Position numbers and translations under genes: made by a program | Part shown: piece after piece, positions 1-64,000 of the stretch | Numbering within the stretch: the first letter of the stretch is position 1 | Layout of the letters: every line of letters begins with the position of its first letter | Source: SAR202 cluster bacterium Io17-Chloro-G2 | GTDB lineage: Bacteria > Chloroflexota > Dehalococcoidia > Lucifugimonadales > UBA3495 | Assembly (NCBI GenBank): GCA_002816875.1 | Contig: MUCP01000012.1 | Location: 9,864-73,863, forward strand | Length of the DNA stretch: 64,000 nucleotides | Reading direction: 5' to 3' | Notes under the pieces: model-generated | The model's input: only the letters and a program-made list of their open reading frames with translations | Told to the model about the DNA's origin: nothing | Database searches by the model: none

Positions 1-2090
1 TGCAATTCCTTTTCAGCTTGGGACAGCATCAATCCCCTTGGCGCGGCGGCGTCTTGGGTGGGAGGGGACCGGAGCAGACCGTCCAATATCCGGCCTTTGG
101 AGAACCCCTCCACGTTGCGAAACAAAAGCACTTGGGGATGATCGTATCCGGTCACGTTATCGTCGGCATATCCCAGGTTGAGACTGAAACCAACTTGTCC
201 CTTCGAATCTTCCTGAGGCAACGCCGGTTCGGCCCGGGCAAGGCCGGCATCCGCCAGGGGGTCGTCGCGGAATTCCACGCCAAGCAAAGAGGGATAAGAC
301 GTGAATCTCTTCTCCAACCGGTAGCCCAATTCACCGGCAAACAACCTTTGGTGATAATTGGTGCTAAATGGGAACCGCTGCGGGTCGCGGGAAACGCTGG
401 TGTAAGGGCGGTTGCTGTAAAACACCAGATAGTTAGATTCCGACAGCTTCTGAGCCAGGGTTTGCATCTTCGCCGGTGTCTCGCCTTCGTATAACGGATA
501 TTGCCACACCAGATAACTGTAAAGATCGGGCACGAACTCGTCCCAATGGTTATCGCTGACTATGGCTGAGCCCCGGGGAACATTTTGGTTGATCCAGTCC
601 GATGCCGCCACCGCCGGATGCTGCTGGGTGTAAACCCCCTGAAAGGCCAGGCTGTAGAATGCCGTGGCAGCCACGACCGCAAGGACAAATACCATGGGCG
701 CCCAAATCAAGAAGGCGGATAGGCCTCGCCGGCCCATCCTCAAGTCCAATCTCAATGGAGACATGGCGGCCGGCCTGCCAAGCTCCGCCAGCCAAACCGG
801 TTTGCCCGCCGCCCAACGTCCCGTTTCCACCATCCAGAGGAGCATCCGGGACCCCAGCAAGATCATGAAAGGCATCAACGGGAAAACGTAGCGCAAGAAC
901 CGGACCTCGAAGCTCTCCAAAAACACCAGGCTGCCCAGCAGCCAGGTCAAGATAAGCAGGTCCGCCCGTCTGGTTTTCCGGGGCCACAGCGAAAGGACCG
1001 CCGTAAATGGAATCGCCAACCAGGCGACAACGCCTAGGGGCAATCCCAAACCGAAGACCGCGCTCTGTTTGAACTGGTAGATGAATGGCTCAGTGCCGAC
1101 GTATTGCACCGTAAACGGCCATAGCCCGGCGTGACGCGCCATGTTACCCTGAGCCGCCACATCTCCGGCGAAAGATTGGAAATCCAACAGTGAATAGGGA
1201 GAGCTAACTAAAAAGACTGCAGCTGCCAACACCGCCGCCAAGGACCCGTGCCCGATGACCCGGCCGGCCGCAAGCCAGCGGTCGGATTGGGAGTACACTG
1301 AATCGCCTGGGGAATCTTCCTCCGGCGCGGAACCCGGCGCCCAGATGTCCCACAGCCGGTAGCCATAGGCCAATGCCAGGGGCAGCACCAGGGGCAATCC
1401 GCTAACCTTGGGGGCCATGGTCAATCCCACGGCCAGGCCCAGAAGAGCGGAATCCACCAGACGTTTCCGCTCCACCATCCGCAGCATCGCCCAGAAACTG
1501 ACCAAGGTGAACAGGACCGATAAGGTCTCGGGACGGAAGAAGTGGCTGTTCTGAACGTGGATCACCGCCATGGCGGTGAAGGCGGCGGCCAGCAACCCCA
1601 CCGCGCCGCCGTATAACCTCCGGCCCAACACAAAAACCATCAGCACCGAACCAACGTCGGCCAGCGCGGAGATGGTCCGCCCGGCGTAGCGCATGTCCAG
1701 GGCCGGGATGTCCGTGAACAGCTCCACGATGGAGCGTATCAAGACCATCAGGTAGACCAGCATGCTGCCCAGGGGAAACCAGTGGGGGTTTAACGGGCTC
1801 TTTTCCGGGTCCAGAAATACGCCGGGGCTGGGTATTCCGGGGACAGTCTGGGGTTCCGCGTTCAGATATCCGCAGGTGGCGTAACCGGGGTCTGAGCTCA
1901 ACGCCTCGTACATGCATCCGGCGCGCATGTAAATATCCCGCTCATCGGGGTGAAAACCGTAACCGGCGTCCCAGTTAAGGCCATGCAGCCGCAGCGCCAG
2001 GGCCAAGATGACAATCAGGGACAGGGCGATGAAGGTCCATGAAATACGCCGCTGCCGGATTAGCATTGCCGGGAGGGAAAGCTGGTGCAT
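1..2090 (-). CDS. Large polytopic membrane protein, GT-C/ArnT-PMT-like glycosyltransferase candidate; 3' end runs off the window
   Basis: ATG at 2090. Hand translation of the minus strand gives MHQLSLPAMLIRQRRISWTFIALSLIVILALALRLHGLNWDAGYGFHPDERDIYM... with many hydrophobic segments. The frame is still open at position 3 (...APRGLMLSQAEKEL). It is absent from the ORF track because no stop lies inside the window. Listed ORFs 550-987 and 1402-1917 are other frames and low complexity. Confidence 0.6.
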   Translation of the reverse strand, partial: MHQLSLPAMLIRQRRISWTFIALSLIVILALALRLHGLNWDAGYGFHPDERDIYMRAGCMYEALSSDPGYATCGYLNAEPQTVPGIPSPGVFLDPEKSPLNPHWFPLGSMLVYLMVLIRSIVELFTDIPALDMRYAGRTISALADVGSVLMVFVLGRRLYGGAVGLLAAAFTAMAVIHVQNSHFFRPETLSVLFTLVSFWAMLRMVERKRLVDSALLGLAVGLTMAPKVSGLPLVLPLALAYGYRLWDIWAPGSAPEEDSPGDSVYSQSDRWLAAGRVIGHGSLAAVLAAAVFLVSSPYSLLDFQSFAGDVAAQGNMARHAGLWPFTVQYVGTEPFIYQFKQSAVFGLGLPLGVVAWLAIPFTAVLSLWPRKTRRADLLILTWLLGSLVFLESFEVRFLRYVFPLMPFMILLGSRMLLWMVETGRWAAGKPVWLAELGRPAAMSPLRLDLRMGRRGLSAFLIWAPMVFVLAVVAATAFYSLAFQGVYTQQHPAVAASDWINQNVPRGSAIVSDNHWDEFVPDLYSYLVWQYPLYEGETPAKMQTLAQKLSESNYLVFYSNRPYTSVSRDPQRFPFSTNYHQRLFAGELGYRLEKRFTSYPSLLGVEFRDDPLADAGLARAEPALPQEDSKGQVGFSLNLGYADDNVTGYDHPQVLLFRNVEGFSKGRILDGLLRSPPTQDAAAPRGLMLSQAEKEL

Positions 2091-2322
2091 CAAATACGAG
2101 TCCAGCGGAGGAGATGAATCGGAATAGCCCAACCAGCAGCCTGGACTAGTCCGGCCGGGCTGGAAATCATGGGTTAAGTTGGCCGGCGATAGGAATCTCT
2201 GGCACGGTTACAGATGACCCGATCTTGGCCATAGGTGTAACGTTACGCCGGACCATGGGCCTCCGTCATTGGGGTCCCAAGCGCCGGCATTGGTTACCAA
2301 ATCTACGCACCAGCCGGGGAGA

Positions 2323-3336
2323 TCAGATGCCTTTTTCGCTCATCATGGCGCACAGGTCGGCGGTGCGGCAGGAGTAACCCCACTCGTTGTCGTACCATCC
2401 CATGATCTTCACCATCCGGTCCTGCATCACGATGGTGGATAGGGAATCGAAGATGCAGCTATGGGAGTTGCCGCGGCAGTCAGAACTGACCAACGGCTCG
2501 TCGGTATATTCCAATATCCCCTTCAACCCACCTTGGGCCGCCTTCGAGAAAGCCTCGTTGACTTCGTCCACCGTTACGTCCTTGGAAACGTTGGCCACGA
2601 AGTCGGTGATGGAGCCGGTAGCAGTGGGGACCCGGAAAGCGACTCCGTGGAGCTTGCCGTTCAACTCAGGCAGCACCAACCCCACGGCCCGGGCAGCGCC
2701 GGTATTGGTTGGGATGATGTTCATGGCCGCAGCGCGGGCCCGGCGCAGATCTGAGTGCCGCTGGTCCAAAATCGATTGGTCGTTGGTGTACGAGTGGATG
2801 GTGGACATCAAGCCGTGTTCGATGCCGAAGGAGTCGTGAAGCACTTTCACCATAGGAGCGAAGCAGTTGGTGGTGCAGGAGGCGTTGGAGATGATGGCGT
2901 GCTTATCCGCATCATACAGATGGTCGTTGACGCCTAGCACGATGGTCAGGTCTTCACCGGTGGCCGGCGCTGAGATCACAACCTTTTTAGCGCCACCGGC
3001 CAGGTGACCCCTGGCCTTTTCGGCGTCGGTAAAGATCCCGGTGGACTCTATCACCAGATCGACGCCCATCTCCGCCCAGGGGATCTGCGCCGGGTCCCGC
3101 TCGGAGAAGACTTTTATGCTGTGCCCGTCCACCACCAGGTCGCCGTTGTTGGCCTCAACGGTGCCCTCGTAGGGACCGTAGCTGGTGTCGTATTTATAAA
3201 GGTGGGCGTTGGTCTTGGCATCGGTCAGGTCGTTGACCGCCGCCACCTCAAGTTTATCGGGATGAAGGGAATTGGTAGCCCGAAGCACCAGCCGCCCTAT
3301 TCTGCCAAAACCGTTGATTCCCACTCGGGTAACCAT
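2323..3336 (-). CDS. gap: Type I glyceraldehyde-3-phosphate dehydrogenase
   Basis: 337 aa. Contains INGFGRIGR Rossmann motif and the catalytic SNASCTTNC motif. Confidence 0.97.
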
Positions 3337-3515
3337 TCTCTACCTCCACAGCTACAACGAATATTTTTCTAGACATAGACGTATGCCGATGGTTCTTGGT
3401 ATCCGGCCCATAATATAACGGACACCGGCGGTGGTCACAAGGGGTTTTTCCCGGAATCGTTCTTGGGATCGTTCTTGGCCCATGTCAACCGCCCCTAAAA
3501 CGGTCCACTGACCAT

Positions 3516-4847
3516 TCAGGCTAGCTTGATATGGGCGTAGGCATCCAGTCCGGCGTATGCGGCACGGTCACCCAACTGGGATTCGATACGCAACAGCCGG
3601 TTATACTTGGCCACCCTTTCAGACCTGGCCGGCGCGCCCGTCTTGATCTGGCGCACATCCCAGCCCACCGCCAGATCGGCGATGGTGGTGTCTTCGGTCT
3701 CCCCCGACCGGTGGCTCATGACCGTCCCCCATCCGGCGTTGCGGGCCATCTTGAACGCGTTATGGGTTTCGGTCAACGTGCCGATCTGATTGGGTTTTAG
3801 CAAGACCGCCGTACCCGCTTTGGTGTCGATACCGCGCTTGATCCGTTCCAGGTTGGTCACGAAAACATCGTCGCCCACTAGTTGAACGCCATCGCCGACA
3901 CGGCTGACCAGTTCCTGCCATCCTTCCCAATCGTCTTCGTCCAGCCCGTCCTCGATGCTGATTATGGGATACTGCCGCCGCCACACATCGTAAAGATCGA
4001 TGAGCTCGCCAGCCGTCAAGGTGGTTCCCTCCCTGGCCAAGACATATTTGCGCTGGCCCCGGTCAAAGAGTTCGGAAGCCGCCACATCCAGATTTATATA
4101 TACGTCGCTCCCAGGCCGGTATCCAGCCGATTCAATCGCCTTCACTACCAATTCCAAGGCATCCTGGTTGGAGGGCAGGCTGGGGGCGAAGCCGCCTTCA
4201 TCCCCCACGTTCAGGTTGTGGCCGCCGTCCCTAAGCAAACCCCGCAAAGCATGGTATATCTCCACCCCACACCTGAGGGCTTCTGAAAACGATGGCAATC
4301 CCGCCGGAGCCACCATGACCTCCTGAACATCGGTGGAGTCGGACGCGTGCCGGCCGCCGTTCAAGATATTGAACATCGGCACCGGGAGCGACACCCGGCC
4401 ACCCCGGGACAGGCGTTGCCACAGCCTTTCCTCGGTGGGATGGGCGTCGTTGGCCGACATGGCTCCAGCTTTGGCCACCGCCATGGAAACGGCCAGTATG
4501 GCGTTGGCCCCCAGGTTCCCCTTATTCGGCGTGCCGTCCAACTCTATCAGGTGTCCATCGATTTCGGCTTGGTCCAACGGAGACCGGCCGGCCAGCGCGG
4601 GGCCGATGACACGGTTCACGTTACCAACCGCCTTAGATACTCCCGCGCCGCCATACCGGCTGGAATCGCCATCCCGCAATTCAACCGCCTCATGGGTCCC
4701 GGTGCTGGCCCCCGAGGGAGCGGCGGCACGGGCAGTAATGCCGTTTGCAAGAACGACCTCCGCCTCGACGGTGGGATTGCCTCTAGAATCCAGGGTCTCC
4801 CGGCCTGTGACGGCGGCGATTTTCAGTCCGCCCGAGGATTGGGACAT
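3516..4847 (-). CDS. eno: Enolase (phosphopyruvate hydratase)
   Basis: 443 aa. N-terminal [13 protein letters not shown] and C-terminal [17 protein letters not shown] signatures. Confidence 0.97.
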
Positions 4848-4996
4848 TTTGTATCGTCCTTGATGGTGGGAACTTTAGGATCCCGGTCCGGCAGCGGGCG
4901 CATAAAAACGCCCTTGGCCTGCCCGTGGCCTCACGGAGATGTGCGGTCTACATCAAGCGTTCAGATTGGACCCGTCCGGGACTGGTGCATCGGGGC

Positions 4997-5491
4997 TTAG
5001 CCTCCCAGGTGGCGGGCGTTGGCTGCGGCCATTGCTTTGTCCACCGCGTCCACCGGGCCGGACGCCGGTATTATCGCGTCATCCACCGGCTGTCCGTCCC
5101 CGTTCCGGGACAGATTCCAAGTCTTTAAGCCTATTACAGGTATGCCATCGCCCAGGGCATGCCCAATCTCCGACAGAGTGCCGTACGCGCCGCCGATGGC
5201 GATGACCGCCTGTCCAGTCTTGACCACGATGACGTTACGCGAGTACCGCATCCCGGTGACAATGGAAATATCGACGTATTTGTTCGCCTCTTGGGAGGAC
5301 AGGCCAGGCAGTATCCCGATGGTCATACCGCCTTCTGCTTTGGCTCCCCGGCACACGGCTTCCATGATGCCGGTAAGACCCCCGCAAACAACCTGGACGC
5401 CCCGTTTGGCCAGTTCCCGGCCCACCTGCTCGGCCAATTCCACGTGTTCGGTGGTCGCGGGTCTACTGCTTCCAATCACCGCGATTATCAT
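4997..5491 (-). CDS. TIGR00725/LOG-like Rossmann-fold protein
   Basis: 164 aa. MIIAVIGSS..., VVCGGLTGIMEAVCRGA and AIGGAYGTLSEIGHAL resemble the LOG/TIGR00725 pattern as I recall it. Confidence 0.65.
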   Translation of the reverse strand: MIIAVIGSSRPATTEHVELAEQVGRELAKRGVQVVCGGLTGIMEAVCRGAKAEGGMTIGILPGLSSQEANKYVDISIVTGMRYSRNVIVVKTGQAVIAIGGAYGTLSEIGHALGDGIPVIGLKTWNLSRNGDGQPVDDAIIPASGPVDAVDKAMAAANARHLGG

Positions 5492-5620
5492 TGTTCCGGC
5501 CCGCCTCTCATGCCCTTGCCCAATCAGGGATCCCGCGCCTAGCAGCGCTTCATGATTATACCAAAGGCCAGGTAGAAATCCCCAACCTTTTCATACCGGC
5601 TGGGTACAGCGGTTGCGGCG

Positions 5621-7138
5621 TCATGCGCCGGGCAGGATCGCCTGGCTGGCCGCCTCGATCAGGTCCAACAACGGAGCAGGGTATACACCGGCCAACACCA
5701 CCGCCAGCATGCTTATTGCCAGCACGCCGAGCATCAAGAAGGACGGCGAAAGGTTCTGTTCAGGCTCATAAACAATTCCGTCTTCCCTTTCTGACCCGGC
5801 GGCCACATATTCCGGAACCGGTTCGATGTACATTTGCCGGATCACCTTGAGGTAGTAATAGATTGAGATCAGGCTGGCGAATATCGCTAAACCCGCAAGC
5901 CAGAGAAATCCTCCGGTGGCTACGGCGACGAATAGATAGAACTTGATGGCGAACCCGGCGAAGATGGGCAATCCGCCCAGTGAGAAGAACCCTATGGCGA
6001 TGCAGGCGGCCAGAAAGGGCTGCCGGTCGGCCAAGCCGGCCAGGTCAACTATCTCCTCTCTCCCGGTGAGGTTGAAGAATGCGATGATCGCGGCGAACAC
6101 CAAAAGGTTTGTGATTGAGTACCCCACCAGGTAAAGCATGACACCGTTGGAAGCCAGGACCGAAGACGGCGCAAGTGCGGCGATCCCCGCCAGCAGGAAC
6201 CCGACGTGGCCGATGGAAGAGTAGGCCATAAGACGTTTGAGATTCGTCTGGGCCAAGGCCACCAGGTTGCCCACCAGCATAGTGACCGCGGCCAGCACCG
6301 CGAATATGATCTGCCACTGGCTCCACAGGTCTTCGGCGGGAACGAACCCTTCGGCCACCAAACGTAATATCAACGCAAAGGCAGCCGCCTTGGAACCGAT
6401 GGCCAGGTAGGCTGTAACCGGCAACGGTGCGCCTTCGTACACGTCGGGCGCCCACATATGAAATGGCACGGCCGACACTTTAAAACCCAGTCCCACTACC
6501 AGCAACGCCAGGCCGGCCCACAGGGCGGGAGACACATCCCCAGCCGAGCCAAGGGCCAAACTGATATCGGCGAACCGGGTAACACCCACGCTGGAATAGA
6601 TCATGCTCACGCCATACAAGAGGATGGCCGACGAGAAAGCGCCGATGAGGATGTATTTCAGACCCGCTTCGTTGGATTTGGGCTCGCCCTTCGCGTAGGC
6701 GGCCATCACGTAGAGGCAAAAGCTCAAAAGCTCCAGGGCTATGTAGGCGGTAAGCAACTCACGGGATTGGGCCATGACGTTCATGCCCAATATCGAAAGC
6801 AACAATAGCCCGTAAAACTCGCCGGGATTATCCAACCTCCGGTCCACGTATTCCATTGAGGTGAAGATGATCAAGATCCCCAGGCCCAGAAAGAACACCT
6901 TGAAGAACAGGGAGAAGGCGTCAACGGCCAGGAGACCGCCGTAAAGCGTCTCCTGGCGTCCCCAAAGCATGTATAGGGACAGGGCGATGATCCCGGCTAA
7001 TCCCGCCGCCGAAAGCCAGGGCGTGACCTGTTTCTTGCCATCGGGCAGGAACAGGTCGATCGCCAGAATGCCCAGGGCCAATCCGGCCAGGGCGAACTCC
7101 GGAGACAAAAGGCCGATATTTTGGGTCAATTCAGGCAT
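5621..7138 (-). CDS. nuoN: NADH-quinone oxidoreductase subunit N
   Basis: 505 aa, polytopic antiporter-like subunit. Last gene of the nuo series. Confidence 0.9.
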   Translation of the reverse strand: MPELTQNIGLLSPEFALAGLALGILAIDLFLPDGKKQVTPWLSAAGLAGIIALSLYMLWGRQETLYGGLLAVDAFSLFFKVFFLGLGILIIFTSMEYVDRRLDNPGEFYGLLLLSILGMNVMAQSRELLTAYIALELLSFCLYVMAAYAKGEPKSNEAGLKYILIGAFSSAILLYGVSMIYSSVGVTRFADISLALGSAGDVSPALWAGLALLVVGLGFKVSAVPFHMWAPDVYEGAPLPVTAYLAIGSKAAAFALILRLVAEGFVPAEDLWSQWQIIFAVLAAVTMLVGNLVALAQTNLKRLMAYSSIGHVGFLLAGIAALAPSSVLASNGVMLYLVGYSITNLLVFAAIIAFFNLTGREEIVDLAGLADRQPFLAACIAIGFFSLGGLPIFAGFAIKFYLFVAVATGGFLWLAGLAIFASLISIYYYLKVIRQMYIEPVPEYVAAGSEREDGIVYEPEQNLSPSFLMLGVLAISMLAVVLAGVYPAPLLDLIEAASQAILPGA

Positions 7139-7144
7139 TTCAAC

Positions 7145-7300
7145 TTGGTAACTATCCCAAAAGGTGGTTCGACGGGCTCACCACGAACGGAGAGGATTCT
7201 TCTTACCCGTTCGTTCTGAGCTCCGACCGGAGGCCGCGAGTGGCGACAGAGTCGGACCTGTCGAAGGATGGTCCATCTTAGAGAGACGGTCTTGCGATAT
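7145..7300 (+). repeat. Dispersed intergenic repeat, long form (copy A), between nuoM and nuoN
   Basis: About 155 nt, nearly colinear with 31656-31822. Shared strings: ttggtaactatc, tcaccacgaacgg, cgttcgt(c/t)ctgagctcc, ggaggccgcgagt, gtcggacctgtcgaaggatggtccatctt. Confidence 0.85.
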
Positions 7301-7341
7301 ATTTTCACTACCAGTCGCCGCCCAGCCATAAATTCCTTCAT

Positions 7342-8853
7342 TTATATCCCCGGCAGGGAGGCCACGCCCACGTTGATGACGCGCATCATAGGCTCGGGCC
7401 ACACTCCCACGCCGATCAATATGACTACGAAAACACCGCCCACGGCTTTTTCCACCGGGCTGGCGTCGGTGAGGTGCTCCCACCGGGGGTCCATCTCGCC
7501 AAGGAACGTGCGGGCCAATAACCTCAAGATATATACCGCCGTCAACGCCGCCCCCACCACCGCCAGAATGGCCAGCGGCAGATAGGTGCGGAACGCCCCC
7601 GTGAATACCATGAATTCGGCGATGAAACCGCTGAGGCCTGGAAGCCCCAACGACGCCAAACCCGCGATGGCAAAGAAGAAGCTATTCACACGCATCCGGC
7701 CGAACAATCCATTCAAAACGTAGATGTCCCGGATGTGCGCCCGGTCGTACACCGCTCCCACCAAGAGGAACATAAGGGCCGTCATGATCCCATGGGAGAA
7801 CATCTGCAGCACCGCGCCGCCGACGCCGATGGGATCGAGGGTGGCAATGCCCATGAGCACGTACCCCATGTGGCTCACGCTGGAATAACCCACAACGTAT
7901 TTGAGGTCCGTCTGGGACATTGCCGATACGGCGCCGTATAGCACGTTGACCGTGCCCAGGGTGATCAACAGGGGCATCCAGTTCTCTGCGCCCTCGGGCA
8001 GGAGCACCATGCCCACCCGGATGATGCCGTAAGCGCCCAGCTTCATCAGTACGCCGGCATGCAGCATACTCACCCCCGTGGGCGCCGCTACGTGCCCGTC
8101 GGGCGACCAGGTGTGGAACGGCCATAGGCCCGCCAAAACACCAAATCCAACCATGAAGAGGGGGAAAACCCAAGTCTGGAACTCCTCGCTGATACTGCCG
8201 CTGGCGGCCAGGTTCCCCAAATCCTCCAACGAGAAAGTGGGCGTACCCAGGGTGGCCGATTTCACGTACAAAGCCAGGATACCGATCCAGACCAGAATGC
8301 TTCCCGCGATCAGATACAGGAACAGTTTCATCGCGCTGTATTCTTTGGTCCGCAGGAAGGAGCCAAAGTCGGTGCTGCTGCCCCATACGCCGATCAGCAG
8401 ATACATGGGAAGCACCGCCAGCTCGTAGAAGAAGAACAGGAAGAACAGGTCCCGTACCACGAAAACGCCGAAAACCCCCGCTCCCAGGGCTTGCAACAAC
8501 ACGAAAAAATCCCGGGTCCGGGTGCGGATGGTCTGGGAGATCAAGACCGCGCCCAAAAGCACCAAGCCGTTGAGCAAGATGAGCGGAGCGGAAATCCCGT
8601 CCACCGCCAGGGATAGATCGATATTTATCGGGGCTTCGAGCCACTGGAACGATCGGGCCAGTTGAAAGCCGCCCGCGCCATAGTCGTAGCTGACAAAGAT
8701 GTACAGGGACAACAGCAGGCAAACAACTGAAACGCCAATGGCGAAATACCAAGCGTCTCCCGGCCTATCCTTGGGCAAGAACATGGTCAACACAGCCCCC
8801 AGCAAGGGAACCATGATGATCAAGAACAACGCCGTCTGTTCCAAGCTGCTCAT
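7342..8853 (-). CDS. nuoM: NADH-quinone oxidoreductase subunit M
   Basis: 503 aa antiporter-like membrane subunit. Position in the operon fits. Confidence 0.9.
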   Translation of the reverse strand: MSSLEQTALFLIIMVPLLGAVLTMFLPKDRPGDAWYFAIGVSVVCLLLSLYIFVSYDYGAGGFQLARSFQWLEAPINIDLSLAVDGISAPLILLNGLVLLGAVLISQTIRTRTRDFFVLLQALGAGVFGVFVVRDLFFLFFFYELAVLPMYLLIGVWGSSTDFGSFLRTKEYSAMKLFLYLIAGSILVWIGILALYVKSATLGTPTFSLEDLGNLAASGSISEEFQTWVFPLFMVGFGVLAGLWPFHTWSPDGHVAAPTGVSMLHAGVLMKLGAYGIIRVGMVLLPEGAENWMPLLITLGTVNVLYGAVSAMSQTDLKYVVGYSSVSHMGYVLMGIATLDPIGVGGAVLQMFSHGIMTALMFLLVGAVYDRAHIRDIYVLNGLFGRMRVNSFFFAIAGLASLGLPGLSGFIAEFMVFTGAFRTYLPLAILAVVGAALTAVYILRLLARTFLGEMDPRWEHLTDASPVEKAVGGVFVVILIGVGVWPEPMMRVINVGVASLPGI

Positions 8854-8900
8854 CTACCGGTTATTTCCACCTGGATCGCCATCGGCGTTCCATTCCACGT

Positions 8901-10820
8901 TTAAACCGACCTCAACCACCACAACACGGCCAGCCCAACTGTGCCCAATACCATCGCCAGCGCGTAGCTGTATAAATGACCAGTTACGTGCAGGCGCAGT
9001 ACGAACCCCACGCGCCGCACCGTGTCGGCCGGTCCGTTGACCCCCACGTCGTTGACCACCGCCCGGTCGAATAGGGCCACGAATCCGGAAACGGTTAGCA
9101 CCAACCGGTCCACGGCCCATTGGTAGACCTCGTCGAAGTAATACTTGTTTTCCACCACCACGGCCAACCACGGCGCCTTTTGCCGCAGAATATCCGGCGA
9201 TATCCTTTCCCTCAGGTAGCAGAGGCTGGCCAGCCAGAACGCGCCCAAGGCCAAGACCGTGGAGAGGACCCCGATCCACAAGTTAAAGTGAAAATCCTCC
9301 GCCTCGTGGAAATAAATCAAGCCGCCAAACCCTGGAAACGCGCCGGGCCAGTTGAAATTGATCAGGCCAAATCCGGCGGCCAATACGGCGAGCATCATCA
9401 TGGGCGCGGTCATCAACCAGGGAGATTCGTGGGCGTGATCCAGCCCCTGGCGCAACTGGCCGAAAAACACCACGAACATGGCCCGGGCCATATAGAAGGC
9501 GCTCATGAACGCCACGACAAAAGCGGTGGCGATGAATACCGGATTGCGGTTTTGGCTGACCGCGTTGAGTATCTCGTCCTTGCTCCAAAACCCGGCAAGG
9601 AGGGGTATGCCCCCCAGAGACAGTGCGCCCACGGAAAATACTATGGCCGTGATGGGCATCACCTTGATCAATCCGCCCATCTGACGAATGTCCTGGGCCT
9701 CGGTGCTATGCATGACGCTGCCGGCCCCCAGGAACAATAGGGCCTTAGCGAACCCGTGGGCCAGAAGGTGAAAGATCGCCGCCGTGTAACCGAATGCCCC
9801 CAGGGAGAGCATCATCAATCCCAGGTGGCTGATAGTGGAATAGGCCAATATTCGCTTCAGGTCTACGGACACCAGGGCGATGGAGGCTGACATCAGCGCA
9901 GTGACCAGACCAACCACCGCCACCACCAACAGGGCATCGCCGTCGTAGGCCTGGAAGATAGGGAACGCCCGGGCCACCAGATAGACGCCGGCCACCACCA
10001 TGGTGGCGGCGTGGATCAGCGCGCTTACCGGCGTCGGTCCTTCCATCGCGTCGGGCAACCAAACGTGGAAGGGAAATTGGGCTGACTTTCCCATGGCCCC
10101 CAACAGCAGGAGCAACGCGGCCGTGGTGGTTACCCCCTCGCTCATCGCCCCGGTGGTGGCGGCATTGAACGCCTCGGACATGCTGAAACTGCCCACTTCG
10201 CTCCAGAGCAGCAATATGCCCACCAAAAGCCCCACGTCGCCGATGCGGGTGACAATGAACGCCTTCTTTGCCGCCTCTTTGGCCGCCGGCCGTTCGTGCC
10301 AGAAGCCTATGAGCAGGTAGGAGCAAATCCCGACCAATTCCCAGGCCATGTACAACAACAGGAAGTTATCGGCCAAAACCAGGGTCAGCATGGACCCGGC
10401 GAACATGGCGTGGACTGCGTAGTACCAGCCCAGGCGGGGGTCGCCCTTCATGTAGCCCAGGGAATATACCTGGACCATCAATGCTACGAAAGTGACCAGT
10501 CCCAACATCGCCAAAGTCAGCGGGTCGATCAGCGTACCCCAGGTCAGGGTCACGCTTTGATCCAAACTGGCCAGCCCGGCGTGGAACCACTCTTGCTGGT
10601 AATCACAGACCAGTGATCCGGTGTCAGCGCTCGTCTCGCAATGGGAAGAATCGGGACTTGCCCCCAAGAACCCGCTTAACACCGCCCAGAAGATCACGAA
10701 ACCCGCGGCGATGGCCAGGATTGCCAGGAACGAGCCTTTGCCCGGCAGCTTGGGGCCCAAGATCACGATCAAAGGCGCGGCGATAAAGCTCAAAACCGGT
10801 ATCAGCCAGGCCCATTCCAT
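8901..10820 (-). CDS. nuoL: NADH-quinone oxidoreductase subunit L
   Basis: 639 aa, the longest antiporter-like subunit. Position in the operon fits. Confidence 0.9.
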   Translation of the reverse strand: MEWAWLIPVLSFIAAPLIVILGPKLPGKGSFLAILAIAAGFVIFWAVLSGFLGASPDSSHCETSADTGSLVCDYQQEWFHAGLASLDQSVTLTWGTLIDPLTLAMLGLVTFVALMVQVYSLGYMKGDPRLGWYYAVHAMFAGSMLTLVLADNFLLLYMAWELVGICSYLLIGFWHERPAAKEAAKKAFIVTRIGDVGLLVGILLLWSEVGSFSMSEAFNAATTGAMSEGVTTTAALLLLLGAMGKSAQFPFHVWLPDAMEGPTPVSALIHAATMVVAGVYLVARAFPIFQAYDGDALLVVAVVGLVTALMSASIALVSVDLKRILAYSTISHLGLMMLSLGAFGYTAAIFHLLAHGFAKALLFLGAGSVMHSTEAQDIRQMGGLIKVMPITAIVFSVGALSLGGIPLLAGFWSKDEILNAVSQNRNPVFIATAFVVAFMSAFYMARAMFVVFFGQLRQGLDHAHESPWLMTAPMMMLAVLAAGFGLINFNWPGAFPGFGGLIYFHEAEDFHFNLWIGVLSTVLALGAFWLASLCYLRERISPDILRQKAPWLAVVVENKYYFDEVYQWAVDRLVLTVSGFVALFDRAVVNDVGVNGPADTVRRVGFVLRLHVTGHLYSYALAMVLGTVGLAVLWWLRSV

Positions 10821-10874
10821 GCTAAACCCGCTCCTCCACTGGCTGAGAGCAGACCACTGATAGCTGGCCGCTAT

Positions 10875-11195
10875 CTACCATTTCATCAGGTCGATCTCGT
10901 CCACGTTCACGGTGGACCGGTTGCGGTGGATGCGAAGGATGATAGCCAGACCCAGACCGACCTCGGCAGCGGCGACGGTGATCACGAATATGGCGATGAT
11001 CTGACCGTCGAACTGGGCAAAATTAGCCAACCCTTCCAGGTGAGAGGAGGCGGCGATGAGGTTGATGTTAACCGCGTTCAGCATCAACTCTATGGACATG
11101 ACTATAAGCACGGCGCTGCGCCGCGCCAAAACGCCGTAGAGGCCGATGGCGAAGAGGCCGGCGCTTACCAATTGGAAATAGGCCAAGGGAACCAA
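10875..11195 (-). CDS. nuoK: NADH-quinone oxidoreductase subunit K
   Basis: 106 aa with three TM helices. Contains SIELMLNAVNINL motif. Confidence 0.9.
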   Translation of the reverse strand: MVPLAYFQLVSAGLFAIGLYGVLARRSAVLIVMSIELMLNAVNINLIAASSHLEGLANFAQFDGQIIAIFVITVAAAEVGLGLAIILRIHRNRSTVNVDEIDLMKW

Positions 11196-11197
11196 GG

Positions 11198-11686
11198 TTA
11201 CCGCTCCTCCTCGTTGCTTCGTGCGATGATGATTGCGCCTATCAGGGCAACCAAAAGCACCAGGGAAGCCACCTCAAAGGGAATGGCCCACCGGGTGAAC
11301 AAGGAATTCCCCAGGCCGGCAAAAGCCGGACTGTGGAGCTGGGTCTCTTCAACCGGGCGGGTCAAGAACGCCGCTGAAAGCACCCCCAGCAGACCTAGGG
11401 CCGCAATGCCTGCCAGAGGCCACTGGCGGTTGTCGCTGATGCGCGGGTAGTCGGCCGACCGGGTGAGCATGATGGCGAAGAGCAAGACTATGATGATGGC
11501 CCCGCCGTAGATCAGGACCTGGACCAACGCCAGAAATTCGGCGAGCAAAATCAGGTACAGTCCCGCCACCGCCACCAACGATACCAGGAGGAACAGGGCG
11601 GCGTGGACCACGTTGCGGGTCAGGACCACACCCAGGCCTCCGCCCAAGGTTAGGAACGACAGTAGAATGAAAAGAAACCAGGACAT
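11198..11686 (-). CDS. nuoJ: NADH-quinone oxidoreductase subunit J
   Basis: 162 aa. Contains VHAALFLLVSL...QVLIYGGAI pattern. Its stop lies 2 nt from the nuoK start. Confidence 0.88.
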   Translation of the reverse strand: MSWFLFILLSFLTLGGGLGVVLTRNVVHAALFLLVSLVAVAGLYLILLAEFLALVQVLIYGGAIIIVLLFAIMLTRSADYPRISDNRQWPLAGIAALGLLGVLSAAFLTRPVEETQLHSPAFAGLGNSLFTRWAIPFEVASLVLLVALIGAIIIARSNEEER

Positions 11687-11824
11687 GCCCAGCTCACAGG
11701 TTATTTGATTGGTTCTGGTTGGCCGCCGCCTCTAGCTTGGCCACCGTTTCCGGCAAATAATGAGCCACCTAGATCGGCGGCTCAAAAATCCGTTTGCGGC
11801 GTCCCAACTGGCCATCCGGTGGGG

Positions 11825-12427
11825 TCAGCCATCGGCAGAATCTGCCGCAGCGGCAGGCTCTTCGTTGGCAGGCCCATCCTGAGCAACCTCTTCTTGGCCA
11901 GCTTCCTTGGCGGCCCGCTGTTTGGCCAAAACCGTCGGCGGCACCCATTCAGTCTCCTGTTGGAATTTCTTGCCTATATCCAGCAGGGCCGGCAGGTCCA
12001 CCCGGTCGCCGTTGCGCTGGTAGGTGCTCATCTCGTGCTCGTGGCTCATCACAATGGCGTCGAAATTACACACCTCGACGCAAATCCCGCATAGTATACA
12101 CCGGTTGAGGTTGATCTCGAAGCTCTCGACGATCTTACGCCTTGAGCTGCGCCCTTCCTGATGGGCGGGATTGTCGATCATTGTGGCCGACATGCATTGG
12201 GTCGGACATTGGCGTATGCAAACCATGCAGCTGGTGCAGAACGGTTCCTCCACCTCGCCGTCCCAGGTCAACGCCGGAAAACCCATGAACCGGTCTTGAA
12301 CCGGCGTGGGCCTCTTGTTCCTTTTCCACAGGGTCCCGGTTGACGGGTATTCGCGGGTCACCGGATCCCTCAGCCCGTTGACCGTAGAGACGAAAGTCAC
12401 CCACAATCCTTTGAGGCTATTCAGCAT
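11825..12427 (-). CDS. nuoI: NADH-quinone oxidoreductase subunit I (2x[4Fe-4S]) with acidic C-terminal tail
   Basis: Two ferredoxin motifs: CTSCMVCIRQCP and CILCGICVEVCN. I prefer ATG 12427 (MLNSLKGLWVTF), which overlaps the nuoH end by 11 nt, over the track start at 12511. The roughly 40-aa Ala/Glu-rich tail is atypical. Confidence 0.88.
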   Translation of the reverse strand: MLNSLKGLWVTFVSTVNGLRDPVTREYPSTGTLWKRNKRPTPVQDRFMGFPALTWDGEVEEPFCTSCMVCIRQCPTQCMSATMIDNPAHQEGRSSRRKIVESFEINLNRCILCGICVEVCNFDAIVMSHEHEMSTYQRNGDRVDLPALLDIGKKFQQETEWVPPTVLAKQRAAKEAGQEEVAQDGPANEEPAAAADSADG

Positions 12428-13601
12428 TGGCCGCCGCGCCTCTAGCAGGATCGTTGGCTTTCGCCTGGAGGGCCCTTTCTTGAGCCTGGGCGTGCTGCCG
12501 TGCCCGTACATCCGCCACCAGGTTGGCCGGGCCGACCATCCGCCGGTAGATCACGTAAGCCACCACCACCAGCCCGGCCGACGACATCAGAGTCAACGAC
12601 CAGGGAGGCCATAGGTAAAATTGGTAGACGGCGGTGATCACTATGGTCAGGAACGACATAGGCACCATTACCTTCCAGGCGAAGCCCATCAGTTGGTCGA
12701 TGCGGAGCCGGGGAAAGGTGCCTCGAATCCAGAAAACCACCAGGATCACGGCGTAGACCTTCACCAGGAACCAGATGACTACCCAGTTGCCCGATAGCAG
12801 CGGGCCCGACCATCCGCCCAAAAACAGCAACACCGTCAAGGCAGCGATAGCGAAGGTGTTGATGTATTCGGCCAGAAAGAACACCGACCAGTGAGCGCCG
12901 CTGTACTCCACAAAGGGGCCGCCCACGATCTCCGATTCAGCGAAATATATGTCAAAGGGCGTGCGCCCAACCTCTGCAAGGCCGGCGATAAAAAATATCA
13001 GCAGGCCCAACGGCTGCACCAGGGCGTAAGGATAGGGGTCCTGCTGGTCCACTATGTCTCTCAGATTAAGGGTTTGGGCCAGCATGGCCACGGCGATGAC
13101 CACCATGATGATGGGTATCTCATAGCTGATGAGTTGCGCGGCCGCCCTCAATCCGCCCAGGGTGCCGTATTTATTGGCCGAACCCCAGCCCGCCAAGACC
13201 AACCCCAATATGCCCACCACGGCAATGGCCGTTATGTAAAACAGGCCCAGGTCCAGGTTCTGCAACACAGCGTCATGGGATGCCGGTATGGTTACCCAAA
13301 TCATGAAGGCAGGGATCACGACGAGCACCGGCGCCAGCCAGAAAATGGCTTTCTCCGACGACGAAGGAACGATGTCTTCTTTGAGCAATAATTTGACGGC
13401 ATCGGCGATAGGTTGCATCAATCCCATCGGCCCAGTGCGGGTGGGCCCCAGCCGCCGTTGCAGGCGTCCCAAGACCTTCCGCTCCAACCATGTCAGCGAA
13501 AGCACCACCACCGAAAGGGCGGTGAACATGGCCAGCAATCCCGCCAGTGTCCAAAAAACCGCCGTTAGACTCACCGCCAAGATTGGAATTGACAAGATCA
13601 C
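12417..13601 (-). CDS. nuoH: NADH-quinone oxidoreductase subunit H
   Basis: 394 aa. Contains LERKVLGRLQRRLGPTRTGPMGLMQPIADAVKL signature. Overlaps the nuoD end by 4 nt. Confidence 0.93.
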   Translation of the reverse strand: MILSIPILAVSLTAVFWTLAGLLAMFTALSVVVLSLTWLERKVLGRLQRRLGPTRTGPMGLMQPIADAVKLLLKEDIVPSSSEKAIFWLAPVLVVIPAFMIWVTIPASHDAVLQNLDLGLFYITAIAVVGILGLVLAGWGSANKYGTLGGLRAAAQLISYEIPIIMVVIAVAMLAQTLNLRDIVDQQDPYPYALVQPLGLLIFFIAGLAEVGRTPFDIYFAESEIVGGPFVEYSGAHWSVFFLAEYINTFAIAALTVLLFLGGWSGPLLSGNWVVIWFLVKVYAVILVVFWIRGTFPRLRIDQLMGFAWKVMVPMSFLTIVITAVYQFYLWPPWSLTLMSSAGLVVVAYVIYRRMVGPANLVADVRARQHAQAQERALQAKANDPARGAAANAE

Positions 13602-14728
13602 CGGTCTACCTCGCCCAACACGATGTCCAGGGAGCCTAGGATCACAACGGAGTCGGCGATCCAGGTGTTCCGCAGGAGATGCCTGATGGCGGAAAGGTTA
13701 CAGAATGACGGCGGGCGCACCTTCAGCCTATAGGGCTTGTCCGTGCCGTCACTAACCAGGTACACACCCAGCTCGCCCCGGGGATTCTCAGCCCTGACGT
13801 ACACCTCGCCCTTCGGCGGCCGGATCAGGCGGCGGCCCAGGGAAGAGGCGATGTTGCCTTCTGCCATCTGCTCCAAGGCCTGTTCCACTATCTTCAACGA
13901 CTCGTACATCTCCTGGACCCGGACGTAATGCCGGTCCCAGCAGTCGCCGTCCAATCCCACGGGCACGTCGAATTCAAACCGGTCGTAGACCGAGTATGGC
14001 TGGGCTTTGCGCAGGTCATAGTCCACGCCGCAAGCCCTAAGGCACGGTCCCGTGAAACCGTAATCAAGGGCGTCTTCGGTTGAGATGGCGCCCACGTTCT
14101 TTAACCGGGCCAGAAATATCTCGTTGAATGTCAACAGCTTGTCCGACTCTTCAACGTCCGCTCTCAGCAGGGGCAGGAGTTCCCCAACCATCTCACCGAA
14201 ATTCTCAGGCAGGTCCTCCTTGATGCCGCCAACTCGGAAGTAGTTGTGCATCATCCGCGCCCCAGAGACCGCTTCAAAAAGTGCTTGGACCCGCTCCCTG
14301 CCTCGAAAGCAGATCATGGAAGGGGTCATGGCGCCGGCGTCCAGCCCCATGGTGGCGACGAAAAGAAGATGGCTGGCTATGCGGTTCAGCTCGCAAAGTA
14401 TCACCCGGACGTATTCCGCCCGTTCGGGGACGGTCAGGCCCATTAGCTTTTCCACCGCCATGCAGTACACCATTTCGTTGTTGAAATTAGCGATGTAATC
14501 CATGCGGTCGAAGAGGGTGATGACCTGGTGGTACTGCTCCCCTTCACACAGTTTTTCCGACCCCCGGTGCAGGTATCCTATATGTGGTTCGGAGTCCAGT
14601 ATCTTCTCTCCATCCACCTGCAGGACCATGCGGAAAACGCCGTGGGTAGACGGGTGTTGGGGCCCCATGTTCAAGAGCATTTCCATGGGCTCGCCCGCGG
14701 CAGCTATTTTGCTGGAAGCCTCAGTCAT
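13598..14728 (-). CDS. nuoD: NADH-quinone oxidoreductase subunit D
   Basis: 376 aa. Contains NMGPQHPSTHGVFR signature. Confidence 0.93.
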   Translation of the reverse strand: MTEASSKIAAAGEPMEMLLNMGPQHPSTHGVFRMVLQVDGEKILDSEPHIGYLHRGSEKLCEGEQYHQVITLFDRMDYIANFNNEMVYCMAVEKLMGLTVPERAEYVRVILCELNRIASHLLFVATMGLDAGAMTPSMICFRGRERVQALFEAVSGARMMHNYFRVGGIKEDLPENFGEMVGELLPLLRADVEESDKLLTFNEIFLARLKNVGAISTEDALDYGFTGPCLRACGVDYDLRKAQPYSVYDRFEFDVPVGLDGDCWDRHYVRVQEMYESLKIVEQALEQMAEGNIASSLGRRLIRPPKGEVYVRAENPRGELGVYLVSDGTDKPYRLKVRPPSFCNLSAIRHLLRNTWIADSVVILGSLDIVLGEVDR

Positions 14729-14732
14729 AATA

Positions 14733-14790
14733 ACGACCGTTCCTGCCGTTCGTCCTGAGCCTGTCGAAGGACATGCTTTCGGGTTTCACG
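14733..14790 (+). repeat. Dispersed intergenic repeat, short form (copy C), just upstream of nuoD
   Basis: acgaccgttcctgccgttcgtcctgagcctgtcgaaggacatgc carries the uninterrupted core gtcc-TGAGCCTGTCGAA-ggac. Confidence 0.75.
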
Positions 14791-14807
14791 GGATACTTGA
14801 ACAACCT

Positions 14808-15062
14808 CTATTCCACGAATTCCAGTTGGACCTCAGTATCATCTTCAACCCCGGGAAACCCGGCGTCCGCCAGCGTCTGGCCCAGCCCGCCCAGGCTGTC
14901 GATGCCGTCGTGATCTTGGATCCACGCCCTCACCACCTCTATCAGTTCGTCCTTGGCTACCTCCACCGAGTCGCCGGAGGCCTCCAGAGTCAGCTGATCC
15001 ACCTTGGCCACGTAGCATCCTTGATCCCAAGTGACATGGGCGGTCAACAGCACGGTTTCCAC
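14808..15062 (-). CDS. Small HicB-like/UPF0150-like protein embedded in the nuo operon
   Basis: 84 aa with a GTG start 5 nt after the nuoC stop. LLTAHVTWDQGCYVAKVDQLTLEASGDSVEVAKDELIEVVRAWI matches the HicB-type pattern (G-x-Y-V-A ... G-x-S-x-E-x-A ... W-I). Confidence 0.55.
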   Translation of the reverse strand: METVLLTAHVTWDQGCYVAKVDQLTLEASGDSVEVAKDELIEVVRAWIQDHDGIDSLGGLGQTLADAGFPGVEDDTEVQLEFVE

Positions 15063-15067
15063 TGCCT

Positions 15068-15694
15068 TTAGAACTCCTGATATTCGTGGAAGGGGAACTC
15101 CTTGCGGCCGGGGAACCCTTCGAATCCTTCATACAACAACAATGGCGCCAAGTCCGGATGGCCCTCGAACACCACCCCAAATAGATCGTGAGCCTCCCGC
15201 TCATACCAGTCCGCGGCACGCCACACCGATGCCACCGAAGGAGCTTTTGGCTGGTCGTAGGTGACGTCGGCCTTGATGACCATGGTCCCTTCGGGGTCGA
15301 TGGAATGGAGCATGTACACCAACTGGAAATATTCCTCGTAATCCACGCAGGCAAGGCACATCAGTTGACTTGCGCTGATCCCAGGGTCGTCCTTGAGCAC
15401 ACGGCAGACCTTGGCCAGGTCGGCGGACATCACGGTGACCTGGGGAAGGTCTTGAAGAGCGGCAACCTGGGGATGAAAATTCGCCAAGGCCAACTCCAAC
15501 CTGTTCAACAATTCTCGAGCCGGTGCAGCCAAACCGCTTAGGTCCGGTTGCGCGCTGACTTCGGCTTGCGTAGCTTCGGCTTGCGTAGCTTCGGCTTGCG
15601 TAGCTTCGGCTTGCGTAGCTTCGGCTTGCGTAGCTTCGGCTTGTGTAGAAGCAGCCGGTTGGACGTTATCCTGTTCCGCCACCGTCAACCGCAT
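15068..15694 (-). CDS. nuoC: NADH-quinone oxidoreductase subunit C with repeat-containing N-terminal extension
   Basis: The C-terminal two thirds is NuoC-like ([19 protein letters not shown]). Start chosen at ATG 15694; GTG 15682 is also possible. The track start at 15775 lies inside nuoB. Confidence 0.88.
15559..15648. repeat. Perfect 15-nt tandem repeat, 6 copies, in frame within nuoC
   Basis: cttcggcttgcgtag occurs 5 times, plus one copy with a single mismatch. It encodes (TQAEA)x5-TQAEV on the minus strand. Confidence 0.95.
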
Positions 15695-16202
15695 CCTGCA
15701 TGATTTTTTCCTGGAGCTTGATGATGCCGTAGAGCAGGGCTTCCGGCCTTGGCGGGCATCCCGGGACATATACATCCACGGGCACGATGTGGTCTACCCC
15801 CATGACCACGGAATAGGACCGGTAGTAAGGTCCGCCATTGGTGGCGCAACTGCCCATGGCTATGACCCATTTGGGGTCGGGCATCTGGTCATAAAGCAGC
15901 CGTATGGGGTCGGCCATCTTTTTAACCACGGTGCCGGCCACGATCATGACGTCGGATTGCCGGGGCGATGGCCATGTCACCACACCAAAACGGTCGAAAT
16001 CATAGTGGGCCATGTAGGTGGATATCATCTCTATGGCGCAGCAGGCAAGGCCGAAACTAAGGGTCCAAAGAGAGGATTTACGCGCCATGGCGAAAAGTTG
16101 TTCAGTGGTGGCGGTAATCACTCCAGGCACCTTTCCAGCGGTGGCCTGATGCAGCAGGTTGGGAGGAGGCCGGTTTCCGCCGCCGGGGGTTATCTCTGCC
16201 AT
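15666..16202 (-). CDS. nuoB: NADH-quinone oxidoreductase subunit B
   Basis: Contains [11 protein letters not shown] and [10 protein letters not shown] cluster-N2 motifs. ATG 16202 (MAEITPGG) overlaps the nuoA end. The track start at 16328 lies inside nuoA. Confidence 0.92.
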
Positions 16203-16612
16203 TCCAAAGCTCCCTTTTTCCAAGCGTAGACGATGGCGAAGAACAAGACACCCAAGAACAGCATCATGGCGTAAAATGGAACGGCGTTGGACTCGGCAAG
16301 CTTCTGGTCCATGAATATCACGGCCCAAGGAAACAGGAAAACCGCTTCCACGTCGAAGATCAAAAAGAGGATCGCGAAGATGTAGAACCGGACGTTGATG
16401 TTAGACCAGGTATAGGGCGTAGGCGGGATGCCGCACTCATAGGGGGACAGTTTGATCTCAGAGTGGCGCCGGGAGGAAATCAACCTGGAAGTGGCAAACA
16501 TTCCTAGGATAGCAATGGCGGCGACCACGGCGGACAGGGCGACCGCAGTCCAATTTGCAGCAAATATGCCGGGGTCGAAAGCCTGTAGCATTATTGCGGG
16601 TGTTACCCACAT
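16190..16612 (-). CDS. nuoA: NADH-quinone oxidoreductase subunit A
   Basis: 140 aa. Contains YECGIPP and [15 protein letters not shown] motifs. Confidence 0.92.
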
Positions 16613-16693
16613 AAGTTGAAGGTTAAGCGCCGGAATCCCGGGGGGTCAGCGAGACCAAAACCGGTACCAAATCATTGGGGAGAAAACGCCCCC

Positions 16694-16723
16694 AATATAC
16701 CATCGGGGCGTGAAGAGTGTCAA
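16694..16723 (-). promoter_or_regulatory. Sigma-70-like promoter candidate for the nuo operon
   Basis: The minus strand reads TTGACA (16723-16718), an 18-nt spacer, then TATATT (16699-16694). It lies about 80 nt upstream of nuoA. Confidence 0.5.
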
Positions 16724-16828
16724 TTTACGGCCGGCCGCTCCAAAGGACAATCACCTCCGCCATCCAAGCGGACTTAGCCAACAGCCCGGTCATGGTCCAT
16801 GCCTCCCCAGTCCATAGGCCAATCAATC

Positions 16829-17977
16829 TTAGGGAAGCCTATCTTGCGACCACGCCCGCAAAGCCGTTGACGATATATCCTCTCGGAACTGGGGCTCGGG
16901 AATCTCCTGGAAAAGCGGCTTAAATCCTTCGGGCACTGGAACATCCGCCAGGGTCTTGAATACTCCATCGTCCTCCCGGCCGGCCACCAGAAACCGGCAA
17001 CCGGCGGCCCATATCTCCGCCAGCGCGGTGAGCATATTGGAAGAGGAGCCGCCGTAATAGCGGGGCGCGACTAGGCGTACCGCCGTGTCCCACCCGATTA
17101 CGAAGGGGCAGCCGGGAAACAGATCTGCCTTCTTCCGGAAGGTTTCGGCCCTAGTCAACACCACGGTTGCCTTGCGGCCGAACTGGGTCAACCGGTCCCT
17201 GACCTCAGCCGCCTCCAGGGGAGGCTTGTCCACGTTCACCACCGAAAGTTCATAGACGGCCTGCCGGGCAGTGATGATTTTCGCTGCTTCCGCCAACCGT
17301 TGGTGCCCCTGGTGAAAGGGCCGGAAGGAGCCGGGCAATATAGCGGCGGACACCGGCTCATCGGCAGCCATGCTTCCGTCGGAATGAACAGTCACCATAC
17401 CGGCGCCGCCCGCCAAAAGGAGCTCGATCGGATCGGGGTGGCCGGCATGTTGGACCTCCAGATGGTCCCCATCGGTCAAACCCAAGTCAAGCTCCGCCTC
17501 GATTCCCGATGCAGCGGCCAAGGCCATTATCACAAGGCGGCTCACCAGTTCATCTTCACCCGCCCGGTCCCTCAGACCCTTATTCAACAGCAGTCCGTAT
17601 TCGGTGCAACCGGCCTGGTCCCACGCCGCCACATAGGCCCGGTGCTCGCCCCTTTTCTGCCGGTCGGTGGCTATGGTGGCAGTGCAGGCGATGCCCACCA
17701 CTGAATTGGCCTCTTCCCGCAAATCCAACGCCCGGCGGTAAGCCGCTCTCGCCATCTCCCGGGCGGTATCCCCGGAAACATACTGGTCTGGTTCGCTTCC
17801 CAAAAAACCGACCATGGAGAGCCTGCCGTAAGGGACCAATACCTCCAACAATGTCCGAGAAGCCCCGGCAACGCCCAACAACCAGGAAATGGACTGGTTG
17901 CCGGCGCCGGCGACGGCCAACACCGCCAGGGGCGTACTGTCATGGATTTGCTGGATTGTCTCTTGTAATTCGCTCAT
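16829..17977 (-). CDS. Fusion protein: CinA-C/PncC-like domain plus NadD-like nucleotidyltransferase domain
   Basis: 382 aa. The N-terminal half (LAVLAVAGAGNQSISWLLGVAGASRTLLEVLVPY) resembles the CinA C-terminal domain pattern. The C-terminal half has GSFRPFHQGH (HxGH-type) and a terminal ISSTALR motif typical of NMN/NaMN adenylyltransferases. Confidence 0.55.
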   Translation of the reverse strand: MSELQETIQQIHDSTPLAVLAVAGAGNQSISWLLGVAGASRTLLEVLVPYGRLSMVGFLGSEPDQYVSGDTAREMARAAYRRALDLREEANSVVGIACTATIATDRQKRGEHRAYVAAWDQAGCTEYGLLLNKGLRDRAGEDELVSRLVIMALAAASGIEAELDLGLTDGDHLEVQHAGHPDPIELLLAGGAGMVTVHSDGSMAADEPVSAAILPGSFRPFHQGHQRLAEAAKIITARQAVYELSVVNVDKPPLEAAEVRDRLTQFGRKATVVLTRAETFRKKADLFPGCPFVIGWDTAVRLVAPRYYGGSSSNMLTALAEIWAAGCRFLVAGREDDGVFKTLADVPVPEGFKPLFQEIPEPQFREDISSTALRAWSQDRLP

Positions 17978-18030
17978 AAGCTCCGGTATAGCCTAGCCGA
18001 GATCTTAGTGTCCCTTTCCTTTTCATCGAA

Positions 18031-18627
18031 TCAGGCGAGGTGAGTCAGGTCCGGGGTCAGATCGATCTGATTCATACGTGTTTTAGAGATCTCGATCTCG
18101 GCGGCGATCTTCCCGTCCCACTCTTCCATCCACCCGGCCGGCAACCGGCGCCGTGCCTCCCGCCACCACAGGGGCTCTCCTTCGGCCTGGGCTTCATGCA
18201 GGATATCACCATCAACCACGTCAGCCAAAAAACAGGTCATGTCTCCGCCGTCCATGGCGTTCACGACGCGGCAATCCAGATATCCCCAGCAATCTTGAAG
18301 CAACGGGTTGCCTGCCACCCCCAGCCGGAAGGGGACATCCTTCAATTTGTCCTTGTCCCGGCCTGACACAAACCCAAAGGTTTTGATCAGGTCCAACTGG
18401 TCCCGGCGCAGAAAATTCAACGCGAACCCGCCGCTGTTGTAGATCATGCCGTGGCTGTGGTTGGTTTTGTAGATCTGGAGCAGGACCCTGGGCATATCGG
18501 GGACGATGGACGCCGCGCTGATGGCCACGGCGATCTGAACATTACTCCGCTCTTGCCACCTGCTGGTGACAGCGGCTATGGGAGACCACAGGTTGCCCAT
18601 GATAGGGGCGATGCTGCGGTAGTTCAT
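18031..18627 (-). CDS. Flavin reductase-like FMN-binding protein
   Basis: 198 aa. The pattern ...ISAASIVP...ALNFLRRDQLDLIKTFGFVSGRDKDKL... recalls the flavin reductase domain. The start may be the internal Met at residue 10. Confidence 0.6.
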   Translation of the reverse strand: MNYRSIAPIMGNLWSPIAAVTSRWQERSNVQIAVAISAASIVPDMPRVLLQIYKTNHSHGMIYNSGGFALNFLRRDQLDLIKTFGFVSGRDKDKLKDVPFRLGVAGNPLLQDCWGYLDCRVVNAMDGGDMTCFLADVVDGDILHEAQAEGEPLWWREARRRLPAGWMEEWDGKIAAEIEISKTRMNQIDLTPDLTHLA

Positions 18628-18816
18628 GAAGCGTCCGGCGGCTCCTAGTCAGAAAACAGCAGTCAAACCCACGAGGTGGTGGGTAGTGTAACACCGGTAT
18701 TTAAAACCGGTCTACCGCGTGCCGGGAACGTGCCCAGGGAAAAGTCTGGAAGCCTGCCGGTCATCAAGCCCACACCGGTACGTCAGGCAGCAAGCCGTCG
18801 ACGAACCTGCCCTCGC

Positions 18817-20343
18817 CTAAAGCGGCTCTTCGGCGCCGCTGCTTACAACCGGCTCGGGCTCGGTGTAGCGGCGGATCAGGATATTGCGAACTCGTACGTC
18901 GTCCTGGGCGGCTATGATTCCCCAGGCGCCTGGGCTCTCCATGTCGCCGGGTGCGGAATCCGCACCGGATGCGTTGGCCCCCACCGCGGGCCAACCTGGC
19001 GGGCCAAATCCGGCCAGCGTATCGCTGTCCCAGAACTTCCCTTGAGTGGAGTTTACCGACCACAAGGCCAGGGCCTGCTTGCGCCATTGGTTCCTGGCGA
19101 TGGCAGCAGGATTGACACCATTGACAACCACGGCGCCACGCTGGTTCTTCATGATGTCGCCATCGTGACTGTAGCCCGAGCCACAGGAAGACTGGTGCGC
19201 CCGGTTGGCCGCGTAGTAGTGGACGGACTCCTCGCTGCCGCCGGCCCCGGAATTGACGAGATACCGGCCGGCCAGACCCGTGGTCATGTTGTTTGGAAAG
19301 CAATCGGTATGGTAGAACTCCGCCTCAATATAGGCGTCCCGCTCGTTCAGCTGGCGGCGCATGGACCCGGTATCGTTGTCGCCGGTGTCGATACGATAGG
19401 CCCCGAAGCCACCGTCATAGGTGAAAGCAGTGTAGCCGCTGCCGTGCCAATCGTCGCCGCGGCCCACCGCGTATGAACCGAGCTGGTTGGTCGCCCCCGA
19501 GTCATGCCAAAGATAGATGCTAGCCAGCGACGACGGCCCGGCGGGTAGTCCAGCGTTACCGTAATAAACGAAGTAGTCATCGTCCGAACTGCTAGGTACT
19601 ATGCCTGCCTGAAGCCTGAAGCGGACCTCAGTTGCGGCGGTATCACAAGACAAGACCTCCCGGTCAAGCTCGAAATAGATATCGGTGGACGCGTTCCACC
19701 AAAACACCCGCAAGTCGTCACAGTCGGCCTGCAGCTTGCCCCCCGCCACCAGGGCGGCCGTGTCGAATGGCGCAAGCCTAACGGTGTAGCCTTCGTATCC
19801 CCCCAATGGCGTGGCGGCTCCGGTTGTGACGGTGAGTCTTTGCCGGTAGTCACAGCTCCCGTTCCAACGTGATTCGAAGATTTTTTCAGCGGTTGTCCCG
19901 TTTGGTATGACCACTCTAAGCAGCAAGTCCTCATTGCCCAGGACTTTCACCGCACAGGATAGCGTCATCGTAATGTGGAGGGTATCACCCCTGTTCCATG
20001 GCAAGGCGGACTCTGTTAGGTCGCCGTACCAAGTTTTTGATGTCAGCCCATCGTTGTCATATATGAAGGCGTCGAGCCTATTTCCAGGCTGAATCAGGAA
20101 TATATCCGACTTTTCCAAAGCTGTTATAGGGGACAGGCCCACATTCTTGACCCAAGCCTCTATTGTGGTGGCGCCCATCTTTGCAGATACCGCCGACACC
20201 ACGATGCCGCTCTTCTTGGCGTCAAAGTCGATCTCAGCCACCGATTGGCTGCTGCCGCCGGCGGAGAACCCGAAGGTTATGACCGCCGCGGCGCCGGCCA
20301 AGGCGCCGATGGTCAGAATAGCTGTTACGATCGCCTTTTCCAT
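18817..20343 (-). CDS. Membrane-anchored or secreted protein: archaellin/FlaF-FlaG-like N-terminus, DUF2341-like domain, concanavalin/LamG-like domain
   Basis: 508 aa. N-terminal hydrophobic helix MEKAIVTAILTIGALAGAAAVITFGF, then GIVVSAVSAKMGATTIEAWVKNVGLSPI. The middle CDYRQRLTVTTGAATPLGGYEGYTVRLAPFDT...CDDLRVFWWN matches my recollection of DUF2341. Confidence 0.5.
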   Translation of the reverse strand: MEKAIVTAILTIGALAGAAAVITFGFSAGGSSQSVAEIDFDAKKSGIVVSAVSAKMGATTIEAWVKNVGLSPITALEKSDIFLIQPGNRLDAFIYDNDGLTSKTWYGDLTESALPWNRGDTLHITMTLSCAVKVLGNEDLLLRVVIPNGTTAEKIFESRWNGSCDYRQRLTVTTGAATPLGGYEGYTVRLAPFDTAALVAGGKLQADCDDLRVFWWNASTDIYFELDREVLSCDTAATEVRFRLQAGIVPSSSDDDYFVYYGNAGLPAGPSSLASIYLWHDSGATNQLGSYAVGRGDDWHGSGYTAFTYDGGFGAYRIDTGDNDTGSMRRQLNERDAYIEAEFYHTDCFPNNMTTGLAGRYLVNSGAGGSEESVHYYAANRAHQSSCGSGYSHDGDIMKNQRGAVVVNGVNPAAIARNQWRKQALALWSVNSTQGKFWDSDTLAGFGPPGWPAVGANASGADSAPGDMESPGAWGIIAAQDDVRVRNILIRRYTEPEPVVSSGAEEPL

Positions 20344-20561
20344 TTCGGCCGTTCGCCGCTAAGAGCTTCCCGTGCATTGAGCACGGCAGTGGAGCTTACC
20401 GGAACCCGCTATCAGGATAACCGGTCCAGTTGACGATTCAAATCTAGTGGCGAATATCAGCAAGTTCTTTACAAAATTACTTTCAACCCTATCAGATCTG
20501 TGAGTAGGGGAACTCAAAGACTGCCAATGAATGACGGCGGCGGCCATACACAAAGCCGCAG

Positions 20562-21605
20562 CTACCAGTTGGGAGAGTGATCCTCCGCCGTGTTGTTGGT
20601 CAAGCGGCGCTGTTGGCTGCCATCGGCGTTCATAACGAAGATCTCCGACTGGCCGTACAAGCTGGACACGAACGCGATCCGGCTGCCGTCGGAAGACCAG
20701 TCCGGGGCCAAATCATCGGCTTCGTTTTTAGTCAGCCGCCTCTGCTTTGAGCCGTCCACCCTCATGGAGTAGATCTCGGCGCTGCCGTCCCGGTAGGAAA
20801 CGAAGGCGATCTTTCGGGCGTCGGGCGACCAGTTGGGCGAAACATCATCGGCCTCGTGTTGGGTTAACCTGGTGATTTCCACCCCGTCTTGCCACGTCCC
20901 ATCGGCTAACTTCCGCATGACGAACAGATCAGCATTTCCGCCGTCCCAGCGCACGAATGCGATGTGCTTGCCATCCGGAGACCATACGGGGTCCCGGTCT
21001 TGGCCGGTTGTCATCCGCACCAGATTGACGCCGTCTGGGTTGCGCAGCCACAGTCCCCGCTCCTCAATTGCCCCCTCACTGTAGTACACCAGCCACTCCC
21101 CATTGGGCGACCAGTCTCCCAGAAGGTCTGGGGTCCCATTGGAGGTTATCCTGGTGACTGGGCCACCATCGGCGCCCATTAAATAGACTTCTGGCGTACC
21201 TTCTTGCTCGGATATGAATGCCAGGCGCTTGCCATCAGGAGACCACCTGGGAAAGCGGTCGTCGCCTCCGTTGTGTGTCAGGCGTTCGATGGATTTTCCA
21301 TCTGGGTCAACCACGTTGATTTCCATGTCTCCCGCCTGGTCTGACATGTAGACGATCTTCTTTCCGTCGGGCGACCATTGGGGAGATAAGTCGCGGCTGC
21401 GGTTATCGGTTATTGCGGATGCTTCTCCCGTTTTGGCGTCCACCACCACTATCTCAGGGTCGCCACCAACCATGGAGACGAACACCAAGCGGCCGCCGGC
21501 CGCCGGGTTGCACGCCGCCGCCATCAGGACCGCCAGCGAAAGCGCCATTACCAGAGCCATCAGTCCCCATATCTGAGTGTAGCCGAATAATCTCATTCCA
21601 CCCAC
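20562..21605 (-). CDS. TolB-like PD40 beta-propeller lipoprotein
   Basis: 347 aa. Signal sequence with lipobox-like LMAAAC. Repeated P(D/N)WSPDG(K/S)xIAFVS units occur about 6 times. Confidence 0.85.
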   Translation of the reverse strand: MGGMRLFGYTQIWGLMALVMALSLAVLMAAACNPAAGGRLVFVSMVGGDPEIVVVDAKTGEASAITDNRSRDLSPQWSPDGKKIVYMSDQAGDMEINVVDPDGKSIERLTHNGGDDRFPRWSPDGKRLAFISEQEGTPEVYLMGADGGPVTRITSNGTPDLLGDWSPNGEWLVYYSEGAIEERGLWLRNPDGVNLVRMTTGQDRDPVWSPDGKHIAFVRWDGGNADLFVMRKLADGTWQDGVEITRLTQHEADDVSPNWSPDARKIAFVSYRDGSAEIYSMRVDGSKQRRLTKNEADDLAPDWSSDGSRIAFVSSLYGQSEIFVMNADGSQQRRLTNNTAEDHSPNW

Positions 21606-21931
21606 CGCACGCTTCGTTGACAGTTGGCTCAGAAAGCCGTTACCACGGGGCGTTCAAACAGGCCCACTATTTACTGGAACGTATACCCAGTTGGATTCAA
21701 TTTTTACCTATTTCTTAAATTATAACCAATAATGATTTGAGACCCACATCTGAGACATTGCCGTGTTTATGTAAATTCAGGCCTCTTGCCCCGGGTCTAT
21801 TCCAGTAGCCCTTACACGATCTATGAAGGATTGCCGGTATGGCAGGCGCGAGTTTAAAACTCGCCCCGGCGTGTGGATTGTCCAGACCGGTACAAGATGA
21901 TAGAAAGATCATCACCAGGCCGCCTTGTATC

Positions 21932-21960
21932 TTGACAAGCCACACAGGGTTATTTAGCAT
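21932..21960 (+). promoter_or_regulatory. Sigma-70-like promoter candidate for the amidohydrolase gene
   Basis: TTGACA (21932-21937), 17-nt spacer, TAGCAT (21955-21960). A GGGAG motif lies about 8 nt before ATG 21996. Confidence 0.45.
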
Positions 21961-21995
21961 CCTGCTGATAACCTGTTGGAATCGGGAGATGGGAC

Positions 21996-23249
21996 ATGAA
22001 GGTATTGATGGGAGCCAACCTGATAGACGGTACCGGAGCGCCTGTATTGACGGACTCCGCGGTGCTCATCAACGGGGAGAGGATAGAATCCGTTAGCCCC
22101 AGGGCCGCAGCGGTATTTCCGGACGGCACTGAGATTCTCGATGTCTCTGGAATGACCCTCTTGCCGGGACTCATCGACTGCCACGACCACCTGGCGTCTA
22201 AAGACTACCGGCTGGAATCCCGGTGGGGTCTCAACGAGCCGGGCTCCCTTGGTCATCTGCGCACCGCCAAAGCGTTGGAAGAGACCCTGGCCGCCGGTTA
22301 CACCTGTGTCAGGGAAGCCGGCGGCCTGGACGCCGGATTCAAGCAGGCCATTGAGGAAGGACTTTATCCCGGTCCCCGGCTGATGCTTTCTGTGAACATC
22401 GTTTCCCCCACGGGAGGATTGGCCGACCGGGTGAGCGGTTCCGGCCATCACAGCCTTCACGACTCCGACCCCCGAATCCCCAATGGCGTTGCCGACGGTC
22501 CAGAAGCGGTGCGGGCAAAGGTCAGGGAAATGGTCAGGGTCGGCGCCGACGTCATAAAATTTGCCACCACCGGCGGGGCCAGTTCTCGCCCCGGCCACGG
22601 ACCGATGGACATCGAGTTCGGTCCCGACGAAGTAAAGGCGTTGATGGATGAGGCTAAAGCCCTGGGCAGGCGCACCATGTGCCACGCCGTGGGCGGACCC
22701 GGACTGCGCATGGCCATCGCCCACGGCGCTGGCTCGGTAGAACACGGGTGCTACCTTGCCGAAGACCCGGACTTGCTCAAGATGATGGCGGACCAAGGGA
22801 TCTTTATGGTGCCCACCTTTGAGGTATACGAGTTCCACTCCACCGTTAGCGCCCCGCACATGGTCCAGCGGGCCAGTTCCCTGATGCAAGTCCACCAGGA
22901 GAGCATGCACATGGCCCTTTCGGCCGGAGTGAAGGTGGTGGCCGGCACCGATGCCGGTGGGTTCGTCCACGGCGACAACGCGCGGGAAGTGGAAATTCTG
23001 GTGGACCGGGGTATGAGTCCGATGCAGGCCATCCAAGCCGCCACCGGCTGGGCCGCCGAATGTGTCGATCTTGCCAAGGACATCGGCACGGTGGCCGCCG
23101 GCAAGCTGGCCGACCTACTGGTGGTCGACGGAGACCCGCTGCGGGACATTGCGGTGTTGCGGGACCGGGAAAAGATCAAGCTGGTCATGAAGGGAGGCGA
23201 GGCCTTTATTAATAAGATACCTGCGGGTGTCCCCCAACCAGTGGCCTGA
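21996..23249 (+). CDS. Metal-dependent amidohydrolase family protein
   Basis: 417 aa. Contains LLPGLIDCHDHL (HxH metal motif) and a C-terminal GKLADLLVVDGDPL pattern. Confidence 0.85.
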   Translation: MKVLMGANLIDGTGAPVLTDSAVLINGERIESVSPRAAAVFPDGTEILDVSGMTLLPGLIDCHDHLASKDYRLESRWGLNEPGSLGHLRTAKALEETLAAGYTCVREAGGLDAGFKQAIEEGLYPGPRLMLSVNIVSPTGGLADRVSGSGHHSLHDSDPRIPNGVADGPEAVRAKVREMVRVGADVIKFATTGGASSRPGHGPMDIEFGPDEVKALMDEAKALGRRTMCHAVGGPGLRMAIAHGAGSVEHGCYLAEDPDLLKMMADQGIFMVPTFEVYEFHSTVSAPHMVQRASSLMQVHQESMHMALSAGVKVVAGTDAGGFVHGDNAREVEILVDRGMSPMQAIQAATGWAAECVDLAKDIGTVAAGKLADLLVVDGDPLRDIAVLRDREKIKLVMKGGEAFINKIPAGVPQPVA

Positions 23250-23359
23250 ACCCAACCCCGGAAACCTAATCATGATTCATCGTCAGGGACCCGGTAGCAT
23301 TCCGCCATCGGAAGGCCGGCTGCCGTCCCCCTGTTAGCCCATCGCGGTCTGACACGCCC

Positions 23360-24121
23360 ATGCGCTTTCACGTACTAACCCTCTTCCCCCAATCCTTCCC
23401 CGGACCGTTGGCCGACAGTATGGTGGGAATGGCTTGTCACCGGGGATTGATCTCAATCGAGGTCACCGACATCCGCAGTCACACCCACGATTCCCATGGC
23501 ACCGCCGACGACTACCAATTTGGGGGCGGCCCCGGCATGGTGATGAAGCCCGAGCCCATATTTGAGGCTGTGGAAGCTGTCTTAGCGGATTTGGACCTCT
23601 CTGAGCGAACTGGGGCCGGGGTGGTCCTACTTTCGCCTCAGGGACAGGTGTTCAATCAAAAAATGGCCGAAGATTTGGCCAACTCGTCTTCATTGGTGCT
23701 GATTTGCGGCCACTACGCGGGAGTGGATGAACGTGTCCGCCAGCATCTGGTCACCCAGGAAGTCAGCATCGGCGATTTCGTGCTGACAGGCGGAGAACTG
23801 GCCGCCATGGTCATGATAGATACCATATCAAGACTGGTGCCGGGGGTGGTGGGCTCAATGGACAACGTGACCCAGGACTCTATATCCTCCGGCTTGCTGC
23901 AACACCCCCTGTATACCCGGCCCGCCCAATTCCGGGATATGGCGGCGCCGGAGATACTGCTCTCGGGGCATCACGCCGAGATTGAAAAGTGGCGGAGGCA
24001 CGAGTCGTTGCGGCGGACCCTGGAGCGGCGGCCTGGCCTGCTGGAAACCGCCCAGCTTAGCCCCGAAGACATAGAGTATCTAGAATCCTTGGGGTACGGC
24101 CGGCCAAAGGCCCAATCCTAA
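23360..24121 (+). CDS. trmD: tRNA (guanine37-N1)-methyltransferase
   Basis: 253 aa. Contains MRFHVLTLFP...GGGPGMVMKPEP...LICGHYAGVDERV...SIGDFVLTGGE signature. Confidence 0.95.
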   Translation: MRFHVLTLFPQSFPGPLADSMVGMACHRGLISIEVTDIRSHTHDSHGTADDYQFGGGPGMVMKPEPIFEAVEAVLADLDLSERTGAGVVLLSPQGQVFNQKMAEDLANSSSLVLICGHYAGVDERVRQHLVTQEVSIGDFVLTGGELAAMVMIDTISRLVPGVVGSMDNVTQDSISSGLLQHPLYTRPAQFRDMAAPEILLSGHHAEIEKWRRHESLRRTLERRPGLLETAQLSPEDIEYLESLGYGRPKAQS

Positions 24122-24189
24122 GGGATGGCCGGAGCTTGGCATGTTGCTTGCCACCCAAGCGGGGCCCCTTTCGCTATGAAAGGTTGGCG

Positions 24190-24478
24190 CTATGGGTTGC
24201 CGGCGGCGTTGGCGTTGGAGTCAAGGGTAAAATAAAAGGTGGCGCCTCGATCGACCTCTCCCTCGGCCCAGACCTTTCCGCCTGACGCTGGATTATGCGC
24301 TGAACTGTGGCGAGCCCGATCCCGGCGCCTTCGAATTCCGACACGGTGTGTAGACGTTGGAATGCGCCGAAGAGTTTGTCCACTAGGCCATATCGAAGCC
24401 AGCCCCACCATCCCTGACAAAATACGCTTTGCTTCCATACACACTGGGAATCCCCCCCGATATCCAGGGGCCCACCCT
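24190..24478 (-). pseudogene. Remnant of a histidine-kinase HATPase_c domain, multiply frameshifted
   Basis: Three minus-strand frames together give [13 protein letters not shown](stop) / [36 protein letters not shown] / [21 protein letters not shown]. This is the canonical order of the G1-F-G2 region. No upstream kinase body is present. Confidence 0.75.
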
Positions 24479-24506
24479 TCATAGCGTAATTGGATCGTGA
24501 AGAGAT

Positions 24507-24995
24507 ATGAGCAAAGACAGCTTTAGATTTCACACCGGACTTCGGGTTAGATGGATGGAGTGCGACGCCCAAGGCATCGCGTTCAACGGGTCCTACCTGA
24601 ACTACTTGGAAGTGGGCCAGGCGGAATATTTCCGCAACCTGGGGTTCAGCATCTACCGGATTGCCCAACGGGGCTATTTCGATAGCGCAGTGGTTACGGT
24701 TACGGTGGCATACAAAGCCCCGGCCAGGGTGGAAGACGAGATTGACGTCTTCATCGGTGTGACCAACATAGGCAATACCAGCCTGACGCTGGATGCCGAG
24801 ATATATCCGCAAGGCCCGCAAAACTCAAGCCGGTTGTTGACCACAATCCAAGCCGTGTACGTCGGCTACGACGCTGCAACCGGAGAAACCCGCCCCGTCC
24901 CCGATGACATACGCCGGCTCATTAACCATTTCGAATCCACCGGCGAAGTCCTCCCCTTGGACCAGTTCCCGGAATTGGCTGAGGCGGCCGGCTGA
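24507..24995 (+). CDS. Acyl-CoA thioesterase, 4HBT/YbgC-like hotdog fold
   Basis: 162 aa. Contains [34 protein letters not shown] pattern. Confidence 0.8.
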
Positions 24996-25127
24996 GGCCT
25001 CAACGACCAATGCCTGTTGACGGAAACCGCCGCTGAATTTAGACTGAGTGGGCAATCAGCATTCGGCTCTATGGGCGCCCCAGCCGCGGGCAGCGCACTC
25101 ATATCTGGACCATATCTAAAATCTCAC

Positions 25128-25149
25128 TCTAGATCTCAATCTAGATCTC
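25128..25149. promoter_or_regulatory. Operator-like pair of 10-nt direct repeats containing overlapping palindromes
   Basis: tctagatctc occurs at 25128-25137 and 25140-25149 (12-nt register). Each holds TCTAGA/AGATCT. Preceded by two atatct motifs. Lies 65-85 nt upstream of the PHP gene. Confidence 0.25.
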
Positions 25150-25212
25150 CGGGGGACGGCTGTTGACTTGGAGCACGTGAGAAAGCTGGGCGCTGAAGGC
25201 TGATAACTGACC

Positions 25213-25923
25213 ATGGCTCGATTATTCGATCTACATATCCACACAACCAAGGGAAGCAGCGACAGCAGCCTTTCTCCTGAAGATTTGATCCTGGAAGCTG
25301 AGGGATTGGGATTGCGCGGCCTTTGCATCACCGAGCACAGCGGCCCATGGGACCGGCACGAGTTCAGGCGTTTTGCCGACAAACACAGTGTGGTCCTGAT
25401 CCGGGCGGCAGAGGTGGAGACCGACATGGGGCATATGCTGGCCTTTGGGGTAGACCAATATCAGCCCGGGTTCCACAAGGCTGAAGCCCTTTCGAAAGCC
25501 GCTAGGGCCGTGGGCGGTTTCGTGGTCACGGCCCATCCTTTCCGGGCGGTATTGAGCCAATCGGTCAGGGCCCGGGCCCTTTTGTACCAGGGCGAGGGTG
25601 ACGTGATCCCCCGATCCCCTGAAGATGCGGTAGAACATCCGGTGTTCAAGTTGGCCGACGCCGTCGAGGTTGCCAACGGCGGGACTGCCGACAATGAAAA
25701 CGCCTTCGCCATGAACGTCGCGGGCCTGCTGGGAATGCCGGTGACCGGTGGCAGCGACGCCCATTCAGTCCACGGAATAGGCAAGTTCGTCACTGCGTTT
25801 CGAGATGAGATCGCCAATGAGGCGGAATTCCTTGCGGCTCTCCACGCAGGAGCGTTCTACCCGGCGGTGGGTTTACGGTCGGGCCGCCTTCGTCCCTACA
25901 CGGTGACCGACAACCCGGATTGA
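25213..25923 (+). CDS. PHP-domain metal-dependent phosphoesterase
   Basis: 236 aa. Contains FDLHIHTTKGSSDS, ITEHS and GGSDAH motifs. Confidence 0.85.
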   Translation: MARLFDLHIHTTKGSSDSSLSPEDLILEAEGLGLRGLCITEHSGPWDRHEFRRFADKHSVVLIRAAEVETDMGHMLAFGVDQYQPGFHKAEALSKAARAVGGFVVTAHPFRAVLSQSVRARALLYQGEGDVIPRSPEDAVEHPVFKLADAVEVANGGTADNENAFAMNVAGLLGMPVTGGSDAHSVHGIGKFVTAFRDEIANEAEFLAALHAGAFYPAVGLRSGRLRPYTVTDNPD

Positions 25924-25993
25924 TGGGGTGTGATGTCCACGAATGCCGCCAAAGCCTTCCAAGCGTTGGGTTAAGGCGGCTTTGAGAGCCTAA

Positions 25994-26070
25994 TAAGTAA
26001 TTATCTTAAAAATGGTTCGTCCTAAGCTTGTGGAAGGACGGTCCATTTTGGATAGACGGGTTTGAGATGT
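25994..26070 (+). repeat. Dispersed intergenic repeat, minimal form (copy D)
   Basis: gtaattatcttaaaaatggttcgtcctaagcttgtggaaggacggtccattttggatagacgggtttgagatgt aligns end to end with the flanks of copies A and B but lacks their internal insertions. Confidence 0.75.
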
Positions 26071-26171
26071 ATCCTCAGCGCCGGGCCTAGGCGCCGCCTA
26101 TGCAATGACGGGAATGGCTTAAACCGGTCCTAAATGGATAGGGATACCAGGGCAGATGGGATGGGAGTGTA

Positions 26172-29096
26172 ATGGGGTTAAAGTACGGGGCGCCTGATCC
26201 TTTGCAGCAGGTCCACGTGGCATTGGACCTGGAAACCACCGGCCTTGATTCAAACAGAGACGCCATCATTGAGATTGGTGCGGTCAAGTTTCAAGGCGGC
26301 GAGGACATCGACACCTTCCAGACATTTATAAAGCCGGCCCGGCCCATCCCTGACTTCGTCCAGCGGCTGACCGGTATCTCTCCCGACCAGGTCAGCCGGG
26401 CGCCCTTGTTTTCCAGCGTGTCCCGGGATTTGGAAGACTTCATCGGCGCCAGCCCCGTTATCGGGCATAACGTTTCCTTCGATCTCCGCTTTTTGGACAG
26501 CCACGACCTCCCTCTGGCCAATACAACATACGACACCTGGGACTTGGCGTCGGTATTGTTGCCCCGCACAACCCAATATTCCCTGGGGTTTCTAGCTTCT
26601 CATTTCGGCGTGGTTCACGACAAAGCCCACCGGGCCCTGGACGACGCCAAGGCAACTCAGCACGTTTTTCTGGCTTTGCTACAGGAGGCGGCGGCTTTAG
26701 ACCCTGGTCTCCTGGCACACCTGGCCAATTTGGCCCAGCGCAGCGATTGGTCGATAGCCCCGCTCCTCATGGGGCTAGAACAAGCGCGCAACGGACCGGG
26801 TCCCAATGCCGCGGCCTCAGTGTTCGGTCTAACCGGCCTGGACCTGGAAAGTATCGGCTCGCGGCTGGGAAGGGTGGAAAAACGCCGTGCCGAACCCACA
26901 CTGGCATCAATGGACGAAGACAAGATCAGCGGGCTTCTCAGCTCAAACGGTCCCTTCTCCAAAGCCTTTGAGGGTTTCGAATACCGGCCGGAGCAAGAGC
27001 AGATGTTGGCGGCGGTGACCAATGCCATCTACCAGGGCCAACACCTGGTGGTGGAAGGCGGCACCGGCGTGGGCAAATCCATGGCCTATCTGCTGCCGGC
27101 CGCTTTATTCGCTGTGTCCCAAGGGCAAAGGGTGGTCATCTCAACTAATACCATCAACCTCCAAGAACAGTTGATGAGCAAAGACATCCCAGCCATGATC
27201 AGCGTGCTGGAGGACTCCGGCTTAGTCAGCACGGGAGTGATCAAGGCCGCCCAACTTAAGGGCCGCGCCAACTATCTATGCCTCAGGCGCTGGAATTTCC
27301 TGGCGTCGGCCGAGTCGCCCAGCGTAGACGACGCCCGGCTGCTGGGCAAAACGTCGGTTTGGCTGCAGAACACGGTCAACGGTGACCGTGGCGAGATAAA
27401 CCTTTCGGGACGGGACGCATTCACTTGGACCCGCGTTTCGGCCGGCGAGGGCGGATGGTGCCCCGGGCTTCGTGACGGAAGCCCCTGTTTTTTGAGGACC
27501 GCCCGGGAGAGGGCTGACCAAGCCCACCTCATCGTGGTCAACCATGCCCTGTTGATGTCGGACCTGGCCCGGGGCGGCAGCCTGATCCCCGACTACCAAC
27601 ACCTGATAATCGACGAGGCCCACAACTTAGAAGACGCCGCGACCCGCCAGTTGGGCTTCAAGGCCGGTCCCGATGGCCTGGACGATGCCCTGGAGACCCA
27701 CGGCCGTCTCATCACCCAGTTGCGCCTGGCCATGGCCGCCGAAGGGTTGGCCTCACCCGTGCGGCAAGAAGCCGAGAAAGTAGTGGGAGACGTGGAGGGG
27801 GCCGCGCCGCGCCTGCGTGAAGTATGGGCGCGGCTATGGTCGTCGGCGGAACGTTTTTTTACAGGGTCCCGGAAAGGCCGGGGAGAGGGTCCAGACGCTG
27901 GTCAAAGCACCGGCCAATCCTTGTTGTTGACCCAGGCGGGTTCCGGTAGCGGCGGCAGCCGGGACGGCCAGCAATGGGCTGAGTTGTCCCTGGATTGGGA
28001 GAACGCCGGCGCGGTCTTGCAGCAGACAGTTCAAGGCTTGGAGCGCATAGGCCGTTTCTTGCAAACCGACCCTTTGCCGGGGCCAACCGACGGGCCGACC
28101 CTGGCCATGGAGGCGGGCAACATTCAGGACAAACTGGAGCAGCTTCGCGTCCAGCTGGACTCCATTTTGGGCGGGCACGACCCTAAAGCGATCCACTGGA
28201 TGGACCGGGGAATGAACCGCGGGCAATCCCGGGACCAAGGGGGGGCCGACCTCTCGTTCAACTCCGCGCCTCTAGAGGTGGGCGCCACCTTGGCCGAGCA
28301 ACTGTTCGACAGCATGGATAGCGTGGTGTTGACCAGCGCCACTCTCAGCACCCAGTCGAACTTCGAATACATCCGGCACCGCACCGGCCTGCCTGAGGAG
28401 AGCGGGGAGTTGTTGGTGGGCTCGCCTTTCGATTATCAGAAGGCGGCGCTGCTGCTGATTCCCGACGACATGCCCGCGCCCAACCAAGACGGATATCTTG
28501 ACGCCATAACCAGAGTGTTGGGCAGTTTGGGCAAGACCCTGGATGGCCATACCATGGCCCTTTTCACGTCCTATTCGGCGCTGCGGGCAGTGGCCCAAAA
28601 GTTGCGGAGCCAGTTGGTGGTAGACGGAGTCGAGGTCTTGGCCCAGAGCGTGGATGGGTCGCCCCAGCAACTCTTATCTCGCTTCATAGCCAACCCGGCC
28701 AGCGTTTTGCTGGGCACCAGCAGCTTTTGGGAGGGTGTCGACCTTCCCCCGGGGGTGCTAAAAGCCCTGGTGTTGACCCGGTTGCCCTTCGGCGTGCCCA
28801 CAGACCCGATCATTAAAACCCGGTCGGAACAATACCAGGACCCATTCAAAGAGTTTTCCATTCCCCAGGCGGTGCTCCGGTTCCGCCAGGGCATTGGAAG
28901 ATTGATTCGAAACAAGGGCGATAAAGGAAGCATCATCGTCCTGGACCGGAGGATAACCGGCCGGTCCTACGGCGGGGCCTTTATGCAGTCCATTCCCCCT
29001 TGCACCCTGAAGCCCAGCAGTCTGTTCACGGTGGCCGACCTTTCGGCCGATTGGATCGGAAAGGGTGCTCCGGCCAATCCCGGAGTGAAGCGGTAG
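26172..29096 (+). CDS. dinG: DinG-family ATP-dependent helicase with N-terminal DnaQ-like 3'-5' exonuclease domain
   Basis: 974 aa. Exonuclease motifs ALDLETTGL and HNVSFD..., HRALDDA. Helicase motifs GTGVGKS, DEAHNL and a C-terminal FWEGVDLPG-like segment. Confidence 0.85.
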   Translation: MGLKYGAPDPLQQVHVALDLETTGLDSNRDAIIEIGAVKFQGGEDIDTFQTFIKPARPIPDFVQRLTGISPDQVSRAPLFSSVSRDLEDFIGASPVIGHNVSFDLRFLDSHDLPLANTTYDTWDLASVLLPRTTQYSLGFLASHFGVVHDKAHRALDDAKATQHVFLALLQEAAALDPGLLAHLANLAQRSDWSIAPLLMGLEQARNGPGPNAAASVFGLTGLDLESIGSRLGRVEKRRAEPTLASMDEDKISGLLSSNGPFSKAFEGFEYRPEQEQMLAAVTNAIYQGQHLVVEGGTGVGKSMAYLLPAALFAVSQGQRVVISTNTINLQEQLMSKDIPAMISVLEDSGLVSTGVIKAAQLKGRANYLCLRRWNFLASAESPSVDDARLLGKTSVWLQNTVNGDRGEINLSGRDAFTWTRVSAGEGGWCPGLRDGSPCFLRTARERADQAHLIVVNHALLMSDLARGGSLIPDYQHLIIDEAHNLEDAATRQLGFKAGPDGLDDALETHGRLITQLRLAMAAEGLASPVRQEAEKVVGDVEGAAPRLREVWARLWSSAERFFTGSRKGRGEGPDAGQSTGQSLLLTQAGSGSGGSRDGQQWAELSLDWENAGAVLQQTVQGLERIGRFLQTDPLPGPTDGPTLAMEAGNIQDKLEQLRVQLDSILGGHDPKAIHWMDRGMNRGQSRDQGGADLSFNSAPLEVGATLAEQLFDSMDSVVLTSATLSTQSNFEYIRHRTGLPEESGELLVGSPFDYQKAALLLIPDDMPAPNQDGYLDAITRVLGSLGKTLDGHTMALFTSYSALRAVAQKLRSQLVVDGVEVLAQSVDGSPQQLLSRFIANPASVLLGTSSFWEGVDLPPGVLKALVLTRLPFGVPTDPIIKTRSEQYQDPFKEFSIPQAVLRFRQGIGRLIRNKGDKGSIIVLDRRITGRSYGGAFMQSIPPCTLKPSSLFTVADLSADWIGKGAPANPGVKR

Positions 29097-29109
29097 GGAG
29101 GTGGGTTAA

Positions 29110-29988
29110 GTGGAGATAAAGACGGACCAACCCTTTGATTTGGCATCCTCGCTGGAGAGCGGGCAGGCCCACCGGTGGCGCCTGGACGGAGATTGGTACG
29201 CCGGGGTGGTCAGAGGAAATTTCATCAAGATGCGGCAAACCTGCGGAGGATTCGAGTTCCGGTCCCAACCCTCGGCAGAAGAAACTCTGGTCCCCATGCT
29301 TGAGGATTATTTCCGCCTGGACGACGATCTGCCGGCGATCTACGGAGAGATAAAGCAGGACCAGAGGGTAGCAACCATGGTGGACCAGTACCCCGGCCTG
29401 CGGGTGTTGCGCACAGAACCGTGGGAATGCTTGATTGCCTTCATCTGTTCCGCCAACAACAACATATCCCGCATCCACCAGTTGATGGAAAGGATGTCGG
29501 AGACGTTCGGCGAGCCCTTGCACTTGGACGGCCAGGTCCGGTACACCTTTCCCGGCCCGGCGGAACTGGCCGAGGGTGGTGAGATGGAGTTGCGCCGCCT
29601 GGGATTGGGTTTCCGGGCGCCCTACGTCGATCAGGCAGCCCGCCGGGTGCTGGAGGGCAACCTAGATCTAGACCAGCTTACCGTGGCTCCGTACCAAGAG
29701 GCCAAAGAGCGCCTGATGGAGTGCAAGGGCATTGGCTCGAAGATCGCCGATTGCATCGCCGTATTTTCCCTGGAAAAGTTAGAAGCATTCCCTATAGACG
29801 TTTGGATACGGCGGGCCCTGGCGGAATGGTATTTTCCAAACCAGAAAAAACCTTCGGATCGAGTACTTCTGGAGTGGGCCCAAAACTACTTCGGCCGCTA
29901 CGGAGGCTACTCGCAGCAGTACCTATTCCACGGTCGGCGGTTGGAGAAGGCACGACGGCAGGCAACTTCTTCCGAGACCGCGCAATAG
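29110..29988 (+). CDS. ogg: 8-oxoguanine DNA glycosylase/AP lyase (OGG1-type HhH-GPD)
   Basis: 292 aa, GTG start 13 nt after the dinG stop. Contains the HhH-GPD segment ECKGIGSKIADCIAVFSL...FPIDVWIRR with the Lys expected for bifunctional OGG. Confidence 0.75.
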   Translation: MEIKTDQPFDLASSLESGQAHRWRLDGDWYAGVVRGNFIKMRQTCGGFEFRSQPSAEETLVPMLEDYFRLDDDLPAIYGEIKQDQRVATMVDQYPGLRVLRTEPWECLIAFICSANNNISRIHQLMERMSETFGEPLHLDGQVRYTFPGPAELAEGGEMELRRLGLGFRAPYVDQAARRVLEGNLDLDQLTVAPYQEAKERLMECKGIGSKIADCIAVFSLEKLEAFPIDVWIRRALAEWYFPNQKKPSDRVLLEWAQNYFGRYGGYSQQYLFHGRRLEKARRQATSSETAQ

Positions 29989-30114
29989 ATCAGACCAGTT
30001 GGGGTACCATGAACGATCCCGCAGTCGAGGATCACATTTATACCAATTCCAGAATCGCACTGATACTCCTGACACCAGCTTCACATCTAACTGGCCACGT
30101 CAGGGTGTTGGGGC

Positions 30115-30357
30115 GTGATAAAATTCAAGGCAACGACAGAATCAACTAGGTTACGATGCCACGCAAAGACTGAATATAGAGGTCGGGGGAACAGGGGGCA
30201 AAATCCAATGAAGGTAAATTGGTTAAAAGCTTTGCCAGTCGGGTCTCACGTTAGAGAAACCTTGGAAGACATCAAAATCATCCGCTTCGGCGCCAGGAAA
30301 TCCAAGAAGGGTCCCGCGCGGCCTATTGCATACGAATCGAATCCCGTCAAACGGTGA
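30115..30357 (+). CDS. Hypothetical small basic protein in an AT-richer island (a shorter version from ATG 30208 is possible)
   Basis: ORF only, with no recognisable motif. Its TGA overlaps the GTG of the next small ORF (GTGA). Confidence 0.25.
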   Translation: MIKFKATTESTRLRCHAKTEYRGRGNRGQNPMKVNWLKALPVGSHVRETLEDIKIIRFGARKSKKGPARPIAYESNPVKR

Positions 30358-30509
30358 CACCCGAAGTTGTGGAAGCCTGGTTGAGGGTTGTGGCACGGGA
30401 TGTTATCACCGCGGCGTGTTTAGGGGCGGGCATTTGGCTGGTGGTTGTGCAGCAAACCGAATGGGGTTATAGCTTTATTACGTTCATTGCGGGATATTGG
30501 CTGAAATGA
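30354..30509 (+). CDS. Hypothetical 51-aa membrane peptide
   Basis: Hand-translated: VTPEVVEAWLRVVARDVITAACLGAGIWLVVVQQTEWGYSFITFIAGYWLK. It has two hydrophobic stretches and is below the ORF-track length cutoff. Confidence 0.2.
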   Translation: MTPEVVEAWLRVVARDVITAACLGAGIWLVVVQQTEWGYSFITFIAGYWLK

Positions 30510-30541
30510 GCAGCTTAGTAGTCTGATTCGCGGCTCGTTTC

Positions 30542-31576
30542 TTACGGCTTCAACAACAACTTCCCGAAGAAGTTGGTTTCTTCCATGGCTTGGTGAGCGG
30601 CGGCGGCTTCTTTCAGCGGGAACACCCGGTCTACCACGGGGTTTATGGTCCCCTGGTTCAGCACTGCCACGATCTGACGCATGTCCTCTTTTGTGCCCAT
30701 GAACGCTCCAAAGACCTCTATCTGGCGGCTGAACAGCAACCCCAGGTGCAATTCGGTTCGCAGGCCGGTGGTCGCGCCGCAGATGCCGTAGCGGCCGCCG
30801 GGTTTAAGGGAGCTGAATGCTTTGGCGAAGAAATCCGCGCCGACATGGTCCACCACCATATCCACTCCTCCACTGGTGAGGGCGCGGACCCGCTCGGTGA
30901 TGTCTTCCTCGTTATAGTTGATGACCTCATCGGCGCCCAGTTCTTTGGCCTTGGCCGCTTTCTCGGCGGTGCTGGTGGTGGCGATGACCCTGGCGCCGAT
31001 GACGTGTTTTGCCACCTGGATGGCCGCCGTACCCACGCCGGCGGATGCAGAAAGAACTAAAACCGTCTCCCACGGTTTAAGCTGGCCACGGCGAACCAAT
31101 ATGTTCCAAACCGGAAGAAACGTGGTGGGAACAGCGGCGGCCTGCTCGTAGGAAACCGCGTCTGCAATGGCGTGGGCGTTGACCGCCGGCACCACCGCCA
31201 GCTCGGCATAGCTGCCATCGGTAGCGCTGCCCATGAACCTGGGGCGCGGACAGAGATGGTCGTTCCCGGCAAGGCAGGCGGGACATTGCTGGCAGGTGAT
31301 CTTGGGATTTACCACCACCCGGTCACCGGTCTTGAGTCCGGAGACCTGTTCGCCCACTTCGACCACATCGCCGGCGCAATCACCGCCCAAGATCAAAGGC
31401 GGCGGGAACTCCCGTTGCAGTCCCCTCTCTCCTGCCCTGGTGTACAGGTCCAAGCGGTTCAATGCTGAAGCGTTGACTTTCACCATGACTTCGGCGGGAC
31501 CAACCGCCGGGTCGGGCCTTTCGCCAAAGGTCAAAACCTCGGGGCCGCCGTGGGCTTCGATATAAACGGCTTTCAT
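30542..31576 (-). CDS. Zinc-type alcohol dehydrogenase/quinone oxidoreductase (MDR family)
   Basis: 344 aa. Contains MKAVYIEAHGGPEVL..., a structural-zinc Cys cluster CQQCPACLAGNDHLC, and a nucleotide-binding segment (VLSASAGVGTAAIQVAK). Confidence 0.85.
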   Translation of the reverse strand: MKAVYIEAHGGPEVLTFGERPDPAVGPAEVMVKVNASALNRLDLYTRAGERGLQREFPPPLILGGDCAGDVVEVGEQVSGLKTGDRVVVNPKITCQQCPACLAGNDHLCPRPRFMGSATDGSYAELAVVPAVNAHAIADAVSYEQAAAVPTTFLPVWNILVRRGQLKPWETVLVLSASAGVGTAAIQVAKHVIGARVIATTSTAEKAAKAKELGADEVINYNEEDITERVRALTSGGVDMVVDHVGADFFAKAFSSLKPGGRYGICGATTGLRTELHLGLLFSRQIEVFGAFMGTKEDMRQIVAVLNQGTINPVVDRVFPLKEAAAAHQAMEETNFFGKLLLKP

Positions 31577-31655
31577 GGGCAGGTAACCTCAAATAATTTA
31601 GCGATCAGCCATCAGGTTCTCTTTAACTGTTCTTCTATGCCGGTGTCCCTAGAAT

Positions 31656-31822
31656 TTGGTAACTATCTCAAAAGATGGTTCGCCCCGATTACATCGGGGT
31701 CACCACGAACGGAGGAGGTTCTTTCCGTCCGTTCGTCCTGAGCTCCAACGGGAGGCCGCGAGTCGCGACAAAGTCGGACCTGTCGAAGGATGGTCCATCT
31801 TGGATACACGGTTTTGAGATGG
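31656..31822 (+). repeat. Dispersed intergenic repeat, long form (copy B)
   Basis: Colinear with copy A, plus an extra hairpin module ccccgattacatcgggg. Contains the interrupted core cctgagc[tccaacgggaggccgcgagtcgcgacaaagtcgga]cctgtcgaagga. Confidence 0.85.
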
Positions 31823-31876
31823 TTTCAAAGCCGTGACGAACCACACGTCGCAAATAGTTGATAGCTGAGTTCTGGT

Positions 31877-32098
31877 TTATGGCCTGCGGCCGTAGAAGCA
31901 GTCGTCGCAAAGAAACACGATAGCCAGCGCTTCCTCGTGGCTGCCGATGCGGCCGCACTGGGGCACTTGGCTTTCCTCGCTCCACGGTTGATGGAATTTC
32001 CCGCCACACAACTGGCATGACGCCTGGTGCACTTCATCCAGGGTGTCCCCGCAGATCACGCAGGTTTCGGCTTCCAATTCTTCATCCATGACCGGCAT
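31877..32098 (-). CDS. Small Cys-rich zinc-ribbon-like protein, overlapping the end of the CCA-enzyme gene
   Basis: About 70-73 aa. Contains CVICGD...CQLCGG...C...CDDC (four Cys pairs or sites). Candidate ATGs at 32098 and 32089. ATG 32089 overlaps the upstream TGA (ATGGATGA). Confidence 0.5.
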   Translation of the reverse strand: MPVMDEELEAETCVICGDTLDEVHQASCQLCGGKFHQPWSEESQVPQCGRIGSHEEALAIVFLCDDCFYGRRP

Positions 32099-33314
32099 CC
32101 CCAATAGCCTCGGCCCCCACGGGACCCACGATGGTATCAGCCATCAATTCCTGTACCAAACGCCGCCGGCCGGCATCGGCGCCAGCCCCGCCATCCAACC
32201 GCCCATCCAACACCTCATCGCGCAACCGGCCCAAGATGCGGCCGACCAGGGGTCCCGGAGGCACACCGAGCTGCAACAAGTCCCGTCCGTCCAACCCAGG
32301 TTTAACGTGCCGCAGCTCAGTCAAAAACCGGTGCAGCCCCTGATTGACCCAGGCGTCTTCGCTGGTCAAGCCCATGGCCGCCACGGCTACCACGGAAACG
32401 TCTTCCAGAAGGCGAACCAAGCGTGATGGAGAGATAGATTCATCATTCAATTCGGCCGCCATACCCTGAAGCCTGATGGAGTCGCGGACGATACGGCGCC
32501 AACCCTCGGGCATGTTCAGGCGGCCGATCAAGTCCTCCCCTTCCTGTTCGGAAAGGTCCGAGACCAACGCCGCCAGATATACCATCGGAATCTCCGCTTC
32601 GATTTCGGCGCCAATATCGCCGATACCGGCGGCCAACCGCTGTAGTTTTCCCAGATCGTTAAGGGCGGGATGTACCGCCTGCAAAACTTCCAGATCCAAG
32701 CAACGGGCGAACGCAGGTGCGGGATTTTCTTCTTCCAGGATCCGCTGGATCTCGTGGCGAAGCCGGTCCGGGCTCAGGACGGCAACAAGACCCTGATCCA
32801 CTGAGTTTTTTAGGTGGGCAAGGGTCTGTTGGTCGATACGAAAGTCCAGGCGTTGCTCGTAGCGGATTGCCCGGAATACCCGGGTGGGGTCGTCGATGAA
32901 GCTGCAGTCGTGGAGGGTGCGCACTACGCCCAGCCGCAGGTCTTCCAATCCTCTCCAATGATCCAGGACCTCAGCGGCATCTCCCGCCAATGGTATTGCC
33001 ATGGCGTTGATAGAGAAATCACGGCGGGCCAAATCGTCCCGAATGCCGCTGGGAGTCACCTGGGGCAAAGCGCCGGGGTGCGTATAAGTCTCCCGCCGGG
33101 CGGTCACCAAGTCGATTCGCGTGCCCCCGGCAATCACGGTGGCGGTGCCGAACCGGGGGTGAACGATGGTTTTGCCGGCCAATTCGGCGGCCACCCGCTG
33201 GGCCAGCGCCGGAGCGTCGCCTTCCACCGAGAAATCCAAGTCTTTGACGGGCCGCCCCAAAAGAGCGTCGCGAACCGGTCCGCCCACAAGATAAACGGGC
33301 GAGTGTTGGTCCAA
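32082..33314 (-). CDS. cca: CCA-adding tRNA nucleotidyltransferase/poly(A) polymerase family protein
   Basis: 410 aa. Contains YLVGGPVRDALLGRPVKDLDF head-domain motif. The frame stays open for 38 codons upstream of TTG 33314 with no ATG/GTG/TTG, and that stretch (NLEALDALRRCAL) still looks family-like, so the start is uncertain. Confidence 0.8.
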   Translation of the reverse strand: MDQHSPVYLVGGPVRDALLGRPVKDLDFSVEGDAPALAQRVAAELAGKTIVHPRFGTATVIAGGTRIDLVTARRETYTHPGALPQVTPSGIRDDLARRDFSINAMAIPLAGDAAEVLDHWRGLEDLRLGVVRTLHDCSFIDDPTRVFRAIRYEQRLDFRIDQQTLAHLKNSVDQGLVAVLSPDRLRHEIQRILEEENPAPAFARCLDLEVLQAVHPALNDLGKLQRLAAGIGDIGAEIEAEIPMVYLAALVSDLSEQEGEDLIGRLNMPEGWRRIVRDSIRLQGMAAELNDESISPSRLVRLLEDVSVVAVAAMGLTSEDAWVNQGLHRFLTELRHVKPGLDGRDLLQLGVPPGPLVGRILGRLRDEVLDGRLDGGAGADAGRRRLVQELMADTIVGPVGAEAIGDAGHG

Positions 33315-33434
33315 CGCGCAACGGCGAAGGGCATCTAATGCCTCTAGGTTGCCGCCGCCGGTGTTTCGCTGGATGAATCCCAGGGGGTCGCCGATGTGGT
33401 GGAGCTTGTCCGTGGAGGGCCTCCGGTGTCAAAC

Positions 33435-33443
33435 ATTATAGCA
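33435..33443 (-). promoter_or_regulatory. Extended -10 promoter candidate (TGcTATAAT) for the cca gene
   Basis: The minus strand reads tgctataat. There is no convincing -35 hexamer. Confidence 0.35.
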
Positions 33444-33535
33444 TAGGGGCGCTTCTGGCCTCTTGATTCCAGGCATATTCCACCCTTGCGCCGGCAGCCG
33501 GTCACGCCAATTCCAACAACCCTGATCTTATGGTT

Positions 33536-33563
33536 TTGACAACCCAATCACAGGTGGTAAAAT
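33536..33563 (+). promoter_or_regulatory. Sigma-70-like promoter candidate for the DsbA-like/rnc/TIR/ftsY operon
   Basis: TTGACA (33536-33541), 16-nt spacer, TAAAAT (33558-33563). Confidence 0.5.
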
Positions 33564-33623
33564 CTTTGCAGGCAATCGCCCAATCCGGCAATTGCCCATC
33601 ACACGACTGTAGGAGGCGCAACA

Positions 33624-34262
33624 ATGGTTGAGGCAGCATTCACCACCTACTACGATTTTCGTTGACCCTTCGTATACAATGCCGCCATGTGGCTGGCAAA
33701 AGTGGAATCGAGCACGGGGTCCAAGGTTGAAGTAGACTGGCAGCCCTTCGCCCTGGCCCAGGTCAACGCAGACAAAGATGCGGAACTAAAGGTCTGGGAA
33801 AGGCCGGATGTATTAGACGGGACCGATCCGATTTTCCTGGCCCACCGGTCGGGTCTGGCGGCCAAACGCCAGGGTAAAGAGGCCTTCGAGGCTTTCTTCA
33901 TCGCCCTGCTGAAGCAGCGCCACGAGGAAAAGGCCGACTTGAACGATCCCGACGTGATGAAGGCAGCGGCCACGACGGCCGGCTTGGACTTGGCTCGTTT
34001 TCTGGAAGACCAGGCCGACCCCGATCTACTCAAAGAGATTGGGGACAGCCACACCAAAGCGGTGGAAGAGTACGGCGCATTTGGGGTGCCCACATTTATC
34101 TTGCCCGGAGGCAAGACCGCTTTCGTGAAAATGTTCATACCTCCCGAAGAACAGGCGAGCGATATATACGACACCCTGACACATGTGATCAGCGAGTTTG
34201 ATCACGTAGGTGAAGTAAAGCGCCCGCAGCCGCCGTGGCCTCACGGAGTGATCAAGGGATAA
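33624..34262 (+). CDS. DsbA-family (FrnE/mycoredoxin-like) thioredoxin-fold protein with in-frame TGA at 33663-33665; candidate selenoprotein
   Basis: ATG 33624 is preceded by AGGAGG (33611-33616). Translation: MVEAAFTTYYDFR-TGA-PFVYNAAMWLAKVESS..., continuous with track ORF 33687-34262. The TGA sits where family members carry the CP(F/W)x redox Cys. Confidence 0.6.
33681..33697 (+). promoter_or_regulatory. SECIS-like hairpin
   Basis: GCCGCC-AUGU-GGCuGGC: 6 bp with one bulged U. It starts 15 nt after the TGA. Confidence 0.45.
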
Positions 34263-34265
34263 CAC

Positions 34266-34967
34266 GTGGCGAATCGGCTTCTAGAAGCGGATTTAGGCGT
34301 AAAGTTTCGTGAACCAGGGCTGCTCCAGCAAGCCCTGGTTCACCGTTCTTACCTCAACGAACAGGGCGGAAAGCCCTCGGACTCCTACGAACGGCTGGAA
34401 TTCCTGGGCGACGCAGTCATAGAACTGGCTGTGTCCACCCGGCTGTATGAGTTCTTGCCCAACCATTCCGAAGGCGACCTCACCAAGGCCCGCGCCACTT
34501 TGGTTTGCGGTGAAAGTCTGGCCGTGATCGCCCGCCGGCTGCGTCTAGGCGATCACGTCCTGTTGGGCAAGGGAGAGGAGGCCACCGGAGGCAGGGACAG
34601 AGAGTCCACTCTGGCCGCCACCATGGAAGCCGTCGTGGCCGCGGTATACCAGGATCAAGGCTTCGAAGCGGCTCGCAGCTTCGTTCTTCGCATCATGGCC
34701 CCGGAATTGGACCAATTCTTACTCCAAGGAACGGCGGCGGACAATCCCAAGTCCCGTCTCCAAGAACACATCCAGGGCCTGGGCCGCGCCACACCAAAGT
34801 ACCAACTTGCCTCAAGCACGGGGCCCGACCACGATCCCTGGTTTGAAGTGGAAGTCCTGGTGGAAAGCCAGGTGATCGGCAAAGGCCAAGGCGGGAAGAA
34901 GGCCGACGCCGAACGGGCGGCCGCCAACGACGCCCTGAACCGCATCGCGTCAGAACCAATCACCTAA
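34266..34967 (+). CDS. rnc: Ribonuclease III
   Basis: 233 aa. Contains ERLEFLGDAVIELAV catalytic signature and a C-terminal dsRBD-like segment. Confidence 0.95.
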   Translation: MANRLLEADLGVKFREPGLLQQALVHRSYLNEQGGKPSDSYERLEFLGDAVIELAVSTRLYEFLPNHSEGDLTKARATLVCGESLAVIARRLRLGDHVLLGKGEEATGGRDRESTLAATMEAVVAAVYQDQGFEAARSFVLRIMAPELDQFLLQGTAADNPKSRLQEHIQGLGRATPKYQLASSTGPDHDPWFEVEVLVESQVIGKGQGGKKADAERAAANDALNRIASEPIT

Positions 34968-34997
34968 AGTTTAAAAACCTCGGGGTCCGCTTAAACC

Positions 34998-36467
34998 ATG
35001 CCCCACCCACCACCCATGGCGTTCATGAGCTACGTGCGGTCCGACGACCAGCACGAGAACGGGCGTTTGACCCAGTTGCGGGAGCGCCTAAGCGCCGAAG
35101 TGCGGATGCAGACCGGGGAAGAGTTCCCGATCTTCCAAGACCGCGACGACATCCAGTGGGGCCAGAACTGGCGCCGCCGCATCGAAGAATCCGTCGACGA
35201 AGTCACTTTCTTCATCCCAATCATCACCCCTAGCTTTTTCCGGAGTGACGGCTGTTGCGATGAGCTCCGACAGTTCATCCAACGAGAGCTAGACCTTAAC
35301 CGGGACGACCTCATACTCCCTGTCTACTATGTCGATTGCCCTGTCCTGAATTCTCCCGAAGGGCGAGCAAACAACGATTTAGCCAGCGCGATAGCGAATC
35401 ATCAGTATACCGACTGGCGGGACCTTAGGTTTGAGCCCCTTACATCGCCGGATGTGGGTCGAATGTTTGCCAAGATGGCCGTCCAAATTCGGGACGCCTT
35501 GAACCGGGTACGCGATTCGCAACCGGCTGATATTGCCGCCGGTCCAACAGTTAACCTTAGCCTGCCTGACCCGGTAACCCAACCGGTACCGAACCTAGCA
35601 GAATCCTTAGCACAAATGGCAGAGGCTGCCCAAGGACCGTCTCCGAAGACTGAGACCCCCACCCGAATCGTAGACCCCATGGGCCGAGCCGATCACATCA
35701 CTATATCCGAGGCCATCCACGCGGCTGACCCCGGAGATAGGATTTTGGTCCGCCCTGGCCTCTACCAAGAGGGCCTGATAATCGACAAACCGTTGGAAAT
35801 AATCGGAGACGGCCCCCGTGACGACATTGTGGTGCAGGCGGTTAGAACTAATACACTATCCTTTCAAACGACCACAGGCAGAGTTTCTAACCTTAGTCTG
35901 CGCCAGACTAGCGGCAGTGGGTTTTGCGTGTACATAATTCAGGGATGGCTGTTGCTGGATAACTGCGACATCACAAGTGAGAGTCTGGCCTGTGTGGCTA
36001 TCCTCGGCGGCGCCGACCCCCGGCTTGTCCGTAACCGCATCCACGACGGGAACCGCAACGGAGTCTTTATCTACCAACGCGGCCTAGGGACCTTGGAAAA
36101 TAACGACATCTTTGGCAACGCATTTGCCGGTGTGGCGATTAGCAACTATGGCAATCCTGTTCTACGCCACAACCGTATCCACGACGGGAAAACGACTGGT
36201 ATCTCCGTGTATGACAACGGACTAGGCGCTTTGGAAGACAACGACATCTTCGGCAATATTTGGTCCGGCCTTTTAATCAGAAACGAAGGAAATCCCACCG
36301 TACGAGGGAACCGTATCAACAAGAATGGGTGCCACGGCGTATGTGTCATTGAAAGCGGCGGCGGCACAGTAGTAGACAACGACCTCCGGGACAACGCCCT
36401 TGGCGCATGGAGGATCTCAGAAGACAGTGAGCCCTTAGTCAAACGCGCCCGCAACCTGGAAGAATGA
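34998..36467 (+). CDS. TIR-domain protein fused to right-handed parallel beta-helix (PbH1/CASH-like) repeats
   Basis: 489 aa. Residues ~8-135, AFMSYVRSDD...IFQDRDDIQWGQNW...FFIPIITPSFFRSDGCCDELRQF, fit the bacterial TIR_2 pattern. Residues ~225-489 start with ITISEAIHAADPGDRILVRPGLYQEGLIIDKPLEIIG, followed by repeated GNxxxGVxIxNxGNPVLRxNRIHDG units. Confidence 0.75.
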   Translation: MPHPPPMAFMSYVRSDDQHENGRLTQLRERLSAEVRMQTGEEFPIFQDRDDIQWGQNWRRRIEESVDEVTFFIPIITPSFFRSDGCCDELRQFIQRELDLNRDDLILPVYYVDCPVLNSPEGRANNDLASAIANHQYTDWRDLRFEPLTSPDVGRMFAKMAVQIRDALNRVRDSQPADIAAGPTVNLSLPDPVTQPVPNLAESLAQMAEAAQGPSPKTETPTRIVDPMGRADHITISEAIHAADPGDRILVRPGLYQEGLIIDKPLEIIGDGPRDDIVVQAVRTNTLSFQTTTGRVSNLSLRQTSGSGFCVYIIQGWLLLDNCDITSESLACVAILGGADPRLVRNRIHDGNRNGVFIYQRGLGTLENNDIFGNAFAGVAISNYGNPVLRHNRIHDGKTTGISVYDNGLGALEDNDIFGNIWSGLLIRNEGNPTVRGNRINKNGCHGVCVIESGGGTVVDNDLRDNALGAWRISEDSEPLVKRARNLEE

Positions 36468-36490
36468 GCACCGCCATCTTAAGGAAATAA

Positions 36491-37447
36491 ATGTTCGGCC
36501 TGTTTAAACGCAATCAAGAGGAAAACCAGCGGCAGACCCGGGAAGGGGTCAAGCGCAGCCAGGAACGCTGGTTCGGGCGGATCATGGGGCTTTTGCAATC
36601 TTCCCGGTTGGACGACGCCCTTTGGGATGAGTTGGAAGAGATCCTTATTTCCGCCGACGTGGGAGTATCCACCACCCAGAGCATCATCGAAGACCTGCGC
36701 GGCCAGGTGGACGGCAAGAGATTGGAGGACCCCGGCCAGGTCTTCGATAGCCTGAAGGAATCTTTGACCCGGGACTTGGCGAATCAGGAATCGCCGGACA
36801 TTTGGCTGGACGACGAGGACGCCCCGTCGCCTTACGTGATCCTGGTGGTGGGGGTCAATGGGGTGGGAAAGACCACCAGTATCGCCAAGCTGGCCCACCA
36901 TTTCAAACAGGCGGGCAAGAAGGTCGTGTTGGGGGCGGCGGACACATTTCGGGCTGCCGCCAGCGATCAACTAGAGATCCTGGGCGAGCGGGTAGGCGTA
37001 GATGTAATAAGCCATCAGTCCGGCTCCGACCCCGGCGCGGTGGCCTACGACGCCTATCAGGCCAGTCAAGCCAGGGGGGCCGACGTGCTGATCGTCGACA
37101 CCGCCGGCCGGTTGCACACCAGGTCCAACCTGATGGAAGAGTTGAAAAAGGTGCAGCGGGTCCTGACCAGGTTGGATTCCACCGCGCCTCATCAAGTGAT
37201 CCTCACGTTGGACGCCACCACCGGCCACAACGGCCTGGCCCAGGCCAAATCGTTCAAGGAAGCCGTGGGCTGCACCGGTATCTTCCTGGCCAAGCTGGAC
37301 GGAACGGCCCGCGGCGGCATAGCTCTGGCCATCACCCAGGAGCTGCAGGTGCCAATACTGTTCATCGGCACGGGAGAGGGCTTGGACGACATGGCCCCGT
37401 TCGACACCAAGGATTTCATCGAGTCCTTGCTGGCGCCGGTGGCCTGA
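36491..37447 (+). CDS. ftsY: Signal recognition particle receptor FtsY
   Basis: 318 aa. Contains GVNGVGKTTSIAKLA, DTAGRL and AKLDGTARGG GTPase motifs. Confidence 0.95.
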   Translation: MFGLFKRNQEENQRQTREGVKRSQERWFGRIMGLLQSSRLDDALWDELEEILISADVGVSTTQSIIEDLRGQVDGKRLEDPGQVFDSLKESLTRDLANQESPDIWLDDEDAPSPYVILVVGVNGVGKTTSIAKLAHHFKQAGKKVVLGAADTFRAAASDQLEILGERVGVDVISHQSGSDPGAVAYDAYQASQARGADVLIVDTAGRLHTRSNLMEELKKVQRVLTRLDSTAPHQVILTLDATTGHNGLAQAKSFKEAVGCTGIFLAKLDGTARGGIALAITQELQVPILFIGTGEGLDDMAPFDTKDFIESLLAPVA

Positions 37448-37545
37448 TAGAGCAAGGGCAGCTCAATGTCAACGCGCCGGGGTTGATTACGCCTGGGCCG
37501 TTGGTCCACCGCCGAAAAAGAATCCCGCTCCCGGTTTTATAAAAC

Positions 37546-40002
37546 GTGTTCGACGCTTTAGTTTGGATCTTAGCCGTTGAGCTGCTGGGTCTGCTGGCCT
37601 TTCCGCTGGCCTTCGTTCTTTTTCACCGGTTGCCCGACCGGGGATTCACCGTTGCCAAGCCGCTGGCGTTGATACTGTTCTCCTATGCGCTTTGGATCTT
37701 GGGGTTGACCCACCTCATTGCCAACACACGGTTCACCATCGTCGGAATCCTGGCGGTCTGCGCGGTCATATCCGCCTTGGTATTGAAGAACCAGGCCCAA
37801 AATATCAAGGCGTTCTTCAAAATGGAATGGCGTTTGGTGGCGGCCGGCGAGGCTGTATTTCTGCTGTTCTTCGTGCTGTGGGCTGCCATAGCTTCGGAAT
37901 CCCCGGCCATAACCCACACTGAAAAACCCATGGATTTCGGGTTTCTCAACGCCGTACTCCAGAGCCGCTTCTTCCCCCCAGAAGACCCTTGGCTGGCCGG
38001 CCACTCCATCAGCTATTACTATTTCGGACACTTCACCATGGCATTGGTGGTCAAGCTCACCGGGATTTCATCCGCCGTGGGATATAACCTGGCGGTCTCG
38101 CTGGTCCCGGCCCTGTTGGCCACCGGGGCCATGGGTTTGCTGTATAACCTGATCCGCCTATCCGGGGCGGGCAGGCCTCGGGCGGTGTTTTTCGCCCTGG
38201 CGGCGCCGGCAATGATAATCCTTCTTGGAAATTTGGAAGGCACCCTGGAGTTTGTCCACCTTCGGGGTTGGGGGAGCGCTGGATTCTGGGATTGGGCCGG
38301 CATAAAAGGGCTTACCGGTTTGAATGGCGCCACGGCCTCAGGCCTGTTCCCCAGCGACCCCTGGTGGTGGTGGCGGGCCACCCGGGTCATTGACACAGTG
38401 GCCGGCGGGCATAGCTTGGATTACACCATCACCGAGTTTCCATTCTTCAGCTTCTTGCTGGGCGACCTTCACCCCCACGTCCTGGGCCTGCCCTTCGTGG
38501 TGCTCGGCATTTCCTTATGTTTTAACCTGTTTCTGATCCGCGATGCGCCGGGCTTGAGCTGGCTGAGGAAGCATCCGCTGGAATCCCTGGCGATGGCCTT
38601 CTTCGTAGGGTCCTTGGCCTTCATCAACACATGGGACTTTCCCCTGCTTGCCGGGATCCTAGGGGCCGTGATCCTGGCCAGAAGCTATGCAGCCCAGAAT
38701 GGAGCTCTGGGCAGGGCCGCGTCCCAGGCCGCCATCATGTTTGCTCCTCTCTTGGTCTTGTCGGTGGCGATGTTTCTGCCTTTTTACCTGGGCTTCGGCT
38801 CCCAGGCTTCGGGGATATTGCCTTTGCAAGACCACCCAACCCGGCCCGTCCTGTTTTTTCTGGTGATGGGTCTGTTTTCCTTCGTGGGGATTTCCTTCGT
38901 TTTGGGCCAGTTGGGGAACCTGGGCCTTACCCGTTTGAGCTTTCGCGGCATTCTCCGCGCGCGCCAGGGGGAGGACATACAGGATGAAGGTTCTGAATAT
39001 GACGCGCCGGCGGCCCTGGCGATCGGCCTGTTCACCCTGGCGCCCTTGGCACTATGGATCGCCTTGGTCTGGGTTTGGACGCTGTTCACCGGCGGGCCGG
39101 CGGCGGCAATCGCAGAGGTGGCGGGCCGAACGGTCTGGGTCCTGCCAGGTTTGGCTCTGGTGGCCATGGCCGGATACAGCGCTATACGCCTGTCCCGACT
39201 GGAAAAAGATTTGGCTTCCGCTTTCCCGTTGGTCCTCTTCGCCGCCGCTTTTTTCCTCATCGCCGGCGCCGAGTTATTTTACGTGGCCGACTCCTTCGGC
39301 GGGGGATACCGCCGGATGAACACTGTTTTCAAGGTTTACTATCAGGGTTGGCTGCTGTTGGGGTTGGTGGCTGCCTACGGAATCTATCACTGGTTTTCCA
39401 GCCCGGAAACCAACGGAGATTCACCGGCCAATAGTGTTCGGGTCTGGGCCGGGAAGGCAGGCCGGGGCCTCTGGGCCGGGAGCTTGGTCTTACTGGTCTT
39501 GGCGTCGCTATACTATCCGGCGGGAGCCGCGCTGGACCGAACCGGCTGGCTGGGACGAAACCATACGCTGTCCGCCAACACCCTCGACGGCCTGGATTTT
39601 CTGAAAAGCCAGCAGCCGGGGGAATACGCCGCCATCCAATGGCTGCGGGACGACGCCCCATGGGGCAGGCTGGCCGAGGCGGTGGGCAGCGACTACTCGG
39701 ACTACGGCCGAATATCCTCCAGCACTGGCCTGCCCGCCATTCTGGGCTGGAAGGGCCATGAGCTCCAGTGGCGGGGCTCGTCGCGGCTCTTTGACGGCCG
39801 GGAGACGGATGTCGCGAAGATATACCAGAGCCCAAGTGAAGAAGAGGTCCGGCAGATCCTAGAGAGATATCAGGTGCGCTACGTCTATCTGGGACACAGG
39901 GAGATCTCCAGTTACGGAGGGGAAACATTGGCGGGATTCGCCAACTTGTTAAGAACCGCCTTCACCGCCGATGGCGTAATAATCTACGAGAGGTTACCCT
40001 GA
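37546..40002 (+). CDS. DUF2298/Chlor_Arch_YYY (TIGR03662-type) integral membrane protein
   Basis: 818 aa, highly hydrophobic. Contains TEKPMDFGFLNAVLQSRFFPPEDPWLAGHSISYYYFGH with the family-defining YYYxG motif. Confidence 0.8.
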   Translation: MFDALVWILAVELLGLLAFPLAFVLFHRLPDRGFTVAKPLALILFSYALWILGLTHLIANTRFTIVGILAVCAVISALVLKNQAQNIKAFFKMEWRLVAAGEAVFLLFFVLWAAIASESPAITHTEKPMDFGFLNAVLQSRFFPPEDPWLAGHSISYYYFGHFTMALVVKLTGISSAVGYNLAVSLVPALLATGAMGLLYNLIRLSGAGRPRAVFFALAAPAMIILLGNLEGTLEFVHLRGWGSAGFWDWAGIKGLTGLNGATASGLFPSDPWWWWRATRVIDTVAGGHSLDYTITEFPFFSFLLGDLHPHVLGLPFVVLGISLCFNLFLIRDAPGLSWLRKHPLESLAMAFFVGSLAFINTWDFPLLAGILGAVILARSYAAQNGALGRAASQAAIMFAPLLVLSVAMFLPFYLGFGSQASGILPLQDHPTRPVLFFLVMGLFSFVGISFVLGQLGNLGLTRLSFRGILRARQGEDIQDEGSEYDAPAALAIGLFTLAPLALWIALVWVWTLFTGGPAAAIAEVAGRTVWVLPGLALVAMAGYSAIRLSRLEKDLASAFPLVLFAAAFFLIAGAELFYVADSFGGGYRRMNTVFKVYYQGWLLLGLVAAYGIYHWFSSPETNGDSPANSVRVWAGKAGRGLWAGSLVLLVLASLYYPAGAALDRTGWLGRNHTLSANTLDGLDFLKSQQPGEYAAIQWLRDDAPWGRLAEAVGSDYSDYGRISSSTGLPAILGWKGHELQWRGSSRLFDGRETDVAKIYQSPSEEEVRQILERYQVRYVYLGHREISSYGGETLAGFANLLRTAFTADGVIIYERLP

Positions 40003-40124
40003 CTCTTCCGGGTTTACGAAAGGCCGCGAAACCTCTGATATTAGGACCCTGAGCCATCAGCACTCAAGCCGATACAACCCCTTCGCCCGCTCCCCAAGCA
40101 ACCAACGTCCGGGAAAATAAAACC

Positions 40125-42728
40125 ATGCCGGGTATGTTGCTAAGGTTGGCGGGCCGCCTGCGCCTGGGATGGACCGAGGCGGGGTTTTTGGCATTGGTTT
40201 TGGGCGCTCTGGGGTTGCGGCTTTGGGAACTAGATGGCCGGGCGATGCACTACGACGAGGCCATCCACCTTCAAGCGTCGTGGCGTTTGGCCGAGGGCCA
40301 CGAGTATCTGCATTCGGCCTGGATGCACGGCCCCTTTCAGATAGAATTCACCGCGCTCATCTTTTGGATGTTCGGCGATACCGACTTCACGGCCCGGGTG
40401 GGCTACGCCCTTTTTGGCGCGGCCCTGGTGGGCCTGCCCTACTTTCTTAAGGATCATATGGGACGCACTGGCGCGCTTTTCACCGGAGTTCTGCTGGCGC
40501 TGTCGCCATCCCTGCTCTACTTCAGCCGGTTCGGCCGAAACGACATCATCATGGCATTTTGGGCCGCGTCGCTCTTGGTGCTGATGTGGCGTTACTTCCA
40601 TGATGGCCGGGACGGGGAGGGCCGCACCAGGTATTTATTCATGGCGTCGGCTGTCCTGGCCTTCATGTTCGCCACCAAGGAAACCGCCTACATCGTGACG
40701 CCGATCTTCATGGGTATCGCGTTCTTGCTGGCGTTGCCTGACCTGGCCCCCCTATTCCTCAAGCGGGTCCGGCTGTCACAACTCGCCGGGCCGGCGGGAT
40801 TCTTCCTATTGCTGGTGACCCTGACCCTGCCCCAATGGATGGCCTTTTTTAGCCTGTTCCAGAGTCCAATTGGGCTGGTGCTAGCCAACCGGGAGGGGGC
40901 CGCGGGTGGATTGGTGGGCGCTCCCCAGTGGGCCGGCCCCAACGTCATCATCCCATTTTTCGCCGGGCCCTGGTGGTTCCACGGCGTGGCAGCATTGCTG
41001 GCAGCGCTCGCCCTGGGGTGGCTACCCACAAGGCATGGAGGCCCAGGTATTTGGGTCCGCCGGCTGGCGCCTCGCATCGGCGTTCCCATTGCGGTCACCG
41101 CCGCCACCATACTGGCCGTGCTCAGACCCCTGGGAAGCTGGGCCGGAGCCACGGCGGCCGAGATGGCCTTAGCGGGGGTCCTAGTGGTATTGGCGCTGGC
41201 GGTCTTGGCCGTCTCCAGGCATCCCTGGCGCAAAAGCTGTTTGTTGTTTCTGGCTCCGGCGGTGTTGACGGCGTTGTATCTGGCCGTGTTCACCCACGCG
41301 GTAGATGTGGAGTCTGTGGTCCACTGGATCTTGCCCAACAGCGTGAGGGTCGACGCCGGCCCGGGAGCGATTCCGGTCAACTACCTATTGGCCGGGGGCC
41401 TGCTGCTGGGTGCGCTGGCGTTGTCTGTATATTTGGGCGTGCGTTGGATGGGTGGCCGATGGTTGGGCATGGCGGCCATCTTCTACACCATCTGGATCAC
41501 GCTGTACACCACTTTCTTCACCAACCTGGCGGGGGTCTTCAGCGGCGTTTGGCAGGGCGTGGGATATTGGATCGCCCAACAGGACGTGGCCAGGGGCAAC
41601 CAGCCTTGGTATTACTACTTCGTGGGGCTCTCGGTGTACGAGTTCTTGCCGGTGTTCTTTGGCGTGGCCGGCGCGGTATATTTCATCAAAAAGGGCCATC
41701 TATTAGGGGTGGCGGTCACCGTGTGGGCAGCGATGAGCACGCTGATATACACCATTACCAGCGAGAAGATGCCCTGGCTTTTGGTCAACGTAGCCCTGCC
41801 GTTCATCTTCCTGGCGGGGATGTATCTGGGAGACCTGGCAAATAGGGTGCAATGGCGCCAGGCCGGCGCCCGTGCGACGGGCTCGATTCTGGTGCTTATG
41901 CCCCTGCTTGGGGCGGCGGGCCTGTACCTGGTATATGCCTTATTGGATCAGGATCAAGTATTTGGTCTATCCCAATGGGGATTGTTGGCCAGCGCCGCCT
42001 TGGTCTGTCTAGCTGCCGCATTTTTGGTTCGCATCGCAACTCCGAGACAGGGCATGGCAATGGTGGGTTTAGGAATGGCAGCGCTTTTGCTGGCCTTAGG
42101 TGTTTGGGCGTCCTTGCGCGCGTCATACACCTATGACGACTCCAATGTGGAGATACTGGTCTACGCCCAAGGCGCGGACGACCTGCGTGACACCTTTAAC
42201 CGGTTGAACAGCCGGGTGTTCCACCAAGACACCCAGGGCGCGGCGGATGCCCCAGACGTCAACGTCGTGGTGGACTACGACGTCTGGTACCCCTTCCAAT
42301 GGTATGTGCGCAACGCCCAGGATGATGGGGAGCTGTCATTCGCCTGTTTCAAAGGGGAGTCGGAAGATGGCTGGAACGACAGTTGCAAAAGGGTGTCCGA
42401 TGGGCCCACAGCCTCGGCCCGTGTGTTGACCATGGGTCACGGAGACCGGGACGGGGAATACCTGGCGCAGTTCGAGAAGCGGGGACCCCTGCAAAACCTG
42501 CTGTGGTTCCCCGAGAGCTATAGGAGGCCCGACGAGAACCGCCAGGCCGAAGGTTCATTTTGGGGATTTCGCGGAGTTCCCAGCAAAGAGCAATTCACTA
42601 AAGACCTGGGGTTCTTCCGGTCCTCTGCAATCAGCCGCGATTCCTGGTTCCGAGTTCTAGACTACTGGTTGTTCAGGCAGCTGGAACGGGACTGGTACGA
42701 CGCCAAGTATTACAGTTACCTGCCCTGA
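40125..42728 (+). CDS. TIGR03663-type membrane protein (PMT/GT39-like N-terminus)
   Basis: 867 aa, polytopic. Shows the invariant family features as I recall them: DE dipeptide (MHYDEAIH) and HGP tripeptide (WMHGPFQ) near the N-terminus. Confidence 0.75.
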   Translation: MPGMLLRLAGRLRLGWTEAGFLALVLGALGLRLWELDGRAMHYDEAIHLQASWRLAEGHEYLHSAWMHGPFQIEFTALIFWMFGDTDFTARVGYALFGAALVGLPYFLKDHMGRTGALFTGVLLALSPSLLYFSRFGRNDIIMAFWAASLLVLMWRYFHDGRDGEGRTRYLFMASAVLAFMFATKETAYIVTPIFMGIAFLLALPDLAPLFLKRVRLSQLAGPAGFFLLLVTLTLPQWMAFFSLFQSPIGLVLANREGAAGGLVGAPQWAGPNVIIPFFAGPWWFHGVAALLAALALGWLPTRHGGPGIWVRRLAPRIGVPIAVTAATILAVLRPLGSWAGATAAEMALAGVLVVLALAVLAVSRHPWRKSCLLFLAPAVLTALYLAVFTHAVDVESVVHWILPNSVRVDAGPGAIPVNYLLAGGLLLGALALSVYLGVRWMGGRWLGMAAIFYTIWITLYTTFFTNLAGVFSGVWQGVGYWIAQQDVARGNQPWYYYFVGLSVYEFLPVFFGVAGAVYFIKKGHLLGVAVTVWAAMSTLIYTITSEKMPWLLVNVALPFIFLAGMYLGDLANRVQWRQAGARATGSILVLMPLLGAAGLYLVYALLDQDQVFGLSQWGLLASAALVCLAAAFLVRIATPRQGMAMVGLGMAALLLALGVWASLRASYTYDDSNVEILVYAQGADDLRDTFNRLNSRVFHQDTQGAADAPDVNVVVDYDVWYPFQWYVRNAQDDGELSFACFKGESEDGWNDSCKRVSDGPTASARVLTMGHGDRDGEYLAQFEKRGPLQNLLWFPESYRRPDENRQAEGSFWGFRGVPSKEQFTKDLGFFRSSAISRDSWFRVLDYWLFRQLERDWYDAKYYSYLP

Positions 42729-42883
42729 CCCCGTGGCCATTGCGTGTCACATTGCCCGGAACTTTGGCTTGTTTGGCCCAACCAGCCTCAATTATACTGG
42801 CACCCTCGTGTTGTCCCCGTCACTACGCACCAACGATAGGCAGACCGGCGAGACGAAATTAACCTGGCAAGGGAACAGATCGT

Positions 42884-43984
42884 TTGTTTTTGCGTGATTG
42901 GCGCTTCTGGATCGGCGCTGCGGTCAGTGTCCTGTTCCTGGGCATCCTGGTTTACCAGGTGGATTTCGGCGAAATCAAGCAGTCCCTGCGGCAGGCCAAC
43001 TACCTTTACGTGATTCCGGCCGTGACCGTGTACTTCATAGCCGTCTATTTCCGGGCGGTCCGCTGGCGGTACCTGCTGTCTCCCATCGCGTCCTTTCGAG
43101 TGAGGCGGTTATATCCGGTGGTGGTCATCGGGTACATGGCCAACAACCTTTTACCCGCCCGGCTGGGAGAATTGGTACGATCCTACTATCTCTCCCAAAG
43201 GGAGAATTGCCCCGCCAGCACGGCCCTGGCGACGGTGATGGTGGAACGGGTTTACGACGGCTTGACCCTGCTGTTGTTCGCGGTGGTCGCCGCACCGGTG
43301 TTGTTGATGCTTGGCCGGTTCCAAGGCTACGGGAACCTTTCCGGCGGCGCCGCCTCCGTGTTGGCCGCCGGGGTGGTGGCCATCTTTGTGGCCGCATTAT
43401 TGGTGTTGACGCTCCTGGCCAAAACCTCCGCCGACGGGGCCCTGGCCGGTTGGTTTTTACGTCTGGCGCCCACCGCCGGGGCCAGAGATAAGGTCCGCGA
43501 CCTGGTCCACGCTTTCATCGAGGGCTTGGGAATCCTAAATTCTCCGGGCAAGCATCTGGTCCTGCTGCTGTTTTCCATCCCAATCTGGCTGCTGGAAAGC
43601 TCCATGTACTTGCTAGTCGGGTATTCTTTTGGACTGGACGGTTTATTCCCTTCGATCTGGGTGTTTGTGCTGGCCGCGTTGTTGCTTACCGCGACATCAA
43701 ACCTGGTGACGTCATTGCCCACTGCCATGGGAGGTATCGGTCCCTTCGAATTGGTGGCTCAGCAGACTCTCGTGGCTCTGGGAGCTGGTGCTTCCGTGGC
43801 CGGAGCTTACGCCGGATTCCTGCATATCGTTGCGTTGTGGCTGCCCGTCAACCTGGTGGGGTTGGCGCTTTTATTCGCCCAAAACATATCCCTCAAACAA
43901 CTCACGTCAGCGCCGAAGGTCTCAGGATCTGAAGCCGTCCTTTCAACGTCAACTGAACTCTCCGGGCCCAGCGAGGGCCTATAG
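42884..43984 (+). CDS. UPF0104/lysylphosphatidylglycerol-synthase-TM-region-like (flippase-like) membrane protein
   Basis: 366 aa. Contains YFRAVRWRYLL...GYMANNLLPARLGELVRSYYL, the family-typical loop. Confidence 0.7.
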   Translation: MFLRDWRFWIGAAVSVLFLGILVYQVDFGEIKQSLRQANYLYVIPAVTVYFIAVYFRAVRWRYLLSPIASFRVRRLYPVVVIGYMANNLLPARLGELVRSYYLSQRENCPASTALATVMVERVYDGLTLLLFAVVAAPVLLMLGRFQGYGNLSGGAASVLAAGVVAIFVAALLVLTLLAKTSADGALAGWFLRLAPTAGARDKVRDLVHAFIEGLGILNSPGKHLVLLLFSIPIWLLESSMYLLVGYSFGLDGLFPSIWVFVLAALLLTATSNLVTSLPTAMGGIGPFELVAQQTLVALGAGASVAGAYAGFLHIVALWLPVNLVGLALLFAQNISLKQLTSAPKVSGSEAVLSTSTELSGPSEGL

Positions 43985-45309
43985 TGAAGGTTGGAATCAT
44001 CGGCGGCGGCGCGGCGGGGCTGGCGGCTGCCTACGAGCTGACCAAGAGGGGCCACCACGCAGAGGTGTTCGAGCGGGCCCCATTTTTGGCGGGCCAGGCT
44101 TCCACATTTCCGGTGGGCGGAGGCCAACTGGAAAAAGGGTATCACCACCTGTTCGTCAGCGACACCGACATGGTGGACCTGATCCACGAGCTGGGTCTGG
44201 GAGACAAGCTTGAATGGTTGGAATCCAAGGTGGGCGTCTACTACGGAGGCAGGATCTGGGATTTCGCCACACCGATGGACCTGTTGCGGTTCACACCCTT
44301 GTCTCTAGCCCAGAGGCTGCGGGTGGGTTTTTGGACCTTTGTCCTTCAAAAGACCTCCAACTGGCGTAAGTTCGAAAACATCACCGCCAGGGACTGGATC
44401 GTGAACCACATGGGGGAGCGGGTATACCAGGTGATCTGGGAGCCCTTGCTCCGGGGCAAGTTCGGCGAATACTTCGACCAGGTAAGCATGACATGGCTAT
44501 GGGGCAAAATCTATCTTCGGGTTGCCTCCCGGGGGAAAGGCTTGCAGAAAGAGCGCCTGGGATACCCCATGGGAAGCTTCGGCGAGGTTTTCGACGTTTT
44601 GGGCCAGCGCGTGGTCCAACAAGGCGGACAGGTTCACCTTTCGGCGTCGGTCAACCGGATCTCGGTTGAAGGCGGGGTGGCCAAGGGGCTGGAAATCCAG
44701 TTGGAGGGCCAAGACCCTGAAGTAAAGACATACGACGCGGTCATCGCCACCACGCCCTCATACGTCTTTACCAGACTGGTTCCTGAGCTGCCCCAGGACT
44801 ACCGTGAACTTCTTGAGAGCACCAGATACCTGTCGGCGGTGTTGATGATCCTGGAGTTGGACCGGCCCCTCTCGTCCAAATACTGGCTGAACGTAGCCGA
44901 CCGAGACCTTCCCTTCGTGGCAGTCATCGAGCACACCAACATGATCGACCGATCCCTGTACGGCGGCAGGCACATCGTGTATTTCAGCAACTACCCCAGC
45001 CGGGACAGCGAGATGTACCAGAAAACCGGTGACGAACTCTTGGAGGATTTCATCCCCCACCTGCAGAAGATCAATCCCGAGTTCGAACGTTCCTGGATCT
45101 TGGATTACCACCATCACAAGGTGGATGGAGCACAACCCATAATCGGAGTGAACTACAGCCAGCGCATACCCGACCACCGGACGCCCATCAAGGACCTCTA
45201 CCTGGCCAACACCACCCAGATATACCCCGAAGACCGGGGCACTAACTATTCGGTGCGCATGGGCCGAAGGGTGGCCCAGATGGTGTTGGATGACCAAAAA
45301 GGGGCTTGA
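43984..45309 (+). CDS. NAD(P)/FAD-dependent oxidoreductase (amine oxidase/phytoene desaturase-like)
   Basis: 441 aa. Contains the dinucleotide fold MKVGIIGGGAAGLAAAYELTKRGHHAEVFE. Its GTG start overlaps the upstream TAG by 1 nt. Confidence 0.75.
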   Translation: MKVGIIGGGAAGLAAAYELTKRGHHAEVFERAPFLAGQASTFPVGGGQLEKGYHHLFVSDTDMVDLIHELGLGDKLEWLESKVGVYYGGRIWDFATPMDLLRFTPLSLAQRLRVGFWTFVLQKTSNWRKFENITARDWIVNHMGERVYQVIWEPLLRGKFGEYFDQVSMTWLWGKIYLRVASRGKGLQKERLGYPMGSFGEVFDVLGQRVVQQGGQVHLSASVNRISVEGGVAKGLEIQLEGQDPEVKTYDAVIATTPSYVFTRLVPELPQDYRELLESTRYLSAVLMILELDRPLSSKYWLNVADRDLPFVAVIEHTNMIDRSLYGGRHIVYFSNYPSRDSEMYQKTGDELLEDFIPHLQKINPEFERSWILDYHHHKVDGAQPIIGVNYSQRIPDHRTPIKDLYLANTTQIYPEDRGTNYSVRMGRRVAQMVLDDQKGA

Positions 45310-45468
45310 CGCCCTAAAGCTCTCATCAGAGCCTTTGCATTTTCATCGGTACCAGATAGAATCTATGGTGTCATTTGTACCGGGACCAACCGGCTAACGT
45401 TCCCAGGTCATGTTTATCGGCAATCAACGGCCCACGCCTGGGCCGTAGCTCATCCAAAGGAGCCCACC

Positions 45469-45663
45469 GTGGCAAACGAGAGTTCCCCTTCCCAAACCAA
45501 AGGCCAATCCCGCCGCAACTTCCTGGCCAAGTTGGGCCTGGGCACCGCAGCCCTAGCCCTCGTTTCCGTCCCGTTCTTCTCCTGGGGGCGAAACAAGACC
45601 GGCCAGGCCACGGCATCAAAGGACGGTATGCCGGAAGAGGACTCCATCTTCCACCCCCGCTAG
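45469..45663 (+). CDS. 64-aa protein consisting mostly of a twin-arginine (Tat) signal peptide
   Basis: GTG start preceded by AAGGAG with a 6-nt spacer. Contains SRRNFLAKLGLGTAALALV, which fits the S/T-R-R-x-F-L-K Tat consensus. Confidence 0.55.
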   Translation: MANESSPSQTKGQSRRNFLAKLGLGTAALALVSVPFFSWGRNKTGQATASKDGMPEEDSIFHPR

Positions 45664-45731
45664 CGAATACCCGCTGCCGATTGGTCTCGGTCCCCGGCCT
45701 GCAGCAGCCCCTAGATTTGCGAGACCCACTC

Positions 45732-45840
45732 CCGCTCATGGTGAGCTTGTCGAACCACGGCGATGAAGTTTGCAGTTACTTCGATCATTGGCGCTTGCCT
45801 CTATTAAGAACTGGTCCTTCGACAAGCTCAGGATGAGCGG
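45732..45840. repeat. Inverted pair of the dispersed-repeat core (locus E) in a convergent intergenic zone
   Basis: The left arm is ccgctcatggtgagcttgtcgaaccac. The right arm is the reverse complement of ccgctcatcctgagcttgtcgaaggaccag. The arms are about 52 nt apart. Confidence 0.85.
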
Positions 45841-45936
45841 TTTTGGTCATCCGCAATAGGTTATGGCATGCGGGGCGTTGATTTATCGGATTAGCTTGCC
45901 CATCGTAAACGCATGAGCAATCGCCCCAACCGAACT

Positions 45937-45966
45937 CCGCTCATGGTGAGCCCGTCGAAACGCACA
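45937..45966 (+). repeat. Solo degenerate copy of the repeat core (locus F)
   Basis: ccgctcatggtgagcccgtcgaaacgcac. Confidence 0.6.
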
Positions 45967-46085
45967 CGGCGGACTTGAATCTAACCCTGGGTAAACCGAC
46001 CCTCTCCCCAGCACTGGGCGGGCCCATCAAACCATCGACGTTGGGCTTTCTGGAATGGGATTCTAAATCAACAGCCCGTTGTAAC

Positions 46086-47861
46086 CTACCGCCGGCCGAA
46101 CTCCCGCTCCATGTGGTAGGAGCTGAAATGGATCATGGTCGGGCGGCCGTGGGGGCAGGTGTGGGGATTGTCGGCCGCCTCCAATTGCTCCAACAGAGAG
46201 GTCATCTCGCCTTCGGTCAGGCCCTTGCCGGCCCGGATGGCGCCGTGGCAGGCGATGGACGCCGCTAGGACGTCTTCTTGCTGCCGCAGCATCCCTTCAA
46301 AGGCCACCATGTCCAGCACATCCACCAGGGATTTTCCAGGGTCTCCTTGGCCTTGTGAGGCGAGGACGCCGGGCACCGCCCGCAGCAGGTAGCTGTTGTC
46401 CCCGAAATGCTCCACCCCGAAGCCGTAATCTTTTAAAAATCCGCCATGTTCCCGAAGGACATCCACCTGAGCCGGCGACAATTCCACCGCTACCGGCTCC
46501 AACAGGGGCTGGGACAGGGGCTCCTTCTCTTGGGACCCTTGCCTCAACCGGTCGAACAATACTCTCTCGTGGGCGGCGTGCTGGTCCACCAGGAACATCC
46601 CTTCCGGGCCTTCCGCTACGATATAGGTCAATTTTAGTTGGCCCACGACTTTGAGGGCCGGACCAGCGGGCCTGGGCATGGCTGGATCTAACGTTTCCAG
46701 TTGGGATGGATAGGGTACATCGTGGCCGCCACTGCCTTGTTCCCCGCCGGCTTGGCCTCCACCTCGGCCTCCGCCTTGGCCGCCGAAAGAGATACGCGGA
46801 AAGAACGAAGGCGCCGCGGCAGCCGCATGGCCTGGCGCCGGCTGCGGCGGCCGCATCTGGGGCACGGGAGAATCAGCCACCAGAACCGCCCGCACCGCCC
46901 GTTGCAGCGTGGAGAAAGCCTTGCCTTCCTGGTGGAAGCGGACTTCACGTTTGGAGGGATGGGAGTTGACGTCCACCTGGCTGTAGGGGATGTCCAGGTT
47001 TAACGCCGCCAGGGGATAACGCCTTTCCGGCAGCAGGCCGTGGTACGCCTCTTCCAGGGCGAAAGAAAGCATTCGGCTTTGGATCCAACGCCGGTTGACG
47101 AAAAATGTCATATGGGTGCGGTTGGCCCGGTTCAGGCCGGGAGGGCTGATGAACCCGTCCACCCCATAGCCCGACTCGGCAGCCTCTCCGTGGACCTCCA
47201 GCATATGTTCCGCCACGCCCGCGCCGTATACCGCCGCCAGGGCGTCTTTGGGACTGCCGCTGCCCGGGGTGAGCAACTGCTGCTTGCCATCGACGGTCAG
47301 TTGAAACCGTGTCTGGGGATAAGCCAGAGCATAGCGGCTAACCAGTTCCTGAACTCGGGAGGCTTCGGTGGAAGTCGTGCGCAAGAATTTACGGCGGGCG
47401 GGAAGGTTGCCGAAGAGGTCCGACACCGTTACCGAGGTGCCTTCCGCTGCTCCCTGGGCGCCGGAATGGGTGAAGTCGCCCCATTTTAGACGCACCGTGT
47501 GCCCAGCGCCGGATTCGGCCGGACGGGTGGTGAGGGTTAGTTCTGAGACCGCGGCAATGCTGGGCAGGGCTTCACCCCGGAACCCCAGGGTGCTCATGGC
47601 CTCCAATTGCTCCTGGCTCTCCAACTTGCTGGTGGCGTGACGCTGGAAGGCCAGCTCCACCTGGTCCCCGGGAATGCCGTGGCCGTCGTCGGTGATGCGT
47701 ATCTGCTGAATGCCGCCACCTTGGATCTCGACGGTGATGTGAGAAGAGCCGGCGTCCAACGAATTCTCCACCAACTCTTTAACCACCGACGCCGGGCGTT
47801 CCACCACTTCGCCAGCGGCGATCTTGCTGGCCAGGTCCGGCGGAAGCAACTTTATGGGCAT
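46086..47861 (-). CDS. mutL: DNA mismatch repair protein MutL
   Basis: 591 aa. Contains IAAGEVVERPASVVKELVENSLDAG and GFRGEAL motifs, and a C-terminal CPHGRP motif. Confidence 0.95.
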   Translation of the reverse strand: MPIKLLPPDLASKIAAGEVVERPASVVKELVENSLDAGSSHITVEIQGGGIQQIRITDDGHGIPGDQVELAFQRHATSKLESQEQLEAMSTLGFRGEALPSIAAVSELTLTTRPAESGAGHTVRLKWGDFTHSGAQGAAEGTSVTVSDLFGNLPARRKFLRTTSTEASRVQELVSRYALAYPQTRFQLTVDGKQQLLTPGSGSPKDALAAVYGAGVAEHMLEVHGEAAESGYGVDGFISPPGLNRANRTHMTFFVNRRWIQSRMLSFALEEAYHGLLPERRYPLAALNLDIPYSQVDVNSHPSKREVRFHQEGKAFSTLQRAVRAVLVADSPVPQMRPPQPAPGHAAAAAPSFFPRISFGGQGGGRGGGQAGGEQGSGGHDVPYPSQLETLDPAMPRPAGPALKVVGQLKLTYIVAEGPEGMFLVDQHAAHERVLFDRLRQGSQEKEPLSQPLLEPVAVELSPAQVDVLREHGGFLKDYGFGVEHFGDNSYLLRAVPGVLASQGQGDPGKSLVDVLDMVAFEGMLRQQEDVLAASIACHGAIRAGKGLTEGEMTSLLEQLEAADNPHTCPHGRPTMIHFSSYHMEREFGRR

Positions 47862-47870
47862 GGCTTTGCC

Positions 47871-48308
47871 TTAAAAAAGAGGTACTGTGGAACCCTTGGC
47901 CCGGTACTGCTTGTCTTCAGAGGTACCGGTGGTGATGAAGTCTCGCACTATGCGGTAGATGCGGTCCATCTGCTGGTCGAAGCTGCGCTTGAAGAAGTAA
48001 GGCGGCACCCAGACACCCCCGAAAGCGGCAACCACTTCGGGGTAGTCGTCGATGACGAATTCTGGCTCAAAGGGCACACCCAACTCCTCCAAACGCTCAT
48101 GGAAATGGTGGGTTGGTTTCTCGTAGACTCCGTTGATCAGGGGCTTCAGGTTGTGTTTTTCCACAACTTCCCAGCGTTCCCCCATGCCGGACCATATATA
48201 TATCTCGTTGCCGTCATCTTTAAGCTGTGTCAGGGTTTCGATGGTGCCCGGCCGCAGGCTGTCATCCAGGCCGAGGATGGTGTAGTCGACATCGAAAAAT
48301 ATCTTCAT
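47871..48308 (-). CDS. HAD-superfamily-like small hydrolase
   Basis: 145 aa. Contains the N-terminal FFDVDYT (DxDxT) motif. Confidence 0.55.
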   Translation of the reverse strand: MKIFFDVDYTILGLDDSLRPGTIETLTQLKDDGNEIYIWSGMGERWEVVEKHNLKPLINGVYEKPTHHFHERLEELGVPFEPEFVIDDYPEVVAAFGGVWVPPYFFKRSFDQQMDRIYRIVRDFITTGTSEDKQYRAKGSTVPLF

Positions 48309-48499
48309 TTACGATATGAAGTCCTTTTTAGCAAGCTGGAATATTGCCCCTGCCCTCGGGCCGGCAACATAACGCCACACATTATATCGTAACGAAGGCG
48401 ACGATAACACGCTAACCCGCAAGCAAAATAGGTCCCTCTTCACCCCCTGGCCGTCACGGGTTCGCATCTTTGTGGACCGATCCCCGGATCTAGCTAGTC

Positions 48500-48853
48500 C
48501 TAACCCGCCAGGGCGGCCTCCATGACCTTCATACTGGCTCCCACCACCAGCTTGCCGCCGATGCGAACCAGGGGCCTGCGAATCAATCTGGGCTCTTGGA
48601 GCATGAGGTCCATCATCTGGCTTTCCGGGAGGTCTTGTCCGTCGAGGCCCAACTTTTTCAGGCTTGGGCTGCGCCGGGCGAACAGATTGCCCAGGCCCTC
48701 TTCTTTAGCCAGGGCCTGCAGCTCATCCCGGCTAAACGGCTCTTTGAAGAAGTCCCGCTCTTCGACTTCCATACCTCTTTGTAAGAGCAACTCTCTTACC
48801 TTGCGGCAGGACGATCAACTACGCCACCAGTAGAGTGTAACCTTGTCGCTCAT
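48500..48853 (-). CDS. Spx/ArsC/YffB-family protein with in-frame TGA (48817-48815) at the first position of the CxxC motif; candidate selenoprotein
   Basis: ATG 48853 is preceded by GAGG. Translation: MSDKVTLYWWRS-TGA-SSCRKVRELLLQRGMEVEERDFF..., continuous with track ORF 48500-48790. Spx reads MVTLYTSPSCTSCRKA, so the TGA aligns with the first Cys. Total length 117 codons, typical for the family. Confidence 0.7.
48781..48799 (-). promoter_or_regulatory. SECIS-like hairpin
   Basis: GUAAGAG-AGUUG-CUCUUAC: a perfect 7-bp stem starting 15 nt after the TGA. Confidence 0.5.
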
Positions 48854-49028
48854 ATCAACCTCTCGATAGTAGTTGCCTTCATTGTATGACCCGGGTTCGG
48901 CACGAACCTGATTCGGGTGACCTCTGGGCAAGTGAGGCCCAACGGTTCTGATCCACATGCCGTTCTGCGTCAACCTGCCGCACTTCCACGGCGGAGTTAG
49001 TGGTTGGCCACCGGCTGTTGTTAACAAC

Positions 49029-49112
49029 CAATCCTTCGACAAGCTCAGGGCGAACGGATTCAGGCATTTTTACTGGTCGTGGTGACCCCGATGCAATCGG
49101 GGCGAACCATCG
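49029..49112 (-). repeat. Dispersed intergenic repeat (locus G), immediately downstream of mutS
   Basis: The minus strand reads ggttcgccccgattgcatcggggtcaccacgacc...ccgttcgccctgagcttgtcgaaggattgg. Confidence 0.8.
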
Positions 49113-49125
49113 TTCGAACCGGTTT

Positions 49126-51807
49126 CTATTGGTCAAGGGCGATTCGCGATTCGCAGCCTTCGGATTCACGTAATTGTTCCTGTAGTTGGTAGAGTTTATT
49201 GATCGCTTCCAAAGGGGTAAGGTTTGGTATATCCAACCGGCGCAACTGGTCGGCCATCGTATCCGCTGGATTAAACAGTTGCATCTGCTGGGCCGGCGCC
49301 ACGGTTTTCTTTCCTTTGCCGGGGCTTGTGATCTGGTGGCCGTCACGCTCCAGGTCTTCCAGCACCTCCCAGGCCCGGTTCACAACCCCCCTGGGCAACC
49401 CGGCAAGCTGGGCCACGTGGACGCCGTAGCTCTTGTCGGCCCCTCCGGGCACTATTCGGTGTAGGAACACCACGTCGCCGTCCTCCTCGGCCACCGCCAC
49501 GCTAAAGTTGCGCACACCCGGCAGGATGCCGGCCAGGCCGGTGAGTTCATGGTAGTGGGTGGCGAACAGGGTCTTGCAACCCAACCGGGGGTCGTTGTGA
49601 AGGTGCTCGATCACAGACCGGGCGATGGACAACCCGTCATAGGTGCTGGTGCCCCGGCCGACCTCGTCGAGGATCACCAGGGACCTGGAGGTCGCCTGGT
49701 TCAAGATGGCGGCCGTCTCCACCATCTCCACCATGAAGGTGGACTGGCCGGTGGCCAGATCGTCTTGCAGGCCGACCCTGGTGAAGATGCGGTCCGTTAA
49801 TCCGATGGTGGCCTGGGACGCCGGGACGAAGCTGCCGATCTGTGCCATGAGGGTGATGATGGCCACCTGGCGGATGAATGTGGACTTTCCGGCCATGTTG
49901 GGCCCGGTGAGCACGACAACAGGGCATTCGCCCGTCACCAGGCTGACGTCGTTAGGAACGTAGGCCCCGGGGTCCAGCACTAGCTCGACAACGGGATGGC
50001 GGCCGGCCTGAATGGCTATGGTGTTGCCCAAATTCAACTCGGGCCGGACATATCCGTGATTCACTGCCACCTCGGCCAGATTGGCAAAAACGTCGGCCTG
50101 AGCCACCGCCTGGGCCAGGGCAGTTATGGCCCCGCCCGACTCCCCCACCTGGGCGCACACCCGGCGGTAGATGGCCCGCTCGGTCTCCTCGATACGTTCC
50201 CTGGCGTTTAGCACCAGGGACTCGTACTCCTTCAGTTCGGGAACTATGTACCGCTCTGCGTGGGTCAGGGTCTGGCGCCGAATGTAGTCGTCGGGCGTCT
50301 GCCCGGAATTCACCTTACTCACCTCGATGTAATAGCCAAACACCTGGTTGTATCCTACTTTCAGGCCCCTGATCCCAGTCCTATCCCGCTCCCGCTGTTC
50401 CAAACCCGCGATGAACCGGCGGGCGTCGCTGGCCCCGGATTTCAGTTGGTCCAACTCCGGCGCGAACCCTTCCTGGATGACGTTGCCATCGCCCACCGCG
50501 CCCGATGGCTCGGCGACGATGGCGGTTCGAATAAGGGCAGACACGTCCGGCAGCGGCGTGAGTTGCCGCCGAAGCCATTCCACCGCACCGGCGGACCGGT
50601 CTGCCTGGTCTTGGGGGCCTGGCCCGTTAGCAACCTCGGGTGCGGCGGCGCTGGGGTCTTTGGCCAACAGCCGGGACAGTTCGTCCACGGCCTCTAGCCC
50701 ATGGGCCATGGCCACCAAATCCCTGGGAAGCACGGAGCCCGCTTGCACCCGGCTCCGAATCCGTTCCAGGTCGGGGATCTTACGCAGCAAAGCAGACGTA
50801 TTGGCCCTGAGAATGGCATCCTGAAAGAAATATTCCACCGCGTCCAACCGTTGAGCCAAGGGTTCGACTTCCAACAGCGGCTGGCCCAGCCACCGGCGCA
50901 GCAGTCGGCCGCCCATGGGCGTGCGGGTCTGGTCCAGGGTGGAAAGCAACGACAATTGCCCCGTGCCCCAGCGTCCCGCTTGAAACAACTCTAGATTCCG
51001 GCGGGTCTGCACGTCCAGGGTCATGAACGATTGGGTGGAGTACACCGCCAGATTAGCCAGCGGCAGTTCAGACTGTTTTTGGGTCAGTCCCAAATAGTGG
51101 AGGATGGCCCCGGCGGCGCGGACCGCCAAGGGCAAATCCTGGCAGCCAAGGGACTCCAGAGACAGGATCCCGTACAGGCACAGAAGGTCGCGGGTGCAGC
51201 TTTCTAGGTCAAAAGCCGATGGTTCCACCTGGGTCAACATACATCCAGATATGCCATCCCCGTTGGAGGCCCACAAAGGCGGCTCCTCGGCCGCCGGGGT
51301 CAGCGCCTCGGCGGCGCCGATCCGTTCCAGTTCCAGGGCCAGGCGGCGAGGGTCCAATTGGGTGGCGGCAAACTCCCCGGTGGAGATATCTGCGTAGGCC
51401 AACCCGGCTGATCCGCCTTCCTCCACCACCGCGGCCAGGTAATTGTTAGAGTTCTGCGCCAGAAGGGCCGGCTCGGTGACCGTGCCCGGCGTGACCACCC
51501 GGACCACGCCCCGGTCAACTAGGCCTTTGGAGGCCGAGGGCTCGGTGAGTTGCTCGCAGATGGCCACTTTGTGTCCCCGTTTGATCAAACGGGCCAGGTA
51601 GTTCTCCAGCGAGTGGGCGGGCACCCCGGCCATGGGAACGCGGAGGTCCTTGCCCATGCTGCGAGAGGTGAGGGTAATCTCCAGTTCCTGGGCGGCGATG
51701 CGGGCGTCGTCGTCGAAGGTCTCGTAAAAATCCCCCAACCGGAACAGGACGATGGCGTCGGGATAAGAGTGTTTGACCTTGAGATATTGGCGGCGGATCG
51801 GCGTCAC
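49126..51807 (-). CDS. mutS: DNA mismatch repair protein MutS
   Basis: 893 aa. N-terminal MTPIRRQYLKVKHSYPDAIVLFRLGDFYETF, a Walker A motif TGPNMAGKST, and DEVGRGTSTYDG. Confidence 0.96.
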   Translation of the reverse strand: MTPIRRQYLKVKHSYPDAIVLFRLGDFYETFDDDARIAAQELEITLTSRSMGKDLRVPMAGVPAHSLENYLARLIKRGHKVAICEQLTEPSASKGLVDRGVVRVVTPGTVTEPALLAQNSNNYLAAVVEEGGSAGLAYADISTGEFAATQLDPRRLALELERIGAAEALTPAAEEPPLWASNGDGISGCMLTQVEPSAFDLESCTRDLLCLYGILSLESLGCQDLPLAVRAAGAILHYLGLTQKQSELPLANLAVYSTQSFMTLDVQTRRNLELFQAGRWGTGQLSLLSTLDQTRTPMGGRLLRRWLGQPLLEVEPLAQRLDAVEYFFQDAILRANTSALLRKIPDLERIRSRVQAGSVLPRDLVAMAHGLEAVDELSRLLAKDPSAAAPEVANGPGPQDQADRSAGAVEWLRRQLTPLPDVSALIRTAIVAEPSGAVGDGNVIQEGFAPELDQLKSGASDARRFIAGLEQRERDRTGIRGLKVGYNQVFGYYIEVSKVNSGQTPDDYIRRQTLTHAERYIVPELKEYESLVLNARERIEETERAIYRRVCAQVGESGGAITALAQAVAQADVFANLAEVAVNHGYVRPELNLGNTIAIQAGRHPVVELVLDPGAYVPNDVSLVTGECPVVVLTGPNMAGKSTFIRQVAIITLMAQIGSFVPASQATIGLTDRIFTRVGLQDDLATGQSTFMVEMVETAAILNQATSRSLVILDEVGRGTSTYDGLSIARSVIEHLHNDPRLGCKTLFATHYHELTGLAGILPGVRNFSVAVAEEDGDVVFLHRIVPGGADKSYGVHVAQLAGLPRGVVNRAWEVLEDLERDGHQITSPGKGKKTVAPAQQMQLFNPADTMADQLRRLDIPNLTPLEAINKLYQLQEQLRESEGCESRIALDQ

Positions 51808-52192
51808 AAACCACCCACGATCTGACCGGCTAGCTAGAAAATTACGTTAGACGATTACGCCAGCAATTCTATCCCACGGGAGACCCTGGGGGAAGCGTCG
51901 CCATGACAGCGCAGTCTTACAATGGGTAACCAGTCTTGGTTTTCCGTTGGCCTTGGGGACTTCGGCTCGGTTCAGAACCGGCTTATCTAGGGGCCAGATA
52001 GGGCGCCATCAGGCAAATGCAGCCGCCAAACCTCGATCCATAAGCCGGCCAGCCTGTAATGGAGGGCCCGCCGCGGGGAATGGGTGGAAAGCTTGATTTC
52101 CCAGGGATAAATCAAATCCGCCGTTGGTGGTTCGACATGCTCTGACGATGGACCGCCGTCAGAGGTTGCGGTATCCGCTGTGCCGAGGCAGT

Positions 52193-52351
52193 GGTTCGCC
52201 CCAATTGCATCGGGGTCACCATGAGCAGTGTGAGGCCGGGCCGGCTGGTTTCGGGTCGCCGGCCGCGAGGCTCGCCTCCTTGGCCGGCGGCTGTTAGCCA
52301 TCACTGAGCACCAAAACCACTCATCTTGAACTTGTCGAAGGACTGTCCATC
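52193..52351 (+). repeat. Dispersed intergenic repeat (locus H)
   Basis: ggttcgccccaattgcatcggggtcaccatgagc ... ggccgcgagg ... ctcatcttgaacttgtcgaaggactgtccatc. Confidence 0.75.
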
Positions 52352-52528
52352 AATGACAGCATCCGCCTAAGGTTGAAGTATGCTCAGGCCCGAGAGTCAT
52401 GGGTCGACTAGCTTATCCTGATCAGCCTGCGGTGGCCGGAGCTCGCCATGACCGATGGTTGATGGGCGCCCACCCATATTCACAAGGTTTTATCGCAAGG
52501 TTTCCGTGGCCGCCGGATATGACCCGGT

Positions 52529-53251
52529 TTACGCCTTCCAGAACCGCTCTTCGATGAATTTCCAGCCCTTGGGCGGGATCTTGGCTTTCACGTCTTCGAT
52601 CATCCCTGGATGGCCACAGGTGTAAACCCTGGTGTCGTCCATGGGCAGTTCAAATGTTTCCAGGAATTCCTCGGCAACGGCATTGACCCGCCCCTTGACG
52701 CCGGTCCACTCTGAGTTGCGCTCCTCACCGGGACGGCTCACCGTGGGCACGAATTTTATAACGTAGGGATGCTGGGCGGCCATTTCGGCCAACTCCTTGT
52801 CATAGGTCAGTTCGTCGGCGTAACTGGCCCCCAGCAACACGTAAAATTTATGGCCCTCTCCTCCGTCGTGGAGGTAGCTGCGGATCATGCTGATGTATGG
52901 GGCTACCCCGGTTACGGTGGCCAGCATGAAATGGTGATGCACCTTACGGTCTAACAGAAATAAGCCTTTGGGGCGGGGCCGAATGGAGATGGTATCTCCC
53001 GAGTTCATCTTCCACAAAAGGGGCGTCAAAGCGCCGTCGGGAACCAGCTCAACGAATATCTCCAGAAACGGCTCGTGGGGCGCCGAGACGATGGAATACG
53101 CCCGCTCGATGCCTTCCAACCCCAGGGTGCAGTATTGACCCGGCTTGAAGACGAAAGGGCCCTCTTCAGGCTCCAGTTTAATGATCATCAGATCGCTGGT
53201 GATGTCTGAGCGTTCCGCCAGCTTAGCCGTGGGTAATTTCACTTTAAGCAC
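52529..53251 (-). CDS. Ferredoxin-NADP reductase-like FAD/NAD(P)-binding oxidoreductase
   Basis: 240 aa. Contains RAYSIVS (RxYS FAD motif) and the MLATVTGVAPYISM NAD(P) segment. Confidence 0.8.
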   Translation of the reverse strand: MLKVKLPTAKLAERSDITSDLMIIKLEPEEGPFVFKPGQYCTLGLEGIERAYSIVSAPHEPFLEIFVELVPDGALTPLLWKMNSGDTISIRPRPKGLFLLDRKVHHHFMLATVTGVAPYISMIRSYLHDGGEGHKFYVLLGASYADELTYDKELAEMAAQHPYVIKFVPTVSRPGEERNSEWTGVKGRVNAVAEEFLETFELPMDDTRVYTCGHPGMIEDVKAKIPPKGWKFIEERFWKA

Positions 53252-53396
53252 TATCCTGCCCTTCCTGCCAACGGCTTATTCTTCGCTTCTTCCAGCACTT
53301 GTGACCATGAGCCATTTTCCCTCCGAGCCGTGGCTTGCCTTACACCGCCGGGGATGCCCTGACCGGCTTCCCGGTGCTGTAAAGGATTCGACAACT

Positions 53397-56282
53397 TCAT
53401 TCCCCAGGTTCCCCACTGGAGTTATCCGGTTCAACAGGTTCGGATGGCCCACCAGCTTTGACCAGCGCCGCCGGTACGATCCGCAACCCCGGGACCCTGG
53501 AAGCCGGGTCCCACTCCTCGCTGGACTGGAGGTCCACCGCCAATTGTCCAAACAAACCCGTGGTGGCAATCACGCCCGCGGGCACCGAATCGGTTAGCCA
53601 AGCCACACCCTCCAGGCGTGGGCCGGCGGTTTGCACTTCTAACCTGTCCCCGGCCTCTATGGCCCAGGAATGGGCATCCGCGGGGTTTAATTCGAGGCGT
53701 TCCTCCCGGACGATTTGGTTACGCCGCCCCTTGACCACTTCTATCTCCCTATCGGCCTGCAACAAGACCCGGCCGGGAACCAACCACACCGGGAATTCCA
53801 GGCTGGGCTGCCGGCCGTCGAGACGGAACTCGGGGGTGACGGGTTGAGCTTTTTCCAAGGGAAATCCATCTTGATACAGCACCGGCGTACTTGGGTGGTC
53901 AGCATCCGGGCAGGGCCACTGGATGCCGGAATACTCCTTCCCGGCGTAGAGCACCTGCGTCGGCTGAGGGCTTTCCGCATTGGTGCGCAAGATCATTTTC
54001 CCTTCCGATTCTAACCTCGCGTAGGAAACGCCCCCGTAAATAGGTGTTAGCCTGGCGATCTCATCCATTGTCTCAGCCGCGGACCTTAAGTTAAAGCCGG
54101 AAGCGTTCATCCGGTTCGCCGCCTCACATATCAACCAACTATCGGGCCTGGTCCCATGGTTGCTGCTTTGCAACGCCGGCCGAAGACGCTGTATGCGCCT
54201 TTCCAGGTTGGTGAAGGTCCCTTCTTTTTCGGCAAAGGTGACCCTTGGGAGTACTAGGTGGGCCCTTTGGGCGGCCGGGCTGAGATGGGATGCGTGGACC
54301 GCCAAAAATTCCAGACCGCCAAGGGCCGCCAGCCCATTGCCGCCGGATTCTAGTTCCAGATCATCCAGCGAGGCGCCGTCTCCGAGGAGGAGGATAGCCT
54401 TGACCTGGCCGTTGGCTGCGGCTTCCAACGCGCTGTAAAGGCCAAGACCGGGGGCTTCGGGAATAGCGCATCCCCAAATGTCTTCAACTTCCCGCCGGGC
54501 GTCAGCATCGTCCACCCGCCGGTAGCCAGGGAGCTGGTGCGGGATGCAGCCGGTGTCCCAGGCGCCTTGCTCGTTGGCTGCCCGCCGCATGGGGTAGAGG
54601 CCGCTTCCCGGTTTGCCAAGGTTTCCGGTGACCAGGGCCAAATCTGCCAGGACGCGTACGCAATCCCTTTGGAGTTGGCGTGAGACGTTGTCCAGCCCGT
54701 AGACGATGGCGCTGGTGTCCGCCTCGCCATAAATCCGGGCGGCCTCGGTGATGGATTCTTGAGAGACACCGGTGGCGCGGACCACTTCATCCATGTCCAG
54801 ATTGTTGACTGCGTACCGCAGGGTGGCCGGGCTTTCACAGTGTTCTTCCAGCCAATCTGCCTTTTCCAGCCCCTGGTCGACCAACGACCGCAGTATGCCC
54901 CCAAGCAACAGCAGTTCCGAACCTGGGGCCGGACGCAGCCACAGGGTTGCGTAGCGGGTGAGCTCCACCTCCCGGGGGTCGATGACCAGGAGTTTGGCGC
55001 CATTTTTGGCTGCCCGTTTTATGGGGACGGCCACTACGTTTTGCTCCTCGGTGACGTTGGTGTTGAACACCAGGGTGCATCCGGCATGCTCCAACTCCCA
55101 GATGGAGTTGGTGGCCGCGGCGTAACCCAGGGAGCTCTCCAATGCCAACACCAACTCCGGATGGGTGTTGGAACTTTGGTCGACGTTGTTGGTGCCCATG
55201 ACAGTCCGGGCGAATTTTTGGGCCAGATAGTTTTCCTCATTGGTGCCGTCGGCCGCCGTGAGCAGGGCGAAGGAATCCCCTTTATACGCGCTCAATTTTT
55301 CGGCCAGAAGATCCAGGGCTTCGTCCCACGTGGCCTCCACCAACTGGCCGCCGCGGCGGACCAGAGGGGTTTCCAACGCGCCTGGATTATTTACGAACTC
55401 CAGTCCAAACTTACCTTTGAAACAGGCTTGACCCCGGTTGGCCGGTGAGTTTAGCTCCGGCACGGCCCTGATCAGTTTTCCACGGGAACTGATCTCCAGG
55501 TTCATCTGACAGCCCACCGGGCAGTGGGGACAGATGGTTCGCTCCACCTTGGCCGCCTTTTCCCATTTGTGGTCCCTTTCGGTCAGCGCCCCCACCGGAC
55601 AGACATCGATGCACGCGCCGCAGAATTCGCAGCCCGACTCCAATAGAGAGGTGCCAAAGGATGTGCCCACCAAGGCCGTGCCGCTGCGCTCGGTGAAACA
55701 GATGGCGTCGTCTCCCCGCAGTTCCTCGCATGCTCTCACACACCGCCCGCAAACGATGCACAAGTTGTAGTCCCGGTCGTAGAAAGGGTCGCCTACTTCC
55801 AGCGGGATACCCCGGTATTTATATTCCAAGGGCGATTCCAGGCTCATACCCAGATAACGCACTGTGTCCTTCAATTCGCAGCGTTCGTTTTTGGGACAGG
55901 TGACACACCGGTCATTGACTGAAACGTGGCGAAGGCACACGTCGTCGGGGCCGCAGATATCGACCCTGTGACAGGTAAGGCAACCGTCGGGATGCTCGGC
56001 GATCAACATCTCCATCACCGACTTGCGCAACTGATGGACATCCCCGGTCTCGCTGTGGACCTTCATGCCGTCCTGTACCGGCAGGGTGCAGGCGGCGGGA
56101 AAGCCTCGGCCTCCCTCCACACTTACCACGCACATCCGGCAGGCGGCGTAGGGCTTCATGCCGGGGTGGTAACAAAGATAGGGCACGTACACGCCGGCCT
56201 CGATAGCGGCATCCAGGACCATCTTGCCGGCCTGGGTCTTTACCTCAACACCGTCTATGGTGATGGTGATCTCATCAGCCAT
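53397..56282 (-). CDS. NuoG/FdsA-like Fe-S plus molybdopterin-fold subunit without a recognisable catalytic Cys/Sec
   Basis: 961 aa. It has an N-terminal 2Fe-2S segment (CYHPGMKPYAACRMC), several 4Fe-4S motifs, then an MopB-like body. The stretch TNNVDQSSNTHPELVLAL replaces the FDH motif NNVDxxARxC/UH. Confidence 0.8.
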   Translation of the reverse strand: MADEITITIDGVEVKTQAGKMVLDAAIEAGVYVPYLCYHPGMKPYAACRMCVVSVEGGRGFPAACTLPVQDGMKVHSETGDVHQLRKSVMEMLIAEHPDGCLTCHRVDICGPDDVCLRHVSVNDRCVTCPKNERCELKDTVRYLGMSLESPLEYKYRGIPLEVGDPFYDRDYNLCIVCGRCVRACEELRGDDAICFTERSGTALVGTSFGTSLLESGCEFCGACIDVCPVGALTERDHKWEKAAKVERTICPHCPVGCQMNLEISSRGKLIRAVPELNSPANRGQACFKGKFGLEFVNNPGALETPLVRRGGQLVEATWDEALDLLAEKLSAYKGDSFALLTAADGTNEENYLAQKFARTVMGTNNVDQSSNTHPELVLALESSLGYAAATNSIWELEHAGCTLVFNTNVTEEQNVVAVPIKRAAKNGAKLLVIDPREVELTRYATLWLRPAPGSELLLLGGILRSLVDQGLEKADWLEEHCESPATLRYAVNNLDMDEVVRATGVSQESITEAARIYGEADTSAIVYGLDNVSRQLQRDCVRVLADLALVTGNLGKPGSGLYPMRRAANEQGAWDTGCIPHQLPGYRRVDDADARREVEDIWGCAIPEAPGLGLYSALEAAANGQVKAILLLGDGASLDDLELESGGNGLAALGGLEFLAVHASHLSPAAQRAHLVLPRVTFAEKEGTFTNLERRIQRLRPALQSSNHGTRPDSWLICEAANRMNASGFNLRSAAETMDEIARLTPIYGGVSYARLESEGKMILRTNAESPQPTQVLYAGKEYSGIQWPCPDADHPSTPVLYQDGFPLEKAQPVTPEFRLDGRQPSLEFPVWLVPGRVLLQADREIEVVKGRRNQIVREERLELNPADAHSWAIEAGDRLEVQTAGPRLEGVAWLTDSVPAGVIATTGLFGQLAVDLQSSEEWDPASRVPGLRIVPAALVKAGGPSEPVEPDNSSGEPGE

Positions 56283-56427
56283 TTCAACGCTCTCAGTGGT
56301 GCGCTTAGAATCTCAAAGGTCTTGGTTCGCCAAAGATTGGGTTAGCGTCGATATAAGCTCTCATCGGGTCGGCCCTGGGAACCAAGCTTGTCTTCAAAAG
56401 TGATTTGTGATCAACCTTGGGCTGAAA

Positions 56428-58161
56428 TCATCTGCGGGTTTGGGAGGGAGAGTACCGGGAGGCCAGGCAGCGCCCGGTAGGGCAGGTCCGGCCATTGATA
56501 TGGGCGTCGAACTCATCTCCAAAGTACTTCAGGGCGGACGATACCGGATTGAACCCCAATTGCCCGTGGCCACACAGGGAGCCGGCCTGCATGTTCTCTC
56601 CGATGTTGCGCATCAAGGCCAGGTCTTCCGCGCCGCCTTCCAGCCGGCAGATGCGCTCCAACACCTCCAGCAGGTGGCTCATGCCCATGCGGCAGGGGAA
56701 ACATTTACCGCATGACTCGTACTGGCAGAAGGCAATGAGGGCACGGGTCAGATCCACCACGCAGGTGTCTTCGTCGGCGGCGATGATCCCGCCGGACCCC
56801 AGAATGGCGCCGGCGTTGCGGAAAACCTCAAAGTCCAGCAACAGGTCCACGTCTTCCGCGCCCAGGACGCCACCCAGGGGACCGCCGGTCTGCACCAGCT
56901 TCAGGTCCTTGCCGCCGGGTACACCCCCGGCCACATTAAAGAGCACGTCCTTCAGGCTCACACCCATGGGCAGCTCCACCATGCCGGTGTAATTCAGGTC
57001 GCCTGTCAGGCAGAGGATGGCGGTGCCGGTACTTTGTTCGTGGCCTATCCCCGCGAACCATTCCCCGCCCTGGGAAATGATCTCGGGAACGTAGGACAGG
57101 GTTTTGACGTTGTTGATGTTGGTGGGCTTGCCGAAGAGGCCCACCTGAGCGGGAAATGGGGGCCGGTAGCGGGGCATGGCCCGGCCACCCTCGATGGCAT
57201 CCATCAGGGCGGTTTCCTCTCCAGCAACGTAGGAGTCTCCGGTGAGGGCGACTTCCAGTTCAAAGTCGAAATCCGACCCAAAGATGCTGTTTCCTAGGAT
57301 CCCCAATTCCTGAGCCTGCTGGACCGCCTCTCGCGCCCGCTCTATCGGCCCATCGTGGCCGTGGCGTATGAAGATATAGCCGTGGGCGGCCCCGGTGGCG
57401 TAACCGGCCAGCAATATCCCCTCAACCAGGGTATGGGGGTCGCTTTCGACAATCGCTTTGTCATTGAAAGCGCCGGGGTCCCCTTCTTCGCAATTGCAAA
57501 GGATGTATTTAACCGGCGCGTTGGAACCCGATAAGAATCGCCATTTCGTTGCGGCGGGAAACGCGGCCCCGCCACGCCCCCTGAGTCCCGCTGTAGCGAC
57601 CTCCTCCAGGGTTTGCTCCGGGGTCATGGAGGTCAGGGCTTTGTGCAGCGCCTGATAACCGCCAACGGCCAGGTATTGGTAGATATCGCCAGGGTCTATG
57701 TTGCCGGCGTTGCGCAGGGCTATCCGCTTCTCCAAGACACGCATGGGATGCAGATTCAGATCGGGAATACCCTCGGGCGGCTCTTCTCCCGCGGCGGCAT
57801 CGGGGTTGCTCAGGAACCCCAGGGCTAGAGGGGTCACTGGGTTGCCCTCCCGAAGATGGACGGAGACGATCCTATTCACTGATTCGGGGGTCACGTTTCC
57901 GTAGAAGATGCGGGGACCGTTGGGAAACTGCACGTCCAGCAATGGTTCGGCGAAACAAAGGCCCAGGCAACCCACGTGGCTAACGTTGCCCTCCACTCCA
58001 TGGCGTTCCATGGCTGATTCCAGGGCATCCAGCACTTCCTCGCAACCGGCAGCCTGGCCGCACAGAGCCGAGCCCACGCGAACCCAGGGCAGGTTTCCGG
58101 AGGTCAAACTTCGCCATCGGGAACCGGCCTGGGCATTTATATCTTGGTAGCTGAGGACCAT
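56428..58161 (-). CDS. NuoF/FdsB-like NADH-binding flavoprotein subunit with N-terminal thioredoxin-like 2Fe-2S domain
   Basis: 577 aa. Contains GLRGRGGAAFPAATKW (FMN/NADH site), ESCGKCFPCR (N3 cluster) and an N-terminal C...C...CLGLC segment. Confidence 0.88.
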   Translation of the reverse strand: MVLSYQDINAQAGSRWRSLTSGNLPWVRVGSALCGQAAGCEEVLDALESAMERHGVEGNVSHVGCLGLCFAEPLLDVQFPNGPRIFYGNVTPESVNRIVSVHLREGNPVTPLALGFLSNPDAAAGEEPPEGIPDLNLHPMRVLEKRIALRNAGNIDPGDIYQYLAVGGYQALHKALTSMTPEQTLEEVATAGLRGRGGAAFPAATKWRFLSGSNAPVKYILCNCEEGDPGAFNDKAIVESDPHTLVEGILLAGYATGAAHGYIFIRHGHDGPIERAREAVQQAQELGILGNSIFGSDFDFELEVALTGDSYVAGEETALMDAIEGGRAMPRYRPPFPAQVGLFGKPTNINNVKTLSYVPEIISQGGEWFAGIGHEQSTGTAILCLTGDLNYTGMVELPMGVSLKDVLFNVAGGVPGGKDLKLVQTGGPLGGVLGAEDVDLLLDFEVFRNAGAILGSGGIIAADEDTCVVDLTRALIAFCQYESCGKCFPCRMGMSHLLEVLERICRLEGGAEDLALMRNIGENMQAGSLCGHGQLGFNPVSSALKYFGDEFDAHINGRTCPTGRCLASRYSPSQTRR

Positions 58162-58250
58162 CTTAAGAATTCAACCTTCGGACCTTAACAACACAGTTAG
58201 GCGCCTGGCATCCCATTCCGAGGGAGACCTGTCCTCCACCGCGCTGCAAA

Positions 58251-58742
58251 CTATTGGCCATGGCCGTCTTCTGGTTTTGGCAGGGCCGATAGGCCGGATA
58301 CCCTTCGGGCAGCGGTTTCCGGAGAAACCCGGCCCACAAGCCGGTGGTTGACGGATATCACCGGCGCTTGGGAACAGGCGCCCAGGCAGGTGTTGTAGCC
58401 TACGGACAAGAATTTATCCGGGGTGTCGCCCGCCTCACGCAAACCCGCCGTATCCAGCACAGATTTCATGACCGGCATCGCCCCCACCAGGTGACAGGTC
58501 GTGCCCCAGCAAACCTCCACCGTGTGCTGGCAAAGAGGCTCAAACTTAAAATTAGGGTAGAAGGACGCCACCGCCCAGATGTCGTTCACCGTTTTTCCGG
58601 TGAAGGCAGCGACCTCTTCCAAGGCTTCCTTTGGAATGTATCCGATGGCGTCTTGCACCGCCAAGAGGCTGGAGAGTACTGTTACTGTGGGCTGGGATTG
58701 GCCGTGGACCGCTTCGGTTATGGTCTGCCTGAGCCGGTCCAT
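58251..58742 (-). CDS. NuoE/FdsG-like 2Fe-2S subunit
   Basis: Contains C-x4-C ... C-x3-C (CQHTVEVCWGTTCHLVG...CLGACSQAP). I prefer ATG 58742, which has GGAG 8 nt upstream, over the TTG at 58769. Confidence 0.85.
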   Translation of the reverse strand: MDRLRQTITEAVHGQSQPTVTVLSSLLAVQDAIGYIPKEALEEVAAFTGKTVNDIWAVASFYPNFKFEPLCQHTVEVCWGTTCHLVGAMPVMKSVLDTAGLREAGDTPDKFLSVGYNTCLGACSQAPVISVNHRLVGRVSPETAARRVSGLSALPKPEDGHGQ

Positions 58743-58916
58743 GGGCGGAGCTCCTGGAGGAGTTTCCAATGAAAGAGATTAGGGAAACCAAGGGAAGAAA
58801 AGTTCGTGAATTCGGTAACAATCGGCCATATTTTATCACAAGGGCAGTCCACCCTCAACCACAAGGGCCGGCATCGTGACCTTCAACTCCCCGTGACCTG
58901 AGCCGCCAAACAAGCA

Positions 58917-58944
58917 GAAAGGGGCGGACAATGCCGCCCCTTTC
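58917..58944 (-). terminator. Intrinsic-terminator-like hairpin downstream of the UGSC-motif gene
   Basis: gaaaggggcgg-acaatg-ccgcccctttc: an 11-bp stem. The minus-strand tail ctgcttgttt is only moderately T-rich. Confidence 0.5.
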
Positions 58945-58976
58945 TAGAGGTGCAGAGTTAACGGTTACCGGCCCTG

Positions 58977-59546
58977 CTACACTGCCTGTTTAGCGGCGCT
59001 GCCCACGAGGATCCGCTCCACCTCCGGAGCGATCTCTTCGGCCCGTTGCTGACATTCCTCGTCGGTCAAACTGGACAGGGGATGCTGGGCCACCACGAAC
59101 TGGTAATCGGGCACGCCCATCATGCGGGTCATGGCTTTGGCCGTATTCAGGAAAACGTGGGTGATTATGGACGCGGTGGGTATCCCCAACCTCTCCATCT
59201 CGATCCCGTCGTGCACACTGCACGAACTGCAGCTGCCTCAATCGCCTATCCCGGTGATCAACACATCCACTTTGTCGAGCAACTGCTGGACCGTTTCCGG
59301 CTTGGTGGGGAGCGATGCGCTGTGTTTGCTCAAGTAGACCACGTCTTTCAGGTCGTACTTCTCTTTGAGCATGGTGCCCAAAATATGCAGGACCTTATCG
59401 GAGTTGGCCTTGTGGTTCTCCAACAAACCCAAGGTCATGCCGTTGAGGTCGGCGGGGCGGTCGTTAAGGTGAAATTCTCCCGACGACAGATCGGTGCCAG
59501 TGGGGTTCACCAACCGCATGTTCCTTACCGTTACAGTCTCCGCCAT
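58977..59546 (-). CDS. U-G-S-C-S-S-C motif protein (UxxCxxC as in GrdB/PrdB-type selenoproteins) with in-frame TGA at 59240-59238; candidate selenoprotein
   Basis: ATG 59546 is preceded by AAAGGAGG. Track ORFs 59238-59660 and 58977-59216 lie in one frame: ...VDVLITGIGD-TGA-GSCSSCSVHDGIEMERLGIP.... Total length 189 aa. Confidence 0.7.
59209..59225 (-). promoter_or_regulatory. SECIS-like hairpin
   Basis: UCGUGCA-GUG-UGCACGA: a perfect 7-bp stem starting 12 nt after the TGA. An alternative, mutually exclusive hairpin GCAGCUGCA-GUUCG-UGCAGU(g)UGC starts 1 nt after the TGA. Confidence 0.4.
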
Positions 59547-59660
59547 GATGCCTCCTTTAATGTCTGGCATAGGGGAAATGAGTCCCGTTTTGAAGCTCCT
59601 ACCATCATACACGCCGCTTGACCGGTTGCAAAGGTGAGTGTACGGCGGCTCCGGCGGCAT

Positions 59661-60701
59661 CTAAACCGCCGGCGTGTCTATCTTGGTGGTGCGGATCCGG
59701 TATCCCGTCGTGTCCAGTATGGAACTATTGCGCCCGCCGGTGCCGCCGCCCATGAATACCAAGATGTCCTCGGGGTCTCTGGCGCAATGGCGGAACAATT
59801 GGTCGTCGCCGGGCTTCTCGGGCCCTTGGGCGATGCCCAAACGGATCAACTCGCTCAATGGCCGGACGGCGTTCTCCATCAGATAGTCCTGGATGTTCCG
59901 GCGGGTCCAGCCGTCTTGGTTCAAGGTTATGGCGTGCTCCGGTCCGATGGCCAGGACCCATTGGGACGGGAAGCGAAAGGCCAGGGCGGCCGACTTCAAC
60001 GTGTCGGCTATGGAAAGCAAGATGCTCTCGCCGGTGTGGCCGTAGGCGTTGTTCACCGTTATGGGGTTATAGGCCACCGCGATCGTGACGCAGCTGTCAT
60101 CGGGTTGAAACCCCCTGGCCACGTGGTTGGGCTCCCAGGGAGAGTCCTCTTCGTTTTCGGCCACGCACAGGGTGTACTTGCTGGGGTTGCCCATGGTGCC
60201 CCGGTCCAGGGTGCCCGGCCGGGCATCGAAGCCGTTCATGAAGCACAAGCGCACGGAACGTCCCACGCAGGAGTTGGCCCGGAAACCCGGCCCGAACAAT
60301 CCGTCCCGGAAATTCATGCCGATCTGATGCCGGATGGGACCGTTGACCAGCGTTAGGATCGCGGGGCTGCTGGTGGAGGCCGAAGCCATGTGGACGAAGT
60401 TCTTCTCCTCGTCCAAGGTCTTCAACGTGGCGACCAGCACCGGGAAGTATTCGGGAAGGCACCCGGCCATCACGGCGTTGGCGGCGGCGTTCTCCGAGGT
60501 CAGGACCCGGCGGCGCATGTCCAGCGACAGCAACTCCTCTTCCCCGGTCATGCCCACATACTGGAGCATCTCACGGACCTTATAGTCCACCGGCGGGATC
60601 ACGGGCAGGCCGTCGCTCCAGCCCATGCGATAGCATTCTTCGATGGCCTCCAGAGTATCGCTGGCCTCCACGAGCTTGGACCTTTCTGAGTTTGTTGTCA
60701 T
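59661..60701 (-). CDS. Conserved-looking hypothetical protein (no family recognised)
   Basis: 346 aa with even composition. Contains the motif CYRMGWSDGLPVIPP. Lies directly upstream of the UGSC-motif gene. Confidence 0.6.
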   Translation of the reverse strand: MTTNSERSKLVEASDTLEAIEECYRMGWSDGLPVIPPVDYKVREMLQYVGMTGEEELLSLDMRRRVLTSENAAANAVMAGCLPEYFPVLVATLKTLDEEKNFVHMASASTSSPAILTLVNGPIRHQIGMNFRDGLFGPGFRANSCVGRSVRLCFMNGFDARPGTLDRGTMGNPSKYTLCVAENEEDSPWEPNHVARGFQPDDSCVTIAVAYNPITVNNAYGHTGESILLSIADTLKSAALAFRFPSQWVLAIGPEHAITLNQDGWTRRNIQDYLMENAVRPLSELIRLGIAQGPEKPGDDQLFRHCARDPEDILVFMGGGTGGRNSSILDTTGYRIRTTKIDTPAV

Positions 60702-60749
60702 TCGGATATTCCTCCGGTGCTGATTACTGGCGGTGCTAATTACTGGCGT

Positions 60750-61646
60750 CTAACCCCCCGGCAATCTCAACTGCACGCCTGACTTTTCCTCTTGTATCCT
60801 GGCCACCGCGTCGGAATCCTCGGGGCCCCAACCCCGAAGCATCGCTTCCACGTGGCGTTGGTCCACCAGGTTGGACAGCTCCATGGGGATGCCGTACTCC
60901 CGCCCCAGATCGGTGGCCAACCGCACGTCTTTGGCTGCCAGCGCAGTGGCGAACCCCGGGTCGAAATTGCCCTGGAATAGGAAGCGGGGGAATTTTTCGG
61001 TCAGCCGCCGGTTCCCTCCGGAACTGTTGGCGATGACGTCGGCCAAAACAGCAAGGTCAACCCCTGCCTTGACCCCCATGGTCAACGCCTCGGACATCAA
61101 GACGCCGATGCCCATGCTCAGCAGATTGTTGCAGATCTTACACACCGCCCCATTACCAATGGGACCGCAATACACCACGTGGGTGCCGATGGAGTCCAGC
61201 GCGGGCTTTACCTTGTTGAAAGTACCCTCGTCGCCGCCCACCATTACCGCCAGGGTGCCGGCGGCCGCGCCATAAACGCCTCCACTGACCGGAGCGTCCA
61301 GCACGGCAACGCCCTTCTGAGCGCAGGTTTGGTGGATGCTACGGATCATGGTTGGGGAATTTGTGGAAAGGTCCACATATATGGTTTCAGGAGTGGCCCC
61401 TTCCAGAACCCCGTTCTCTCCCAGGGCCACGGCTTCAACATCCCTGGGCACGGGCAGCGACGTAAACACGATGGCGCTGCCGGGGACCGTGTCTTTAGGG
61501 CTGTCAGCCCACGTGGCGCCCATCTCCAGGAGATTGGTGGCCGACTCCCGGCGAAGATCATGGACCACCAGTTCATGGCCGCCTTTTATCAAGTTCGCCG
61601 CCATGGGGTTCCCCATGTTGCCGGTGCCGATGAATCCTAGTTTCAT
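60750..61646 (-). CDS. NAD(P)-dependent 3-hydroxyisobutyrate/6-phosphogluconate dehydrogenase-family oxidoreductase
   Basis: MKLGFIGTGNMGNPMAANL Rossmann start at ATG 61646 (the track start at 61739 is upstream). Also contains DAPVSGG. Confidence 0.85.
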   Translation of the reverse strand: MKLGFIGTGNMGNPMAANLIKGGHELVVHDLRRESATNLLEMGATWADSPKDTVPGSAIVFTSLPVPRDVEAVALGENGVLEGATPETIYVDLSTNSPTMIRSIHQTCAQKGVAVLDAPVSGGVYGAAAGTLAVMVGGDEGTFNKVKPALDSIGTHVVYCGPIGNGAVCKICNNLLSMGIGVLMSEALTMGVKAGVDLAVLADVIANSSGGNRRLTEKFPRFLFQGNFDPGFATALAAKDVRLATDLGREYGIPMELSNLVDQRHVEAMLRGWGPEDSDAVARIQEEKSGVQLRLPGG

Positions 61647-61864
61647 TGCTATTGCTCCTTGTGACCGTTTCGATATGGTCGGCCTGAGTGTTCTTACGAA
61701 GAAGACCCAAACTGAACCCGGCTTGGCCGAAAAATACAAGGCGCCCGGCGGGACTTATATTTCCGAGCCCACCGGACGCCATATCTACAGTTTCAATTTG
61801 GTGGTCTTAGCGCGACAGCCGTGGTTACCACGAGCAGCCGGCTGATCGGGCCAACACGGTTGCG

Positions 61865-62734
61865 TTAAATCCCCTGCCAGTACCGGCGGCCCTCGCGGCT
61901 AACCACTTTGCCTATATGGTCCGCGGGAGCAAAGTGCCCGGCCGCCACGACCGAATCATCCCGTTCCGCCCGCTCTAGCAGATCCACCCGGCTCTTGGCG
62001 CTCAAGTCTTTATCCGTGTCAACTCCGGCACACCAGCCAGGCTCCTGGACCTGGGCTTTGTTATGAAGGACGTCGCCGGCGATGATTGCCGTTTGGCCTT
62101 GGGACTTGATCAATATCGACTGATGTCCCGGCGTGTGTCCCGGCGTGGGAAAGGTGCTCACTTCATCGGTGATGTTGTGTTCACCTTCTATCAGATCCAT
62201 CTTCCGCAGCCGCCGCAAGGGCATCACCTGCAGTTTCACGTGAGGCGCCGAGTCGATGACATCGGCTGCGGTGAAATGGTCCCAATCCAGCTTGGGCACC
62301 AGATACCTGGCCCGGCGGAAGGTCGGAGCGGGCATGCCTCCCTGGTACCGAAGGTTCCACCCCACATGGTCTCCATGGAGGTGGGTATGGACCACTATAT
62401 CGATCTCGTCTGAGGGAGAGATGTTGGTGTTTTGGGTATTGTCCGGCGAGGCCAAGACGGGACGTAAGTTCTCGTACAGATCGCCGGTAACGTTGCCCCG
62501 GTCCGGATGGGGTCCCGGACCCATTCCCGTGTCCACCAAGATCAACTGGCCCTGGGACTTGACCACGAAAACGCCGTAGTACAGTTGCAACTGTCCGTTT
62601 TCCAACGCGTCCTGGTGCTGAGCCCAGTCACCGGCGTTGGTGGTGGGAAACATCATCGACGGTTCCCGGGATGGCGGCACCATGTCTAGCACCGCCGTGA
62701 TCTCCACATTTCCTACTGTGACTTTATCAGCCAT
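61865..62734 (-). CDS. MBL-fold metallo-hydrolase
   Basis: 289 aa. Contains the HTHLHGDHVGW metal-binding motif. Confidence 0.85.
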   Translation of the reverse strand: MADKVTVGNVEITAVLDMVPPSREPSMMFPTTNAGDWAQHQDALENGQLQLYYGVFVVKSQGQLILVDTGMGPGPHPDRGNVTGDLYENLRPVLASPDNTQNTNISPSDEIDIVVHTHLHGDHVGWNLRYQGGMPAPTFRRARYLVPKLDWDHFTAADVIDSAPHVKLQVMPLRRLRKMDLIEGEHNITDEVSTFPTPGHTPGHQSILIKSQGQTAIIAGDVLHNKAQVQEPGWCAGVDTDKDLSAKSRVDLLERAERDDSVVAAGHFAPADHIGKVVSREGRRYWQGI

Positions 62735-62864
62735 CTTTCACTCCATCTATACATGAATTTGAACCCTGGGATTTGACGTTCGGGATTATAATTCCCGGAA
62801 TTACCGTCCGCGATCTCAAGTGCGCGAATTGTTGCCCTTGTTTTTCTGGCCTGCGGATCTCGGG

Positions 62865-63377
62865 TCAATATCTAACCAGAGAAAATAGGTCGTACCCTTT
62901 CAATTGGCTGCGCCCATCCAGGTCGGTAAGTTCGATCACGACGCCTATCCCGGCAATGACCCCTCCGGCCTTTTCCACTAGGCGGGCCGTCGCCGCCAAC
63001 GTCCCCCCCGTTGCCAGAAGGTCATCCAATATCAGCACCCTTTGCCCAGGGGTTAACCCATCCACGTGAATCTCCATTGTATTAGTGCCGTACTCAAGGG
63101 TGTATTCGGTGGAATGGGTGGCCGAAGGTAGTTTGCCGGGCTTGCGCACTGGCACCAGGGGCTTACCCATTCCATACGCCATTGGCGCGCCAAATAGAAA
63201 ACCCCTGGATTCTATCGGCACTATCACGTCGAAATCTGACGTGTTGAAGTGCTCCCGCAGCTGGTCCACAGCGAATGCGAACGCGGCGGTATTTTGAAGC
63301 AACGGAGTGATGTCGCGAAAGAGGATTCCCGGTTCAGGAAAGTCTGGAATATCCCTGATAAAGGACTTTAGCTCCAT
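62865..63377 (-). CDS. apt: Adenine phosphoribosyltransferase
   Basis: ATG 63377 gives MELKSFIRDIPDFPEPGILFRDITPLL. PRPP motif VLILDDLLATGGT. The track start at 63467 is upstream. Confidence 0.93.
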   Translation of the reverse strand: MELKSFIRDIPDFPEPGILFRDITPLLQNTAAFAFAVDQLREHFNTSDFDVIVPIESRGFLFGAPMAYGMGKPLVPVRKPGKLPSATHSTEYTLEYGTNTMEIHVDGLTPGQRVLILDDLLATGGTLAATARLVEKAGGVIAGIGVVIELTDLDGRSQLKGYDLFSLVRY

Positions 63378-63578
63378 CGATAATCGACTCTCAATCACGC
63401 ACTGGGCCCAACATGAGCCATGAATCTGGCTGATAATTGCCGGTTGGGCGGCGCTGATACCATTCACACGCCTCTCAGGAGGCCCCGAAGCAGTGTAAAA
63501 TAAGGGGAGTGGGCCGTCAAGCTAGCCCAAACAGATCAGCCGCAAGAACCGCCTGGGATCTGCCATTCTTAGCCTCAG

Positions 63579-63780
63579 GGCAATCGCGATTTAACCCAGG
63601 CCTTTAGGATGACGCAGCCTCCTGACATCCGGCCCTGACCGTCATTCCGGCGCATGCCGGAATCCAGAGACCTTCTTGAGCACCGAACTTTGCCCATGAG
63701 AACAATGGCACGCTTGACCTCCGGCGTTCGCCGGAGTGACGAAGCTGGGCCAACCGGTCTCATTTAAGACGCGATTGCCC
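63579..63780. mobile_element. MITE-like element, about 202 bp, bounded by 17-bp imperfect terminal inverted repeats
   Basis: Left end gggcaatcgcgatttaa, right end ttaagacgcgattgccc (15/17 complementary). Two internal hairpins: ttccggc-gcat-gccggaa and ctccggc-gttc-gccggag. No coding capacity. Confidence 0.55.
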
Positions 63781-63801
63781 GGTTCTCAGCCCCTCTCACG
63801 A

Positions 63802-63830
63802 TTGACTTTTTACTCCTGAATATTTATAAT
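63802..63830 (+). promoter_or_regulatory. Near-consensus sigma-70 promoter candidate
   Basis: TTGACT (63802-63807), 17-nt spacer, TATAAT (63825-63830). Confidence 0.55.
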
Positions 63831-63860
63831 TTAGGTCGTATCTCAGGCTCCCTGGTGAAC

Positions 63861-63888
63861 CGGCCCCATTACCACGGGGCCGTTTTAT
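63861..63888 (+). terminator. Intrinsic-terminator-like hairpin with U-tract
   Basis: cggcccc-attaccac-ggggccg, followed by ttttat. Confidence 0.55.
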
Positions 63889-63916
63889 AGTGTCTTAGCC
63901 ACCCGGCATCCTCTAT

Positions 63917-63991
63917 GCCCCGGTGGCGCAATGGAAGCGCAGTCGACTTGTAATCGACAGGTTAGGGGTTCGAATCCCCTCTGGGGCTCCA
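63917..63991 (+). tRNA. tRNA-Thr, anticodon UGU, with genomically encoded CCA
   Basis: Hand-folded cloverleaf: acceptor gccccgg/ctggggc, D arm gcgc-aatggaa-gcgc, anticodon arm gtcga-cTTGTAa-tcgac, T arm agggg-ttcgaat-cccct, discriminator t, then cca. Confidence 0.9.
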
Positions 63992-64000
63992 AAATGAACC

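What the first reader, a model, noticed from the sequence alone, without database searches (positions are those of the whole stretch)
48500..48853. A Spx/ArsC-family gene between mutS and mutL has TGA in place of the first Cys of CxxC (U-S-S-C), with a perfect 7-bp hairpin 15 nt downstream
Track ORFs 48815-49042 (its last 12 codons) and 48500-48790 are in the same frame and are separated only by TGA 48817-48815. Joined from ATG 48853 they give a 117-residue protein: MSDKVTLYWWRS-U-SSCRKVRELLLQRGMEVEERDFFKEPFS.... This is colinear with Spx/YffB (MVTLY...C-x-x-C-RKA...). The hairpin GUAAGAG-AGUUG-CUCUUAC follows at the same 15-nt spacing as in the DsbA-like gene. Without recoding, the family-defining N-terminus would be lost.
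Basis: partly seen in the sequence, partly recalled or inferred. Interest (0 to 1): 0.7.

Follow-up and report, generated by a model that had tools for sequence, protein, structure and literature searches.

The report
Selenocysteine-coding ArsC/Spx-like redox gene
This small gene between mutS and mutL almost certainly reads its internal TGA as selenocysteine with the help of a conserved RNA hairpin, but this family of marine selenoproteins has been catalogued since 2008, so it is a correct call rather than a new kind of thing.

Summary
On the minus strand, ATG 48853 to TAG 48500 is one 117-codon frame interrupted only by TGA 48817-48815. A perfect 7-bp hairpin (48799-48781) starts 15 nt after the TGA.

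The joined protein is an ArsC-family (PF03960) thioredoxin-fold protein. Its closest solved relatives are Spx proteins, and the TGA aligns with Spx Cys10 of the CxxC motif.

- All 70 related loci examined, from Dehalococcoidia/Chloroflexota genomes and metagenomes (46-90% identity), keep TGA at this codon.
- A start codon lies exactly 12 codons upstream in 50 of 51 distinct sequences, and the N-terminus is under protein-level selection.
- The hairpin is kept with compensatory base changes and strongly suppressed synonymous variation. It fits the published bacterial SECIS model.
- Full-length homologues carry Cys at this position.
- TGA is the commonest ordinary stop codon in the window.

Sec machinery genes were not found in the window, and the rest of the genome could not be searched. 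The support here is indirect. A second known selenoprotein type (DsbA-like UxxV) lies in the same window, and Dehalococcoidia MAGs rank among the most selenoprotein-rich bacteria.

The family is already known: a read filed under "Arsenate reductase 2, UxxC" in the 2008 GOS selenoproteome is 47% identical. Public gene calls truncate it.

The parts
48500..48853 (-). Complete selenoprotein coding sequence: 117 residues (ATG start, Sec at codon 13, TAG stop). It encodes an ArsC/Spx-family thioredoxin-fold protein with the motif U13-S-S-C16.
   Evidence: Translation. Pfam ArsC PF03960 scores 63.3 bits over residues 8-111. The best PDB matches are Spx proteins, E = 8e-14.
48851..48853 (-). ATG start codon.
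   Evidence: At the position exactly 12 codons before the TGA, 50 of 51 distinct orthologous N-terminal segments have a start codon: ATG 27, TTG 20, CTG 2, GTG 1 (the remaining one has TTC). In-frame stops lie shortly upstream in many loci.
48859..48864 (-). Shine-Dalgarno-like GAGAGG, 5 nt upstream of the ATG.
   Evidence: Read directly from the sequence. Its function is inferred, not tested.
48815..48817 (-). In-frame TGA, proposed selenocysteine codon (residue 13). It is equivalent to Spx Cys10, the first Cys of the CxxC motif.
   Evidence: TGA is present in 70 of 70 related loci. Full-length homologues have Cys here. It aligns with Spx C10.
48806..48808 (-). TGC, Cys16, the proposed resolving cysteine of the U-x-x-C motif.
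   Evidence: Cys is invariant in 51 of 51 distinct sequences. It aligns with Spx C13.
48781..48799 (-). Bacterial SECIS-like hairpin. The 5' arm is 48799-48793 (GUAAGAG), the loop is 48792-48788 (AGUUG) and the 3' arm is 48787-48781 (CUCUUAC). It overlaps codons V19-L24.
   Evidence: It forms in the MFE fold and is the RNAalifold consensus of 59 distinct sequences. 98.8% of cells are paired, with compensatory changes UA->CG (19 sequences) and AU->GC (5 sequences). The second loop base, G, is invariant. Synonymous entropy is 0.23 in the hairpin codons against 0.77 elsewhere.
48800..48814 (-). 15-nt spacer between the UGA and the hairpin. The distance from the UGA to the apical loop is 22 nt.
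   Evidence: Read from the sequence. The spacing is constant, with no gaps, across all 59 aligned sequences. It lies within the 16-37 nt range of the bSECIS model.
49126..51807 (-). Context: mutS, upstream on the same strand, separated by a 272-nt gap.
   Evidence: All five MutS Pfam domains match. This synteny is kept in loci whose MutS is 56-89% identical.
47871..48308 (-). Context: conserved 145-aa HAD-like gene, downstream on the same strand, ending 9 nt before mutL.
   Evidence: Weak Pfam Hydrolase_3 match, E = 0.007. It is 76-97% identical across the loci.
46086..47861 (-). Context: mutL.
   Evidence: Pfam MutL_C, DNA_mis_repair and HATPase_c_3 match.

Best explanation
The gene at 48853-48500 (minus strand) encodes a 117-residue selenoprotein of the ArsC/Spx thioredoxin-fold superfamily.

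Recoding mechanism. Codon 13 is UGA. It is decoded as selenocysteine by Sec-tRNA(Sec) delivered by SelB. SelB is recruited by the hairpin that begins 15 nt downstream inside the coding sequence, which has a 7-bp stem and an AGUUG loop containing a conserved G-U.

Protein function. The product has a U13-S-S-C16 redox centre at the position of the Spx Cys10-x-x-Cys13 motif. Sec13 is the attacking nucleophile and Cys16 resolves it, giving a reversible selenenylsulfide. I commit to a catalytic thiol/selenol-disulfide oxidoreductase role, glutaredoxin-like or ArsC-like. I consider a transcription-factor role less likely.

What is shown:
- the frame, the UGA and the hairpin;
- their conservation and covariation in related sequences;
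- the Cys/UGA correspondence with homologues;
- family membership at the Pfam level.

What is inferred:
- actual Sec insertion;
- SelB binding to the hairpin;
- the selenenylsulfide chemistry;
- the physiological substrate.
For: 1. TGA is kept at the same codon in 70 of 70 related loci. These comprise 4 species-representative genomes, 66 metagenome contigs and the window itself, less one distant match that has no stop at this codon (L069); they span 46-90% protein identity.
2. In 50 of 51 distinct sequences a start codon lies exactly 12 codons upstream. The N-terminal F/L-Y-W-W is conserved while synonymous codons vary (TAC 33 / TAT 17; TTT 21 / TTC 16). The upstream segment is therefore translated in this frame.
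3. Full-length homologues have Cys at the U position within C-x-x-C: P0020 and P0123-P0144. U13 and C16 align with Spx C10 and C13.
4. RNAalifold predicts exactly this 7-bp hairpin as the consensus of 59 distinct sequences.
   - 98.8% of cells are paired, against 33-59% when the partner columns are slid.
   - There are 24 double-sided compensatory cells, and 0 of 500 shuffles reach that number.
5. Codon choice in the hairpin is frozen (GAG 58/58, CTC 60/62, TTG 49/58). Mean synonymous entropy is 0.23 against 0.77 for the other 90 codon columns. The permutation p is below 1e-5, and this is the lowest of all contiguous 6-codon windows.
6. The hairpin meets the published bSECIS constraints (PMC13188914).
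   - The loop is 5 nt and the stem is 7 bp.
   - G is the second loop base (invariant) and is followed by U.
   - The UGA-to-loop distance is 22 nt.
7. TGA is an ordinary stop codon in this genome, ending 13 of 27 confidently identified genes.
8. The same window carries a second gene of a catalogued selenoprotein type, DsbA-like U-P-F-V.
9. The related loci come from Dehalococcoidia/Chloroflexota. BSepDB lists two Dehalococcoidia MAGs with 49 and 46 selenoproteins.
10. A read in the GOS selenoproteome set 'Arsenate reductase 2 UxxC' is 47% identical, E = 5e-36, with U at the same position.
Against: - No selA, selB, selD or tRNA-Sec was found in the 64-kb window or in about 427 kb of related loci. 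The rest of the genome could not be searched.
- No Rfam family matches the hairpin. This is weak evidence, because no Rfam family matched at either TGA-linked hairpin in the window.
- The 19-nt hairpin alone folds at only -6.6 kcal/mol in the window sequence, weaker than the -7.5 threshold of the bSECIS model. With its flanks the fold reaches -19.8 kcal/mol.
- The hairpin overlaps the strongly conserved peptide VRELLL, so part of its nucleotide conservation is protein-driven.
- The one Cys variant found close by (L071) still has the hairpin, so it gives no clean Cys-form control.
- The protein's biochemical role is untested. It falls below the curated cut-offs of every specific NCBIfam family.
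Confidence: 0.88

Rival explanations
1. The TGA is a genuine stop codon. Only the downstream ORF (about 90-96 residues, from TTG 48790 or ATG 48771) is made, or the gene is a pseudogene. The hairpin would then be a by-product of the conserved VRELLL peptide.
For: - Public gene callers annotate exactly this: 119 of the 120 best database hits are N-terminally truncated forms of 87-106 residues, and the called genes in L072 and L073 are 98 aa.
- The downstream ORF alone still passes the Pfam ArsC threshold at 49.4 bits.
- No Sec machinery was found in the window.
Against: - The 12 codons upstream of the TGA are conserved in frame, show a protein-level selection pattern, and begin with a conserved start codon in 50 of 51 distinct sequences.
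- TGA, never TAA or TAG, is kept in 70 of 70 loci across 46-90% identity.
- The truncated product would lack strand beta-1 and the whole CxxC centre (profile positions 1-13).
- The candidate internal ATG 48771 has its AGAGG only 1 nt upstream.
- Synonymous sites in the hairpin are frozen far beyond what the peptide requires.
Confidence: 0.03
2. The UGA is read through without selenocysteine. A near-cognate or suppressor tRNA would insert Trp, Cys or Gly, or TGA is reassigned in this lineage. The hairpin would then act as a general read-through stimulator.
For: - One database representative (P0122) carries W at this position, as if it had been called with a TGA = Trp table.
- Sec machinery was not demonstrated for this genome.
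Against: - TGA terminates 13 of 27 well-identified genes in the window, so it is not reassigned.
- The position is the nucleophilic Cys of a CxxC centre in all full-length homologues. Trp or Gly there would destroy the active site.
- The hairpin fits the SelB-type bSECIS model in loop G-U and in spacing.
- The lineage is documented as selenoprotein-rich.
- The family is already catalogued as a selenoprotein family.
Confidence: 0.05
3. This rival concerns function only. The recoding is as in the best explanation, but the protein is an Spx-type regulator. It would bind the RNA polymerase alpha C-terminal domain and use the selenenylsulfide as a redox switch, possibly tuning expression of the neighbouring mismatch-repair genes.
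For: - The best-scoring solved structures and NCBIfam models are Spx and Spx/MgsR: E = 8e-14, and TIGR01617 at 66.6 bits.
- U13/C16, G53, R61 and R92-R93-P94 align with Spx C10/C13, G52, R60 and R91-R92-P93.
- The position between mutS and mutL is kept in loci whose MutS is 56-89% identical.
Against: - The scores fall below the curated cut-offs: 66.6 against 75.05 for TIGR01617, and 62.4 against 123 for PRK01655.
- The protein is 117 residues long and lacks the C-terminal extension of the 131-residue Spx proteins.
- The residue equivalent to Spx G52 is not invariant in the family; it is Ala or Ser in P0047 and P0048.
- More distant Sec-containing homologues (L064-L067) lie in unrelated neighbourhoods.
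- From general knowledge: selenoproteins of known function use Sec catalytically, not as a regulatory sensor.
Confidence: 0.15

Closest known systems
GOS marine selenoprotein group 'Arsenate reductase 2 (cd03032, UxxC)', Zhang & Gladyshev 2008, PMC2398784. Example read: JCVI_READ_1318105, MIYYTWNKUSTCKKTRELLLQ...EPRLIRRPLV.
   Same: - Same fold family and the same U-x-x-C motif at the same position.
- 47% identity over 102 residues, E = 5e-36.
- The same conserved blocks: RELLLQ, ERD-F, RSPS-KK and EPRLIRRP.
   Different: - The GOS group is heterogeneous. Most of its reads are of a different type (WYY.R.GU..C...GNLRAPT).
- The window gene belongs to a Dehalococcoidia lineage in which it lies between mutS and mutL.
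- No SECIS description or gene context was found in the passages and supplementary text of the paper that were searched.
Spx, the redox-sensing RNA-polymerase-binding regulator of Firmicutes (PDB 1Z3E, 3L78, 6GHB).
   Same: - Best solved-structure match, E about 1e-13.
- Colinear over residues 5-108.
- U13/C16 align with C10/C13. The RS and RRP motifs are conserved.
   Different: - Sec replaces Cys10.
- 117 rather than about 131 residues, with no C-terminal tail.
- Below the NCBIfam Spx cut-offs.
- RNA polymerase binding is untested.
- The organism is a Chloroflexota member, not a Firmicute.
NCBIfam NF041106 'ArsC family (seleno)protein', listed as 'Arsenate reductase-like protein, UxxC' in selenoproteome reviews (PMC9312934, PMC13188914).
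   Same: An ArsC-superfamily selenoprotein with a UxxC motif.
   Different: The window protein scores only 32 bits against a cut-off of 85. It is therefore a different subfamily and would not be named by this model in automated annotation.
Bacterial SECIS consensus (the bSECISearch model) and the E. coli fdhF SECIS.
   Same: - A stem-loop inside the coding sequence just downstream of the UGA.
- A small apical loop with G in one of its first two positions, followed by U.
- A UGA-to-loop distance within 16-37 nt.
   Different: - No bulged U in the stem.
- The loop G is 24 nt after the UGA. By my recollection it is about 20 nt after the UGA in fdhF.
- The 7-bp stem alone is marginal in stability, at -6.6 kcal/mol.

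Membership tests
Bacterial selenoprotein gene (Sec-UGA plus bSECIS) | The in-frame UGA aligns with Cys in homologues. | tested here: met
   P0020 has TGC at this codon. The 13 full-length homologues read have C-x-x-C here. The codon aligns with Spx C10.
Bacterial selenoprotein gene (Sec-UGA plus bSECIS) | The UGA is conserved in orthologues, and coding conservation continues on both sides of it. | tested here: met
   TGA is present in 70 of 70 loci. The start codon and the YWW block upstream are conserved, with synonymous variation.
Bacterial selenoprotein gene (Sec-UGA plus bSECIS) | bSECIS geometry: a 3-9 nt apical loop, a 4-16 bp upper stem, G in the first two loop positions, and 16-37 nt from the UGA to the loop. 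| tested here: met
   The loop is AGUUG (5 nt) and the stem is 7 bp. G at loop position 2 is invariant in 59 sequences. The distance is 22 nt. The criteria are quoted from PMC13188914.
Bacterial selenoprotein gene (Sec-UGA plus bSECIS) | bSECIS minimum free energy at or below -7.5 kcal/mol. | tested here: inconclusive
   The 19-nt hairpin alone folds at -6.6 kcal/mol in the window sequence and at -8.6 to -10.9 in several orthologues. The 61-nt stretch folds at -19.8 kcal/mol. The result depends on how much flanking sequence the model counts.
Bacterial selenoprotein gene (Sec-UGA plus bSECIS) | The structure is supported by covariation. | tested here: met
   Two of the seven pairs show double-sided changes, in 24 cells. 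0 of 500 shuffles reach the observed covariation score or percentage paired.
Bacterial selenoprotein gene (Sec-UGA plus bSECIS) | selA, selB, selD and tRNA-Sec are present in the same genome. | not testable with these tools
   None was found in the 64-kb window or in about 427 kb of related loci. The rest of the genome is not available. Indirect support comes from a second catalogued selenoprotein type in the window and from the selenoprotein-rich Dehalococcoidia MAGs in BSepDB.
Bacterial selenoprotein gene (Sec-UGA plus bSECIS) | Selenium is physically incorporated at the UGA position. | not testable with these tools
   This needs 75Se labelling or mass spectrometry.
ArsC family (Pfam PF03960) | Domain score above the gathering threshold. 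| tested here: met
   63.3 bits against a threshold of 24, covering residues 8-111 and profile positions 1-76 of 79.
Spx/MgsR RNA-polymerase-binding regulators (TIGR01617, NF002459) | Score above the curated cut-off. | tested here: not met
   TIGR01617 scores 66.6 against 75.05. NF002459 scores 62.4 against 123.
Spx/MgsR RNA-polymerase-binding regulators (TIGR01617, NF002459) | An N-terminal CxxC redox switch at positions 10 and 13. | tested here: met
   U13-S-S-C16 aligns with C10-T-S-C13, with Sec in place of the first Cys.
Spx/MgsR RNA-polymerase-binding regulators (TIGR01617, NF002459) | Binding to the RNA polymerase alpha-CTD, including the Gly52 contact. | not testable with these tools
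   G53 aligns with Spx G52 in the window protein, but it is Ala or Ser in some family members. Binding itself needs an experiment.
Glutaredoxin-coupled arsenate reductase ArsC (TIGR00014) | Score above the curated cut-off. | tested here: not met
   48.4 against 106.05.
NCBIfam NF041106 ArsC family (seleno)protein | Score above the curated cut-off. | tested here: not met
   32 against 85.
GOS 'Arsenate reductase 2 (UxxC)' selenoprotein group | Significant similarity to a listed member, with U at the same position of a UxxC motif. | tested here: met
   47% identity and E = 5e-36 to JCVI_READ_1318105, with the motif aligned.

The most novel reading that the evidence does not exclude
The protein could be a selenocysteine-containing Spx-type regulator: a transcription factor whose redox switch is a selenenylsulfide. 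It would be fixed between mutS and mutL in one Dehalococcoidia lineage and would couple oxidative-stress sensing to expression of mismatch repair. No report of a selenoprotein acting as a regulator was found in the one literature search run for this. The evidence does not exclude it. Spx is the closest solved relative and the synteny is conserved. It is disfavoured, however, by the sub-threshold Spx scores, the missing C-terminal tail, and the different neighbourhoods of more distant Sec homologues.
Probability: 0.12. Interest if true: 0.7.

Novelty: new member of a known kind. Interest (0 to 1): 0.3.

Why it matters
The practical value is mainly for annotation. Of the 120 best database relatives, 119 are N-terminally truncated forms that lack the active site. 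No curated NCBIfam model reaches its cut-off on this subfamily, so automated pipelines will keep mis-calling it.

The 70-locus data set gives an unusually clean natural example of a bacterial SECIS. The spacing is fixed, the loop G is invariant, stem changes are compensatory, and synonymous sites are frozen. It could be used to train SECIS models for Chloroflexota.

It also adds to the evidence that marine Dehalococcoidia depend heavily on selenium. It does not open a new biological question, because the selenoprotein family has been catalogued since 2008.

Tried and rejected
- **tRNA-Sec.** ARAGORN found only tRNA-Thr in the window and nothing in 26 long related loci.
- **Rfam.** The gathering-threshold scan found only the tRNA.
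- **sel genes by Pfam.** I scanned 30 of the larger window ORFs and found no SelA, SelB or SelD domains.
- **sel genes by tblastn.** E. coli SelA, SelB and SelD were searched against the window plus all fetched loci (490,616 bases) with no hits. The Sec-machinery test therefore remains open.
- **Representative-library search.** I re-ran it with the natural Cys variant P0020.
- **Cys-form control for the hairpin.** I hoped P0020/L071 would serve as a control lacking the hairpin. It retains the hairpin, so it is a recent Sec-to-Cys change or an error, not a control. Synonymous-site analysis was used instead.
- **Promoter and terminator scan, 48250-49200.** It gave no more sites than shuffled sequence.
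- **Lower stems of the single-sequence fold.** These pair the UGA region, but RNAalifold does not support them across the alignment. I do not claim them.
- **Functional link to mismatch repair.** I considered one because of the synteny. More distant Sec homologues lie next to homoserine dehydrogenase/SDR genes or phosphotriesterase/SRAP genes instead, so I treat the link as lineage-specific placement.
- **Window-wide scan for in-frame TGAs next to redox motifs.** It was too noisy to be useful.
- **Structure prediction.** Not run, because the sequence-level match to solved Spx and ArsC structures already fixes the fold.
Full report
**Observation**

On the minus strand the sequence reads ATG(48853) AGC GAC AAG GTT ACA CTC TAC TGG TGG CGT AGT TGA(48817-48815) TCG TCC TGC CGC AAG GTA AGA GAG TTG CTC TTA CAA ... 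TAG(48502-48500). Translation gives MSDKVTLYWWRS*SSCRKVRELLLQRGMEVEERDFF...AALAG*.

The hairpin GUAAGAG-AGUUG-CUCUUAC occupies 48799-48781 and starts exactly 15 nt after the TGA. It is the apical element of the minimum-free-energy fold of the 61-nt stretch, which has an MFE of -19.8 kcal/mol and z = -3.1; 2 of 200 shuffles fold as well.

Pfam confirms the neighbours. mutS is at 49126-51807 and mutL at 46086-47861. A further 145-aa HAD-like gene at 47871-48308 lies between this gene and mutL. A GAGAGG motif lies 5 nt upstream of the ATG.

**What the protein is**

With Cys substituted for the stop, the 117-residue product matches Pfam ArsC (PF03960) at 63.3 bits over profile positions 1-76. The downstream ORF alone matches only from profile position 14.

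Among solved structures the best matches are Spx proteins, at E = 8e-14 to 3e-12. YffB follows at 4e-10 and the glutaredoxin-coupled arsenate reductases at about 1e-8. In the Spx alignments U13 and C16 lie on Spx C10 and C13, and R61-S62 and R92-R93-P94 lie on Spx R60-S61 and R91-R92-P93.

Against NCBIfam the best model is Spx/MgsR (TIGR01617), at 66.6 bits against a cut-off of 75.05. Every specific family is below its curated cut-off. That includes ArsC (48.4 against 106) and the curated selenoprotein model NF041106, 'ArsC family (seleno)protein' (32 against 85). The protein is therefore an ArsC-superfamily member of the Spx-like branch, but it cannot be filed in any curated subfamily.

**Is the TGA recoded? 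Comparative evidence**

A protein search returned 519 relatives. Of the best 120, 119 are 87-106 residues long and cover only 74-88% of the query, which means gene callers started them after the TGA. One, P0020 (123 aa), is full length and reads YWWPR-C-SSC-RKV.

A scan of species-representative genomes found four loci in Dehalococcoidia/Chloroflexota MAGs. A metagenome scan found 66 more. Including the window itself, and leaving out one distant match that has no stop at this codon (L069), 70 of 70 loci have a stop at the same codon, and in all 70 it is TGA. Their identity to the window protein ranges from 46% to 90%.

Upstream of the TGA, 50 of 51 distinct sequences carry a start codon exactly 12 codons before it (ATG 27, TTG 20, CTG 2, GTG 1). 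The block [FL]-Y-W-W is conserved while synonymous codons vary freely (TAC 33 / TAT 17; TTT 21 / TTC 16). This is the signature of translation in this frame.

A full HMMER scan of 1.84 billion cluster representatives, using P0020 as the query, found full-length homologues at 32-46% identity. Each of the 13 full-length ones I read has C-x-x-C at the aligned position, for example YWWKKCSSCRKV and YWYASCSQCRDA.

TGA ends 13 of 27 well-identified genes in the window, so the codon is not reassigned in this genome.

**The hairpin as a SECIS element**

I aligned 59 distinct 87-nt segments running from 12 nt before the TGA to 72 nt after it. They align without gaps. RNAalifold returns exactly the 7-bp hairpin, and nothing else, as the consensus structure.

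- 98.8% of the 413 cells form standard pairs. When the 3' partners are slid by 1-3 columns, the figure is 33-59%.
- Pair 2 changes U-A to C-G in 19 sequences, and pair 3 changes A-U to G-C in 5.
- 0 of 500 shuffles reach the observed number of double-sided changes, the covariation score or the percentage paired.
- The loop is AGUUG. Its second base, G, is invariant, and the following U is conserved in at least 90% of sequences.

The hairpin overlaps the conserved peptide V-R-E-L-L-L, so I asked whether the nucleotide conservation goes beyond what the peptide requires. It does.

- Glu is GAG in 58 of 58 sequences, whereas other Glu columns use GAA 20-50% of the time.
- The three Leu codons are fixed as TTG, CTC and TTA/TTG, whereas other Leu columns use five or six different codons.
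- Mean normalised synonymous entropy is 0.23 for the six hairpin codons and 0.77 for the other 90 codon columns.
- The permutation p is below 1e-5, and this is the lowest of all contiguous six-codon windows.

The published bacterial SECIS model requires four things (PMC13188914). It asks for a 3-9 nt apical loop on a 4-16 bp stem and at least one G in the first two loop positions, usually followed by G or U. It also asks for 16-37 nt between the UGA and the loop, and an MFE of -7.5 kcal/mol or lower. Here the loop is 5 nt, the stem is 7 bp, G-U occupies loop positions 2-3, and the distance is 22 nt. The energy criterion is met with the flanks (-19.8 kcal/mol). It is not met by the 19-nt hairpin alone in the window sequence (-6.6 kcal/mol, against -8.6 to -10.9 in several orthologues).

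**Sec machinery**

This is the one proposed test that stays open.

- ARAGORN finds only tRNA-Thr in the window and nothing in 26 long related loci.
- Rfam finds only that tRNA.
- Pfam scans of 30 larger ORFs show no SelA, SelB or SelD.
- tblastn with E. coli SelA, SelB and SelD against the window plus all fetched loci (490,616 bases) gives no hit.

A 64-kb window is about 1-2% of a genome of this kind, so this absence says little.

The indirect support is good.

- The same window holds a DsbA-like gene (33624-34262) with an in-frame TGA at 33663-33665 and the motif U-P-F-V.
  - The joined protein matches Pfam DSBA from profile position 4.
  - It is colinear with the GOS selenoprotein reads filed as 'DsbA 3 UXXV' (...YFDFRUPFVYNVAVWL...).
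- BSepDB lists two Dehalococcoidia MAGs with 49 and 46 selenoproteins in its table of genomes with the highest selenoprotein counts (PMC13326102).

**Comparison with what is known**

ArsC-like selenoproteins were listed among bacterial selenoprotein families by 2006 (PMC1794560). The 2008 GOS selenoproteome lists 'Arsenate reductase 1 (pfam03960, UxxS)' and 'Arsenate reductase 2 (cd03032, UxxC)', the latter with 42 Sec sequences (PMC2398784).

The supplementary sequence file for that study includes, under 'Arsenate reductase 2 UxxC', the read MIYYTWNKUSTCKKTRELLLQNNFNIVERDIFDDPLSE...AKRSPSVKKIGLD...EPRLIRRPLV. It is 47% identical to the window protein over 102 residues (E = 5e-36), with U on the window's TGA.

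Later reviews list 'Arsenate reductase-like protein, UxxC' and tie it to NF041106, a model the window protein does not reach.

The kind is therefore known. This gene is a further, unannotated member from a Dehalococcoidia lineage. Public gene calls for its closest relatives are truncated to 98 residues.

**Gene context**

The order fnr-like, mutS, Sec gene, HAD-like p145, mutL, amine oxidase is preserved in essentially every locus long enough to show it, with MutS identity between 56% and 89%.

The more distant Sec-containing homologues (46-47% identity; L064-L067) lie in unrelated neighbourhoods. These are homoserine dehydrogenase with an SDR and an MFS transporter, or phosphotriesterase with an SRAP peptidase. 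I therefore read the mutS-mutL position as a lineage-specific placement and not as evidence of a role in mismatch repair.

**Mechanism and rivals**

I commit to the following. UGA-13 is decoded as Sec by SelB bound to Sec-tRNA(Sec), recruited by the hairpin. The product is a thioredoxin-fold redox protein in which Sec13 attacks the substrate and Cys16 resolves the intermediate as a selenenylsulfide. It most likely acts as a catalytic thiol/selenol-disulfide oxidoreductase. The recoding part rests on comparative evidence and I put it near 0.9. The chemistry is inferred from the family.

Three rivals remain.

- A true stop or pseudogene, at about 0.03. It is contradicted by the conserved and selected N-terminus and by the exclusive use of TGA.
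- Read-through without Sec, or reassignment of TGA, at about 0.05. It is contradicted by the normal use of TGA as a stop and by the catalytic-Cys position.
- An Spx-type regulatory role for the same selenoprotein, at about 0.15. This concerns function only. It is not excluded, but it is disfavoured by the sub-threshold Spx scores, the missing C-terminal tail, a non-invariant equivalent of Spx G52, and the varying context of distant homologues.

**Verdict**

The finding is a correct identification of a selenoprotein gene, with an unusually well-supported SECIS element, in a family that was already catalogued. Interest is modest (0.3). Its value lies in annotation and in SECIS modelling.

Noticed in passing
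window 33624-34262 (+), TGA at 33663-33665: A second probable selenoprotein gene. It is a DsbA-like ORF with an in-frame TGA and the motif U-P-F-V. The joined protein matches Pfam DSBA from profile position 4. It is colinear with the reads filed as 'DsbA 3 UXXV' in the 2008 GOS selenoproteome. A hairpin with a bulged U also starts 15 nt after its TGA, but its loop is AUGU.
   Followed up: partly
window 47871-48308 (-): A 145-aa HAD-like protein (N-terminal FDVDYT motif; weak Pfam Hydrolase_3 match). Its gene ends 9 nt before mutL. It is 76-97% identical across the related loci, which makes it more conserved than MutS or MutL in the same loci. Its function is unknown.
   Followed up: partly
window 48818-48823 (-), the two codons before the UGA: In the orthologues, the two codons just upstream of the UGA also show suppressed synonymous variation (CCC 37/42, CGT 44/49; entropy 0.32 and 0.21). 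This suggests a constraint from sequence context on UGA decoding.
   Followed up: no
L071 365-736: A natural Cys variant (P0020; TGC in place of TGA) that retains an intact hairpin (GTAAGGG-AGTTG-CTCTTAC). It is either a very recent Sec-to-Cys replacement or a read error in a single Logan contig.
   Followed up: partly
L016 about 235-290: One metagenome orthologue has TAA at codon 3 (MS*KVAFYWWPR*), upstream of the conserved TGA. It is a pseudogene, a sequencing error, or a gene that uses an alternative start.
   Followed up: no
P0122 and the table: One cluster representative carries W at the Sec position (FWNRWSSCRKA), as if it had been called with a TGA = Trp table. About a third of the first 100 representatives begin just after the CxxC position. 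This suggests that many more truncated Sec forms exist beyond this lineage.
   Followed up: no
L073 10385-11800; L072 and L073 flanks: In the relatives that come from megabase-scale contigs, an IS66-family transposase is inserted between the ArsC-like gene and the HAD-like gene. Several other transposase genes flank mutS. The conserved block is therefore being disrupted in that genome.
   Followed up: no
window 52529-58161 (-): A cluster encoding an FNR-like reductase (52529-53251), a 961-aa formate-dehydrogenase-alpha-like molybdopterin enzyme with N-terminal 2Fe-2S and 4Fe-4S domains (53397-56282), and a NuoF-like subunit (56428-58161). The molybdopterin enzyme is an uninterrupted ORF, so this copy does not contain Sec.
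   Followed up: no

What the first reader, a model, noticed from the sequence alone, without database searches (positions are those of the whole stretch)
48781..48817. Three independent TGA-plus-hairpin sites share one geometry, arguing for systematic Sec recoding rather than three pseudogenes
Site 1 (33663) has a 15-nt spacer, a 6-bp stem and the loop AUGU. Site 2 (48817) has a 15-nt spacer, a 7-bp stem and the loop AGUUG. Site 3 (59240) has a 12-nt spacer, a 7-bp stem and the loop GUG. In all three the apical loop begins 20-23 nt after the TGA and contains G followed by U. In all three the TGA replaces a redox-active Cys of a thiol-oxidoreductase-type motif. All three upstream starts have good Shine-Dalgarno sequences, whereas the downstream track starts do not. 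Three coincident nonsense mutations at catalytic cysteines are unlikely. The practical consequence is that standard gene calls for this genome will truncate its selenoproteins.
Basis: partly seen in the sequence, partly recalled or inferred. Interest (0 to 1): 0.65.

Follow-up and report, generated by a model that had tools for sequence, protein, structure and literature searches.

The report
Three selenocysteine genes in a SAR202 genome
Three in-frame TGA codons, each followed by a small conserved RNA hairpin, mark ordinary bacterial selenoprotein genes of three already catalogued families in a deep-sea SAR202 (Chloroflexota) genome, and public annotation cuts all three short.

Summary

The interpretation, Sec recoding rather than pseudogenes, is strongly supported, but by comparative data and not by the hairpin geometry.

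- **Site 2 (ArsC/Spx-like, U-S-S-C):** TGA in 80 of 80 Dehalococcoidia species loci. The 7-bp hairpin is 99.8% paired, and three pairs show compensatory changes.
- **Site 1 (DsbA-like, U-P-F-V):** TGA in 74 of 75 metagenome loci and TGC in one. One pair covaries, and synonymous variation is zero across the hairpin.
- **Site 3 (UGSC family):** TGA in all 7 distinct Sec-form orthologs. A Cys form has TGC.

Each U aligns with a Cys in full-length homologs. TGA is also the commonest ordinary stop codon in the window.

The hairpins are not unusually stable, match no Rfam family, and do not share one covariance model.

The window contains no selA, selB, selD or tRNA-Sec, so the machinery is known only from the literature. 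BSepDB lists Dehalococcoidia among the most selenoprotein-rich bacteria.

All three families were catalogued in the GOS selenoproteome of 2008. GenBank truncates all three genes in this MAG. The finding is ordinary and correctly read, so interest is low.

The parts
48500..48853 (-). S2 gene. ArsC/Spx-family selenoprotein of 117 codons, with Sec at codon 13 in the motif W-W-R-S-U-S-S-C.
   Evidence: Pfam ArsC 2.7e-17 on the read-through product. The start ATG at 48853 has GAGAGG 5 nt upstream. Close homologs in databases cover only 75-82% of the product, that is, they are N-truncated. GenBank lists it as PKB64842.1, 90 aa.
48815..48817 (-). S2 Sec codon (UGA).
   Evidence: TGA at the aligned position in 80/80 Dehalococcoidia/Chloroflexota species loci. 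The Cys-form homolog P0020/L003 has TGC.
48781..48799 (-). S2 SECIS-type hairpin. The 5' arm is 48793-48799, the AGUUG loop is 48788-48792 and the 3' arm is 48781-48787.
   Evidence: 99.8% of 518 cells are paired in 74 distinct sequences. Three of the 7 pairs show double-sided changes (UA/CG 17, AU/CG 15, AU/GC 3). Slid controls give 32-61% paired. The loop codons GAG, UUG and CUC have near-zero synonymous entropy.
33624..34262 (+). S1 gene. DsbA-like selenoprotein of 212 aa, with Sec at codon 14 in the motif Y-D-F-R-U-P-F-V.
   Evidence: Pfam DSBA 5.2e-17 on the read-through product. GGAGG lies 7 nt before the ATG. Database homologs are 189-195 aa N-truncated fragments. GenBank lists it as PKB64831.1, 191 aa.
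33663..33665 (+). S1 Sec codon (UGA).
   Evidence: 74 TGA and 1 TGC among the 75 metagenome loci that include the site. Cys forms P0145 and P0177 read YDFRCPFVYNA.
33680..33698 (+). S1 SECIS-type hairpin. It has 7 bp with a bulged U at 33694, and the AUGU loop is 33687-33690.
   Evidence: Fold. The outer pair covaries, CG in 36 and UA in 23 of 67 distinct sequences. Two clades use two registers, each giving 7 bp plus one bulge. Codons +7 to +10 have zero synonymous entropy (GCC 67/67, GTG 53/53, CTG 66/67).
58977..59546 (-). S3 gene. UGSC-family selenoprotein of 189 aa, with Sec at codon 103 in the motif G-D-U-G-S-C.
   Evidence: Pfam UGSC 7.7e-56, one hit spanning residues 12-181 across the TGA. 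NCBIfam NF041046 scores 146.3 bits against a cutoff of 125. AAAGGAGG lies 4 nt before the ATG. Gene callers split it into 102 and 73 aa pieces, both with UGSC hits.
59238..59240 (-). S3 Sec codon (UGA).
   Evidence: TGA in all 7 distinct Sec-form ortholog sequences. TGC in the Cys-form gene of a Janthinobacterium MAG.
59209..59225 (-). S3 SECIS-type hairpin, UCGUGCA / GUG / UGCACGA. The loop is 59216-59218.
   Evidence: Codons +5 to +9 (TCG TGC AGT GTG CAC), which build this hairpin, are invariant in 7 distinct orthologs, while flanking degenerate codons vary. There are no compensatory changes to test. An overlapping alternative 5-bp hairpin is not excluded.

Best explanation
These are three canonical bacterial selenoprotein genes in a SAR202-cluster (Chloroflexota, Dehalococcoidia) chromosome. 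In each gene, a UGA at the position of the nucleophilic redox cysteine is decoded as selenocysteine. A short hairpin inside the coding sequence, with its base 12-15 nt after the UGA and a G-U step in its apical loop, acts as the SECIS element. [quoted passage not shown]

Shown here:
- The in-frame TGA is conserved.
- Cys and TGA alternate at one alignment column.
- The coding signal continues across the TGA.
- The hairpins are under RNA-level selection.

Inferred: SelB binding, Sec (rather than another residue) insertion, and presence of selA/selB/selC/selD elsewhere in the genome.
For: - TGA conservation: 80/80 species loci for S2, 74/75 for S1, and 7/7 distinct sequences for S3.
- Cys-form homologs carry TGC at the same column in all three families.
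- Single domain hits cross the TGA: UGSC 7.7e-56, DSBA 5e-17, ArsC 3e-17. UGSC also exceeds the curated NCBIfam '(seleno)protein' cutoff.
- Hairpin covariation. S2 is 99.8% paired with 3 compensatory pairs, some of which change the encoded amino acid (V to A, L to V). S1 has one covarying pair, 36 CG and 23 UA.
- Synonymous variation collapses exactly over the hairpins in all three families.
- TGA is an ordinary stop here. It ends 15 of the 35 ORFs of at least 200 aa.
- The source MAG is SAR202 Io17-Chloro-G2.
- BSepDB includes only species that possess the Sec pathway. It ranks Dehalococcoidia bacterium UBA1141 (49 selenoprotein genes) in its top ten (PMC13326102). UBA1141 carries the S2 ortholog with TGA (L071).
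- The GOS selenoproteome lists UGSC (UxxC), Arsenate reductase 2 (UxxC) and DsbA 3 (UxxV) (PMC2398784).
Against: - No tRNA-Sec, selA, selB or selD lies in the 64-kb window or in 535 kb of fetched related loci. The source MAG is only 64-79% complete (PMC5864207).
- No Rfam SECIS family matches any of the three sites, even at E up to 10.
- The hairpins are not thermodynamically exceptional.
- The S3 hairpin has no covariation, only invariance, and a mutually exclusive alternative hairpin exists.
- The single available Cys form of S2 keeps the hairpin. Part of the hairpin's conservation could therefore be protein-driven or historical.
Confidence: 0.93

Rival explanations
1. The three genes are pseudogenes. 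Each would be inactivated by an independent nonsense mutation at its catalytic cysteine codon.
For: Public annotation treats them as truncated hypothetical proteins. A TGC to TGA change needs only one substitution.
Against: The same TGA is present in 80/80, 74/75 and 7/7 orthologous loci from different species and assemblies. Amino-acid conservation is strong on both sides, and start codons with SD sequences are intact. A pseudogene would not keep the reading frame, the residue conservation or a covarying hairpin.
Confidence: 0.01
2. TGA is reassigned genome-wide to a standard amino acid, for example Trp as in table 4 or Gly as in table 25. The three TGAs would then be ordinary sense codons.
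For: Some database entries of the S1 family are full length with W at the site (P0153).
Against: P0153 is 210/210 identical to the table-4 translation of locus L127, whose codon is TGA. It is therefore a gene-caller artefact. TGA terminates 15 of the 35 ORFs of at least 200 aa in the window, including GAPDH, enolase and NuoN, which have full-length domain hits. In-frame TGAs occur only at Cys-aligned columns. A six-frame scan found no other credible TGA-containing gene.
Confidence: 0.01
3. The UGAs are read through or recoded without selenocysteine. A near-cognate Cys or Trp would be inserted, or the stop would be regulated to yield both short and long products. The hairpins would then act as generic read-through stimulators or ribosome pause sites.
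For: The Sec machinery was not observed. The hairpins match no curated SECIS model and are of ordinary stability.
Against: The combination seen here is the defining signature of bacterial selenoproteins. It comprises a UGA at a redox-Cys column, Cys-form homologs, and a hairpin with a GU loop 20-23 nt downstream. All three families are catalogued as selenoproteins (PMC2398784; NF041046). The lineage is documented as having the Sec pathway and being selenoprotein-rich (PMC13326102).
Confidence: 0.04
4. The hairpins are by-products of conserved amino-acid sequence, such as KVRELLLQ, NAAMWLA and SSCSVHD, and have no RNA function. Sec insertion would then rely on some other signal.
For: The hairpin regions encode well-conserved peptides. 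The S2 Cys form keeps the hairpin. The S3 hairpin shows no compensatory change.
Against: Synonymous positions are frozen only inside the hairpins. Glu is GAG in 77/77 versus roughly 50:50 for other Glu codons. Ala is GCC in 67/67. Five consecutive S3 codons are invariant. Compensatory changes include ones that alter the protein (V to A with L codon UUA to UUG, and R AGA to CGG with L to V) while keeping the pairing.
Confidence: 0.02

Closest known systems
Bacterial SECIS / SelB-dependent Sec insertion (E. coli fdhF paradigm)
   Same: An in-frame UGA is followed within the ORF by a hairpin, and the apical loop carries a G-U step about 20-25 nt from the UGA. In S3 the G and U fall at nt 23-24 counted from the U of UGA. 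From my own knowledge, this is the numbering of the SelB-contacting G23/U24 of fdhF. S1 also has a bulged U in the stem, as fdhF does (U17, own knowledge).
   Different: The stems are short (7 bp). The GU step is at nt 27-28 in S1 and S2. There is no sequence similarity between the three hairpins, and none matches an Rfam SECIS model. Binding to SelB was not tested.
UGSC family (seleno)protein (Pfam PF24696, NCBIfam NF041046; 'UGSC-containing protein' of the Sargasso/GOS selenoproteomes)
   Same: S3 scores above both curated cutoffs and has the U-G-S-C motif. The family is one of the most abundant marine selenoprotein families (PMC2398784).
   Different: Nothing material. Here the gene sits between a conserved 346-aa protein of unknown function and a NuoE/NuoF/FdhA-like operon.
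'Arsenate reductase 2' selenoprotein family of GOS (cd03032 ArsC_Spx, UxxC) and NCBIfam NF041106 'ArsC family (seleno)protein'
   Same: S2 is an ArsC/Spx-fold protein with a UxxC motif at the N-terminal redox site.
   Different: S2 scores only 32 bits against NF041106, whose cutoff is 85. It is therefore not a member of that curated subfamily. Identity with the GOS family rests on domain and motif only. The Dehalococcoidia clade is almost entirely the Sec form (80/80) and, in the related contigs L001 and L002, lies between mutS and mutL.
'DsbA 3' selenoprotein family of GOS (pfam01323, UxxV)
   Same: S1 has a DSBA domain and the unusual U-x-x-V motif (U-P-F-V), in which no resolving Cys is present.
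   Different: No NCBIfam model covers it (0 families). Automated annotation therefore has nothing to rescue it with. Equivalence to the GOS family was not checked at sequence level.

Membership tests
Bacterial selenoprotein gene (UGA-Sec recoding) | An in-frame UGA conserved in orthologs and aligned with Cys in homologs | tested here: met
   S2 80/80 TGA plus one TGC form. S1 74 TGA and 1 TGC. S3 7/7 TGA plus a TGC form.
Bacterial selenoprotein gene (UGA-Sec recoding) | The coding region continues across the UGA, with homology on both sides | tested here: met
   Single Pfam domain hits span the site. Residues flanking the TGA are conserved.
Bacterial selenoprotein gene (UGA-Sec recoding) | The genome encodes tRNA-Sec (selC), SelA, SelB and SelD | not testable with these tools
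Literature only: Dehalococcoidia are in BSepDB, which is restricted to Sec-pathway species, and tRNA-Sec has been reported in Chloroflexi (PMC5389517).
Bacterial selenoprotein gene (UGA-Sec recoding) | Selenocysteine is actually incorporated into the protein | not testable with these tools
   This needs 75Se labelling or mass spectrometry.
Bacterial SECIS element | A hairpin immediately 3' of the UGA, within the ORF, with the apical loop roughly 16-37 nt from the UGA and a G in the loop (bSECISearch consensus, recalled from own knowledge) | tested here: met
   The loops start at the 22nd, 23rd and 20th nt after the TGA and read AUGU, AGUUG and GUG.
Bacterial SECIS element | The structure is under selection, shown by covariation or synonymous constraint | tested here: met
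   S2 has 3 compensatory pairs and S1 has one. Synonymous entropy is zero over the hairpins in S1, S2 and S3. S3 shows invariance only.
Bacterial SECIS element | A match to a curated SECIS covariance model (Rfam) | tested here: not met
   There is no SECIS hit at the gathering threshold or at E up to 10. Bacterial SECIS elements are known to be heterogeneous (PMC12013277), so this result is weak.
Bacterial SECIS element | Binds SelB | not testable with these tools
   This needs a binding or reporter assay.
UGSC family (seleno)protein, NF041046 / PF24696 | Scores above the curated cutoffs and has the U/C-G-S-C motif | tested here: met
   146.3 bits against a cutoff of 125. 189.3 bits against a cutoff of 25. 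The motif reads GD-U-GSC.
NF041106 ArsC family (seleno)protein | Scores above the curated cutoff (85 bits) | tested here: not met
   32 bits. S2 belongs to the ArsC/Spx superfamily (PF03960, 63.3 bits against a cutoff of 24) but not to this subfamily.
GOS 'DsbA 3' (UxxV) and 'Arsenate reductase 2' (UxxC) selenoprotein families | The same Pfam/CDD domain and the same Sec motif | tested here: inconclusive
   Domain and motif agree. The GOS sequences themselves were not available for comparison.

The most novel reading that the evidence does not exclude
All three SAR202 families may share a recoding context rule beyond the hairpin, namely a U immediately 5' of the Sec UGA. The codon before the TGA is CGT in 67/67 S1 sequences and GAT in 7/7 S3 sequences. 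In S2 it ends in T in 35/36 distinct contexts. CGT is only 9% of Arg codons in the window. This could reflect a lineage-specific requirement of the SelB/RF2 competition. Together with an almost obligate-Sec ArsC/Spx-like protein that no curated seleno-model covers, it would be useful for re-annotating a selenoprotein-rich, uncultured deep-ocean clade.
Probability: 0.25. Interest if true: 0.35.

Novelty: new member of a known kind. Interest (0 to 1): 0.2.

Why it matters
The significance is practical rather than conceptual. In the GenBank record of this MAG all three genes are 'hypothetical proteins' cut at or restarted after the TGA. The same truncation affects hundreds of homologs in public protein collections.

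Some full-length database entries carry a false Trp because a gene caller chose table 4.

Three selenoprotein genes in 64 kb fits the published picture of Dehalococcoidia as one of the most selenoprotein-rich bacterial groups. It suggests selenium matters for redox biology in the dark-ocean SAR202 clade.

Mechanistically nothing departs from the textbook SelB/SECIS system.

Tried and rejected
- **Rfam.** A search of the whole window at gathering threshold, and of each site at E up to 10, found no SECIS family.
A model of the S2 hairpin family finds only S2 (73 bits). S3 scores 7 bits and S1 is absent. There is no single model for the three sites.
- **Folding energy as evidence.** This was rejected. 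The three sites lie at the 36th to 60th percentile of in-frame positions. The 60-nt z-scores are -2.0, -3.6 and -0.7.
- **Alternative S3 hairpin from the MFE fold.** Its outer pairs are not conserved in orthologs, and the frozen codons extend beyond it. An inner 5-bp version cannot be excluded.
- **Further selenoprotein genes.** Six-frame read-through scans with and without a hairpin filter gave only antisense or low-complexity ORFs besides the three sites.
- **tRNA-Sec.** ARAGORN found none in the window or in all 175 fetched loci, 535 kb in total.
- **Cys-form versus Sec-form hairpin contrast.** Only one Cys form per family was available. S2 keeps the hairpin, while S1 and S3 fold differently. 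This is too few to interpret.
- **A 'Trp form' of the DsbA-like protein.** This was shown to be a table-4 translation artefact.

Full report
**What is in the sequence**

- S1: TGA at 33663-33665 (+) lies 13 codons into an ORF that starts at ATG 33624, with GGAGG 7 nt upstream, and ends at TAA 34262.
- S2: TGA at 48817-48815 (-) lies 12 codons into an ORF from ATG 48853 (GAGAGG 5 nt upstream) to TAG 48500.
- S3: TGA at 59240-59238 (-) lies 102 codons into an ORF from ATG 59546 (AAAGGAGG 4 nt upstream) to TAG 58977.

The downstream hairpins are as follows.

- S1: UGCCGCC / AUGU / GGC-U-GGCA, which is 7 bp with a bulged U.
- S2: GUAAGAG / AGUUG / CUCUUAC.
- S3: UCGUGCA / GUG / UGCACGA.

The finding's range 48781-48817 runs from the S2 UGA to the last base of its hairpin.

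**Is it more than chance?**

Its loop starts at the 20th to 23rd nt after the codon, is 3-5 nt long and contains GU. Its stem has at least 6 bp. Such a hairpin occurs at 0.7% of all positions, or 2.4% if one bulge is allowed. The rate is the same for in-frame codons of long ORFs. Three hits in three sites is therefore improbable, though the criteria were set after the fact.

Stability gives no support. Between 36% and 60% of in-frame positions in this 59% GC window have a local fold at least as stable. Geometry alone would be a weak argument. The case rests on comparative data.

**What the proteins are**

With U replaced by C, the read-through products give single domain hits that cross the TGA.

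- S1: DSBA, 5e-17.
- S2: ArsC/Spx, 3e-17.
- S3: UGSC, 8e-56, covering residues 12-181.

S3 also exceeds the curated cutoff of NCBIfam NF041046 'UGSC family (seleno)protein', at 146 bits against 125. S2 scores only 32 bits against the 85-bit cutoff of NF041106 'ArsC family (seleno)protein'. S1 matches no NCBIfam model.

**Source organism**

The N-terminal 102-aa fragment of S3 is 100% identical to GenBank 'hypothetical protein BZY80_01905' of SAR202 cluster bacterium Io17-Chloro-G2. The truncated S1 and S2 products are PKB64831.1 (191 aa) and PKB64842.1 (90 aa) of the same 73,875-bp contig.

That MAG comes from 3500 m depth in the Ionian Sea and is 64-79% complete. Its paper never mentions selenium (PMC5864207).

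The window is housekeeping chromosome. It carries nuo genes, gap, eno, mutS, mutL, ftsY, rnc and a NuoE/NuoF/FdhA-like operon.

**S2 comparative evidence**

Of the 120 best database homologs, nearly all are 90-102 aa and cover only 75-82% of the query. They start after the TGA. One full-length homolog, P0020, reads WWPR-C-SSC.

A scan of one genome per species returned 80 loci, all Dehalococcoidia or Chloroflexota MAGs. Every one has TGA at the aligned codon, and the preceding peptide (x)YWWPR is conserved.

Across 74 distinct sequences the 7-bp hairpin is paired in 99.8% of cells. Three pairs change on both sides (UA/CG 17, AU/CG 15, AU/GC 3). Every slid control drops to 32-61% paired. Some compensatory changes alter the protein (V to A, L to V) yet keep the pairing.

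Synonymous entropy is near zero for the loop codons, against about 1 bit for other two-fold codons. Glu is GAG in 77/77, and Leu is UUG and then CUC.

**S1 comparative evidence**

Database homologs are mostly 189-195 aa N-truncated fragments. Full-length Cys forms read YDFR-C-PFVYNA.

The 'W' forms, such as P0153, are artefacts. P0153 equals the table-4 translation of locus L127, whose codon is TGA.

Of the 75 metagenome loci that include the site, 74 have TGA and one has TGC.

The hairpin exists in two registers in two clades, each giving 7 bp plus one bulged base. The outer pair covaries, CG in 36 and UA in 23 of 67 distinct sequences. Codons +7 to +10 show no synonymous variation at all.

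**S3 comparative evidence**

The close homologs, at 69-100% identity, are 102-aa fragments ending at the TGA. Full-length Cys forms are named 'UGSC family (seleno)protein' by NCBI.

Gene callers split the gene into pieces of 102 aa and about 73 aa, both with UGSC hits.

All 7 distinct Sec-form sequences have TGA. The Janthinobacterium Cys form has TGC.

This favours that hairpin over the alternative the MFE fold preferred. There is no compensatory change, so S3 has the weakest structural support.

**Rival readings**

- Pseudogenes are excluded by the conservation of the TGA.
- A reassigned code is excluded. TGA ends 15 of the 35 long ORFs, and no other credible gene contains an in-frame TGA.
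- Non-Sec read-through cannot be formally excluded without protein data.

**Machinery**

No tRNA-Sec, selA, selB or selD was found in the window or in 535 kb of related loci.

The literature fills the gap indirectly.

- BSepDB includes only species with the Sec pathway. It lists Dehalococcoidia bacterium UBA1141, with 49 selenoprotein genes, and another Dehalococcoidia MAG, with 46, in its top ten (PMC13326102). UBA1141 carries the S2 ortholog with TGA (L071).
- tRNA-Sec with an 8/4 structure was reported in Chloroflexi (PMC5389517).
- SelA and SelB are enriched in sponge-symbiont bins of several phyla (PMC5649159).

**Comparison with what is known**

The mechanism is the textbook bacterial SelB/SECIS system (PMC9312934). 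The GOS selenoproteome of 2008 already lists UGSC-containing (UxxC), Arsenate reductase 2 (cd03032, UxxC) and DsbA 3 (pfam01323, UxxV) (PMC2398784). These match the motifs here: UGSC, USSC and UPFV.

The three hairpins do not form one RNA family. They match no Rfam model, and the S2 covariance model finds only S2. This is normal for bacterial SECIS elements (PMC12013277).

**Verdict**

The finding consists of unannotated members of known selenoprotein families in a lineage already known to be selenoprotein-rich. Interest is low. The value lies in annotation repair.

Noticed in passing
window 33660-33662, 48818-48820 (-), 59241-59243 (-); loci L004-L163: The base immediately 5' of each Sec UGA is U, and the preceding codon is frozen. 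It is CGT in 67/67 S1 sequences and GAT in 7/7 S3 sequences. In S2 it is CGT, AGT or AAT in 35/36 distinct contexts. CGT is only 88 of 931 Arg codons in the window. Ordinary TGA stops in the window have U at -1 in 4 of 19 cases. This may be a recoding context signal.
   Followed up: partly
L127:1540-1542 and protein P0153: Full-length 'DsbA' database proteins with Trp at the Sec position (147 member sequences) are translations of TGA under genetic code 4 by a metagenome gene caller. P0153 is 210/210 identical to the table-4 translation of L127.
   Followed up: yes
window 59661-60701 (-); L174:458-1504: A 346-aa protein with no Pfam or NCBIfam hit lies directly upstream of the UGSC gene. A homolog (41% identity, E=1e-86) lies directly upstream of the Cys-form UGSC gene in a Janthinobacterium MAG. 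A 346-aa gene occupies the same place in other SAR202 contigs. This looks like a conserved two-gene module. It may be the 'Unknown_1' domain that the GOS paper found fused to UGSC.
   Followed up: partly
window 31675-31701 (-), 49084-49110 (+), 52191-52217 (-); also about 45375-45880: A repeated intergenic element, GACCCCGATGCAATCGGGGCGAACCAT, occurs in 3 copies with at most 2 mismatches, against 0 expected. It generates spurious ORFs with peptides such as GDPDAIGANH and SLSNH. One copy sits between the S2 gene and mutS.
   Followed up: partly
window 47871-51807; L001, L002: In the related contigs L001 and L002 the ArsC/Spx-like selenoprotein gene sits between mutS and a 151-aa gene followed by mutL, as the window's ORF map also shows. 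In L002 an IS66 transposase is inserted right after it.
   Followed up: partly
window 53397-56282 (-): The FdhA/NuoG-like molybdopterin subunit (961 aa; TIGR01591 481 bits, below its cutoff of 666) has no in-frame TGA, although the genome uses Sec elsewhere. The UGSC gene lies just upstream of this NuoE-NuoF-FdhA-like operon. The catalytic residue was not examined.
   Followed up: no
L003:402-440: The only full-length Cys form of the S2 family (TGC) still has the hairpin, with one G-U pair. This is consistent with a recent Sec-to-Cys switch or with protein-level constraint on that stretch.
   Followed up: partly
window 24174-25055 (-): The minus-strand ORF ends in a histidine-kinase-like peptide ([17 protein letters not shown]), while the plus strand carries a plausible 162-aa gene (24507-24995). 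This may be a degraded kinase remnant.
   Followed up: no
window 18817-20343 (-): A 508-aa ORF has a weak match to archaeal flagellin at its N-terminus (27.9 bits, below the cutoff of 29.5).
   Followed up: no
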